A DNA stretch of 63,992 nt, filler included, from Sphacelaria rigidula (lineage: Eukaryota), in the NCBI GenBank assembly GCA_964200075.2. It is 3 parts of 3 records of this genome, joined end to end, with 100 filler letters (N's around TTAATTAATTAA, not from the genome) between each part and the next. Parts side by side here need not be neighbours in the genome. Positions count along the whole stretch, not along the records: positions 43,424 to 63,992 come from CAXNAA020000516.1; 2 more parts are not named here. The stretch is one strand, 5' to 3'. Shown here in pieces: positions 1-63,992 of this stretch (position 1 is the stretch's first letter; each line of letters opens with the position of its first letter). The position numbers and the translations under genes are program-made. The notes beneath the pieces are model-generated. The model saw only the letters and a program-made list of their open reading frames with translations. It searched no databases and was not told the origin of the DNA.

Positions 1-1141
1 CACCGTTCCTACTCCTAATAGAGACACCTCCAACATTCTGGCGCTCATTACTTTCCTTCTCTACCATTGAGGGGGGGGGGGGGGGGGGTACCCCCTATTT
101 TTTTTGCCGTCGTCAAGACCGTTGACCTCGCTTCCCTACAAAGCCGCGACGGAACACGCCGGGTTTTCGCCGGACCAGGCTCGTAAGCACTGAGCGCGAA
201 GCACCCCGATGTGTTCGGTGAGTCGCATGAACGGTGATGTGCATCCTACTACAGTAACATTGTTCGATCAGAAGCGTACTGGTTATCTTGCATGTCAATG
301 GCAGCTTCGCATTAGTTACTTCATTTTCTGGAAGCACGAGTTGCTTCATGTCGCCACTTCCACAGCCACGAGCCAGACTGCCTCATGGATGCCTCAACAT
401 TTGAGCAATACATGGTACGATCATCCTCTTTGCGCGGAGTTGAGTTTCTTCCACCCGGCACAATATAGTCTTACGCGACCATCATCACTTACCGCAACAA
501 AACGCAAGCAAGAAGACAAACGGTAGCCGGGTTGCTTAGCTTACGCAGTGAAGGGCGTGATTTATAGCGTCGTCGCTAACCGATGCGAATCTTTGAACAG
601 GAAAAGGGTTATACCTGCGGAGAAATGAGTTGATCCCTCGATTTGACGGACTCGTTCCAGGGAAGGCGAGGGGCTGGAAGTGTGACCGAAAGCATGGTAA
701 CTATGAACGTCTTTCCAATCACTCGCAGGATGCTACCGTTGGCCCCGATGAATTGGGGGGAGTCGAGTGTATACTACAGCATCCAGCACCCAAGTCCGAG
801 ATATTCGTCTATAGGCCAGCAAAATACCGAGGAATGTGAAATCTTAATGAAGCTCGGCGTGGCCGGCACAGACTCTCGATGCAGCCGTGCGTACGTATAC
901 ATAACGAGTACATGACTACGTCGAGTCAACGGGAAACCAACCTCAATCTTCTCCACCATGGTCAAAGATAAAACGACGCAACTTTCGACGGCGTGGCCAC
1001 TGCCGGCTGACGAGAATATCAAGATTAGTGGAAGTGCCGGGGTAATATACTCCGTGCGAAAGACCACGGTATGCCGAACCTGGATCAACCCGGCCGAATG
1101 GAATATCCGGGCGGGACCACTTGTAGTTGACCCGCAGTGCG

Positions 1142-1398
1142 GTTGTCGTGTTGTCGTCCCGTCTATTCTGGACGCCGGTCTACACCTTTCGGCATATGTG
1201 GGCGCACCAGCAGGGGCCACACAGGAGGAAGGTCAACACAGGATTTTTTTTTTAGTACCCCTACCTTCCTTCTGCGGTGCTTGCCTTTATTTTCCATTGC
1301 CAAAGGGGTTCAGCAGTCCCGTTCCCTCGTCGACCGTTGAGTCGAATTTCGTGTACGACATAGTCGCTCTCCTCTGTTGGGCATGGTGCGAGAAAAAG
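1142..1398 (-). mobile_element. 5'-truncated copy of the tRNA-derived SINE found at 11631-11986
   Basis: Reverse complement aligns with about 11705-11980 (e.g. AATAA(A)GGCAAGCACCGCAGAAGGAAGGT, CCTTCCTCCTGTGTG, GCGCCCACATAT, CGTCCAGAATA). The tRNA head is missing. Confidence 0.8.
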
Positions 1399-1418
1399 GT
1401 TGTAGTATGCAGCGTTAA

Positions 1419-2453
1419 CCCTTTTGGGACCGACCCCCCACTAACACAGGGTTGACCCTGTGTTAGTGCAATAATTGAAAATAAGTCTTCTAGCGACCTA
1501 CCCAATCACGGCGAGGCGAAATTTATCGACCAGATCTGAACGACCAGTGCTGGGGTTGTTGGCGAGTATGATGCCACTGCAAATATAATGTGGGGACCCT
1601 ATCCCTGGCCCAGATAAGCCTTCGCAGGCTTCCAAGCGCAGGGCTGTCGGAGCTCGGTTATATGATATGACTTGCACTTAGTATACCGTTCCCGAGTTTT
1701 CCGGTGGGTTTTTCGGGTCTCAATTCCCTACTAAAATGTCGTAATTTACACGAACACAGGGTCGACCGGAAAAGCCGGGAAGGAGTGTACATGCTAGCAT
1801 GTGGTCATTTTAACCACGCCCTAAAACCAGGTGGGCTGTGGAAAGACAAAATGATTTTCTGTCATGAGTTCTGCTTATCCCTCTGGCGATGACTTGCAGG
1901 GTGCAGTTAACATATTTGTAGTGGGTGGGGATGAAGAAGCGGTATGTAGGTGGTTGGTCTCAGTAGCTGAGAATTGCCCAGAACGTGGAAGGGAGTATGC
2001 AGCGGCAGCTGCTGCTTCAGTCGAAGAGGCGTACTACACTGTACTGTACTGTACTGTACTGTTGCATGCATGCGTGCCGCAACACTGAAACCGTTCGAAG
2101 AGGATTTGCCGCATGCAACAAAGGGGGAAACAGCGGCCCACCCCGACCACAAAGGGCTGTGTGGCAACGTGATCGGGACTAAAGTATTATCGAAAGCCAC
2201 AAGTGGCGGGCGGCCCGCCGGCTCCGCATCCTGTTGGAAGCTCTCCAACGCGACCCATACTGCTTGCTAGATGAGATGTATACCATTGCACCTGTGCACC
2301 TGAAAACAGACTAGATGAAACTTTCGGTCTTCGTCATAACCCTGCGCTTACATACGCGGATCATCAGCAACACGCCACTATTTCGTGCAGACGCCAGACA
2401 CGTCATTCCTGACCAGCCTCATTGATCGGTCTGGAGGCCCGGTCCCAAAAGGG
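1419..2453. mobile_element. Non-autonomous piggyBac-like DNA transposon (1035 bp)
   Basis: Perfect 14-bp TIRs CCCTTTTGGGACCG (1419) and CGGTCCCAAAAGGG (ends 2453), flanked by TTAA on both sides (1415-1418, 2454-2457). No transposase ORF. Three further fragments occur in the window. Confidence 0.85.
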
Positions 2454-3056
2454 TTAACTGACCCCATGAGATCGTTGAAAAAAGATGGGACTAGCTGTAC
2501 CGAAGAACAAAGATGGCTGGCACGCCGTGCGGCGCGATCCCTGAGGCACTTCTTTAAGGAACAAGCTGCACATGGCACAATAGCTAAGCTAACTCATGTG
2601 CCCACTCATTCAGCCCAGATGAAGGCGTACGTTATTCTCCGTGAGAGACTCATTTTCCTGTTTCTTGACGAAAAGCAAACTTTAGAAATGCTTTTGCGTT
2701 CCGTCGAACAAATAAATGGATTCCTGTTTCTTGTCACACCAACTCCTCACTCATACCCGAGCAACGGTTTGCATATCAAGGTGCATATATTAATTATGCC
2801 TCTCACCCACTACACGCTCCATTGCGTTCTACATATTTTTCATTTCGTCACATTATTTCATCACTCATGCCCGTGAGACATTTACAAAAATCAAGATATA
2901 TGTATATATTGCACACCTCACCCGCTCCATGTTCCATGCTTTTCTACACATTCGCTTATTTAGGCACTGGGTCGAACTCGCCGATGGAGGTCCAACCATG
3001 CTACTCTACTCACCTGCCGAGCTATGAAAAACACAAAAATAAATGGGGAAGACAAT

Positions 3057-4200
3057 TCACGCCGTGATAGGAACGCCGAGCGCATCATTTATACTCTCCT
3101 CAACAGACAGAACTCGCTCCACCTCGTCTAGGCATTCAGACAGCGTCAGCGCCTCGGGGAGGGCTCGTACCAAATCAGCTCCTCCCAGCTCCTCGCCGCA
3201 CTTTCGCAACAAGCCACGCACTAAGCGATCGGCTGCACCGACATCCATAACCGAATCATCTCCACTCCCCCGAGCCCCGTCGCCTACATTCAGCAGAACG
3301 TGTTTGACGTGCGTGATGACGGCAGCCCACAGGCCTGGGTCCGTCCCACAGTACTCCTTAACATACAATTTCAACGCCCGCTCGCTCGCCTCAGATACGT
3401 CGTTCACCACTGCACCAACTTCGCCATCGGCAAGACCCCCCCCGGCTGCAATGGCTGGAGGTCTTCTCGCAGCCGTGACGCCCCTTTCTGCAGCTGCAGC
3501 GGCCGCCGCTACCCCCGCCGCCACTGCCGCCTCCGCCCTGGCCGCCCCGACAACCTCCACCAAAACCTGTAGCATGACATCGACCCCGGCGAGGAGTTTT
3601 CCCGATGGTGGAAGTGCCGCTGCAAGAGCTACAATAGCACCGACAGCGCTAAGCGGGACGCCTCGCGGCGGCCACGGCCAAGTGGACCGTTGCATCCCTT
3701 GTCCAACTCCTCCGGCGCCCCAAGCCACCGTCTCAGTCGTGGGTTGGCTATGTGCGCCAGACTTGAAGCCCCCACGCGAAGCTGGCATTGGAGCAGGAAG
3801 TCGTCGCTTTGCCTCGGTGGCTACTTCCGCCGCTTCCTCAGGGCTCATGCCACTCCCGTTGCCGCCGTTGCCGCGCCATGTTACCTCACGTACCAGCGCC
3901 ACAATGGCCGCCAAATGCCCCTCCGCCGCTCCGACGTCTCCCTGAGATGGGCTCCCCGTCAGCAGCGGGACAACGACGTCAGTCCAGCAACTACCGTCCC
4001 CATCTCCACTTTTCCTGGAACCAATGCCATTGCCACTGGTAAAGCCAGGGTCGGTGGGATATTGGCGTGCCGGCTGCGTCCTCCCACTGCTCGGCCCCTC
4101 GAGCGTGCGTAAGTCGTCGAGATGGGCAGCGATGAGATGTCGAAGAATTGCGCGATCTACAGCGCGATTTTGACTCAGCGACGCCTGCCAGGCTGCCGGA
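3057..4200 (-). CDS. Terminal coding exon of the HPS3-like gene (acceptor position approximate)
   Basis: GC-rich part of the 414-aa ORF 3057..4301 ending in TAA, with AT-rich UTR-like sequence beyond. Several candidate AG acceptors lie at about 4185-4300. Confidence 0.7.
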
Positions 4201-6234
4201 GCTCCCTTTAGCGGCAGACGTTTGCCATATCGCGGATAGCCCGGGGCGAGCAAAGTAAGGTCAGTGTCTCGCAGGATGTCACAAACTATCAGGCGATTCA
4301 CTTGTCACGCTATTCGTTACTATCATTACTATCATTACTATCATTACCATCATCTGGTTTGCTCTCCTGTACCACGAATAGCACGCGAAAGAGCTCTGAG
4401 GCGCCGTCAGGTCTGTCTCGGAAATCTGGAGTGCGCGGGTAAGTTTGCGTCGGATGAATTCTCGTCTAATCCTTGCGCCAGGTCGAGCAAAATCGGAACG
4501 GGAAGAACAAACAGTGGATAGCACAGTACTGCGCAGTACAGTACAGTACAGAACAGTGGTAGCAGCATTACTTCAGGTCGTGCACATCGGTCGTGATCGG
4601 GTTCGAGCGCTGCAGTTTGCTGTTAATCGGTTGCCGACGGGCTAAATCAAGCCTTATGTGTGTCTTTCGTGCACATTTCTCGCATCTTTCGTCGGGCAGC
4701 CTCCTTGCTCGTTGGCCACAGCCATGTCATCGACGGTGCTGACTTCACCGTCGTTCGTGATGATGACATTGTGTAGCACAGTATCTGCTTCTCGGCCTCT
4801 GGAATAGTTTCGCAAACATTGAAATCCATATATCGCATGACACCCATCACCTTCCAACGCGACTGCACCTCAAGAATTGCACGAACTGACACTGGGATAA
4901 GCGCGCAAATGAGAAGCATTGGCAGAAACCTCACCAGCGCTTCCGCCAGTCGCTCCTCCTGACGGGTGCCACGATTCGCCTGGGCCAACGAAACCGCACA
5001 CCGCCGGCTGAGAAATTCGCTTGCTGCAGTCTCCGACACCTCCATATCTCGGTTCTCGATTCGATTAAGGACTGCACTACCGAACTGGGCTCCGTCGAGT
5101 TCGAGTGGGTCGAACGATTCCCGTCGTGATGGCAAGGTACATGAATCTTCCTCCGCTGCCGCGTCGAGGGACGCTCTTTTGAGGGATTCCAGGCGCGCCG
5201 CTATCTGAGAACCAAGAGCAACACGTGAGCGTTGGCTAGTGCACGATGCGCGGAGGAGCAAAAGCGGGCACACTCGAAAAGAGACGACGCCAAATACAAA
5301 CGCTCTTGACGAACTGTAGTACGACAACTGGCTATCGGTCTTATGGTGAAGGAAATCACCATGGGTTGTTCGCGGCAAGCGCAAATCGACGCTTCCAAGA
5401 TCCGCCGAAATGGGCGTCGTCTCGTTTGAGAATGTTTGGTGGCGCAACAAAAACTGTGGTCCCTTGCAAGGAAGTCGTCTACTGTCACCACACTCTCAAC
5501 GTGCTTAATAAATATCTACGATAGGCATCAGCCGGGTCAGGTCCGACCGGCGAGCAGTAGTCTGCACTCTCATCATGTCAGAATAGAGTGCTCATTTCAA
5601 CACTCAGGTTGTTGCATACCTGCCTCCCACCAGCACCAAGGACGCGCAGGGCGTGCAAAGGGTCCACTGTAGGCGTGAAACACTTTCCCGTCAGCTCCAG
5701 CACCTCTTCCACCCTATGCGGCCCGAAAGTTCTTCCTACAGTACATGCATGTTCCAGCAGCACAACAGGTGATTGTGAGGTAATAATACCATGCCAATAA
5801 TATCGAAATGTACGAGGTATGCACGAAGAACAAGGGACATCTAGTGTGCGAACAAAGCGGAAGGCCCATTACAAGTTGCGACTCGTATCAAGACGACTGG
5901 AGATCGATGACACTAGCAAGTCTACCATTTTACATTTTACCAACGGTTAAACCACCGGGAGTGTCCTCCTCGACCAGAATAATGTTACTGTATGCCATGA
6001 AAAGCATTATTCAGGCAGCGAGTGACTCTACTATCCTGGCGCACTCACAGTCCGATGACAAAAGTATTTGGGCCACAACATGATCCAGCAGGTGTCAATG
6101 TCGGAGATTGAGAGCCTCATGCAATTATCGAACGTCTAACACCTGTCGGTAAATCCGGCTAGGCTAAACTTATCCTTGGGCTATTCGTTTATTACAGCGC
6201 GTCTTCCGCCGAGGCGTACCAATTACACTTAGTG

Positions 6235-6268
<34 letters not shown>

Positions 6269-9200
6269 ACACGACGCCACACAACACGTACCTCCCGCCG
6301 TGTAACAGGAAGTCAGGTGTACAAGCGCCAGCACCAATGGCCGTAGTCGCCCAGCGGCGAGCATGCTTCTGGCTAAGGGCCCCGCCCCCCCTGCTTTCGG
6401 TGCCACCAATGCCGGATGTCTCTCACAGGCAAGCTGAAGAATGGCATCCTCCGCGCCGCGACAAGAGTCTCCAGTATGTGACTCTTTAGCGGCTGTGTTC
6501 TCGGTCATTTCTCGATACCCATGCAGGACTACCCGCGCCACCGCAATCCACGCACGAGAGGCGTTGTTATCGTCCATCCGCCCATGTTGCTCGTCCCCAA
6601 TGCTCCCTAGCGTCAGTTCCGCTTGCCGGTTCTCCCGACGACCTCCCACCTTGGACTTCGATTTTCGCGCAACGCCACCACTACTAGTAGAGCCCTTATC
6701 CACTTTATTGCGACGGCTACGGCCAAGAGACCGCCGGTCAGTGCCAGATTCACCACTGCTGCTCCTGCTCAAGCTACTCCGACCACTATTGCTACTGCTG
6801 CTGCTAGAGACGGGGGATTGTTCAGCTAGCGATTTTTCTTGTTCATCCAAGGCACGGATAGCCAGAGACAGGGCGTTGGGGCACGCAAACCACGGGGCGC
6901 GGCGTGCGCATATTACCGCAACAGCCAAAGACATCGCTTGCCCATCCCCGACTTCGATGTCCCGCATAATCGACGGTTGCAGCGCTCGTTTCGTATCTCG
7001 ACCGTGTAAGTAGTCCACGAGCCCCGCCAGGACGTTCTCCACATCAGTGAAGTCTTCATAATCCCTAGGTGCGAGGGGTGACCGAGATCCCAGCACCGCG
7101 GAAGTATCGTTACTGTTTGCTCCGACTCCCAATGCGCGAAGCAGGTAATTTTCGTGCATGATTCGATATAAAGACCGTTCGAGACCTACAGAAACTCTCG
7201 TATGAATCGATGGAGACGAGTGTGCGGCATCTCCTTCGCCCGCCGACTGCGGTTCTGGGCCTTCCACTGTCTCCGACGGCATCTCTATCCAGCCGCGGCC
7301 TACGGCAGCATCGCTTCTACAAGCTTCCGTATCCGGCGCTAGCACTTCAACCACACGCGATGCTGCCTCTTTGAGGCGATTGCAGCAATCCATTATGCTC
7401 TCGTCGGACTCCAGAAGCCAGGAACAGGCCCGTGCATACGCCTGCGCAGCGGTATGAATCATATCCGTCTCGTCACCACCTCCCGTGGTGGCGGCTGCTC
7501 GCTGAGCTTCTTCTAACCATAGTCGACCCACGAGAGATGCACACCGTGCGGCTACCCGCTGCCGTGTGCAGCACTGTACCAGTTTGGGGAGAATACTCTC
7601 GATCCCCACACTCATACCGCCAGAACTGCCCTCTTCACCGCTTCCTGCCGGTCTCCTGCTGCTATTTCTATTGGTGCCCTTGCGATCGGAGGGGGACACA
7701 GCCGCCCGCCAGCAGGTGGTTGCCTCGGCTGTGAGCGCTCCGTGTAGACCTTCCGCCGCCGCTAAAAAGGCTGCGGATACAGTTTGAAGCCGGGGGTGCG
7801 GCGCACGTGCCTCCGCTGCAGCAAGCAAACGGAACGCCTCGGTAGGTGTTCTAAGTCGGAGGACCAAAGCCACCGACGAGGCGTTACTCCCACCAGTAGT
7901 ATTGCCACCGATTCCGCAGAATCCTTCTCGCCAAGCGGCCCACTTGGCTTGCCAGAAGTCTTCACGCTGATCGTCACCCGCGTCGTTCTCCGCCACCGCT
8001 GCCAAAACATGTTGGTGGGGCCGCGACGACGACGATGGGAAGATAGTACCGGTGTTATTGAAGGTACATTCATCAACCGCTCCGGCGGTGCGCAGACGTT
8101 GTCGAGATTGCCACCCCAGAAAAGCAATACTGGAGAGTTCCTGCTACCAAACAATCGGGACAAACATGGGTCAAGTATTCCGCCCATACTACACGGGCTA
8201 GAAATCGTTCAAGCCACCCCAACAAGTTTGCGGAGAAGCGAGAACCGACGCAAGTGAAAAACTCGGCGCCAGGAAAGCTCGGGAAAAACCACTGGGTCGA
8301 AGGTCGAGAAGCAAGTAACTCCGTTTCGAATGCGCCACATCAGACAAGTCATGGCGTACGCATAACACTTGAGTGCTGGGCGCCTGAACTATTTATTGTT
8401 CACAAGGGTTATTTCTCGCGACTACTCTACGATATAACCCGGAAGTGCTAGCGTCGGTAGATTTTGGTAAAATGAACAGATCTTCTTCCCCCCCAGTGCC
8501 CAAGTCAGTGTTGGTTGGTTTTATCGGCGATACGAGTAGATACCCCGTTCATCAGGAGGGTGCTTTTGACCGTGAAACACAGTTTTTCGGCTTTAGTGCA
8601 ATCAGTAGGTAGAATAAAAAAATAAAAAAACGGCACATGTCTTCACAAATACGATCGGGACTAGCTCGATCTACCGAAAATGCCTAGGGGACAGAATCTG
8701 GACTGAAACGTGTCAGGTCCCCCGATGACCGATCAGCCCGTAAGTCACTCAACATTGAGGAAATATGACCTTTTCCATGGAATGTGGAGCGGATACAAGT
8801 ATCTCCAGATCCCCATTGTGATGAGCGGAGGCAAGCGAAAGAGCCCAAAAGATCGGCAATCACGAAGAATTACGAAATGAACAGTTCAGGCGCCCAGTAC
8901 TGCCTGCGCATATCAGCACTACCAACAGCAATCCTGGCAAGAGTTGTGATGAGCATTCTCACTCCGAAGGCAAAGGCACTCACCGGCAAGGTCTGATCCT
9001 CGTCCGCCGCGGGAAAGATTACTACTCCCGGTCGAGCTCCTCCTATTGCGACAACGCTCCGTCCCGGCGATCGAGGCATCATCCCTTCCATCTAGCGGAA
9101 CATAACACGGAGTGCGGGATACATCAGCTATGAGATCACACCATTAAGTATGGTTTATTGTGAACTCAGACTCCACTCGTTGTTTGATCATGAGGATCTC

Positions 9201-12200
9201 TAGCCGTAGGGTGAAACATGAAGCAACACCTCCTTCGGGCACCACGAGTCTCATTCCTGACAGAGCGAAGACATGGCTAGACGAAACGACCGACGTTTTT
9301 GCGACGCACCAGTCTCACTGTATCTGCTGAAAAATGGAAGGAGGAAATGTGACCCAATCCCGGTTTTGATTTTGGTACAAGAACAATATCGTAAGGGAGG
9401 GAAGAGGTACACGCGTAGCACCATAACTACGCAGCACGCTTGAGGGCCACATAAGGTATACTGTGCTGTTCAGTACTCTGCAAAATCCAACCGAAACCAT
9501 GCCAAAAACGATTTGTAAGCGGAACCTCGCTTACTTTACTACTACTGTACGCGGCAAGTCCCGGGGTCCCTTCCTTGGTGATGAGAGTTACGCCGGAGAA
9601 AGTAGTTTCTGCTCTCACCAAAACGTTTCATCATCGACTTTGTATCATCAACTAGATCTCCGCCTACACAGCCGCAAAGATAATGGCTCCACGTCACGGC
9701 AGCACAGTGCTAAGCAGGTGAAACGGGGGGTGCCAGCCGTCCAAGTCAAGCACCGCACTTTCAAAGAGCGAGTATTGAGGATTACAAGGGCAGGTCGAGT
9801 AGAGTATACTCAATTGCGGGATATTCCAAAAGATGTACTTGGGGTACTCAAATCGGGGCAGAGTGTTAGGAGTCTCACCCGAAAAATAACTGGAAAGCGA
9901 TCCCTAAAACCCTTCCCCCAATTTGTGCACTGTAAGTACGACTTTCGAAATACTCCGCAATTGAGTATACTCTCTACTCAACCTGCCCTTGGAAGATTAG
10001 CAAGGATGATGCCCCAATCTTCCCGTATTTTGATCTTGAGAAAATATAATTTTCACTTTGATCGCTAAGAGAAGACCCATGCACACACCATCCACATACC
10101 ACACGTATCTTTGGCCAGAACGGTGTAGAAATGACTGACTACACGAGCGGACCGGACGTGCACCGTACTCTTGCACTTTACATGGTGTGGTGCTCAGAGG
10201 AAGCGATACATCCCATGCGATTCAGGAGCACGAGATCGAAGTGTGCACACAAGTGATTCTTGGCTGTGTCGACCGTTGATGCGTGCGCTCTATTCGTTGA
10301 GCAGACTAGGGGACAACATAGCACGTGGATAGGTTACTCATGATTTCACAATGAAAAAAAAAAGACTCGGATTTTTTCGGTTCATTTTATCAACAGCAAC
10401 GAAATGCTGTGCACCAGAGCTAAACCCAACGCGATCCTTTATTCATACTGAAATGAGCTTCCACTTTTGAAGGATGGTCGCTCAGCGACTGCTTCAAGTT
10501 TGGAGAGCTGCTTTAGGTTCTCTATCTGCTCGAGAGCTGTCATCAATGCATAAAATCTCTTTATTTTCACCTAGAAAATAGATTGGGCAACACTCCTGAA
10601 AAAAAACTGTACTGGAGCGTTAGATTCTATTCGAGTTCTTGCGTTCTCCGAGAGCAGTTCCGAGCCGAGGACAGAAGAGTCTGCAACTAGCGTAACGTCA
10701 CAGTTTTTAGATATTCCTCCAAGGTACACACTTAACCCAAACCCTCACCCGGAACCTACGTAGGTAGAGATAGCCTTCGGGCGCACCGGGGGTCCATACG
10801 AAAAGGGCGCCTTATGTCTATGGCGCTGAACCTCAATGTTTCTGCACAAGGTCAAAACATACAGAGCTAAATTCGCCACGACGTGAAACTGTCGTCTAGT
10901 AGGGTGGGTTTGCGCAGAGTGCAGAGTACTGAAGAGCCTGTGCTCCAAAGCCGCAACGAGTGCTGGTCACACGTTGCTTGGGTAAAAATCACCGCGTACT
11001 GCTAGCTTGTTGCTTGATGGATTTTGCGGGGGCGCAGTACTCGGTCAAAAGAAACAAGTAGAAGTAACCAAGCTCATTCTATTTTCACTCCGTTTGCATT
11101 GGCGCACATGAGCACTGCCGTTTTTTGTGCTTTCTATTTCCAACAGGCTCGGCTAGACATTCGTGTCTTAGCAAAGTGCAAAGCGCGGGAGCGGCCCGAC
11201 ACATACCAACGCGGTGCAGCCAAGGCCTCCAGTGGGGCTTGCGCGTGCATCGCACGTTCGTTTGCAACCATGGAGCGCAGCACGTTTTCCTGCAAAGTTA
11301 TGGTGCCCACCGTATTTACTAGGCATGTCAGTATTTCCGGGCATGAAGCACCCGCAAAATGTATGTGACGGTTGTGACGGCATACAAGAACACGCCTTTC
11401 CTTCAAGCTATTGTTCTATCGTGCCAGCTGGGTACCTACCTGCGTCAAGCGGGGATATTATATGGCTTGTCGGTATGAAACATTCGTATTATGTCGAAGC
11501 TACTACACAAATTGCTCATGTCGGTTATGACGATTGTGGGTATCTGAACGCCGTGTCACTCACGCCAGGTGGAGTGGACCCCCCGTCACCCAAGAGTTTA
11601 TGGTCTGCCCAGTTAACTTCAACTCTCGTCGTCCCGGTGGCTCAGTTGGTAACCTCGAAACCTTCTGATGGTTGCGTTGTGGGTTCGAATCTCGGAGCGA
11701 TCTCGGATTTTTTCTCACACTATGCCCAACAGTGGAGAGCGACTATGTCGTGGGTACACAGAATTCCGCGTCACGGTCCACGAGGGAAAGGGACTGCTGG
11801 ACCGCTCTCGCGATAAAAAAATAAGGCAAGCACCGCAGAAGGAAGGTGGAGAACTAAAACAAAATAAAAAAGGGAAAACCCCTGTGTTGGCCTTCCTCCT
11901 GTGTGACCTCGGCTGATGCGCCCACATATACGAAAAGACGCAGACTGACGTCCAGAATACATAACATGACAACACAACAAACACAAGACCCCTCGGCCCA
12001 GGCAGCAGCAGGCAGGTACGAGACATCTAATGACCGCAGCACGATTCGCGGGCATTTAATGACCATGATTCTCTGCTGAAGCCAAATTCTCTGTCGGCAG
12101 AGAGGTGATCCCCGGGAGCCTCATGACATCATAATCCCACTTCGTATCGTCGATCAATTATTTTGCCATTGAGATTGCAAAAGCAGGAGCGTGCACGATC

Positions 12201-15200
12201 ACGACCGATCGCGGCTGACCGCGTCGAGCATCGAGTGATCCGTACTGTACGTGTGACCAAGAGCTTGTATGCTTTCGTATAACTGCTACCGTATCTCTTC
12301 GTGGGTGCTGACTAGGCTTCTCTCGGGCGGAACACATCACGTGTATCCACGTGTATCATCACATGCTGCTGGCTTCTTGCTCAATAGGGCTTGCGCGGGT
12401 GCATCATCTGGCAAAAAAACACAGGTAAGCGATCAAACTGTTCTTGCTGGTCTTAAAGTCCGCTCGCGTTGCTATGCCGAAACATGTTCCGTTTTCTGCG
12501 CCCCCTGGTCCCTGCTTCATGGGCCAGACATTGTTGTTTACCTTGATTGAAGGATACGAGCGGCCGGACGAAAGCTAACGGTCACACGATCGAGACCCAG
12601 CTGGAAGTGGAACGGGCAAATCTTGAGAACGGCACACGCACGTGAGAAATTGAAATGAGAGATCCAATCCAGACAAAGGGCTATCGCATGAGAGAAATGA
12701 TGGTTCACACACTGTACTATGACTCTCAGTCGATAGCAGGCCAAAGTCAATCGCCACGTGACGCGCAGAAAAAAACAACGATATCGCCACCGAAGGCAAC
12801 AAGTCATGGAGATCACCTCTAGTCTCTGCACATGCAGTAGGCACGGACGTTGCGATGCTCCCATCTCGTGCGCTCCCACCACCGCTTCTTCCAGCCAGAC
12901 TTCCGCTCTATTTTCCGCGGCGGGAAGGCTGTCCGACGGAAATGTCCAGACTTCAAGCCCGTCCACGGTGAGTGCAAATAGGAAACATCTACGGTCGCCG
13001 TCAAAGTAGCAAAGGAACGACAAATAAGCATGCCGTTTCACATCAACACTGATTAACGGATAATGGGTGGGCGAATGGGGCGAACGTAGTGATTTCTGAC
13101 ATAAATCGAAGCAGTAACACTGGGCACGTTTATGGCCGACTCCGACCAGCGAGAGATAGAAAATGCGCCAGATGAAGTGACGGCTACCGTAATAGATGGA
13201 GCGTCTTGCAACCATGTGACCAAGTGCAATGTCCGGCATCGGACTCAGCAACAAAGTGCGCATTCAAAATAATTGACGAAGTACGTATGTCCGCGTGCGG
13301 CATGGTCGCGCGTACCTCATGATAGAGGCCCGTAGTAAATCGTGATTGAAGCGACAACATCGTCGCAGAAACACGCGTGGCGGCCAATCCCCTGGACCGG
13401 CATGACTCTCGCCGCCAGCGCTGTGTCGCGTTTTCATTCGATGATGTGAAGGCGGTGAACTCCGGGCGTCGGTGATGGTCTTGTCCCTCCTCTCCGATCG
13501 ATAACTCGAGGAACCGGACGACAGGGGCGATGAGGATGATGAGGGGGACGGTGCAGAAGCTGGAGACAATAGAGACGATATGCTAGGGGTGTCGACAGGA
13601 GTGGTGCAGATGAGGCACACGGTAGCAGCCTTGTTGGTGAGCACCACCAGTCGGCAGGAGAGCGATGACAGCGGGCCGCACTCGGTCTCAGACAATGGTG
13701 ACCGGTAGCTGCCGTCAGGAGAGTGGTCATCTCTGCAGGACGAAACGGGGATACATGCAGGAACCATCACAACAGAAATCGCCGTAAGGGTGTACGGCGT
13801 GAGCTTGAAAGCGAAGCTATGGCGGTTGCGTAGGATATGTGCGGAGCTGTTCCGCGTAGAACGCCATGCGTGGGACCTACCGACGAGTAGACTGCAGCGT
13901 GTTTGCGTGTGGCGATCAGTCGGCGCCATCATGCTCTAGTTTCCAGCACAATTCTAGACGAGTTTATACGATTCTAGCTTCTTTGATGTGCATCGTGCGC
14001 AATCCTTGTCCTGACTCCGCGTTTTCTCTATTACAGGAGTGATATCGTCACGGCAACACCGCATACAGCACAGGGGGCGAACGCGTAGAGTAGAGCAAAT
14101 CAAATGGATATGCGTACCCGGATGAAATTGGCACCAAACTCAGCCCCTTCAGCACCTCTCCTGCCCCAACACGCCGGGCGAGCAACACCTCGCAACCTCC
14201 CGCACGAGCAATAACAGCAGGATTCTCCATTACCGAAATGCCTGCCGGAGACACACTCGTTATCGGCGGATTTGTCTCCAGTTCCCACCACCCGTCTTCT
14301 GAGTGCGCTCCGCGGGTGCCGAAGGCCTCCCAGTCATCATCAAAACTCCGAAGCAGCGCTGGGGGGGGGGCGGGACTGAAAACAGCCAACGTTGCGGAGG
14401 AGGGTAGAGATGCGATCAGGCCAGTCAGCAACATCCAACATTACAGTCTGGACTTTCAGGACGTATGATACAGCGGTTTGCTGCTAACTATAAAGCTTGA
14501 CGCTAGTAGAATTTGCAAGCCAAGTGCAACATTTTGGTGCTCTGGGAGTGGGCGCTGGTGACGGGCGGTTACATTGACCACCAATCTTGAATCGTACCAA
14601 CGTGCTGGATGAGCAAACCATTTTTATGATGCTGTTGGACAACCGATCAGCTTCGACTATTCAGGAGACCATCCGCGTCCCAAATCCCTTCAATGTTGAC
14701 TTCTACTAACGTTCTACTCGCCGTTGGTCTCTCACCCTTTGACCCCCATGCTGCCATCATCATCTCCGCCACTCTGCAAAACACACACCACCATATCTTC
14801 CGCATCCGACACTACTCCTTCGACCACGCCGTCCCTTCCACTGCTTCTGCCAGCTGATGACGGTACCCGTCCACTTGCCACCCTTCCCTCTTTCCCGCCC
14901 CCCAACGATCCCGTACGGCTTTGAGCACCGCTGTCATCGTGTTTACCCTTCTGGTTGCCATTTCGAGCTGCTACCTTAGGTGGGAGATGTTCGGCACCAG
15001 CAGGGGTGCGAGCGCCACGATTGGGCTTGCCTCCCTGGCTGGGACGTGTTGAGGACGAGGATATGCTCGGACACTGAGGAACGGGTAATCCCTCGCCTCG
15101 TGAAGGGCGTAGTGTCGGGCTGTCGGCGTGAGGTGGAGTTTCATCGCTGGACGTTGCTTCTCCTGTGGTTGAAGGGGGGGTATTCGGATTCATCAGGGGA

Positions 15201-17448
15201 TATTAGGGAGTACAGCGGGTTGCCCTTTTTGAGGCACCCCTGGGGCGGCCGAAGAAGTGTGCCCTTAAAAGGGCACGTGCGTTATGGTGGAAGTGGCCCC
15301 CTTGAAGACACAGTGTGCCTTCAAAGGGGCCAAACTTGCAGGCAGCGTGCAACTGTGTCGTCAATGTCGAGCATAATGAAATGGAGACTTCTCAGAGCAC
15401 AAAGGTTTTCAAGTATGGTATTTTATGTGATCGTTATATTATATATTCAGTATTATTATTATACAGGCAGCAGCTGGTTCGAAGCGAATCAGTAATGTGA
15501 GGACATCAATCGATCAATCAGACAAGTACCGACTATATACTGTACTGCTCCTTGGGTAAGCTCACTCCGTACAGTACATCAAGCATATCCCTACGCAGTA
15601 CAGAGACAGGACAACAAAATCAGCGACAACGACCCCAAGGCGAGAAACATGAACGTAGTGTTCAACAGAGACTCACAAGCGAACCCCTACAACTAGAATC
15701 CTACGATGGCAACAACGTTCCAAATTCGTGAAAAAGTCTCAGACCGTACAGCACCACCGACGCGAAATGGATACCAAACAACGTGCCAAACCGCATTCCC
15801 TACACAGGGCGACCAAGAAATACAGTCCAGCAAACCCCGCTCCGGTTTTCAAGAAGAAACCCCGCGGAAGAAGCTGCGCATATCGGTCTGCGGAGAGCGC
15901 CGCATGACGTATGCTTCGATAAAAGCCATCTTGGCCTTGCGAATCGCCGAGTACGCATTCTCAATTCCACACCGTTCAGCCCACTCCTCTAGAAAATTCA
16001 ACTGGTCGGAAACTATATGGTACGCGGGTGGTGCAGTGTTCCTCGTCTCGCTTTCCTTGTCGGGATTCACGATCTCAACCTCTTCGTCGCATATCCTGTG
16101 CGTTTCGTATATGCTTGTGGGGTCCTGGGCACCGCAAAGACCGTGAAGGTAGCCCCCACAACCTCCACGACATAAATGTGTGCCGATTGTTGAAACGCTG
16201 GGGGTAGGACTTGGCAGTTTGCACTGCTCCCCCGCTGCGCAAGGCATGGTTTCCAGCGAAGTGCGCGGGTCCGACCTTCTTCGACTACTAGGACATGACA
16301 TTTGTACAATTTTGAAAAGTGGCCCCTTTGAAGGCACACTGTGCCTTAGAGTGGACACGAGTTGGGGCAACCGAAAAAGCATGCCCTTATACGGACCTGT
16401 GCCCCCAAAGGAAGTAAAAAGGGCCACGCACTGTACCTTGACTATGGAGGTATGAGGTGGACGCGTCCGGAACACACGCATCTAGTCCTCTGTATTTTAG
16501 AACAGCTCCCGCTTTTTTGTCGTTCCATAATCTAATGTTTGAAGATCTGAATACGCGACGCGAGTACCCCGCAATGCTGGCAGTATCTCACCCTTGACAT
16601 CGAAGCTGAGGCGAAGGACAAATACGACGTAGTCGGTGGCCACTGCCAGTGTGTTCCCAAGAATAGCTATGTGCTTTGCGCCTCCATCTGTGCCACTCTG
16701 GGCATCGGTACCCACGAGTTCTGCGAGATCTACAGCTAAGGCGTGCTCAAAGCCTGTCAAGGATTGCCGCTGCTTGGACGATTGCCCCTTCGACCCGCCT
16801 GAGCCTGGCCACGACACCGCCCACATGTTGACCTTCAACACACCACGCACGAGAGAACCGACGTAAGAGCGTAGACGAAGGTAAAAACATGGGGAGGAAA
16901 GTAAGACATCGCAGCAGCCTACCTCCGGATGACACTACAGCACACGGGTCCCAAACAGGCATAAATCAACGCTTAGCTGTGACCTTGGTGTTGGTGTTCG
17001 ATCATACACTATTAATAGCATCCACTGGCAAGTACGGTGCTTGCTTAGGTACTTGCAAAGCTTCAACGTGTAAATGGAGTCGCCCTTTAGTGAGTATTGT
17101 ACAGTAGCACACAGCGGGCGATCCAAGCTCATTGCTCGACACGACACCAGAGGAATCCAATACCGACGTCTACTTTGGTTTCAACACCACAAACCGTACT
17201 TGAAAGTACTAGTCTTCGTAGTAGCTCTAGCTTTAGCTCACCACGGAGCCGGTGCACACGGCTGCCCACCCTCGGCGTGGACACACCGCCATGCATGCTT
17301 GGTTTGTCGCGAGAGGTATCGTGCAGCTCTCCCACGGAGCTTGACTTCTGCCTTTGGGCCCTAGACCTTCGCGTTCTGCACCACCGAGCGCATTCGGCTT
17401 GTGATACCTTGCTAAGAACACCTGGTCTCCAGCAGCTGTGCTAGCGAG
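3057..17448 (-). CDS. Multi-exon gene, putative HPS3-like protein (BLOC-2 complex subunit); 5' end and some middle exons unresolved
   Basis: Two phase-consistent GT-AG exon chains: 17448-17242, 16832-16592, 15162-14736, 14375-14118, 13732-13316, 12988-12817; and 7998-6292, 5735-5620, 5515-5360, 5204-4935. The terminal exon ends at the stop at 3057. Peptides MAVCPRRGWAAVC, GFEHALAVDL..HIAILGNTLAVATDYVVFVLRL, EVLLARR..LKGLSLVP, FLFALTVDGLEVWT..CLLHVQRL and the C-terminal LW..V..DLVRALPE occur in the order I recall for animal HPS3. Gene structure is more secure than the product name. Confidence 0.6.
6236..6267. repeat. (CA)n microsatellite, intronic
   Basis: Directly visible run next to the donor site. 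Confidence 0.95.
6292..7998 (-). CDS. Large internal exon (1707 bp) of the HPS3-like gene
   Basis: Inside the 611-aa ORF. Acceptor ttggcag|, donor GGAG|gtacgt; the phase-1 end matches the next exon 5735-5620. Confidence 0.8.
8376..8897. mobile_element. MITE, probably Tc1/mariner-type (522 bp), intronic
   Basis: Inverted termini CTGGGCGCCTGAACTATTTATT and AATGAACAGTTCAGGCGCCCAG. Right flank TA, left flank TG. Confidence 0.65.
9785..9991. mobile_element. Fold-back MITE / long inverted repeat (207 bp), intronic
   Basis: CAAGGGCAGGTCGAGTAGAGTATACTCAATTGCGG pairs with CCGCAATTGAGTATACTCTCTACTCAACCTGCCCTTG. Imperfect complementarity continues about 85 bp inward. Confidence 0.8.
11631..11986 (+). 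mobile_element. tRNA-derived SINE, apparently full length (about 355 bp)
   Basis: Pol III A box TGGCTCAGTTGG (11638-11649) and B box GGTTCGAATC (11682-11691), a body repeated at 1142-1398, and an ACAAC-like simple-repeat tail. Confidence 0.8.
15213..16433 (-). mobile_element. Internally deleted Tc1/mariner (pogo/Tigger-like) transposon, intronic
   Basis: TA|CAGCGGGTTGCCCTTTTT ... AAAAAGGGCCACGCACTG|TA, plus a subterminal inverted block CACAGTGTGCCTTCAAAGGGGCCA (about 15309 and 16320). The residual minus-strand frame ends in a PIP-box-like QTDMRSFF. Confidence 0.75.
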
Positions 17449-18286
17449 CTGCGATTGAGAGCGCACAGTACAGAGTGGGAGTACAACATGTGATTGCCTT
17501 GTTACTCATAACAGAAGGGCATAAAAGAAGGGCGCCGTCTATATCCGCAAGCAGAAGGACTTGTGCGAGTCACGTCCGCCGTTGCACTAAATGTGAAACA
17601 GCTGAGACGTTGCGGTTGTCAGCACTGAATGTAATTGTGTATTCAGGACTGTTGGCGGTTTCACACCACTGCTGCATGAACAGCCGAAATCATAACATTG
17701 CAATCAATACATGTAGCAGCTAACGATACTAACCAACTGCTTTGGGCTGGTGACAGCAGCGGCAATATTAGTAGTGCTACTTGTGAAATCCTGTCATATT
17801 GGCCTGTGAATGATATGTTCGTGACAAGTGAAGGGCCGAGCAAACATGCCCGTACAGTATTTGTTCCTCTTGTATTGTCGTACAAGGTGATCGCAAAGTG
17901 GGGTCGTCTGTGTTATGTCATGTCCTAGGGTTGCGTACTTTCTGGGCCAGGATAGGTACTTTCCGGGCCGACTGGTGGCCTAGATAAGTGCGATTGAAAA
18001 GTAATACCTAGATCAGGTATACCTGGCCGAAATTTGGCCTAGGAAGTTGAGTGGTTTCTGGAGGCGAGACGTCCTTCTGTGCATGGCAAAATCTCGCGAG
18101 AAAACATTCTTGTTTCTATTTTTTTTCGAGGCCCGGGTGCCGAGGAGCCCTCCGATTGCTGTGCGTGAAAAATTCGGAGCGAAATCGGTCTAGATTGTAT
18201 GTTTTGCCGTTTTCGCGTTCCTGGTCATTTTTCGTACCTTTCTTGGGCAAAACACGAGAATACATACCTTTTCTAGGCCATTACCC

Positions 18287-18297
18287 ATAATAACAAT

Positions 18298-18333
<36 letters not shown>

Positions 18334-18381
18334 AATAATAATAATAATAATAACAATAATAATAATAATAATAATAATAAC
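18287..18381. repeat. Compound (AAC)n/(AAT)n microsatellite
   Basis: Directly visible. Confidence 0.95.
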
Positions 18382-21300
18382 TAAAAAATAATGAGCATGA
18401 GGCTCGAACGATGACTGCTAGCAAGTCTTGCTAGTCTTGCTTAGCTGTGCGAAGGCGTCACGGTGGGTTTACGCAGCGTGAGTTGTCTGCGATCGCGGGG
18501 CTCCGATCCAATAGGGTCACCTCTCCATTGAATCAAGTTTGTCGCTTTGGATAAAATTGCGTAAATAACCAGTCATTTTTTACGTCACGAAGGACAAAGA
18601 ATATACAAATAACCAAAAGCAGCTTTGGTTCGGTCGCGAAACTATGACGGCATATCTCTCGATATACAAGGAGGCTAGCAACGATCCATGACATGAACGA
18701 AAGCCCTGAACACTGAATATGGGTAACATGTGTAAATGTGATACATCCACTGTTGCCTCACGTAGCGAATTTGCCGTGATTTTTCTTCTGAAGCTGAAGC
18801 GAATGCTGTCGAAACGTTTCTGCTCGGTGATAATGTTTTGTTCCCCCTCATGCTTTTTGGCCGTTTGTTTGGCTGCTGGGTGCCGCTAGGACGCAGATTG
18901 TGTTTCGGCGCTAGATATTGACTCATGATACAAGAGCGTACTGTATCGGCATGCAGGTGATGCGTGACGCGAGAGTTCGAGTGATTTTTCATCAGCGATA
19001 AGAAAAGATTCCACTCCGATGAAAAACTATAAAACATCTTGTTCGGCTATTCAGCGCTGATTTCGCCGGAGTATAGTAGTAATCGTACCGGGCTCTGCGG
19101 ATCGTGCAACCTTGGAAATGTTGCTGTACTTGTCGGGAGGGTTCCAGCGCCCTTTCCGACCTTTAGCGTACGCCCACTTTTAATCAACTACCCGCGCAAC
19201 CCTATTGGGGGTGCAGAGGGGAAAAAAAAAAGGAAGTTGGAGCGAGTTCAAGTTTCAGCAAAAATAGGAACAATGCTATAACTTCCTTAAATAATGATTG
19301 AAAAAAATGGCAACGCTCCAACACATACGGGCACTCGCATCAACGACATTCTGGTAAAGTTTCGGTCGAAAACACCTCAAATTGGGCGCGGCATCGCACA
19401 TTTCGTGTGACACGGCCGCGCCCCTTTAATTGAAGTCATACAGGAGACTCCAATTATGGAGGTCATGAGTTCGAATCCCGACACATTCTCTTTTTTTCCG
19501 TCCGTCGTTAAGGCTATATTATGCAGTACATTTTCTTCATTTTTTTTCTTATTCAGCAGCGGTGCCGTGTGTTACCAGGTTGGTCTGCACGTCACAGCGA
19601 TATGCTTACATCGGGTTCATTCGGGAAACTGGGAAAAAGCTGTAGTGTGGACAACGTTTAGCCGCTTTGAAGCTGGTCCAGCTCGTTGAACTGAATTATT
19701 CTTGGGGTTGCGTGAAAAACCGCTTGTCGGGCCAAACTTTAACTGGGCACACCAAAAATGGAAAAAAGTGCGCTAGAGCACTCCCAGAGAGTACAGCAGC
19801 AAGTGTTTGTGAGGTGTGAGGTGGCACCATCCGTCGAACCCCGTATTTCGACGAAAATCGGGAAATCAATCTCCAAAATAGTACAACTAGGCTTTTTGTT
19901 GTTGTTGCTTTTTGTAGTACAACAAGAAGCGGCCTCCGGCGATTTTTCTGTCCCCTCATTGTACCATGTCAGCCAAGGACCTCAAATGGATGGACGACAG
20001 GATGATCCTGCCTGCACGTGTATGGCGTTCGAAACTACCGTAAATACCTTCCTCGTGCACTAACTCTGTGTGAAACGAGGGAGCACCCGGCAAGGCAAAA
20101 GGGGGTGATCGACTGGTGACCATACTCGCACCGTATTGTACAAATCTCCATCACCAACAACGTATTTCTTGCAACAATAATGATTGCCTGAGATCACCTG
20201 ACTCAAAACACCATCTCTCGCCGAGTGTAGCTGCAGCAAACACAAAAAAAACAACGAATGTTGGAATGCTCAGGCAGGAGATAGATGAAGGAATTATTAG
20301 ACGCGTGGCTTCATTATAACGTCGATGTACGTACGTTCTTGGTCTGTTGCCATGACCAACTACCCGCGTCATGATGCCGTATTCTACAGTAGCAGCTGTG
20401 GTGTTTACGCGGACTGCCGTGTTGTGTTTCGAAAATCGCCCAGGGTTTCTCGCCCTCTGGATCTTTGCTATTATTGCCGGGGTGGGGTCATGAGATAGTT
20501 TTCAATTAATCACCGTAAAAAAAATAAAAGGCACTCGAAAACTCAGTGCAAAAATTAGTGCAAAATTTGCAGCATGCTTGCTTTCTGTCAACTGCGTGCT
20601 TATATACATCCACAACACCACGAGCTGTAGACATTCCCTAACGTGCAGATGGTGCAGTAGCTTACACTCGTAGCAGCGCAGCGAGCAAGTAGGTCGCTAC
20701 TGGAATTTCTCTACTCTTCAATTCGAAAGCAAGTTGAACTCTCCCGTGTACGTCCGCGAACGACGACCGCACTTGACCCAAACAGCACAACCACCACTGC
20801 CGATACACACACCGTCTAGGAAGACTGTACGAAGGGCAATCTGGGGGCTAAGCACACAGTAGCTTACTCCATCGTTCGGTGCGGTGCCGATATGTTACCT
20901 GCAGTGGATGCGTTAGAGATGCATTTCTCCCAACATACAACAAAATCGCTATCCGACCACCCTGCGGCTCACACGGCTGCGCCATCAATTCAACCGCACC
21001 GCGGCACCTTTGTGCCATACTTCCCTCCTTTGTGCGGTCTGATTGTGTACATCGATGTACTTCGATGATTTTGCGAAATGCGAGGCGTGATAAAGGTCAT
21101 GGCACTAGAAATAATAATGGCCCATACTTCAATCAAGTTGTGCACTTCAATGCACAGATTACACCTGGGCGCGGAGCTGATCGTGGCTCGGAACGGCAGA
21201 AGAGAGAATGACTATCGGGCTGATACAAATACATGTGTGTGGCGTTCTCAGCTTCGAAGAGACGCCCATCGCAATTTTTGCGCTCCAGTCGGTGAAATTG

Positions 21301-21616
21301 AGTCGGACTTCGGAGTGATGCCGCGATAGCCCCCCCAGAAAAGCGGCTGGTTTGGGGAGACAATATCTACGTGTGAATCAAAATGAAACAAGCCGCGCAC
21401 ACCGAGCAGCCAGGAATTCCTACGCTTAGGATCGTTATCGCCAATGTCGCCTCTGTAGGCGCTTCGTACAGACTGAAACCAGCGATCATGCGATGTATGG
21501 TCATTTTCTTCGTGACAGTTTGGGGGCTGGTTTGGGGGGCGCACCGGGGGGGGGGGGATGTACTCATTTGTTGCTTGCCTTGGTCGTTTGACCATTGACC
21601 ACGCATCCCTTTCGAG

Positions 21617-21716
21617 NNNNNNNNNNNNNNNNNNNNNNNNNNNNNNNNNNNNNNNNNNNNTTAATTAATTAANNNNNNNNNNNNNNNNNNNNNNNNNNNN
21701 NNNNNNNNNNNNNNNN
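21617..21716. other. Assembly gap spacer (44 N + TTAATTAATTAA + 44 N)
   Basis: Fixed 100-bp N run containing a six-frame stop linker; artificial. Confidence 0.97.
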
Positions 21717-24700
21717 ATAGACATGGAATAGAGAGGTCAACCTTCCTCTTCAATAAACCTACTATAACACAGCCCGGACATAGACATGGAATAGAGAAGC
21801 TAACCCTTCTTATCATTTAACCTACCATGACACAGCCCAGACGTAGACATGGAATAGAGAAGCCAACCTTCGTTTTTACGACAAAGCCCGGACATAGACA
21901 TGAACTAGAGAGGCCAACCTTTCTCTTTATTTACCCCACCATGACACAGCCCGGTCATAGACATGGGGAAGAGAGGCCAACCTTCCTCTTTTTTTAACCT
22001 ACCATAACACAGCCCGGACATAGACATGGAATACAAAAGCTAACCCTTCTTTTCATTCAACCTACCATATTACAGCCCGGACATAGACATGGAATAGAGG
22101 AGGTAGCCCTCCTTTTCATTTAACCCACCATCACGCAGGTCGGACATAGACATGGAATTGAGAGGCTAACCTTCCTCTTTATTTTACCTACTTCAACACA
22201 GCCCGGAAATATACATGAAATGGAGGAGCTGACCCTCCTTTTTATATCACCTACTACAAGACAGCCCGGACATAGACATGGAATAAAGAGCTTGACCCTT
22301 CTTCATATTTAACTTACTATAACACAGTCCGGACATAGACATGGAATAGAGACGCTAACCCTTTTTTTCATTCAACCTACCATAACACAGCCCGGTCATA
22401 GACATGGAAGAGGGAAGCTCACCCTCCTCTTTATTTCACCTACCATAACACAGCCCGGACATAGACATGAAGCAGAAAAGCTAGCCTTCCTCTTTATTTA
22501 CTCCTTAACAACACAGCCCGGACATAGACATGGAATAGAGAAGCTAGCCCTCCTTTTCATTTAACATACAATAACACAGCCCGGACATAGACATGAAATA
22601 GAGAGGCCAACCTTCCTCTTTATTTCACCTACTATAACACAGCCCGGACATAGACATGGAATAAAGGAGCTAGCCCTCCTTTTCATTTAACCTACCATAA
22701 CGCAGCTCCGACATAGACATGAAATTGAGAGGCTAACCTTCCTCTTTATTTTACCTACTTTGACACAGCCCGGACATAGACATGAAATAGAGGAGCTAAC
22801 TCGCCTTTTTTTATCACCTACTGAAAGACAGCCCGGACATGGACATGGAATAAAGAACTTGACCCTTCTTTATATTTTACCTACCTTAACACAGCCCGGA
22901 CATAGACATGGAATACAGAAGCTTACCCTTGTTTTCATTTAACCTACCATAACACAGCCCGGACATAGACATGGAATAGAGAAGCTAGCCCTCCTTTTCA
23001 TTCAACCTACCATCACACAGCCCGGACATAGACATGGAATTGAGAGCCCAACCTCCCTCTTTATTTTACATACTTTAACACAGCCCGGAAATAGACATGA
23101 AATTGAGGAGCTAACCCTCCTTTTTATATCACCTACTACAAGACAGCCCGGACATAGACATGGAATAAAGAGCTTGACCCGTCTTCATATTCAACTTACT
23201 ATAACACAGTCCGGACATAGACATGGAATAGAGACGCTAACCCTTTTTTTCATTCATTCTACCATAACACAGCCCGGTCATAGACATGAAAGAGAGAAGC
23301 TAACCCTCCTCTTTATTTCACTTACCATAACACAGCCCGGACATAGACATGAAGTAGAAAAGCTAGCCTTCCTCTTTATTTACCCCATAACAACACAGCC
23401 CGGACATAGACATGGAATAGAGAAGCTAGCCCTCCTTTTCATTTAACATACTATAACACAGCCCGGACATAGACATGGAATAGAGAGGCCAACCTTCCTC
23501 TTTATTTCACCTACTATAACATAGCCCGGACATAGGCATGAAATAGAGAAGCTTTCCCTCCTTTTGTTTCAACCTACTATAACACAGCCCGGACATAGAC
23601 ATGGAAGAGGGGAGGTAACCCTTCTCTTGATATCACCCACCATAACAGAGCCCGGATATAATCATAAGGTAGAGACGCCAACCTTCCTCTTTATTTTACC
23701 TACCATAACACAGCCCGGACATAGACATGGAATAGAGCTGACCCTTCTTTTCATTTAACCTACCATAACACAGCCCGGACGTAGTTATGGAATGGAGAAG
23801 CCAACCTTCTTTTTACAACAAGGCCCGGACATAGACATGAACTAGAGAGGCCCACCTCCCTTCTTATTTACCCCACCATGACACAGCCCGGTCATAGACA
23901 TGGAACAGAAAAGCTAGCCCTCCTTTTCATACAACGCACCATGACACAGCCCAGACATAGACATGGAATAGAGAGGCCAACCTTCCTCTTTATTCAACCT
24001 ACTATAACACAGCCCGGACATGGACATGGAATAGAGGAGCTAACCCTTCTTTTCATTTTACCTATCATAAAACAGCCCGGACATAGACATGGGATAAAGG
24101 AGCTATCCCTCCTTTTCATTCAACCTACCATAACACAGCCCGGACATAGACATGGAATAGAGAAGCTAGCCCTCCTTTTCATATAACCCACCATCACACA
24201 GCCCGAACATAGACATGAAATAGAGAGGACAACCTTCCTCTCTTTTTAACGTACCATAACACAGCCCGGACATAGACATGAAATACAGAAGCTAACCCTT
24301 CTTTTCATTTCACCTACCACAACACAGCCCGGACATAGACATGGAATAGAGAAGCTAGCCCTCCTTTTCATTTAGCCTCGCATAATACAGACCGGACATA
24401 GACATGGATTAGAGAGGCCAACCTTCCTCTCTATTTTACCTACTTTCACACAGCCCGGACATAGACATGAAATAGAGGAGCTAACCCTCTTTTTATATCA
24501 CCTACTACGAGACAGCCCGGACATAGACATGGAATGAAGAACTTGACCCTTTTTGATATTTTACCTACCATAACACAGCCCGGACATAGACATGGAATAG
24601 AGAAGTTAACCCTTCTTTTCATTCAACCTACCATAACACAGCCCGGACATAGACATGAAAACGGGAAGCTAACGCTCCTTTTCATTTAACTTACCGTCAC

Positions 24701-27700
24701 ACAGCCCGGACATAGACATGAAGTAGAAAAGGTAGCCTTCCTCTTCATTTACCCCATAACAACACAGCCCGGACATAGACATGGAAAAAAGAAGCTAGCC
24801 CTCCTTTTCATTTCACCTACTATAACACAGCCCGGACATAGACACGAAATAGAGAGGCCAACCTTCCTCTTCATTCAACCTACTATAACACAGCCCGGAC
24901 ATAGACATGATATAGAGGAGCTAACCCTCCTTTTTATATCACCTACTACGAGACAGCCCGGACATAGACATGGAATGAAGAAGTGAACCCTCCTTTTCAT
25001 TTGACCTACCATTACACAGCCCGGACATAGACATGGAATAGAGAAGCTGACCCTTTTTCTTATTTAACCTACTATAACACAGCCCGGACATAGACATGAA
25101 CTAGAGAGGCCAACCTTCCTCTTTATTCACCCCACCATAACACAGCCCGGACATAGACATGGAATAGAGAGGCCGACCTTCCTCTTTATTTTACCTGCTA
25201 TGAGACAGCCCGGACAAAGACATGAAATACAGGAGCTAACCCTCCTTTCAATATCACCTGCTACAAGACAGCCCGGACATAGACATGGAATAGAGAAGCT
25301 AACCTTCCTCTTTATTTAACCTACTATAACACAGCCCGGACATGGACATGGAATAGAGAAGCTAGCCCTCCTTTTCATACAACCTACCATAACACAGCCC
25401 GGACATAGACATGGAATACAGAAGCTAACCCTTCTTTTCATTTAACCTACCGTAACACAGCCCGGACGTAGACAGGAAAGAAAGAAGCCAACCTTCCTTT
25501 TTACAACAAAGCCCGGACATGAACATGAACTAGAGAGGCCAACCTTCCCTTTTATTTACCCCACCATGACACAGCACGGTCATAGACATGGGATAGATAA
25601 GCTAGCCTTCCCTTCCATACAACCCACCATCACACAGCCCGGACATAGACATGGAATAAAGGGGCCAACTTTCCTCTTTCCTTGACCTACTATAAGACAG
25701 CCCACACATAGACATGAAATAGGGAACTAAACCCTTCTTTATTCAACCCACCATAACACAGCCCGGAGATAAACATGGAATAGAGAGGCCAACCTTCATT
25801 TAACCTACCATCACACAGCCCGGTAATGGACATGTAATAGAGAACCTACCCCGTCTTTTTATTTTTTCTACCATAACACAGCCCGGACGTAGACATGGAA
25901 TAGAGAAGCCAACCTTCCTTTTTACGACAAAGCCCGGACATAGACATGAACTAGAGAGGCCAACCTTTCTCTTTATTCACCCCACCATGACACAGCCCGG
26001 TCATAGATATGGGATAGAGAAGCTAGCCCTCCTTTTCATACAACCCACCATCACAAAGCCCGGATATAGACATGAAACAGAGAGGCCAACCTTTCTCTTT
26101 ATTCAACCTACTATAACACAGCGCGGACATAGCCATGAAATAGAGGAGCTAACCCTCCTTTCTATATCACCTACTACAAGACAGCCCGGACATAGACATG
26201 GAATAAAGAACTTAACCCTTCTTTATACTTAACCTACTATAACACAGCCCGGACATAGACATGGAATAGAGAAGCTAACCCGTTTTTCCATTTAGCCTAC
26301 CATAACACAGCCCGGTCATAGACATGAAAGAGAGAAGCTAACCCTCCTGCTTGTTCAACTTACCATAACACAGCCCGGACATAGACATGAAGTGGAAAAG
26401 CTAGCCTTTGTCTTCATTTACCCCACCATAACACAGCCCGGACATAGACATGGAATAGAGAAGCTAGCCCTCCTTTTCATTTAACATACTATAACACAGC
26501 CCGGACATAGACATAAAATAGAGAGGCCAACCTTCCTCTTTATTTAACCTACCATAACCCAGCCCGGACAGAGACATGGGAGAGGGAAGCTAACCCTTCT
26601 CTTGATTTCACCCACCATAACACAGCCCGGACATACACATGGAATAGAGAGGCCAACCTCCCTCCTTAATTAACTTCACATTACACAGCCCTGACATAGA
26701 CATGGAATACAGAGGCTAACCCTTCTTTTAATTTAACCTACCACAATACAGCCCGGACGTAGACATGAGAGAGAGAGGCCAACCTTTCTTTTTACAACAA
26801 AGCCCGGACATAGACATGAACTAGAGAGGCCAGCCTTCCTTTTTATTTACCCCCTCATGACACAGCCCGGTCATAGACATGGAATAGGGAAGCTAGCCCT
26901 CCTTTTCATACAACCCACCATCACACAGCCCAGACATAGACATGAACTAGAGAGGCCAACCTTCCTCTTCATTCAACCTACTATAACACAGCCCGGCAAT
27001 GGACATGGAATAGAGAAGCTAGCCCTCCTTTTCATTGAACCTACCATAACACAGCCCGGACATATACATGAAATAGAGAAGCTAACCCTTCTTTTCATTT
27101 CACGTACCATGACACAGCCCGGACATAGACATGGAATAGAGAAGCTAGCCCTCCTTTTCATACAACCCACCATAACACAGTCCGGACATAGACATGGAAT
27201 AGAAAAGCTAGCCCTCCTTATCATTTCACGTATCATAACACAGCCCGGACGTAGACATGAAAGAGAGAAGCCAACCTCCCTTTTTACAACAAAGCCCAGA
27301 CATAGACATGAACTAGAGAGGCCAACCTTTCCTTTTATTCACCTCACCATGACACAGCCCGGTCATAGACATGGAATAGAGAAGCTAGCCCTCCTTTCCA
27401 TACAACCCACCATCACACAGCCCGGACATTGACATGAAATAGAGGGGCCAACCTCCTTCTTCATTTAAACTACTATAAGACAGCCCCGACATAGACATGA
27501 AATAGAGGAGGTAACCCTCCTTTGAATATCACATACTACGAGACAGCCCGGACATAGACATGGAATAAAGAAGTGGACCCTCCTTTTCATTTAACCCACC
27601 ATTACACAGCCCGGACATGGACATGGAATAGAGAGGCCAACCTCCCTCTTGAATTAACTTACCATTACACAGCCCGGACATGAACATGGAATACAGAAGC

Positions 27701-30700
27701 TAACCCTTCTTTTCACATCACCTACCAAAACACAGCCCGGACGTAGACATGAAATAGAGAAGCCAACATTTCGTTTTACAACAAAGCCCGGACATAGACA
27801 TCATCTAGAGAGGCCAACCTTCCTTTTTATTTACCCCATCATGACACAGCCCGGTCATAGACATGAAATAGAGAAGCTAGCCCTCCTTTTCATACAACCC
27901 ACCATCACACAGCCCGGACATAGACATGGAACAGAGAGGCCAACCTTCCTCTTTATTCAACCTACTATAACACAGCCCGGACATAGCCATGAAAGAGAGA
28001 AGCCAATCTTCCTTTTTACAACAAATCCCGGACATAGACATGAACTAGAGAGGCCAACCTTCCTTCTTATTTACCCCCTCATGACACAGCCCGGTCATAG
28101 ACATGGAATAGAGAAGCTAGCCCTTCTTTTCATACAACCCACCATCACACAGCCCGGACATAGACATGAACCACAGAGGCCAACCTTCCTCTTCATTCAA
28201 CCTACTATAACACAGCCCGGACATAGCCATGAAATAGAGGAGCTAACCCTCCTTTTTATATCACCTACTAAAAGACAGCCCGGACATAGACATGGAATAA
28301 AGAACTTAACCCTTCTTCATATTTCACCTACCATCACACAGCCCGGACATAGACATGGAATAGAGAAGCTAACCCTTTTTTTCATTTAACCTACCATAAC
28401 ACAGCCCGGTCATGGACATGAAATAGAGAGGTCAATCTTCCTCTTTATTTAACCTACTATAACACAGCCCGGACATAGACATGGGAGAGGGAGACTAACC
28501 TTTCTCTTGATTTCACCCACCATAACACAGCCCGGACATACATATGGAATAGAGAGGCCAACCTCCCTCTTTAAATGACTTAACATTACACAGCCCGGAC
28601 ATAGACATGGAATACAGAAGCTAACCCTTCTTTTCATTCAACCTACCACAACACAGCCCGGACGTAGACATGAAAGAGAGAGGCCAACCTTCCGTTTTAC
28701 AACAAAGCCCGGACACAGACATGAACTAGAGAGGCCAACCTTCCTTTTTATTTACCCCCTCATGACACAGCCCGGTCATAGACATGGAAGAGAGAAGCTA
28801 GCCCTCCTTTCTATACAACCCACCATCACACAGCCCGGACATAGACATGAAACAGAGAGGCCAACCTTCCTCTTCATTCAACCTACCATAACACAGCCCG
28901 GACATAGCCATGAAATAGAGAAGCTAACCCTCCTTTTTATATCACCTACTACAAGACAGCCCGGACATAGACATGGAATAAAGAACTTAACCCTTCTTTA
29001 TATTTCACCTATCATAACACAGCCCGGACATAGACATGGAATAGAGAAGCTTACCCTTTTTTTCATTTACCCTACCATAACACGACCCGGTCATAGACAT
29101 GAAAGAGAGAAGCTAACCCTCCTCCTTGTTCAACTTATCATCATACAGCCCGGACATAGCCATGAAATAGAGGAGCTAACCCTCCTTTGAACATCACTTA
29201 CTACGAGACAGCCCGGACATAGACATGGAATACAGAAGCTAACCCTTCTTTTCATCTAACCTACCATAACACAGCCCGGTCATAGACATGAAATAGAGAA
29301 GCTAGCCCTCCTTTTCATACAACCCACCATCACACAGCTCGGACATAGACATGGAACAGAGAGGCCAACCTTCCTCTTTATTCAACCTACTATAACACAG
29401 CCCGGACATAGCCATGAAAGAGAGAAGCCAACCTTCCTTTTTACAACAAATCCCGGACATAGACATGAACTAGAGAGGCCAACCTTTCTTTTTATTTACC
29501 CCCTCATGACACAGCCCGGTCATTGACATGGAATAGAGAAGCTAGCCCTCCTTTTCATACAACCCACCATCACACAGCCCGGACATAGACATGAAATAGA
29601 GAGGCCAACCTTCCTCTTCATTTAACCTACTATAACACAGCCCGGCAATAGACATGGAATAAAGAAGCTAGCCCTCCTTTCCAAACAACCCACCATCACA
29701 CAGCCCGGACATAGACATGAAGTAGAGGAGCTAACCCTCCTTTGAATATCACCTACTACGAGACAGCCCGGACATAGACATGTAATAAAGAAGTGGACCC
29801 TCCTTCTCATTTAACCTACCATAACACAGCCCGGACGTAGACATGAAAAAAAGACGCCAACCTTCCTTTTAACAACGAAGCCCGGACATAGACATGAACT
29901 AGAGAGGCCAACCTTCCTTTTGATTACCCTATCATGACATAGCCCGGTCATAGACATGGAATAGAGACGATAGCCCTCCTTTCTATACAACACACCATCA
30001 CACAGCCCGGACATAGACATGAAATAGAGAAGCTAGCCCTCCTTTTCATTTACCCTACCATCACACAGCCCGGACATAGCCATGAAAGAGAGAAGCCAAC
30101 CTTTCCTTTTACAACAAAGCCCGGACACAGACATGAACTAGAGAGGCCAACCTTCCTTTTTATTTACCCCCTCATGACACAGCCCGGTCATAGACATGAA
30201 ATGGAGAAGCTAGCCCTCCTTTTCATACAACCCACCATCACACAGCCCGGACATAGACATGAAACAGAGAGGCCGACCTTCCTCTTCATTGAACCTACTA
30301 TAACACAGCCCGGACATAGCCATGAAATAGAGGAGCTAACGCTACTTTTTATATCACCTACTACAAGACAGCCCGGACATAGACATGGAATAGAGAAGCT
30401 AACCCTTTTTTTCATTTACCCTTCCATAACACAGCCCGGACATAGACATGGAATAGAGAAGCTTACCCTTTTTTCCATTTAACCTACCATAACACATCCC
30501 GGTCATAGACATGAAAGAGAGAAGCTAACCCTCCTCCTTGTTCAACTTATCATAACACAGCCCGGACTTAGACATGAAGTAGAAAAGCTAGCCTTCCTCT
30601 TTATTTACCCCACCATAACACAGCACGGACATAGACATGGAATAGGGAGCTAGCCCTCCTTTTCATTTCACCTACTATAACACAGCCCGGACATAGACAT

Positions 30701-33700
30701 TAAATGGAGAAGCTAACCCTTCCTCTTTATTTAACCTACTATAACACAGCCCAGACATAGACATGGGAGAGGGAGACTAACCCTTCTCTTGATTTTACCC
30801 ACCATAACACAGCCCGGACATACATATGGAATAGAGAGGCCAACCTCCATCTTCAATTAACTTAACATTACACAGCCCGGACATAGACATGGAATACAGA
30901 AGCTAACCCTTCTTTTCATTTAACCTACCATAACACAGCCCGGACGTAGACATGAAAGAGAGAAGCCAACCTTCCTTTTAACAACAAAGCCCGGACATAG
31001 ACATGAACTAGAGAGGGCAACCTTTCTATTAACAACGAAGTCCGGTCATAGACATGAACTAGAGAGGCCAACCTTCCTCTTGATCACCCTATCCTGACAT
31101 AGCCCGGTCATAGACATGGAATAGAGACGCTAGCCCTCCTTTTCATACAACCCACCATAACACAGCCCGGACATAGACATGAAATAGAGAAGCTAACCCT
31201 TCTTTTCATACCACCTACCATCACACAGCCCGGACATAGACATGAAATAGAGAGGCCAACCTTCCTCTTCATTCAACCTACTATAACACAGCCCGGCAAT
31301 AGACATGGAATAAAAAAGGTAACCCTCCTTGTCATTGAACCTACCATAACACAGCCCGGACATATACATGAAATAGAGAAGCTAACCCTTCTTTTCATTT
31401 CACCTACCATAACACAGCCCGGACATAGATACGACAGAGAGAAGCCAACCTCCCTTTTCATTTACCCTACCATAACACAGCCCGGACCTAGACATGAAAA
31501 AAAGACGCCAACCTTCCTTTGAACAACGAAGTCCGGACATAGACATGAACTAGAGAGGCCAACCTTCCTTTTGATTACCCTATCATGACATAGCCCGGTC
31601 ATAGACATAGAATAAAGACGCTAGCCCTCCTTTCCATACAACACACCATCACACAGCCCGAACATAGACATGAAATAGAGAAGCTAGCCCTCCTTTTCAT
31701 TTCACCTACTATAACACAGCCCGGACATAGACATGAAATGGAGAAGCTAACCCTTCCTCTTTAATTAACCTACTATAACACAGCCCGGACATAGACATGG
31801 GAGAGGGAGACTTACCCTTCTCTTGATTTTACCCACCAAAACACAGCCCGGACATACATATGGAATAGAGAGGCCAACCTCCCTCTTCAATTAACTTAAC
31901 ATTACACAGCCCGGACATAGACATGGAATACAGAAGCTAACCCTTCTTTTCATTTAACCTACCATAACACAGCCGGGACGTAGACATGAAAGAGAGAAGC
32001 CAACCTTCCTTTTAACAACAAAGCCCGGACATAGACATGAACTAGAGAGGGCAACCTTTCTATTAACAACGAAGCCCGGTCATAGACATGAACTAGAGAG
32101 GCCAACCTTCCTTTCGATCACCCTATCATGACATAGCCCGGTCATAGACATGGAATAGAGACGCTAGCCCTCCTTTTCATACAACCCACCATAACACAGC
32201 CCGGACATAGACATGAAATAGAGAAGCTAACCCTTCTTTTCATATCACCTACCATCACACAGCCCGGACATAGACATGAAATAGAGAGGCCAACCTTCCT
32301 CTTCATTCAACCTACTATAACACAGCCCGGACATAGACATGAAATAAAAAAGCTAACCCTCCTTTTCATTGAACCTACCATAACACAGCCCGGACATATA
32401 CATGAAATAGAGAAGCTAACCCTTCTTTTCATTTCACCTACCATAACACAGCCCGGACCTAGACATGAAAAAAAGACGCCAACCTTCCTTTTAACAACGA
32501 AGTCCGGACATAGACATGAACTAGAGAGGCCAACCTTCCTTTTGATTACCCTATCATGACATAGCCCGGTCATAGACATAGATTAGAGACGCTAGCCCTC
32601 CTTTCCATACAACACACCATCACACAGCCCGGACATAGACATGAAATAGAGAAGCTAGCCCTCCTTTTCATTTACCCTACCATCACACAGCCCGGACATA
32701 GCCATGAAAGAGAGAAGCCAACCTTCCTTTTTACCACAAAGCCCGGACACAGACATGAACTAGAGAGGCCAACCTTCCTTTTTATTTACCCCCTCATGAC
32801 ACAGCCCGGTCATAGACATGGAATACAGAAGCTAGCCCTCCTTTTCATACAACCCACCATCACATAGCCCGGACATAGACATGAAACAGAGAGGCCAACC
32901 TTCCTCTTCATTGAACCTACTATAACACAGCCCGGACATAGCCATGAAATAGAGAAGCTAACCCTCCTTTTTATATCACCTACTACAAGACAGCCCGGAC
33001 ATAGACATGGAATAAATAACTTAACCCCTCTTTATATTTCACCTATCATAACACAGCCCGGACATAGACATGGAATAGAGAAGCTAACCCTTTTTTTCAT
33101 TTACCCTACCATAACACAACCCGGACATAGACATGAAAGAGAGAAGCTAACCCTCCTCCTTGTTCAACTTATCATAACACAGCCCGGACATAGACAAGAA
33201 GTAGAGGAGCTAACCCTCCTTTGAATATCACCTACTACGAGACAGCCCGGACATAGACATGGAATACAAAAGCTAACCCTTCTTTTCATCTAACCTACCA
33301 TAACACAGCCCGGTCATAGACATGAAATAGAGAAGCTAGCCCTCCTTTTCATACAACCCACCATCACACAGCTCGGACATAGACATGGAACAGAGAGGCC
33401 AACCTTCCTCTTTATTCAACCTACTATAACACAGCCCGGACATAGCCATGAAAGAGAGAAGCCAACCTTCCTCTTTACAACAAATCCCGGACATAGACAT
33501 GAACTAGAGAGGCCAACCTTTCTTTTTATTTACCCCCTCATGACACAGCCCGGTCATAGACATGGAATAGAGAAGCTAGCCCTCCTTTTCATACAACCCA
33601 CCATCACTCAGCCCGGACATAGACATGAAATAGAGAAGCTAACCCTCCTTTTTATATCACCTACTGCAAGACAGCCCGGACATAGACATGGAATAAAGAA

Positions 33701-36700
33701 CTTAACCCTTCTCTATATTTCACCTACCATAACACAGCCCGGACATAGACATGGAATAGAGAAGCTAACCCCTTTTTTCATTTAACCTACCATAACACAG
33801 CCCGGTCATAGATATGAAAGAGAGAAGCTAACCCTCCTCCTTGTTCAACTTATCATAACACAGCCCGGACTTAGACATGAAGTGGAAAAGCTAGCCTTCC
33901 TCTTTATTTACCCAACCATAACACAGCACGGACATAGACATGGAATAGGGAGCTAGCCCTCCTTTTCATTTCACCTACTATGACACAGCCCGGACATAGA
34001 CATTAAATGGAGAAGCTAACCCTTCCTCTTTATTTAACCTACAATAACACAGCCCGGACATAGACATGGGAGAGGGAGACTAACCCTTCTCTTGATTTTA
34101 CCCACCATAACACAGCCCGAACATACATATAGAATAGAGAGGCCAACCTCCCTCTTCAATTAACTTAACATTACACAGCCCGGACATAGACATGGAATAC
34201 AGAAGCTAACCCTTCTTTTCATTTAACCTACCACAACACAGCCCGGACGTAGACATCAAAGAGAGAGGCCAACCTTCCTTTTCACAACAAAGCCCGGACA
34301 TAGACATGAACTAGAGAGGCCAACCTTCTTTTTTATTTACCCCCTCATGACACAGCCCGGTCATAGACATAGAATAGAGAAGCTAGCCCTCCTTTTCATA
34401 CAACCCACCATCACACAGCCCGGACATAGACATGAAATAGAGAGGCCAACCTTTCTCTTCATTTAACCTACTATAACACAGCCCGGCAATAGACATGGAA
34501 TAGAGAAGCTAAACCTCCCTTTCATTGAACCTACCATAACACAGCCCGGACATAGACATGAAATAGAGAAGCTAGCCCTCCTTTTTATACAACCCACCAT
34601 CACACAGCCCGGACATAGACATGAAAAAGAGAGGCCAACGTTCCTCTTCATTTAACCTACTATAACACAGCCCGGCAATAGACATGGAATAGAGAAGCTA
34701 ACCCTCCTTTTCATCGAACCTACCATAACACAGCCCGGACATATACATGAAATAAGGAACTTAACCCTTCTTTTCATTTCACCTACCATAACACAGCCCG
34801 GACATAGACATGGAATACAAAGGCTAACCCTTTTTTTCACATCACCTACCATAACACAGCCCGGACGTAGACATGGAATAGAGAAGCCAACATTCCTTTT
34901 CACAACAAAGCCCGGACATAGACATGAACAAGAGAGGCCAACCTTCCTTTTTATTTACCCCCTCATGACACAGCCCGGTCGAAGACATGGAATAGAGAAG
35001 CTAGCCCTCCTTTTCATACAACCCACCATCACACAGCCCGGACATAGACATGAAATAGAGAGGCCAACCTTCCTCTTCATTGAACCTACTATAACACAGC
35101 CCGCCAATAGACATGGAATAGAGAAGCCAACCCTCCTTTTCATTGAACCTACCATAACGCAGCCCGGACATATACATGAAATAGAGAAGCTAACCCTTCT
35201 TTTCATTTCACCTACCATAACACGGCCCGGACATAGACATCGAATACAGAGGCTCACCCTTTTTTTCACATCACCTACCACAACACAGCCCGGACGTAGA
35301 CATGAAAGAGAGAAGCCAACCTTCCTTTTCACAACAAAGCCCGGACATAGACATGAACTAGAGAGGCCAACCTTCCTTTTGATTTACCCCATCATGACAA
35401 AGCCCGGTCATAGACATGGAATAAATAAGCTAGCCCTCCTTTTCATACAACCCACCATCACACAGCCCGGACAAAGACATGAAACAGAGAGGCCAACCTT
35501 CCTTTTTGTTCAACCTACTATAACACAGCCCGGACATAGCCATGAAAGAGAGAGGCCAACCTTCTTTTTTACAACAAAGCCCGGACATAGACATGAACTA
35601 GAGAGGCCAACCTTCCTTTTTATTTACCCCCTCATGACACAGCCCGGTCATAGACATGGAATAGAGAAGCTAGCCCCCCTTTTCATACAACCCACCATCA
35701 CACAGCCCGGACATAGACATGAAATAGAGAGGCCAACCTTCCTCTTCATTTAACCTACTATAACACAGCCCGGCAATAGACATGGAATAGAGAAGCTAGC
35801 CCTCCTTTTCATTGAACCTACCATAACACAGCTCGGACATATACATGAAATAGAGAAGCTAACCCTTCTTTTCATTTCACCTACCATAACACAGCCCGAA
35901 CATAGACATGGAATAGAGAGGCTAACCCTCCTTTTCATTGAACCTACCATAACACAGCCCGGACATATACATGAAATAGAGAAGCTAACCCTTCTTTTCA
36001 TTTCACCTACCATAACACAGCCCGGACATATACATGGAATACAGAAGCTAACCCTTCTTTTCATCTAACCTACCATAACACAGCCCGGACGTAGACATGA
36101 AAGAGAGAAGCCAACCTTCCTTTCAACAACAAAGCCCGGACATAGACATGAACTAGAGAGGCCAACCTTCCTTTTGATTACCCTATCATGACATAGCCCG
36201 GTCATAGACATGGAATAGAGACGCTAGCCCTCATTTCCATACAACACACCATCACACAGCCCGGACATAGACATGAAATAGAGAAGCTAGCCCTCCTTTT
36301 CATTCACCCTACCATAACACAGCCCGGACATAGACATGGAATACAGAAGCTAACCCTTCTTTTCATTTAACCTACCATAACACAGCCCGGACGTAGACAT
36401 GAAAGAGAGAAGCCAGCCTTCCTTTTAACAACAAAGCCCGGACATAGACATGAACTAGAGAGGCCAACCTTCCTTTTGATTACCCTATCATGACATAGCC
36501 CGGTCATAGACATGGAATAGAGACGCTAGCCCTCATTTCCATACAACACACAATCACACAGCCCGGACATAGACATGAAATAGAGAAGCTAGCCCTCCTT
36601 TTCATTTACCCTACCATAACACAGCCCGGACATAGAAATGGAATAGAGAAGCTAGCCCTCCTTATCGTTTCACATACCATAACACAGCCCGGACATAGAC

Positions 36701-39700
36701 ATGGAATAGAAAAGCTAGCCCTCCTTATCAAATACCTACCATAACACAGCCCGGACGTAGACATGAACGAGAGAAGCCAACCTCCTTTTTTACAACAAAG
36801 CCCGGACATAGACATGAACTAGAGAGGCCAACCTTTCCTTTTATTAACCCCACCATCACACAGCCCGGACATAGACATGAAATAGAGGGGCTAACCCTCC
36901 TTTGAGTATCACCTACTACGAGACAGCCCGGACATAGAAATGGATTAAGAAGTGGACCCTTCTTTTCATTGAACCTACCATTACACAGCCCGGACATGGA
37001 CATGGAATAGAGAGGCCAACCTCCCTCTTGAATGAACTTACCATTACACAGCCCGGACATAAACATGGAATACAGAAGCTAGCCCTTCTTTTCACATCAC
37101 CTACCACAACACAGCCCGGACGTAGACATGAAATAGAGAAGCCAACATTCCTCTTTACAACAAAGCCCGGACATAGACATGAAATAGAGAGGCCAACCTT
37201 CCTCTTCATTCAACCTACTATAACACAGCCCGGCAATAGACATGGAATAGAGAAGCTAGCCCTCCTTTTCATTGAACCTACCATAACACAGCCCGGACAT
37301 ATACATGAAATAGAGAAGCTAACCCTTCTTTTCATTTCACCTACCATAACACAGCCCGGACATAGACATGGAATACAAAAGCTAACCCTTCTTTTCATTT
37401 AACCTACCATAACACAGCCTGGACGAAGACATGAAAGAGAGAAGCCAACCTTCCTTTTAACAACAAAGCCCGGACATAGACATGAACTAGAGAGACCAAC
37501 CTTCCTTTTGATTACCCTATCATGACATAGCCCGGTCATAGACATGGAATAGATACGCTAGCCCTGTTTGTCATACAACCCACCATCACACAGCCCGCAC
37601 ATGACATGAAATAGAGAAGCTAGCCCTCCTTTTCATTTACCCTACCATAAAACAGCCCGAACGTAGACATGAAAGAAAGAAGCCAACCTCTTTTTTTACA
37701 ACAAAGCCCGGACATAGACATGAACTAGAGAGGCCAACCTTTCTTTTTATATACCCCACCATGACACAGCCCGGTCATAGACATGGAATAGAGAAGCTAG
37801 CCCTCCTTTCCATACAACCCACCATCACACAGCCCGGACATAGACATGAAATAGAGGAGCTAACCCTACTTTGAATATCACCTACTACGAGACAGCCCGG
37901 ACATAGACATGGAATAAAGAAGTGGACCCTTCTTTTCATTGAACCTACCATTACACAGCCCGGACATGGACATGGAATAGAGAGGCCAACCTCCCTCTTG
38001 AAATAACTTACCATTAGACAGCCCGGACATAAACATGGAATACAGAAGCTAGCCCTTCTTTACACATCACCTACCACAACACAGCCCCGACGTAGACATG
38101 AAATAGAGAAGCCAACATTCCTTTTTACAACAAAGCCCGGACATAGACATGAACTAGAGAGAGGCCAACCTTCCTTTTTATTTACCCCATCATGACACAG
38201 GCCGGTCATAGACATGGAATGGAGAAGCTAGCCCTCCCTTTCATACAACCCACCATCACACAACCCGGACATAGACATGAAATAGAGAGGCCAACCTTCC
38301 TCTTCATTGAACCTACTATAACACAGCCCGGACATAGACATGGAATGGAGAAGCTGGCCCTCCTTTTCATTGAACCTACGATAACACAGCCCGGACATAG
38401 ACATAAAATAGAGAGGCCAACCTTCCTTATATTTAACCTGCTATACGACAGCCCGGACATAGACGTGATACAGAGAAGCTCACCCTCCTTTTTATATCAC
38501 CTACTACAACACAGCCCGGACATAGACATGGAACAGAGAGGCCAACCTTCCTCTTCATTTCACCTACCATAACACAGCCCGGACGTAGACATGAAAGAGA
38601 GAAGCCAACCTTCGTTTTTACAACAAAGCCCGGACATAGACATGAACTAGAGAGGCCAACCTTCCTTTTTATTCACCCCCTCATGACACAGCCCGGACAT
38701 AGACATAGAATAGAGAAGCTAGCCCTCCTTTTCATACAACCCACCATCACACAGCCCGGACATAGACATGAAACAGAGAGGCCAACCTTCCTTTTTATTC
38801 AACCTACTATAACACAGCCCGGACATAGGCATGAAATAGAGACGCTAACCCTCCTTCTTATTTGACCTACTATAACACAGCCCGGACATAGACATGAGGG
38901 ACGGAAGCTAACCCTTCTTTTCATTTAACCTACCATAACACAGCCCGGACATAGACATGGAATAGAGAAGCTAACCCTTCTTTTCATTGAACCTACCACA
39001 ACACAGCCCATACGTAGACATGAAAAAGAGAAGCCAACCTTCCTTTTTACAACAAAGCCCGGAAATAGACATGAACTAGAGAGGCCAACCTTCCTTTTTA
39101 TTTAGCCCATCATGACACAGCCCGGTCATAGACATGGAATAGAGGAGCTAGCCCTCCTTTTCATACAACCCACCATCACACAGCCTGGAGATAGACATGA
39201 AATAGAGAGGCCAACCTTCCTCCTCATTTAACCTACTATAAGACAGCCCGGCAATAGACATGGAATAGAAAAGCTAGCCCTCCTTTTCATTCAACCTACC
39301 ATAACAGAGCCCGGACATAGACATGGAATAGAGAGGCCAACCTTCCTCTTCATTTACCCTACTATAACACAGCCGGGACATACGCATGAAATAGAGGAGC
39401 TAACCCTGCTTTTATATCACCTACCACAAGACAGCCCGGACATAGACATGGAATAAAGAAGCTAACACTTCTTCTTATTCAACCTACCATAACATTGCCC
39501 GGACATAGACATGAAATAAAGAAGCTAACCCTTTTGTTTATTCAACCTACAATAACACCGCCCGGATATAGACATGAAGGAGAGAAGCTAACCCTCCTCT
39601 TTATTCAACTCACCATAATACATCCCGGACATAGACATAAAGTAGAAAAGCTAGCCTTCCTCTCCATTTACCCCACCATAACACAGCCCGGACATAGACA

Positions 39701-42700
39701 TGGAATAAAGAAGCTTGCCCTCCTTCTCATTTAACCTACTATAACACAGCCCGGACATAGACATGAAATAGAGAGGCCACCCTTCCTCTTTATTCAACCT
39801 ACTCTAAGACAGCCCGGACATAGGCATGAAATAGAGAAGCTAACCCTCCTTTTTTATCACCTAGTATAACACAGCCGGGACATGGACATGAAAGAGGGAA
39901 GCTAACCCTTCTTTTCATTTATCCTACCCCAACACAGCCCGGACATAGGCATGAAATTGAGAGGCCAACCTTCCTTTTTATTTAACCTACCATAACAGAG
40001 CCCGGACATAGACATGGAATAGAGAGGCCAACCTTCCTCTTCATTTACCCTACTATAACACAGCCCGGACATACGCATGAAATAGAGGAGCTAACCCTCC
40101 TTTTATATCACCTACCACAAGACAGCCCGGACATAGACATGGAATAAAGAAGCTAACACTTCTTTTTATTCAACCTACCATAACATTGCCCGGACATAGA
40201 CACGAAATAGAGAAGCTAATCCTTTTTTTTATTCAACCTACAATAACACCGCCCGGATATAGACATGAAGGAGAGAAGCTAACCCTTCTCTTTGTTTAAC
40301 TCACCATAACACAGCCCGGACATAGACATAAAGTAGAAAAGCTAGCCTTCCTCTCTATTTACCCCACCATAACACAGCCCGGACATAGACATGGAATAGA
40401 GAAGCTTGCCCTCCTTTTCATATAACCTACTATAACACAGCCCGGACATAGACATGAAATAGAGAGGCCACGCTTCCTCTTTATTTAACCTACTCTAAGA
40501 CAGCCCGGACATAGGCATGAAATAGAGAAGCTAACCCTCCTTTTATATCACCTAGTATAACACAGCCGGGACATGGACATGAAAGAGGGAAGCTAACCCT
40601 TCTTTTCATTTATCCTACCCCAACACAGCCCGGACATAGGCATGAAATAGAGAGGCCAACCTTCCTCTTTATTTAACCTACCATAACACAGCCCGGAGAT
40701 AGACATGGAATAGAAAAAAAGGGTTACTACAATAATGATTTGAAAATGCTCTCACCTCGGTATCGGTCCTGGTGTCGAATGTGACGGTCGGACTGCCCCG
40801 GACGGCGTCTCAGCAGGCGCCCGGACGTTGCATCTCATGAGTTAGCCCTGTATATACATGTGTGCGGGAGAACTCCCCTATTATAACACAGCCCGGACGT
40901 AGACATGAAATAGAGCAGCTAACCCTCCTTTTAATATACCCTGCTATAACGCAACCCGTACATGGACATGGAATAGAGAAGCTAACCCTCCCTTTTTATT
41001 CAACCTACCATCACAGAGGGGCTAAACCTCCTTTTTCATTCAACCTACTAAAACACAGCCCGGACATGGACATGGAATAGAGAAGCTAACCCTCCTTTTT
41101 ATTAAACCTACTACAACACAGCCCGGACAAAGACACGAAATAGAGGAGCTAACCTTCTTTTTTATTTACCTACCATAACACAGCCCGGACGTAGACATGA
41201 AATAGAGAAGCTAACCCTCCTTTTTTATTCAACCTACCATAACACAGCCCGGACATAGACTTGGAATAGAGAAGCTAACCCTCCTTTTTTATTCAACCTA
41301 TTATAACTCAGCCCGGACGTAGACATGAAATAGAGCAGCTAACCCTCCTTTGAATATACCCTGCTATAACGCAACCCGGACATGGACATGGAATAGAGAA
41401 GCTAACCCTCCTTTTTTATTCAACCTACCATCACAGAGAGGCTAACCCTCCTCTTTCATTCAACCTACTATAACACAGCCCGGACATAGACATGGGATAG
41501 AGAAGCTAACCCTCCTTTTTATTGAACCTACTACAACACAGCCCGGACATAGACACGAAATAGAGAAGCTAACCTTCTTTTTTATTTACCTACCATAACA
41601 CAGCCCGGACGTAGACATGAAATAGAGAAGCTTACCCTCCTTTTTTATTCAAGCTACCATAACACAGCCCGGACATAGACTTGGAATAGAGAAGCTAACC
41701 CTCCTTTTTTATTCAACCTATTATAACACAGCCCGGACGTAGACATGAAATAGAGCAGCTAACCCTCCTTTTAATATACCCTGCTATAACGCAACCCGGA
41801 CATGGACATGGAATAGAGAATCTAACCCTCCATTTTTATTCAACCTACCATCACACAGCCCGGACATAGACATGGAATAGAGAAGCTAGCCCTCCTTTTC
41901 ATTTAACCTACCATAACACAGCCCGGACATAGACATGAGAGAGACGAGCTAACCCTCTTTTATTTAAGCTCCTATAACACAGCCCGGACATAGAGATGAA
42001 ATAGAGAAGCTAACCTTCCTTCTTATTTAACCTACCATAACAAAGCCCGGACGTAGACATGAAAGAGGGAAGCTAACCCTTCTTTCCATTTAACCCACTA
42101 CAACACAGCCCGGACATAGACAAGGAATACAGAAGCTAGCCCTCCTTTTTTATTCAACCTACCATAACACAGCCCAGATATAGACATGAAATAGGGAACT
42201 TAACCCTTTTTTTCATTTAACCCACCAAAACACAGCCCGGACATAGGCATGGAATAGAGAAGCTAGCCCTCCTTTCATTTCACCTACCATCATACAGCCT
42301 GGACGTAGACATGAAAGAGAGAAGCCAACCTTCCCTTTTACAACAAAGCCCGGACATAAACATGAACTAGAGAGGCCAACCTTCCTTTTTATTTACCCCA
42401 CCATGACACAGCCCGGACATAGACATGGAATAGAGAAGCTAACCCTCCTTTTCATACAACCCACCATCACACAGCCCGGACATAGACATGAAACAGAGAG
42501 GCCAACCTTCCTTTATATTCAACCTACCATAACACAGCCCGGACATAGACATGGAATAGAGAAGCTAACGCTTCTTTTCATTTAACCTACCATAACACCG
42601 CCCGGATATAGACATGACGGAGAGAAGCTAATCCTCCTCTTTATTCAACTTACCATAACACACCCCGGACATAGACATGAAGTAGAAAAGCTTGCCTTTC

Positions 42701-43323
42701 TTTTCACAAGAAAGCCGGGACATGGACATGAACTAGAGAGGCCAACCTTACTTCTTTTTTACCCCACCATGACACAGCCCGGTCATAGACATGGAATAGA
42801 AAAGCTAGCCCTTTTTTCTATTCAACCGACCATAACACAGCCCGGACATAGACATGAAATAGAGAGGCCAACCTTCCTTTCTATTTAACCTATTATAACA
42901 CAGCCCGGACATACGCATGAAATAGAGGAGCTAACCCTTCTTTTGATATCACCTACCACAAGACAGCCCGGACATAGACATGAAGGACGGAAGCTAACAC
43001 TTCTTTTTATTCAACCTACCATAACACAGCCCGGACTTAGACATGGAATAGAGCAGCTAACCCTTCTTTTCATTTAACCTACCTTAACACCGCCCTGATA
43101 TAGACATGAAGGAGAGAAGCTAACCCTCCTCTTTCCTTAACTTACCATAACACAGCCCGGACATAGACATGAAACAGAGAGGCCAACCTTCCTATATATT
43201 CAACCTACCATAACACAGCCCGGACTTAGACATGGAATAGAGCAGCTAACCCTTCTTTTCATTTAACCTACCTTAACACCGCCCTGATATAGACATGAAG
43301 GAGAGAAGCTAACCCTCCTCTTT
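21717..43323. repeat. Satellite array of a 63-bp monomer with a 51-bp variant; roughly 340-350 monomers; both ends cut by gaps
   Basis: Consensus approximately CCCGGACATAGACATGGAATAGAGAAGCTAACCCTCCTTTTCATTTAACCTACCATAACACAG, head to tail in one orientation over 21.6 kb. Copy number is estimated from length divided by period. Confidence 0.97.
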
Positions 43324-43423
43324 NNNNNNNNNNNNNNNNNNNNNNNNNNNNNNNNNNNNNNNNNNNNTTAATTAATTAANNNNNNNNNNNNNNNNNNNNN
43401 NNNNNNNNNNNNNNNNNNNNNNN
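43324..43423. other. Assembly gap spacer (44 N + TTAATTAATTAA + 44 N)
   Basis: Same artificial 100-bp spacer as at 21617. Confidence 0.97.
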
Positions 43424-43429
43424 CAACAA

Positions 43430-46400
43430 GTTCGTTACCGTCGGCTGCATACGCTTTCACCGCCGCTTGTGCCGCTTCGACTGAGGGATACGCAAAACTC
43501 ATGCCTCTAGCTCCGCCTCTCATCCCACAGCGTTGCGTGACTCAGTCGCCTTGTGAACATGGCCACATACATGTATAGTGGGGTACATTTATTCCCGCAT
43601 TTCCCACGAGCATGACATGTTCGTGCTATCAACTAGGATTTACTGTAGGATGGTGGCCCAAAACAAATTCGGGGGATGGGAGGTCGGACCTGCACAAAAT
43701 GCAAGTAAATGAAGAAAATTCGGGGATCCGGCCCCGGAGAATATAGGCTTTATTTGGCTTCGAAGGCCTTTCTGTGGGCCAGGGACAGGGTACGCCAACT
43801 TTGCAGTGACTATCACTCCCGGCAACAGCCCCCCCCCCACTGGTCGTTCTGATGTGGTCGATAAATTTCGCCTCGCCCTGATTGGACAGGTCGCTCCCAG
43901 ACTTGTTTACTATTATTTTACTAACACGTGAACCTGGTGTTCGTGAGCTTCAGTCCCATCGGGATTAAAACGGCGTGAGGTTTTGCCGATGAGTGTTTTT
44001 TGGGTGAGCAACGTGAACCAGCCTGTACGTATCGACATAAATGTTGTATCGATACTCGTATCGATATCGATACACGTTTATTTCTTTATTTTGCCAGGGG
44101 AGTGGTAGACAGCATATACATCGTCCCCCCTTTTTCGCATGCCTCCGCCCACCGCCAACCACCCCAGTGCCCACCACCTCACAACCCACCACACCCCACA
44201 TACAACACATACACATCATCCGCGCACTGCACACCCACTTGTTGCGAACCACACCGGTCTGCAACATGAGCCGCCTTCAGACTTTCGGCTCTGTCGCCGA
44301 CGGTAGCGCAGAGTCTGATGTCGACGTTTCTATCGTACAGTCTGTATCTGTGTCTGTTGTTGTTGTTGTTGTTGTTGTCTTCACATTAAAAGCCGTTCCG
44401 ATATCTGCGCGGTACATTGGTACTGGGCATCTTATGCGGACGCCTTCCGTGGTCACAGGCTAGCAGAAGAAACCAAAGGGTCTGCTACGGCGTTTGTCTG
44501 CTACTGAATACTCGTGATGAGTGCGTTTGCTGTGCGCAGTGCGCAGAGTCGAGGTAAATACTCTCATTCGATTGAAAAATGACGGAATGGTGGCCACGAA
44601 ATATACGTTTGTTCATCACCGGCTTGAACAACACACTTTGTATCACTCATCACACCTGGTGTTGTGATAAACTTTTGTACTTCCTTTTGCTTCTTGCCTC
44701 TTGCACGATGAAGAACAAATGGTACATGGTTGGGGAGAACCGGAGAAGAGAATATTGAGCTTTGGTATTTCACATACACAAAACATTGAAATGTCTTTAG
44801 TTTCGATCTGGCAGTGGGGGGTCACGCAGACAAAACGGAGTCGGTCACGCCACCAGTCGTGAGAGATGGGGGAGAGTGCAAGATCATGTTTTCATACGAC
44901 TACACTCTGCACCAGGCGCTGGTTGTACTGAGGCAAACTGAAAGTGTGCCCAGATCATCATGGTTGAGGTGGTCATGCGGTAGTGACCAGCTGGACCTGT
45001 TTTCATTATTCTCACAGGGCGCACACATGAAACTCGGAGGTGTACCTGGGTGGACACTTAGTTTTTCCCGATATCGAACGATATCCCCTTCGCATTTGGT
45101 GTTTCCCCAGATTCTTTTTCTCACCGTCGGCAGTATATACTGCAAGACATCTCCTCCTCCTCCGCCAGGTGGGTCCTTTAGCGGAACCGCAATCTCTCCT
45201 CGTGTCTTCCGAAAGAACTTTACTGTCTGTACGCATACGCCGTTCTGGGCAAGCTGTTACCGCAAATCATGCACAGGAGTTCTGACCTAACGTGTGAATG
45301 GGCTGCCAGAGATGATTCCTGACTCTGGGCGAGAATATGGTGAAGCTCTATCATAGACCATATCGATCCTCCATCCGGCCCTGGCGCGGCCGTCCGGAGC
45401 GCCGGGCCGGAGGAAGCTAAGGGATTTGATCTACCTTGTAATGTATGGGAGGACCGCGTGCTTAAGGGACCGCATTGAAGTTGAGACATCCTTACGTATA
45501 GTTAGGGTGAGGGTTAGAGTTAGAGTTCGCGTTATGGTCAGGAGCGCGGTCCTTGTAAGGACTGGCCCGATTGGTTTTGAAAAACGTCGATCCTGGGGTG
45601 TTTTCAACTACGACGCGGTCCCCTAAGCACGCGGTCCTCCGACGTATTACATACTCTCTTCTCCCTGTGTGTGGGGAATATGCGGTGATGAGCAACGCGA
45701 AATCCTTTTCGACATTACAGTTCCAGTATATTGGTGTCAACGGTGCAACATCATATGTATGACATAATACCTGTAGGGCAAGACCGACGTGTGTAAGTGC
45801 TGCAGGAGACATGTGCAGGTGACAGATACTGTACAGGAAGCAGAAGCAATTACTTGCTATACGGGGTCAATCGAACATACACGATGTCAACGGATAAACG
45901 GACCCACCCCAGATGTTAGCAGTTTTTAGAGGGTTGACCGCAACCTCAGCCCGTCGTTTCATCACACCGATTACGCAGGTTATGCGATTTATACCCACCT
46001 GAACCTCCGGGGACTTTCGTTGCCACTTGAACGAGGCGCTCGCGAGGCAGCTCCAGCTACCTCGAGCTCTTCTCGCTGCGAGGGAGACGCAATCCCTCTC
46101 AACCAGGACGAGATGCGATAGACCATGCTCCCATAACCGTGAAAGTCTAGCACGCCGTCTAACACCAGCACAGTGCGGGCCAGCGCTAGTATGAAAAAAG
46201 TGATGCCGATATCTCCGATGACTTTTCCCATCTCCTTGCCTTGTGAGCGTAGAACGTCTTGTTTTTTCTTGGGATGATGGCGAAAAGGTTGATGAGACGG
46301 GCTACAGGGGCCGCGGAAAGGCTTCAACAGTGATACAAAGAGGAAGGGTGTACTACGGTTATGCGTCCATACACGTCTCACGTGGTGTCTGATGATACTG

Positions 46401-47100
46401 GGACTTCCACTTTAGATATGTCGCTTGATGCGGTTGGGGTCGACGCAACAGTATCGGCGGCCCCAGGTATTGGGTGCTCTGCGTGGATTGAAAGGATATT
46501 TCGGAGCGATACGCGCGAATCCGAACCGTTTTCCCATCTCCAAATCACACAATTACTGTACAGACGGTTTCGCGCGGTTGGTATTTTCCAGCCGTGTTTT
46601 GAAGAAAACGACTGGAAAATACACGTACTGTCGTTTGTACAAGAATAACAAAACCATTTATTACGTTTCACATTTTATTCCGGTCGTATCTTGGTTGGCA
46701 CTTTTTTATCGATGAAAAAAATGGGGCGGTGGAATCGATTTGAGCGAAACCCGCTCGTTTTCGTCGAGTTGGGCCCAAGCGAATTGTCAAGCTTTCGATC
46801 GAAAAAACATTGAAATTCGTGCAACGGTCACTCATACCTTGCACAGTAGTCTATACTGTCTGCACTGCTTGCAAGCAGCGTTTTGAGTGCGCGTGTGTAC
46901 GTGTTTCGTACCGGAGGGTATAAAATAGGAGCGGGCAACTCGCATCGGAGACAACCCAAGATTTATCAGTTCGCTCTACTTACAATGCGACGTGGAGGAG
47001 ACTTCAGCAGAGTGCAGCTTAGTGCTGCCTGCACTGTCCATGAGAATGCACGCAACTCGGTTGCCCACCGTACCACGCAGTTCTGTCGCTGATCTCTACC
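43430..47100 (-). CDS. Possible multi-exon gene of unknown function
   Basis: Several short GC-rich minus-strand segments bounded by AG/GT, e.g. about 46480-46383, 46240-45999 (GKEMGKVIGDIGITFFILALARTVLVLDGVLDF, hydrophobic), 45417-45287, 44330-44256 and 43550-43439 (MSFAYPSVEAAQAAVKAYAAD). Phases not verified. Confidence 0.3.
43755..43964 (-). mobile_element. Left-end fragment of the piggyBac-like family
   Basis: Reverse complement matches 1419-1625 (GGCGAGGCGAAATTTATCGACCA, GAACGACCAGTG) and ends in a degenerate TIR followed by TTAA. Confidence 0.7.
45437..45651. mobile_element. MITE with TGT...ACA termini and internal telomere-like hexamers (215 bp)
   Basis: TGTAAT..GGAGGACCGCGTGCTTA..GGGACCGC inverted at the right end; internal GTTAGGGTGAGGGTTAGAGTTAGAGTT; homologous to 58103-58315. 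Confidence 0.8.
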
Positions 47101-47806
47101 ATGAAAGAAGATGCGCAATTTCTCGTCGACAAAAAATAAACAGAGCGTACCCAACTACTGCAGTGTATATGTCTCTGTGCTTAACTAGTGCCCTACGCTG
47201 CAGGGTAACGGTGGTGGCTGAGAATGAGATGGATGGGGTTTGCACGGTCCTGTGAGCAGGTGTAATCTGGCGTGATGGTCTATAACGTAGGAGTCAAGTG
47301 CTGCTTCGTGCCTTTCGACAGCATATTTTCGATCAAAAATGATTTTTCTGTGTATTTCAAAAGCTGTCTCCGCGCGTCACTTCTTGTAATTTTGAGTAGC
47401 GGTGGACTTATCAGATCGGCAAAAAAGGAACGACCGCACTTTTTCGATCAAAAAGGAAGTGCCAAGATCATGTCCTGACAGCGCTTTTTGGCCGCCAATA
47501 AGGGAATATGGCCACCACACGTCTTTCACACTTTGCATCGCCCCACCGAGATAAGTCTAACCCCCTTTCCCGACTCGGTCGGCGTCAAAGTTGTCGAGAA
47601 CGGCCTCCGGACAAAAACACGGCTGAAAAGGATGTGCATGTGTGCAGGAATTTCCACGAGCCGTTCTCGAAGCCTCGAAGCCAAGCGAATCGAAAAGGTG
47701 GGTTAGACTTCGTCTAGGGAACACTTTGCACCTTCCCTTGCCTGAGGGTTCTCCGTTTGCCTTCGTCGGGGTTGGGGTTGGGGTTTGGGTTGGAGTTGGA
47801 GTTAGA

Positions 47807-48450
47807 ATGCGTGTTGGGACCGCGTGCTTTTTGGACAGTATCGGAATTTGAATATTCCAGGACCGACGTGTGGGGAGGAGCCCACGGACCTCATGAACGC
47901 AGGGAACGCGCCCCGAGCAAAGCTGTGTTCAGGAGGCGAACAGTCTGCCCGCTGAACCACTTAGCGCTCACAATATCAGTGGGTAAAATGCTTGCTCATT
48001 GGTTCAATGGGCAAATTGTTTATTCAATGATCCAATGCGTAAGCTGTTTGCTCACATGGTTCAGTCGATAAACCGTTCGCTTCCTGAACCAACTGCAAAG
48101 CATATTATGCGGTACGAGTCACGATGGGATCGCTTGTGGAAGGAAATTTTCGATTTTTTTACCTGTGAATAGTGGGGCTTTACGAGGGACAGGTAGCTCC
48201 GGAGATTAGTGAGTAACATGTCGGGACGGACCCCCTGCATATCTTTCGTTTAGGAAGCGAACGGTTTACACATTGAAGAAGTGAGCGCTCGCTGGTTCAA
48301 TGGGTGAGCCGTTCACTTCCTGCACACAGGCTTGCTCCGGGACGATCCCTGCAGTCATGAGATCCGTGCGCTCCCCCCGACACGTCGATCCTGGTGTGTT
48401 GAAATTCCGATGGGGTCCTAAAAGCACGCGGGCATAACACACGCATCACA
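47807..48450. mobile_element. Larger relative of the TGT...ACA MITE family with about 160-bp TIRs
   Basis: 47807-47970 is the diverged reverse complement of 48283-48446. It shares the ATGCGTG..CCGCGTGCTT and ACGTCGATCCTGG motifs with the small MITEs. Right end ATCACA. Confidence 0.75.
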
Positions 48451-48628
48451 AAAGTAGTAGCTGTTTTGTTCCGGATTTTCCGATTTTTTCGGGGAAAAAA
48501 CTTCCTCCCTGAAAAATGTGACAGCAGATTCCTCAATCAGGTAGGAATGTATAAGCAATGAAAACTGCTGCATTTTTTCTCTAAAAATCTAGTTTGTTTT
48601 GGAGGCAGCAACATTTTCGTTTACTGTA

Positions 48629-48905
48629 CCCCTCTTGGGACCGGGCCTGCAGAACGACCAATGAGGCTGGTTAGGAATGACCTGTCTGGCGTCTGAACGA
48701 AACAGTGGCGTGTTGCTGAAACCCCGCGTAGTATGTAACGGCAGGTTTATGAGGAAGATCGAAAGTTTCATCTAATCTATTTTGAGGTGCAGGGTGTGCA
48801 TTAGGCAATGTACATGTGATGTAGCAAGCAGTATGGATCGCGGTTGATTGAAGAGAGCTTTCAACAGGATGCGGCGACCGGCGGGCCGCCCGCCATTTGT
48901 GGCTT
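48629..48905 (-). mobile_element. Right-end fragment of the piggyBac-like family
   Basis: Begins CCCTCTTGGGACCGGGCC; reverse complement matches about 2195-2453. Confidence 0.8.
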
Positions 48906-49266
48906 GCATAGGGTGAGGGGGTAGAACACAGATAAGGGCCATCAATCCAGGATCCCCTGCCCCCTACCACTGCTCCAATCATGCATGCAATTATACTGAA
49001 ACCTACGGCTTGGTGTGACTTGGCGACAAGGTGTACCCCACTGTACTGTACTATACTAGTGTATCTTCATGCCTACTCTTCTCGTCAATTAGTATGGGAT
49101 GAATCTGTGGGTGCACCATCCGCGCCTGGTGTATCCCCTCCGCCTGTACTCGTCTAAGTTGACCATACCGATTTTAGTTACTCTTGTTAGCTCAATCGTT
49201 TGGTGACTCAGTTCATTCCTCTTTCGGGTACGGTCCTCGATGTTCTTATCGCACCTGCTGGTCTCT

Positions 49267-50735
49267 CTATGTGTACATGGGTTGTTTCCCGAAGGCTGGC
49301 CAAGACTTAATCTGTTCCTGTAATGGGAACTCGTTAATTTCTCTGCACTGAGCTTCTGAGACGCGTTCGATCATTCGGTTTTCGACTGTTCCGGGATCTA
49401 CCACTTCCATCAATCTCATGTATCTCCACGCCGTGCTCGGTCTTCTCCAGAAAGCCTTCTGCATTATCGTCTTCAAATCGTCGCCTGCCAAGGCACGGGA
49501 GACGGCGCCGCCCGAGCGAAACGAATGCATAGAGAACGGGCACTTTATTCCAGCATCCTTTCCTCGTTGTCTGAGGATCGCCGTCATCTGAGCGGCCGGC
49601 ATCGGTGTCGAACCTCGTTTCGGGGTTTTGTCGACGTGTCAATCTGGGGAAAGAGATAGCCTTGGGCCATATTCCAACCCATTGATGTCCCCACCTTCAC
49701 CCATTGCTCCACTGCTCGGACAGGGCATGTCGCGGGGTAGAGCTCATCGTACGGTACAGTGAGTAGATGGTCTGCGCCTCCTCGTAGTGTTTTCCCTCAT
49801 TGGAAGTTGAACATGAAACCACTGTGGTTGGGGAGTCTGAGAATGCGTTGGATGAGGGTCCTCGTGAGCTCGTCGCCGCGCTTACTGTTGCTAAATGCTA
49901 CTGTGAACAGGGCGATGTCTCGGGCCAGGAGTACCTGCTCCTTCGCGTCTCTAGTACATTGTAGAGCTGACCTCAATGGGGTGACCAATTCAAGGAGGTG
50001 GCTGTGTAGTAGAATCGGTGCTTGTTTTACTAGCACTCCAGCTTTCTTCTGTTCTTCTCTGGTGAACCTCGTATATTGTGCCACGAGGTTGCTGCGGACT
50101 GGGTTTCCTATCCGTAGTGCATCGCTCCAGTCGGAGTTCGTTCCGAGCTCGTTCTCGAAGGCCATCGCTAGTTTCGACGTATAATTCGTCCGTAAGGAAT
50201 CGTGTGCGTATCTATAGGTACATTCCCCTTGTTTCGTTGAGCAATCGATGAGTCCGGGGGTACCTCCTGCAGCGCAGTGTCTAGCATGTACTGGCGTACG
50301 TCCTTTCCCACATGCATCAAGCCAGCACAGAAAGGCTGCAACGTCGGTCGGTTGCGCTGCTGTCCAATATTTGGGGCCGGACCCGGGCCGTGAAGCTAAG
50401 AATCTAGTAAATAATTCTGTAGTAGAATCCTGTCTCTTTGCTGAGGCTGACGCTGCCATGGCTAGCGTAAACTGCATGTATCGTTTCTGTATAGCTTCCT
50501 CATCGATTTTTAATGTCGCCTCTTGCGTTACTCTCGTAGCTAGTATCGAACTCCTTATGCCGCACCATTGACAATATTGAAAGTCTTCGTCGTTCTTCCC
50601 ATGGCAGTCGGGGCATAGCACTCTCGCTCGCGAGGCGGAGACTCGAGTCATACTCGAGCTGTGGCTGGGCGGGTTGCGCTTGTGGCCTAGGTGGGCGAGC
50701 ATCGTTGTTATCCGTACTAGTAACGGTTGCACCAA
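49267..50735 (-). pseudogene. Zn-ribbon + ALOG DNA-binding domain + tyrosine recombinase
   Basis: CPDC-x10-CQWC; DVAAFLCWLDACGKGRTPVHARHC...C...C.YRYAHDSLR...GNPVRSNLVAQY...EEQKKAG; catalytic motifs KRGDEL, GKT, TCPVRAV, GYLFP, HSFRSGGA, W-x7-RY. Disrupted by TGA at 49797-49799 and a frameshift near 49600-49640. Confidence 0.9.
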
Positions 50736-50890
50736 AGCGAGAGCGCCTGGATGTGTTGGAATGGTCGCGCGATAAGAGCATTCGTCAGGTGGTTCTCGGA
50801 TACTTCTCGTGTGGTAATTGTCGTCTTAGAGGGTAGAGCATCTCTTGTGAAACTTTGCAATGAAGGGTCATGCCGAATATCATTCATTCA

Positions 50891-53209
50891 TCAGGCTTGG
50901 AACTCTACTTCAACTGCGTGCATTTCCCATTCATGAAATACGAACGCCTCCTGTCCTCGTTGATGGTGGGTACGAAAGCACTGCCTATTCTCCCCTTTTC
51001 TAGATACAAGCTTGGAAAGTACAACTGCTTCTGTGAGCATAGGGTACCACGACGCCGGTCTCGCTGGAACCACTACCATCGCACGGGCGTGGCAATCTGC
51101 GATGTGCTGAAGCACTACTCCGACCATCACCGGGGGCGGGAAACAAAACCCGAAGCATGGCTGCGTCCGATATGACGAGCGGCTAACGTCATAGCTAAGG
51201 ACGTCTACCCCGTGTGATCCTGCTGTATGATACCTCGAGTAAAAAGGCAGAGCTGTTCCTCCACCCGGTGCATTCATTGGAATCTTTTGGGCTGATGCTG
51301 TGGATGGCATGAGGTCCATGTCGAACCCACCCCACTCAAACCATAACTGGTCAAAATATTCTGCTCTCAGTCGCACGTGCTCGTTGGCCCCTGGTCTTGA
51401 GAGGCTGTCTGCCTCTGAGTTCGTCTTTGAGTCTACCCATCGTAACGTGAGTGTGAAGTCTGGTCTGATTTGCATCCAGAAGAGCTGTTGGATGAGGGTG
51501 TGCATGCGTTCATCCCTGGTCTTACTTTTCTTGAAGGCGTGGTACATGGTTTTGTTGTCGACATCTAGTGACTGACTAGTCACCGCCACTTGATCAGCTT
51601 GCTCTAAGCAGAACAGTCTAAGGGCCTCGTGCAGTGCGAACGTTTCCTTGACATTGATGTGTGCTGTCACCCATTCGGCGGGAAAATCGGCGGCCGCTGT
51701 AAAGGCGACGCCAGGGGGGCCTCGAACAATGCCCCCCCATGCAAGTGAGGAGGCATCTGTGGCGCCGTTTATGGCGATGATGTGGCGACCAGGGCTGTAC
51801 CAGGCCGCCCCATTCATGTTGTCTCGGAGTTTCCGCCATGTAGCTATCTCGTTTCGAATATCACCATTGACAGAGAGCGCTACCGTTGCTGTGATATGTT
51901 TTCCTCTCGTTTTTCTGTATATCGCGATCTGTTTGTACATGTGAAACGTGTACAAGCTGGCTGCTGGTACTGCAACTGGGATGCTTGTGCACTTCCCCGC
52001 CAGCTTCCCAAGCATGGTGAACGTGATGGTTCCGGTAGCAAGGGCGTCGTCCAAGATGCGCTTTAACTTGACGAGCTTATCTTCGGGGACTTCGAACCGG
52101 CAGTTGTCTGTGTCGAACAGAATTCCCAAGAACATAATTTTCGTAGTGGGTTTTAGCTGGCATTCCGAGATGGACATGAAGTATCCACAGTGATAGAAGA
52201 CTGACAGCGCCACGAGGGCTGCTGAGCTTGCTGCCTGTTTCTGCGTGTTAGATGGGTCATGTTTTGTCGAGCGGACTCCCGTCAGTCAGAAATTGTCGAT
52301 CCACGCCAGTACTGGTACATGTCGGGATCGTAGGTATTGTGCCACCGCCTCGCTCAGGGTGTGGTAGATGTAGGGGGAACTGCACCAACCAAAACAGAGG
52401 ACAGCCCAGACGTAATATTCGCCCTTCCACTGAACACCGAAGTATTCCCATGATGTGGGGTCGAGGGGCACATGGTGAAAACCTGATTTGTTGTCCATCG
52501 TAACCTGGTAAGCGCCTTGCCACGAGCATTGGGCCACCTTTCCTACTCCGTCCATCTTGAACGGCATATCCTTGCACATGAGGTTCAGCCAACGGCCGTC
52601 CCAGATTGATCGTGGTTTCGACGGTTCTACTCCGAGCGGGAGTGACGTGCGTGGCTAGGGTTGTGCGTGAACGTCAGCTATCTCCGCCCATCGCACCGCG
52701 CGGCCTTTATCGACAGGTTTTCTGATCTCGCAGTCGACAAACAGTTCGTGTTCTGGATTCACGTGGTTGGGTAACTCCACACCCGTGAGGTCGGCGCCGT
52801 GAAAGAGGCGTCCTTAGAAACTTCCTGTCGTTGATTTGTCGACGAATGTGTGTATGTCCACACCGTTAATCCACGACAATAACAAGTCGGGTTGCATGTG
52901 GTCCTTTAGAATGACCTCTTTCCAGAACGGGACTGCCGTGCTCAGATGTCCTGGAACAAAGTCTTTCTCGTTGTATATGGGGGCTTGTCCCGGGGCTTGG
53001 GGCGGTTCTCCTGATTCCCAGCCTTCCTGGATCTGGTTCGCAGAGGGATCCTGGATCATGCACTCGCTATGGGCTGAAGCTCGATTCCCTTGTATATCCG
53101 TTTGGTCCGTACAAAAATATGTATGCACCGCGTTCGTACGTCTGGATCTTTCTGCCAGAAACGCTATCAGGCCTGGTTGGTCCTGTAGACGCGTATAGCA
53201 AACAATCAA
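50891..53209 (-). pseudogene. pol: reverse transcriptase + RNase H + Dam-like methyltransferase domain
   Basis: One frame with stops at 52814, 52655 and 52286. RT motifs KPRSIWDGRWLN, DNKSGFHHV, LCFGWCSSP, WIDNF, FLGILFD; RNase H motifs TDAS, HINVKE, VDN, ADSLSR; methylase-like DMDLM..FYSRY..DVL..FCFPPP..VVVP. Confidence 0.92.
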
Positions 53210-54022
53210 ATAAAAAATCGTTGGACGGACGTGTCGTGTATGTATAGATATTTTGGACCCACAGAAATTTCACTGTTTTTTTTTTCCAAAGCGAGCGCTT
53301 CCACGTATCCCACTGCGCACCAGAGTCCAAGCCACGAGTGAAAGCGAGGTTCAAAGGGTTGCAGGCGGGGCATTGGGGCTGCGTTATATCGGATGATGAC
53401 GTTTTCAGATCATCCGGCATTCATTTCATCTTGAGGGTGAACATGACACTTTGGGGTCAACTGTAGTGGACTGGGTTACCGCGGCTTAGTATTCTTTCAA
53501 GTACACATAGGATACAGAGGGTTTAAGAAAGCTGCGCGGGTTGTGGTGTTTCGAGAGGATGGTTTGCAATGTTCGTGTGTTGCGGGGAAAAGTAAAACTC
53601 TCGCTCGGGTATTCTGCAATACAGCGGTGGGTTCGGCCTGTCGCCGAATCGGGCTCCATCATGTGTCGCGTGGTACAAATAACCCGAGCCGAACTCGCCA
53701 TCGGGGCAACAGAGCAGCAAACAGTATTCAATTCATGTGTATTCTATCTCTTGAAAACGGTACGCAAGATATGTCTTGCCTATTAACCTATGAAACAGGA
53801 CATGTGCAGGCTGGAGTCGGCACGTTCCTAGTGTCCTGTGGGGGAAGCTACCACAACCAGGGTGGGGTAACCCTGTACCATCTTAACAAATCAGACTTCA
53901 ATTCTACCATATCATCCGGGGCAGTGCTTAGCGAGGTGTCCGTGTTTTGCGCATTGCCAACAGGCTATCAGCGGGCAGTGAACATATGAATGGTTGGCGG
54001 GTTGACCCGCGTCCGTGCATTT

Positions 54023-54676
54023 TTAGTATTGGGGTGGTGCTCCTGAGCCCCGGCCACTGCCTCTCCCGGGACCCCCTCGGCCTCCTCCTCTACCGCCGAC
54101 CCGAGTATTTCGTTGTCGCCTCCCTCCCCGCCTCCCCGCCGCGTAAGGTTCACTGGGGCTGTAGTGGTTGGCGGCGCCAGAAAATGGCGCCTGCTGGTAG
54201 GGCAGGCGTGGATGAATGGGGGGCGGCTGTACATGGTAAAGTGAGGGTTATTGGGTCGGCGGGCTTAGCAGAGCCCTCGACCCCCCGCCCGCACGAATGT
54301 CTGGGCACCAACCCGGGGCGGTCTCCAGGGCATTGTGCTTGCCGCTCATGGACGTCGCGATCTCCTTGATCTCTGCCCGGAGGGCCTTCCTCGCGGCCGG
54401 CGAGCGCCGGGAGGAGGTGGCACCAAACCGTTTGTTGAAGAGCAGGGCAGTTAACGCCGGCGAGCGACGCGCGAGACTGTCCTCAACATCGTTGCGGAGG
54501 TTCCTCACCCACTCCGTCTCGCGACGGAGTGAGGGCTGCCCCTCGGCCAGCAGCTCCATCGCAGCTAGGTGGGCGAACATGGTGTCGAGTTGATCCGTGA
54601 CTCGCGTGAGGGGCGTGAAGCGTGGATCTTCAAGAGGGTGAGCGTCCGCTGCTGCTTGGCTCATCTTCAGCTCAAA
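54023..54676 (-). pseudogene. gag-like ORF, 3' part (putative exon 2), with RGG-rich tail
   Basis: The frame of ORF 54248..54664 continues past one TAA into PSLYHVQPPP...RVGGRGGGRGGPGRGSGRGSGAPPQY*. Preceded by acceptor-like acactgtag. Confidence 0.65.
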
Positions 54677-55009
54677 CTACAGTGTTGGGGATACAGCATG
54701 GGACGGGTCGGGCGAACGGGTCGTGCGGCTGTTGTTGTGCTGTCGGGCTCTCAGGCTGGATCGGTCTCGCTTTCACGTAGCAGATGTGATGGGCTGGTGT
54801 GCTCACAAACCGCGTGTACAAATGCTGAGTACTGCGCAGGAGCTGTGTCACACAGACTTGGTATGAAGGGGCTGACTGGACGGGTACGAAACACGTCTGA
54901 GCGGGCGGTATGGATGTTATGGGACCGTCAAGTATTGAGTCTGGGTTCAGCGTACTTCAGTTTCCAGGGTTTCTGGCATAACATAGGGCTCTGTGGTGCT
55001 GCGTGGGTA

Positions 55010-55960
55010 AAAGCGAGCGTGTGCTGTGCTTCGCGTCATTCCATGTGTACTGTTACGCTCCCACCTGTACAGTATGGGCGGCTAAGAACTGGGTTGGCGT
55101 GTGTTTGTGCCGGTCCCCGGTTGTACTCGACAGGCGGCTGAAAGCCAGGCGAGCTTGTGCAGTGCCGCGATTCGGTGGCACTGATACTGTGCTACGCTCC
55201 AAAGTGTACTGTATCGGCGGCGAAAGGACGAGCCGAGTGAGCGTGTACTATGTGGTAAGGACTGTACGGGCGTGTACGTCGCGTCATCCGCACGTATACT
55301 GTGCTAACGCCCCCACCTATGCTGTGTGGGCGTCGAACGACTGGGTGGACGTGTGCGTGTGCCGGTCCCACTCTGTACTCTACAGGCGGCTGAAAGCCAT
55401 AAGGACTTGTGCGGTGCCGCATCTCGTCGGCGCTTGTACTGTGCTGCGCTTCCCAGGGTACTGTACCAGCGGCAAAGGGCCGAGGCGGATGGGTGTGGAC
55501 TGTGCTAGAAATACTGTACGGGCGACGGGGTCGGGTAGGTATGAACTGTGCAGCATCCGAATCGATACTGTACTGGCCCGAATCTGTACTGGATGGGCGA
55601 CGACAAACTGGACGTGTACGGAGCCTCCCGAGCCTGCCGTGTACTCGTAATGGTGTACTCATCTGTGCTATCTGGGCTGCGCGTGTACGGTGCTATGTGT
55701 ACTGTACAGTCCATAAGGAGTCGGGCGGGCGTGAACTGTGTTTCACCGGAAGCGATACTGTACTGGCCCGAATCTGTACTGGGTGGGCGACGGCAAACTG
55801 GACGTGTACGGAGCCTCCCGAGCCTGCGGTGTACTCGTAATGGTGTACTCATCTGTGCTATCTGGGCTGCGCGTGTACGGTGCTATGTGTACTGTACAGT
55901 CCACAAGGGGTCGGGCGGGCGTGAACTGTGTTTCATCGGAAGCGATACTGTACTGGCCTA
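55010..55960. repeat. GTAC-rich tandem repeats inside the putative gag intron
   Basis: Two diverged units of about 250 bp (GCCGGTCC at 55109 and 55361), then near-identical 190-bp units starting at 55543, 55733 and 55923 (partial). Confidence 0.85.
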
Positions 55961-57080
55961 AATCGAGATTAGATGGGTGGCAGCAAGTCGAGTGGGCGTG
56001 TACGGTGCACCCCTCTGTGCATTTGTTTTGTTTGTTTGTTTGATTTGTTTTTTTTCTCTCTCGGGGCCGGGGGGGGGAAAGAGAACGAACCAACAGCGAT
56101 GTTGTCGCCAGCCGCGTTTTCAAGGCCGGCGCCTAAGTGCTGCGGTGTAGGCATCTGTACTGATAAGAGACACGGCGTGTGCTGACCGTAGCGCTCGTGC
56201 GCTGTGAAGGTCGCCGGTGGGGCTATTAGACATGTGGCGACGGACCGGGATCAATTACCGGGGAAGTACTGAGGTTAAGTACATGCTAATCAGCAATGTG
56301 AACGCCTCCCAGCGTATTACTAAGTGAGGTATGTCCAGGCAAAGAATATCGTGATCCGAAGGGGTTTCTCCGTGCGAGGGTCATGGAGAGCACGGGAGCT
56401 CCTGGGGCGGTATCGTGAGGAAGGAACGGTGCGTGCTCCGTCAATAGCTACTGGCTGGCAGTACAACCAAGGGGATGTATGAAACGGGTTACGGGTTGGT
56501 GGGTCTGTACGTGCGTGCGGAAAGAAAGGAGAGACCCGCTGTTGTAGGAACTGCGATCTGGCAACATGCGTGTGGGTGGTGAGTGTGCTGAGTACACGAC
56601 GTCGCGAGTGGAAGTGGGACGAGCACCCTGTAATATAGACGTGCTGGTGTGTTATCTCAGAGTTCCCATGTTTCCGTACAAAGTTTGGGCACCATGCTGC
56701 CTTGGGCTATCGGCTTGCGGTGTAGTTGTGCTGTGCGTACCACCTGTGCGGGTTTGCGGGAAGATATATGTGCGGCTACATAGATATCACAGTATCATAG
56801 TGTACATACTGTAATTTGGTGTGAAGTGTGCGGAGAAGTAGAGCTGCCCAAGTTTTCCAGTACAACTGTGTACTTCCTGACTGTAGTTTTGTGTGAGCTA
56901 GGCAGGGCAAATAGCTGCACCTATATTACAGTATAATAGTGTACTGACTCGAATTTGACGGGGCTGCTGTAGCTTATGAGTGTGGTTGGTTGCTGGACAG
57001 TGGGGCGCTATCCTACGGCTGGGAGGCCTCGAATGTACTGTACTGAGCGTGCGTGCCGGGAAGCAAATGGAGAATCTCAC

Positions 57081-57836
57081 CTGACGGCGGGGGTGAATCC
57101 GCGTAAGCAATCGCTCCTCGTCGCTGTCCTCCTCCTCCCCTGCCGAAGCGGCTCCGGCTGCACTCATGTCCGCCCTACCGTGTGTATTTTCTCCCGCGTC
57201 GGAGAGCTCCGGTCCAGCGAACTTTTGGCGCTTGGGTTGGGGGTCCGTCAGATCCACCGGGACATGGGAGGAGGAAGGTGGTCGAGGTGGCAGTGGAGGA
57301 GGGTTTTTTTGGGTTGCTGTGGTAGCGGTGCCGGAGATGGGGGGGAACGCGCCTGGGAAGACGAGGAAATCGCCCACTCTTTTCAACCCGCCGTGGGTAG
57401 TGCCATCGGCTGCCCACAAGTGGTCGACTGCTGCTTTGAGCAAGGCTCGGGGCTGGAGGTCCCCCCGATCGTCGGGGGGAACGCTGACTGCCATGGAGGG
57501 TTGTAAGATGGCTGCGATGTTGATTGACGTGCTTGTCGCGAAAATTTCCGCGCAGACGCACATGAGCTGGTTCATCGGGATCTCGTCCGCGGTGAGACCC
57601 ATCACCGCAATCACCCTCTTTGGGTTTATGGTGAAGACGGGCCCCTGCGTCTCGTAGACTAGCTCGTGCAGAGCGTCTACGGAGAGTATCGCCTCCGGGG
57701 TGGACATGTCCAGCGTGTCGGGGACCATAGGTGGTACGTGATTGGACTGTTGTAGGAGTTTGTAGGTATAGTGTGCGAGAGGAGGGGCCGAGCCCACGTG
57801 CAGCGGGGCGAGCCTTCGTCGTCGGAGCTGTCTCAA
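57081..57836 (-). CDS. gag-like ORF, 5' part (putative exon 1); first ATG at 57728
   Basis: Globular N-terminal region, then Pro-rich, PKRQK and acidic segments. Ends at CAG|GTGAGA. Lies upstream of pol on the same strand. Confidence 0.55.
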
Positions 57837-57989
57837 ATCGGTTCCTGCTTCCCGTGCTGTTTCTCGGTGATCAGGGATCGACGATCAATAAGTAACTGGT
57901 TACGTGTGGTGCTCATATATCACTCTTACTTGGCAGTCCCGTGTCATAACGCCTGCGGCTATATGTAGAACTTCCTGTCAAATGATCCT

Positions 57990-58510
57990 GTATGTATGCG
58001 CGCCGCAAGGCTAATACCCTTGGAAGAGAATTTGCCGCATGCAACAAAGAGGAAAATGGCGACCCACCCTGACCACATAGGACTGTGTGGTAAGGTGATG
58101 GGTGTGATGCGTGAGAGGACCGCGTGCTTAGAGGACCGCGTCGGGAGTTGAACATCCCTTTGATTGGGGTTCGGATTAGGGTTAGTGTTGGGGTTGGGGT
58201 CAGGGATGTGGTCCTCGCAGGGGCTGGCCCGTTGGGTTTGGAAAACTTCGATCCTGAGGTGTTTGGAGCTACGGTGCGGTCGCCCTCTAAGCACTCGGTC
58301 CTCTCACGCATGACAATCGGGACAATAATATCATCCAAAGCCACAAGCGCCGGGCGGCCCGCCGGTCGCCGCATCCTGTTGAAAGCTCCCTACCGCGACC
58401 CATACTGGTTGCAACATCAGATGTACATTGCCAAATGCGCACCCTGCACCTCAAAATAGGTTGGATAAAACTTTCGATCTTCCTCATAACCCTGCGGTTA
58501 CATACGCGGG
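57990..58510 (+). mobile_element. Internal fragment of the piggyBac-like family, interrupted by a MITE
   Basis: Aligns with about 2065-2360 (TTTGCCGCATGCAACAAAG, AAAGCCACAAG, CGCGACCCATACTG, TCATAACCCTGCG). Confidence 0.8.
58103..58315. mobile_element. TGT...ACA MITE (213 bp) with 5-bp target-site duplication
   Basis: TIR TGTGATGCGTGAGAGGACCGCGTGCTTAGAGG. Flanks ATGGG and ATCGG; the empty paralogous site near 2170 has a single ATCGG. Confidence 0.85.
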
Positions 58511-59133
58511 TATAGTACAGTACAATCGAGTACGCTTTGTCGCCAAATGACACCAAGCCATAGGTTTCAGTATAATCGCATGCATGATTGGAGCAGTGGC
58601 AGGGGACAGGAAATCCTGGATTGATTGCCCTTATCCGTGTGCCCCCTTGCTATCTGGCGCGTGATGTGATCTGTTGAGGATCACTCCGTGATAATAACAA
58701 GTGGGAAGAAAGGACTTGTCGAGCACGAGGCCAGTGCTACTGGGGGAGTCTCTCGTTGATAGCCCTCTTGTCCAGATCGTCTGGCAGAGGCTACAATATC
58801 TAGATATTATTATTTGCGGCACGGTGTTGGAGGAGCTTGGCTAGGGAGAGGGGCCGTAGCTGGAAGCAAGCGTGGCCTGCAGTCGGGGAGACCAACTTGA
58901 AGCCAACTTGAGGCGCACAGCATGCAGTGGAGGGCGCTCCGTGGGCTGGAGGACGCAAAGTAAGGCAAGAGTCTCTCCGTGAAGTGGTAAATCCTAGACG
59001 ACATGGCTCAAGAGGCGGCAGTACTGCTGGTGTTGGGTGAGCCACTAGAACCGCCAAAGTATGGCGAAGTCTGGACTGAAGAAGCGTCAAAAGTTTCTTT
59101 GCCAAATATTTCGATTATTTAGAGAGGTTTCAT

Positions 59134-61560
59134 TTGGCCAATGCAACAGGAGTCATAAGGCATGCCAGGGTGAGCATCGGACAACCTCTTCCAACATATA
59201 CTCACAGGAGCTTTGAAGGCAAGAACAAGGACCGTCAGACTATGACCCCCGACGAGTTGGTAGATGCTGTGAAGCAGCATGCCGGGTACACCACAGCCGG
59301 CGGCAAGTATGACACTGCGCGGGCTGCAGCAGACGTACGTAGAGTTCTTACTATACCACAAAGCGGTGGAACATCCGTGAAGGATCGTGCGATGATGGTC
59401 AATTCATCGATGGAAACGTTTTTAGCAGAAACCCTCACGGTGCAAGCCATGTACGTGCGGAGGACAGGAGCTGGTTGCCAGGCCCGACTGAGTCGGTTTC
59501 CACAGCTGTTGTAGACGAGATTTCGCCTCCGGAATTCAAGAGCAATGCTACGGTAGGGGTGCACTTTTTTCGCGAAGTTATGTCTAGTTCAGGGGCTCCT
59601 AACGATTCAAGATGCACAAGAATATGGATCAGGACATCCCCGTTTGCAATTTCATTCGGGAGATCCCCAACACACATCGGAGTAGTAATCATCCTGGCGT
59701 ACTTCCACATATTTTCATACGTCGCGTCTTGGATGAGGTAAAGGGGGCTCCTAACAATTCTAACCTCAGAAAATATTTGTGCACCCCTACCGTAGCATCA
59801 CTCTCAAGGCGTATGTTAGAAGTGTACTAACGTATGTTAATGGCTGGAAAAAGAACCCGACGATGGTGTTCAACAAAATATTTGATGCCGCCGTTCAGTG
59901 GAAGTTTATTGAGGCACATGGCCGGCGCGATTCTGCGGCAAGTTCAGGTAGTGCGTGCCGCAAACAGCAACAGCAACAGAAACAGCAGTCGTTTTCGCGA
60001 GCGTCGTCCATTCGCGCGGGTTACAACTGCAGCGACACCGGATAGCGATTTAAGGATTGCCCCAAGCCTCGCGCTCAAGGCGCTGCTCAAGGAAATGCGC
60101 GAGATTCATCAGGATCTCGATGCGGTCGTCACGGTGGACGGGGCCATGCCAACCAGGGACTCGGGCGCAGCGGCCGCGGTAGCAACCAATCGACGGCGGA
60201 TTGTGGTTCCTTCGCTGCTGTTGCTTCCACTAAGTCATCAGGTGGTGACTCTGGATCTTATGGCTCGTCCGTGTCGGGGCGAACAGTGCACGTAGAAATG
60301 CAAATACTTCTGCGGGGAGTGCTGGAGCGAATAGTTCGCAACCTCTCGGCCAGGCAAGATCCGTGTCTGGTGCATCTCCTACTGCTGCGACTGCTGTAAC
60401 AGCGCCGTCTGCGTATTCGTCGATTGGTCTGGTTGGACCGACGATCCTCAGTTTCGACGTCAAGTGCTGGAGGGCAGCCCTGGCGCTAGATGACTCTTGG
60501 TACCGATCAGGGTTCTTCGGCAGGCGTGGTACCTATCGATCGCAAGGCTGAATTCTTACGCGCAGATCTCTCCTTGCCTGGTTCCGTAGGTTCGTTCATG
60601 GCCCGCGTTATTCTGGATTCTGGGTCCGCGCTCACGTCGATCGGTGTGGGGTTGCCAGAACGAATTTCTTCGCAGTTCGGCGGTGCTCAGCTTCAGATTC
60701 CGTTTAAAAACGGACCGCAAACGGTGAAGACCGCCATGGGTGCTCCCGTGACGGCTACACATAAAACGATGTCGATTACTGTTAGCGTGCGTACGCCGTG
60801 GGGGGCTGTGGAGTTGCGGTCCAACACTTTCGCTGTCATGCCAGGTAGGGACAACGTGGTTCTATTCGGGATGGCGACAATGAAGGAGCTCGGGATTGAT
60901 TTGTACCCGCTGGTGTTGGATACGTCACGCCCGCGTGCTGTGCCGGTGCAAACCGGCGTGGAAAATCCCAGCCATCTTGCTGCAAGGCGTGTGACCGTAT
61001 CCGTACGGTCATTTCAGAGCGCCAATGAGGAGGAGGCTCTTGCGGATAAAGCGGTGGAGCGCTTGGTCGATCGGGGTCCGACATGTTCATGGACTCTGCG
61101 AAGGAGAGAGGTGCAAGAGAGCGTGCACTTGAGGATAGCGTGCAGTAGGCCGAGCAGAAGGGCCTGAGCGCCGATCGCGCCTATCGTCTACGTGATATTT
61201 TGGCTCGTCGCATGGATACATTTTGTCGTGCACTGCGTGGTGATCCGCCAGCGCGCGTAGAGCCCATGAGGGTGCACCTTAAGCCACAGGCAAGGGCGAT
61301 GAAGGCCAAGCCCAGACGTTACGATCCGGTGAAGATCGGGTGGCTTGCCTCATACATCGCAGCTTTGATGGCGTTTGGTTTAGTGGTGAGGAACATCCAG
61401 GCTGTGTGGACGAGTTAGGCGATGGCGGTGCCGAAGAGGGACACATTCCGTCTGGTCAGCGACTATCAGGCGGTGAACGCGCAAGTGTAACAGTCTCCGG
61501 AGGTGATGCAAAGCCAAGAAGACATGCGGGAGTTGCTGGGAGCCCAACGCTTCGGCAAGT
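59134..61560 (+). mobile_element. Degenerate, 3'-truncated Ty3/Gypsy LTR retrotransposon (gag remnant, aspartic protease, start of RT)
   Basis: Protease motif ILDSGSALTSI...VLFG in 60490..61167. RT N-terminus PMRVHLKP..KAKPRRYDP..W.S*AMAVPK..FRLVSDYQAVN, with stops and frameshifts. No LTR pair seen. Confidence 0.85.
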
Positions 61561-63992
61561 TGGAAAGGCCCAATTGCTTGCTCGGCCTAAGGGCCAATAG
61601 TTTAAAAAGGGTCCTGAAACCGAGAGCACTCCGTTGTTGTCTCATTTCCCCAGTACAAAAATGTATATTATACTCTCCACATAAAATGTAAAACCCCACT
61701 TGTGCACTGCCAAAAGGGGGGGGGTCAGCCTTGGAAAAGTCGCTCATACAAAATAACACGTCATGATAACCCTATTTCTTCGCCACGCGACAAAGTGTGT
61801 GCCACCCTGCAGATATATACTGCAACCATCTTATGAGGTTACCTTGAATAAGAGAACTGTATATATTATTCGCCTTTCCCTCATATTGTCATGATCCAGC
61901 GTCACTATCCATTTCCCTTGCACCCAGGCATGTGTACATGTATCTATCCTTGAGTGTGAGTATATTCGATTAGCCCTCCTACTCACGGCTCAACTCTACT
62001 TAAGTCTCAAGTGTCATATTCTCATATTCGATTAGCCCTCCTTCCCACGTCTCTATTCTCTCAGGGGGAACCGGAGAGTTATCCGTGTGGAAAATAAAAA
62101 AATGGCGGTGGTGGTGGTAGTGATCCCTTGTCATTCCACGGGCCAAACCCTTGCACTTTTTCAAATCAAGTGTCCTTCACGCTAGAAACCACCTCATTGC
62201 GCATCTTTAGGCTGTATACGAATCCCCACGAAGTTTCAGGTCATTTCGTTCTCCCTGGGTTGAGTTTGATCCATGGCTGCTGATGCGTCTGTGCCCGCTG
62301 CCCGGCGCTGCACGGACGATGGGTCGGAGAGATGTAACACACGCGCACAAAAACTTTGGAATAGTAGATATCTGTCAATACGGCAGCAAAATAAACGAAT
62401 GGCATATCAAATTAAAGATCTCCTTTATCACAAATACACCCACACGTGTGTTTCTGTCACCGTTTCCTGTGCGTTCAGAAATTGTGGCCTATCGTCCCAG
62501 GGGTTGCGCTAAGTGCATTTCGTATACTCCCTCGAACCTCTTTTTCAGAATTCCAGGAAACTTCCGAATCTGTATTTATCCAACAAAATGGGGTGTTTGC
62601 GTGGATGAAACTCGGGTTTGGTCCTGAAGTTCAGAGCAAAATGCAACTGTCACCCGACTTCGGTTAAACAACTAGCTTTTAAAGACCCCACCGACTATGG
62701 TGATGTGAAGACCAGATTTGGGTGCTGGGCCTGGTTGGGCTCGGTCTTTCCTATTGGCCAACAATCTCAAGTCCGCTCGATCTTTACCGGTACGGTGTTT
62801 TGGGAAGCACATTTGCCCACAAAGTCCGCAGCAAAGGGACCGTTGTGATCTCCACTCGGTTTGGTCTTTTAAATGTTCATGCTATTGGTCGGCAGACCCG
62901 ACGGGTTTTCCGTCCTGTGACGGTTTAACCCTTGGACCGCGAGGTTAGTGTTCTGTTGAATCGGCATCAATTTCAAGTGAAAAAAAATATGCATGATCCA
63001 GGAAGACTAATCTCGCGGACTAAGGGTTAAGAGATAACCAACTAGACTACTGACCAGTCAGTCCTCCCGGCATATGCCACACCAGCTCTATCAACGCGCG
63101 TAGGGCGTACACCACACCATACGCCGAAGACGGTTGGTGTGACATTGGTGTTCACATGGAGTCAGCACAGCAGCATATGCACAAAGAAAGAGTGTTGAGC
63201 ACAACTTGACACAGACAGCGAGTAACACGAACAACATGAGACAAACGTGACGTGTATCCGGCGTGATGGAAGCATGCGATACAGCAGGACAAGTTTTTCG
63301 GCTCACCTCCCACAGATAAGACTGAGTCGAGGTGGCTTGAAAGATTTTCGCGCAAACCGCGATTATGGCCAGGCGTTTGAAAATCGGCCATCGGCAAAAA
63401 TTCAGGACCCATCTGAAATAAGTTGAAGACCTATCACATTGGACATGTGGTGTTTCATCGTGCTGCAGCACAAACATACTCGCGCTCTCTCTCATGTGCT
63501 GTAGCTGTCATTTGCGCTGTGGTGTGTTCGGGCCTTTGCGAAGACGGTTTGATCTCCGCTGGGACTGCGTCAGTTGCCTTCCTGTTGTCACTGCATTGGT
63601 CTTTACAGAAAATGAACGAAATTATGTTTTTCGGCAGGCAGTGCTGTATATGGGTACCTAGGATTACGTTCAGAGCTCTAGGCGCACGACTGACAAGAAC
63701 CGGGCTCACGAGAGCGAAGCGGGGCAACTCGAACTACTCTGAAAACAGTACACTTTAAGCAACCCTTCACCTCCACGTAACCTTACAAGTTGGGACGTTT
63801 TGAAAACGCTAGGGGTGCTCTACAAAGTTTTTCCATCACAGCACGGTGTTCAGGCACGCGAAACGTCGGTGTACAAGCATAGTTACCACTAACCAAAGTA
63901 TGTGTTCGCTTTGGCCATCGTAAAGGGGCATCACCACAGTCTCTGACATGTGGCATCAGCAATGGTTGTTTCAAACATCAAAATATGGCATG

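Follow-up and report, generated by a model that had tools for sequence, protein, structure and literature searches.

Layout of the host element

The window analysed here, a stretch of 63,992 nucleotides (filler included) from Sphacelaria rigidula, carries on its minus strand an ALOG-type DIRS1-like retroposon of ~10 kb. Its placement among ALOG-DIRS elements, proposed in the first-pass annotation, is borne out by matches to ALOG_dom (E 1.1e-7) and RVT_1 (E 9.1e-8) and a weak one to Phage_integrase. Comparison of the window with itself by blastn revealed inverted repeats at both ends. In the 5′ terminal repeat region (57989–58640, minus strand), the blocks at 58502–58640 and 58338–58505 are inverted copies of 48926–49064 and 48731–48905, and between these and a further block at 57989–58102 lies an interrupting MITE-like insert (58103–58315), around which the joint 58100>58319 was seen in three DNA-like sequencing runs. 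The 3′ terminal repeat region (48627–49064, minus strand) contains the 5′-end blocks inverted and in permuted, ICR-like order; it ends at ~48630, followed by GTACAGTA, with loose ends at 48630 in runs X1 and X3. Inverted blocks in permuted order fit an ICR-like layout, but the repeats are ~100 times commoner than the internal part (as judged from word depth at the 5′ terminal repeat) and a single full copy was compared.

Internal to the 5′ repeat, the coding part of a first gag exon (gagA; 57081–57728, minus strand) runs from an ATG at 57728 through 216 codons to a CAG directly before a putative splice donor, within a stop-to-stop ORF spanning 56898–57884. Its product matches no Pfam family and consists of an orphan domain with a tail that is Pro-rich and acidic. 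P0002, a deposited S. rigidula protein that includes this part, has an Atlas model of low quality (pLDDT 0.39), whose structural neighbours all fall below threshold and belong to unrelated bacterial families. The second exon (gagB; 53915–54676, minus strand) occupies a single frame, to which residues 215–358 of P0002 and 5–235 of a second protein, P0004, align by tblastn, and comprises in order helical, Pro-rich and Gly/Arg-rich parts and a CCHC zinc knuckle, the last matching zf-CCHC below cutoff (E 0.0038). In the window copy this frame is broken by in-frame stops at 54250–54248 and 54025–54023 before the final stop at ~53917–53915, which leaves a downstream ORF of 142 codons (54248–54676). 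Between gagB and pol lies a non-coding spacer (53198–53914, minus strand) with no long ORF in any frame, ending at 53198 in a T-rich tract and CAG, the acceptor used by the deposited gene model P0001.

The pol gene (50891–53197, minus strand) consists of an N-terminal part, a reverse transcriptase (RT; RVT_1 match at 52286–52654, 32.5 bits against a cutoff of 29.6), an in-frame stop within the RT at 52288–52286 and then a 464-codon ORF, and it differs from most other copies by indels at 53260, 53275, 53405 and 53506. An RNase H-like match in the 464-codon ORF is weak (RVT_3, E 0.012, 16 bits, below the cutoff of 21.6) and is followed by ~170 residues that match no domain family; a search of this ORF for a methyltransferase-like domain gave no Pfam family, and the ORF, its RNase H-like part included, had no PDB sequence match at E ≤ 1. 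The recombinase gene (49267–50825, minus strand) combines a zinc ribbon, an ALOG domain (32.6 bits against a cutoff of 26.6) and a putative tyrosine-recombinase catalytic part. Its zinc-ribbon-like matches to DUF7577 (26.8 bits, cutoff 28) and DUF7575 both fall just below their cutoffs, as more clearly does Phage_integrase (E 0.0027, 17.9 bits, cutoff 27.1). An HSFR...Y stretch in the ORF at 49267–49638 resembles the H-x-x-R and Tyr boxes of tyrosine recombinases and may correspond to them. In the window copy the recombinase is split between two frames, and at 49627 it departs by one base from the majority of copies. The window copy is dead: gag and RT contain in-frame stops, and the frames of pol and the recombinase are broken. 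As it is a pseudogene, any mechanism proposed below concerns the family rather than this particular locus.

The 2.4-kb segment within gag

The two gag exons are separated by 2404 nt (54677–57080, minus strand) with the features of a putative spliceosomal intron. On the minus strand the upstream frame reads ...CGC CGT CAG up to 57081 and is followed from 57080 by GTGAGATTCT, and at the other end ...tccccaacactgTAG leads across 54677/54676 into TTT GAG CTG AAG ATG AGC. The segment thus opens with GTGAGA (57080–57075) and closes with TAG (54679–54677), having the GT and AG of U2-type introns, and a pyrimidine-rich tract, cccgtcccatgctgtatccccaacactgtag, lies directly before exon 2, as judged by eye without a splice-site model for brown algae. 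Donor and acceptor are both in phase 0, so that the upstream and downstream frames join in frame, giving the window copy a gag of 358 codons from the ATG to the first stop. In these respects (donor at 57080, acceptor at 54677, phase and frame) the window sequence agrees fully with the junctions first proposed. Nonetheless, a GT and an AG at the ends of two ORFs are by themselves cheaply obtained by chance; the colinearity of P0002 with the two exons, described below, is beyond chance.

Read past the donor, the upstream gag frame meets a stop after 60 codons of the segment. The three sense frames of the segment contain 17, 21 and 19 stops, and the longest open stretch is of 166 codons. TRF identified two tandem arrays, one of 252 bp × 1.9 at 55055–55524 and one of 190 bp × 2.1 at 55559–55958, delimited more widely as 55527–55986, and tandem repeats make up 36% of the segment, on whose sense strand GTAC/GTACAG motifs are abundant. 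The earlier description of this DNA as rich in tandem repeats and devoid of a credible ORF is therefore accurate, there being no usable ORF in the 2404 nt.

Two other identities for the segment were considered and rejected. A nested element with its own target-site duplication (TSD), which the first-pass annotation had named as a possible refutation, was not found: neither 54677 nor 57080 is marked by a terminal inverted repeat (TIR) or TSD, the segment has no excess depth over its flanks in the DNA-like runs, and none of its eight ORFs of 94 to 221 aa matched Pfam at E ≤ 0.1. Nor does the segment appear to be a structured RNA, its folding z-scores (+0.68, +0.93 and +1.42) being no better than those of shuffled sequence, and Rfam yielded no match at gathering score over 48000–59000.

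Joined gag proteins and further copies of the segment

P0002 (CAM9623036.1; 358 aa), whose gene lies on a different contig (9098 nt), has the sequence ...RIYPRRQFELKMSQAAAD... across the join and contains PRRQFELKMSQ, exactly the join predicted from the window. By tblastn, its residues 1–214 map to 57728–57081 and residues 215–358 to 54676–54245, leaving no gap in the protein at the join; hence the two peptides are contiguous in a homologue, as had been proposed for checking. The small internal exons for which the first-pass annotation had left room are excluded for the P0002 form, since no residues are missing there. Identity of P0002 to the window copy is 70–71% in exon 1 and 85% in exon 2, and from these values (71% and 85%) it follows that both gag halves stayed open in a diverged copy. 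P0001 (CAM9171281.1), deposited for the window locus and 100% identical to it, uses the same donor at 57080 but joins it to the acceptor at 53198.

In the annotation from which these models come, every exon and intron derives from an alignment, either of a protein or of a transcript from the same strain, and Gmove combined the alignments (section 38, 10.1101/2024.02.19.579948). An exhaustive protein search of 1.84 billion representatives returned four matches to Gag, of which those outside S. rigidula were two fragments and none further. With no outside relatives of Gag beyond these fragments, a protein-guided intron is unlikely. The joined form of P0002 may stem from RNA evidence or from intron-less DNA at its own locus. 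Protein searches found no joined forms besides P0001 and P0002, a search over residues 150–290 gave no match among 44 candidates, and two metagenome scans, one with P0002 and one with the pol ORF as query, found no relatives.

We then consider the segment in contigs from sequencing runs, of which X1, X3 and X4 are DNA-like and four, X6 among them, are RNA by guess only, no run listed being on record as RNA. The segment was covered in seven of seven bins in X1, X3 and X4, and contigs differing from the window by 4–16% cover it in four runs; among the contigs listed, those from copies 84–86% identical to the window lie within it (records 6, 7, 15, 22 and 23). At position 56411, inside the segment, 8, 6 and 6 distinct contigs differ from the window (X1, X4 and X3), similar to the 8, 7 and 6 at position 57177 in the exon. 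A 59-nt variant (56520>56580) is present in all three DNA-like runs, and a repeat-number variant also distinguishes copies within the segment. Since the contigs of three DNA-like runs include several diverged variants, the segment belongs to a multi-copy family. Moreover, X6 contig 30 (54599–55151, 28 differences) crosses the acceptor unspliced and X6 contig 31 (56445–57132, 29 differences) does so at the donor; because together they bridge both ends, the segment sits between the same two junctions in a copy that is not identical to that of the window. Other copies therefore keep the segment, as the first-pass annotation had asked to be checked, and its suggestion of an intron gained in this copy fails for the same reason.

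The splice joint 57080>54677 was not among the 15 joints listed of 222. In X6, summed contig depth was 0.9–30 in the seven segment bins against 93–313 in four flanking exon bins, but contig depth cannot rank the parts of a gene, and the low values over the segment are at most a weak hint of splicing.

Interpretation and comparison with other retroelements

In its gag, an S. rigidula DIRS-type family very probably has a spliceosomal intron of 2.4 kb, which its copies keep. The main claim made for this locus, a spliceosomal intron in the gag of an ALOG-DIRS element, is supported by the P0002 join, the donor shared with P0001, an annotation built from alignments only and the presence of the segment in diverged copies. 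That the intron is family-wide, with spliced RNA yielding Gag and unspliced RNA serving as template, we regard as likely.

It is unlikely that gagA and gagB are instead distinct genes, the one an extra 5′ ORF and the other, with its knuckle, the true Gag made from an ATG of its own, and that the DNA between them is a long non-coding spacer with tandem repeats; the P0002 join would then reflect infrequent or accidental splicing, or the path taken by the annotation, and have no part in the life cycle. Translation of gagB alone is conceivable because exon 2 carries an ATG five codons in and P0004, a distant relative, is an ORF with a Met start near its gagB-like part that continues into the Gly/Arg-rich part and zinc knuckle (relative to which both P0002 and the window copy have premature stops, so that P0002, too, may be non-functional). 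The homology of P0003, too, begins at the exon-2 boundary, and separate genes would be in keeping with the fast-diverging 5′ ORFs described, in the text available, for the Ectocarpus ALOG-DIRS element (PMC3537659), with the four ORFs of Ectocarpus PAT-like families and with the internal tandem repeats of some DIRS elements. Against two genes stand an exact phase-0 GT-AG join in a deposited protein of an evidence-driven annotation, the reuse of the same donor by P0001 at the window locus, and the open, in-phase state of both halves in copies whose first exons have diverged by ~30%.

We hold it very unlikely that the segment is an insertion or repeat expansion in one subfamily, with an ancestral gag that was contiguous, as at the P0002 locus, and a coincidental GT...AG. 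Such an event would have required an insertion point falling precisely on a codon boundary, and both ends of the segment match splice signals beyond the dinucleotides (GTGAG at one, a pyrimidine-rich tract and YAG at the other), the donor being used by a second model, P0001. The 36% share of tandem repeat, the 59-nt and repeat-number variants between copies and the degenerate state of the window copy would suit an insertion, as would the fact that P0002 is known as a protein, from a locus whose DNA may be intron-less; against this, copies 84–86% identical carry the segment, with a number of variants similar to that in exons, and it has no TIR, TSD or coding capacity. Gain of an intron by the window copy alone is extremely unlikely, given the contigs 4–16% different that cover the segment in four runs and the non-identical contigs that bridge both its ends.

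Under a family-wide gag intron, 54677–57080 (minus strand) would be a U2-type GT-AG, phase-0 intron of a multi-copy ALOG-type DIRS1-like family. Transcription would begin in the 5′ terminal repeat, and splicing would link the 216-codon gagA to exon 2, the source of the helical and Gly/Arg-rich stretches and the CCHC knuckle of Gag; full Gag would therefore be made from spliced RNA only. Because copies keep the intron, the RNA that is reverse-transcribed would have to be the unspliced form, and labour would be split between spliced RNA as messenger and unspliced RNA as template. From the sequences and deposited proteins we infer both that splicing produces the join in vivo and which RNA serves as template; a supply of Gag set by splicing is a model rather than a result.

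More tentatively, and with considerable doubt on our part, the family might run a retrovirus-like splicing programme, with one donor, two phase-0 acceptors, unspliced RNA as template and GTACAG motifs as its mark or as landing sites. The donor at 57080 would then end a shared leader exon, the acceptor at 54677 would give Gag with its zinc knuckle and that at 53198 a leader–Pol fusion. Only unspliced RNA would carry the motif-rich segment and be reserved for reverse transcription, and the repeated GTACAG motifs would select the template RNA or be landing sites for new copies. No such programme was found reported for any DIRS element.

Elements copied through RNA are expected to lose introns, and the few that keep them, such as Ogre and Penelope-like elements, are treated as oddities that show how messenger and template RNA are told apart. 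How DIRS elements replicate is still little understood. The literature searched did not yield a DIRS-type element described as having a natural intron, and the word 'intron' does not occur in the accessible text of an overview of DIRS1-like elements (PMC3266345). If our main reading is true, a family that splices for Gag yet passes on the unspliced form offers a natural marker of the RNA that is copied and would suggest that 5′ regions annotated as long and 'ORF-poor' in brown-alga DIRS elements are introns; were the retrovirus-like programme true as well, the Ectocarpus ALOG-DIRS element would have an exon and an intron in place of its 'fast-diverging 5′ ORFs'. The practical effect would be modest: pipelines that curate transposable elements by longest ORF would mis-annotate such gag genes.

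Closest in build is the Ectocarpus ALOG-DIRS1-like retroposon, which shares with the S. rigidula element a brown-alga host, a length of ~9–10 kb, a long fast-diverging 5′ part, a Gag with zinc knuckle, RT and (putatively in S. rigidula) RNase H, and a recombinase with zinc-ribbon, ALOG and, as a putative feature in S. rigidula, catalytic domains. As far as the text at hand describes it, it has 'multiple overlapping fast-diverging ORFs' at its 5′ end and 159-bp terminal direct repeats, and the word 'intron' is absent from that text (Iyer and Aravind 2012, PMC3537659). By contrast, the 5′ part of the S. rigidula element reads as an exon and a 2.4-kb intron in place of multiple ORFs, and its termini are inverted and permuted instead of direct; a methylase-like domain was not detected in it by Pfam or PDB sequence searches. 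Curated Ectocarpus PAT-like DIRS elements have 'four ORFs', and the curated notes give no intron for DIRS.

Spliced subgenomic gag RNAs are described for copia and BARE1, where splicing sets protein output and the unspliced pool is copied; there, in the passages available, Gag is already encoded by the unspliced RNA, and it is pol that splicing takes out or inactivates (PMC3735527). In unspliced S. rigidula RNA, in contrast, the frame meets a stop after 60 codons of the segment, which precludes a full Gag. In retroviruses, the packaging signal lies downstream of the major 5′ splice donor, and so in unspliced genomic RNA only, and Gag is made from unspliced RNA. The S. rigidula family would resemble them in having one 5′ donor followed by sequence confined to unspliced RNA, and may use the acceptors at 54677 and 53198, but differs in the RNA that would encode Gag and in a segment whose predicted folding does not exceed that of shuffled sequence.

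Ogre elements (Ty3/gypsy) of legumes keep in their genomic copies an intron that is spliced out to join coding parts (Steinbauerova et al. 2008, as cited in the available part of PMC3735527), which implies an unspliced template and a spliced messenger as proposed here; Ogre is, however, an LTR element with integrase, of another order and from another host kingdom, and its intron separates ORFs further downstream instead of interrupting gag. Penelope-like elements likewise keep introns through retrotransposition, a trait called 'highly unusual among retroelements', but according to the sections available they use target-primed reverse transcription, have a GIY-YIG nuclease and no gag, and bear a conserved small intron in the 5′ UTR over an internal promoter (PMC8557442). 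Pfam searches of the S. rigidula element gave ALOG and weak recombinase matches and found neither the integrase of Ogre nor a GIY-YIG nuclease with telomerase-like RT. The proposed gag intron is a variant within the types of intron-keeping retroelement already known, and the S. rigidula element would work like Ogre and the Penelope-like elements while being a member of neither.

Host element and its terminal repeats

The segment lies in a retroelement of ~10 kb on the minus strand, from about 58640 to about 48630. In element order, as given by stop-to-stop ORFs and Pfam matches, an orphan ORF (56898–57884) and a second ORF (54248–54676) precede the reverse transcriptase (RT; 52286–52654; RVT_1, E 9.1e-8), a 464-codon ORF weakly matched by an RNase H-like family (RVT_3, E 0.012) and a recombinase gene that encodes a zinc-ribbon-like stretch, an ALOG domain (E 1.1e-7, over the Pfam cutoff) and a region weakly matching tyrosine recombinases, all on the minus strand. 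Repeat blocks common to both ends are inverted and permuted in order (48731–49064 versus 58338–58640), the extreme 5'-end block recurring, inverted, just inside the 3' block. Because of this ORF and domain order and these blocks, the element is by sequence an ALOG-type DIRS1-like retroposon, a class described from Ectocarpus by Iyer and Aravind (PMC3537659, in part), and the ALOG-DIRS host proposed in the first-pass annotation stands. In layout the terminal blocks are closer to the internal complementary region of DIRS-1 than to the direct repeats with which the Ectocarpus relative was described.

Logan contigs from four runs (X1, X3 and X4, DNA-like; X6, RNA by guess, no run being recorded as RNA) were placed on 48500–58800 at 80% likeness. 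Summed depth over the terminal-repeat blocks (48500–49187, 57788–58800) was ~100x that of the internal part and a short stand-alone unit of these blocks occurs at 2063–2456, as if solo or non-autonomous derivatives were very numerous. A 213-bp insert in the 5' terminal repeat (58103–58315), whose 32-nt terminal inverted repeats are 94% complementary, looks like a MITE; it is absent from other copies (joint 58100>58319 in X1, X4 and X3), and a 74% identical copy lies at 45437–45651. The window copy is dead: a stop codon interrupts the RT frame (52288–52286), and small indels relative to most other copies (53260, 53275, 53405, 53506 and 49627) break its pol and recombinase frames. Elsewhere, a plus-strand ORF at 60490–61600, followed by more ORFs, carries a DSG motif (ILDSGSALTSIG), presumably aspartic-protease-like, and resembles a piece of another retroelement. 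Four 44-N runs, in two pairs between the joined records (21617–21716 and 43324–43423), were read as scaffold gaps or masked stretches.

Putative splice junctions and the joined reading frame

The donor, CAG|GTGAGA at 57081/57080, and the acceptor, a pyrimidine-rich tract then TAG| at 54677/54676, both fall between codons on the minus strand. From the ATG at 57728, 216 codons lead to the donor, beyond which the unspliced frame stops after 60 more; the second ORF contributes 142 codons. In the intervening 2404 nt each sense frame is broken by 17 to 21 stops, two tandem arrays are present, and none of the eight ORFs there (94 to 221 aa) matched Pfam, in keeping with the phase-0 GT/AG junctions around ORF-poor, repeat-rich DNA originally described. 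A structured-RNA signal was dropped, since Rfam gave no match and folding was not better than in shuffles (z +0.68, +0.93, +1.42). Across the window the motif GTACAGTA was counted 25 times versus 1.5 expected, with nine occurrences within the segment (eight on the sense strand); GTAC density is 20 per kb there versus 3–5 per kb elsewhere. The same motif adjoins the element 3' end (48622–48629), a (CTGTA)n run (2040–2059) adjoins the short unit at 2063–2456, and the motif may serve as a target or for binding.

The first ORF as query retrieved two deposited protein models of the brown alga Sphacelaria rigidula, P0001 and P0002. P0002 (358 aa, from a separate 9098-nt contig) has the same start Met and contains ...RIYPRRQFELKMSQAAAD...; in tblastn its residues 1–214 fall on 57728–57081 and 215–358 on 54676–54245 (exon identities 71% and 85%), so that the two peptides are adjacent as anticipated and, no residue being missing at the join, the small internal exons left open earlier are ruled out for this form. 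As a protein model, P0002 shows that a diverged copy has retained both Gag halves as open frames in phase. In the window, the exon 2 frame runs on past two in-frame stops (54250–54248, 54025–54023) to about 53915, through a Pro-rich part, a Gly/Arg-rich part and a CCHC knuckle; P0004, a Logan protein, has the same order without stops. Exon 1 (57081–57728) matched no Pfam family and gave no usable structure model.

P0001, 100% identical to the window locus, pairs the same donor in frame with another acceptor, at 53198, where CAG| and an exceptionally T-rich tract stand ahead of the pol start, which hints at alternative splicing to a leader–Pol fusion; X6 contig 29 (53154–53901) is unspliced across that site. 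The annotation took exons and introns solely from alignments of proteins or same-strain assembled transcripts, merged by Gmove (10.1101/2024.02.19.579948), and an exhaustive search of 1.84 billion representatives found only four P0002-like proteins, two of them fragments and the others the models themselves; the introns are therefore unlikely to be protein-guided, and transcript evidence is their likely source.

The segment across copies and alternative readings

Segment bins were covered 7/7 in each DNA-like run, and contigs inside the segment, among those listed, were 84–86% identical to the window (records 6, 7, 15, 22, 23). Distinct contigs differing from the window numbered 8, 6 and 6 at 56411 (X1, X4, X3), similar to 8, 7 and 6 at exon position 57177, and a 59-nt variant (56520>56580) was present in all three. 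X6 contigs 30 (54599–55151, 28 differences) and 31 (56445–57132, 29 differences) span acceptor and donor respectively, so in a non-identical copy the segment is bounded at the same two positions. Diverged copies thus carry the segment, and a gain private to this copy, the option once raised, is rejected as wholly improbable. In the DNA-like runs summed depth over the segment resembles the flanks, which rules out a high-copy nested repeat, and the segment ends show neither a terminal inverted repeat nor a duplication. Insertion in a subfamily, with GT...AG ends by chance, seems improbable to us.

Two separate genes with a spacer would fit an ATG five codons into exon 2, the Met that begins P0004 near its exon 2-like part, and the several 5' ORFs described for Ectocarpus relatives (parts of PMC3537659 and curated Ectocarpus TE notes); we consider this unlikely, if less so than a chance insertion. 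The joint 57080>54677 was not among the 15 of 222 contig joints listed for the four runs. X6 depth was 0.9–30 in segment bins versus 93–313 in four flanking exon bins, with steps within 20 nt of donor and acceptor, a hint at most, as contig depth is unsuited to ranking gene parts.

Comparison with intron-containing retroelements

The segment is probably a family-wide GT–AG intron. Full Gag (leader domain, helical part and knuckle) would come solely from spliced RNA, and the reverse-transcribed RNA would have to be the unspliced form, because copies keep the intron. Such retention has been called 'highly unusual among retroelements' (PMC8557442, in part). The searched literature described no DIRS-type element with a natural intron, absence being unproven as subscription DIRS papers (Goodwin and Poulter) lay outside its scope; 'intron' has no occurrence in the searched text of the DIRS1-like overview PMC3266345 or in PMC3537659, and the curated Ectocarpus notes give none for DIRS. 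The closest design to that proposed here is Ogre, while copia and BARE1 show the reverse, their unspliced RNA already encoding Gag (PMC3735527, in part).
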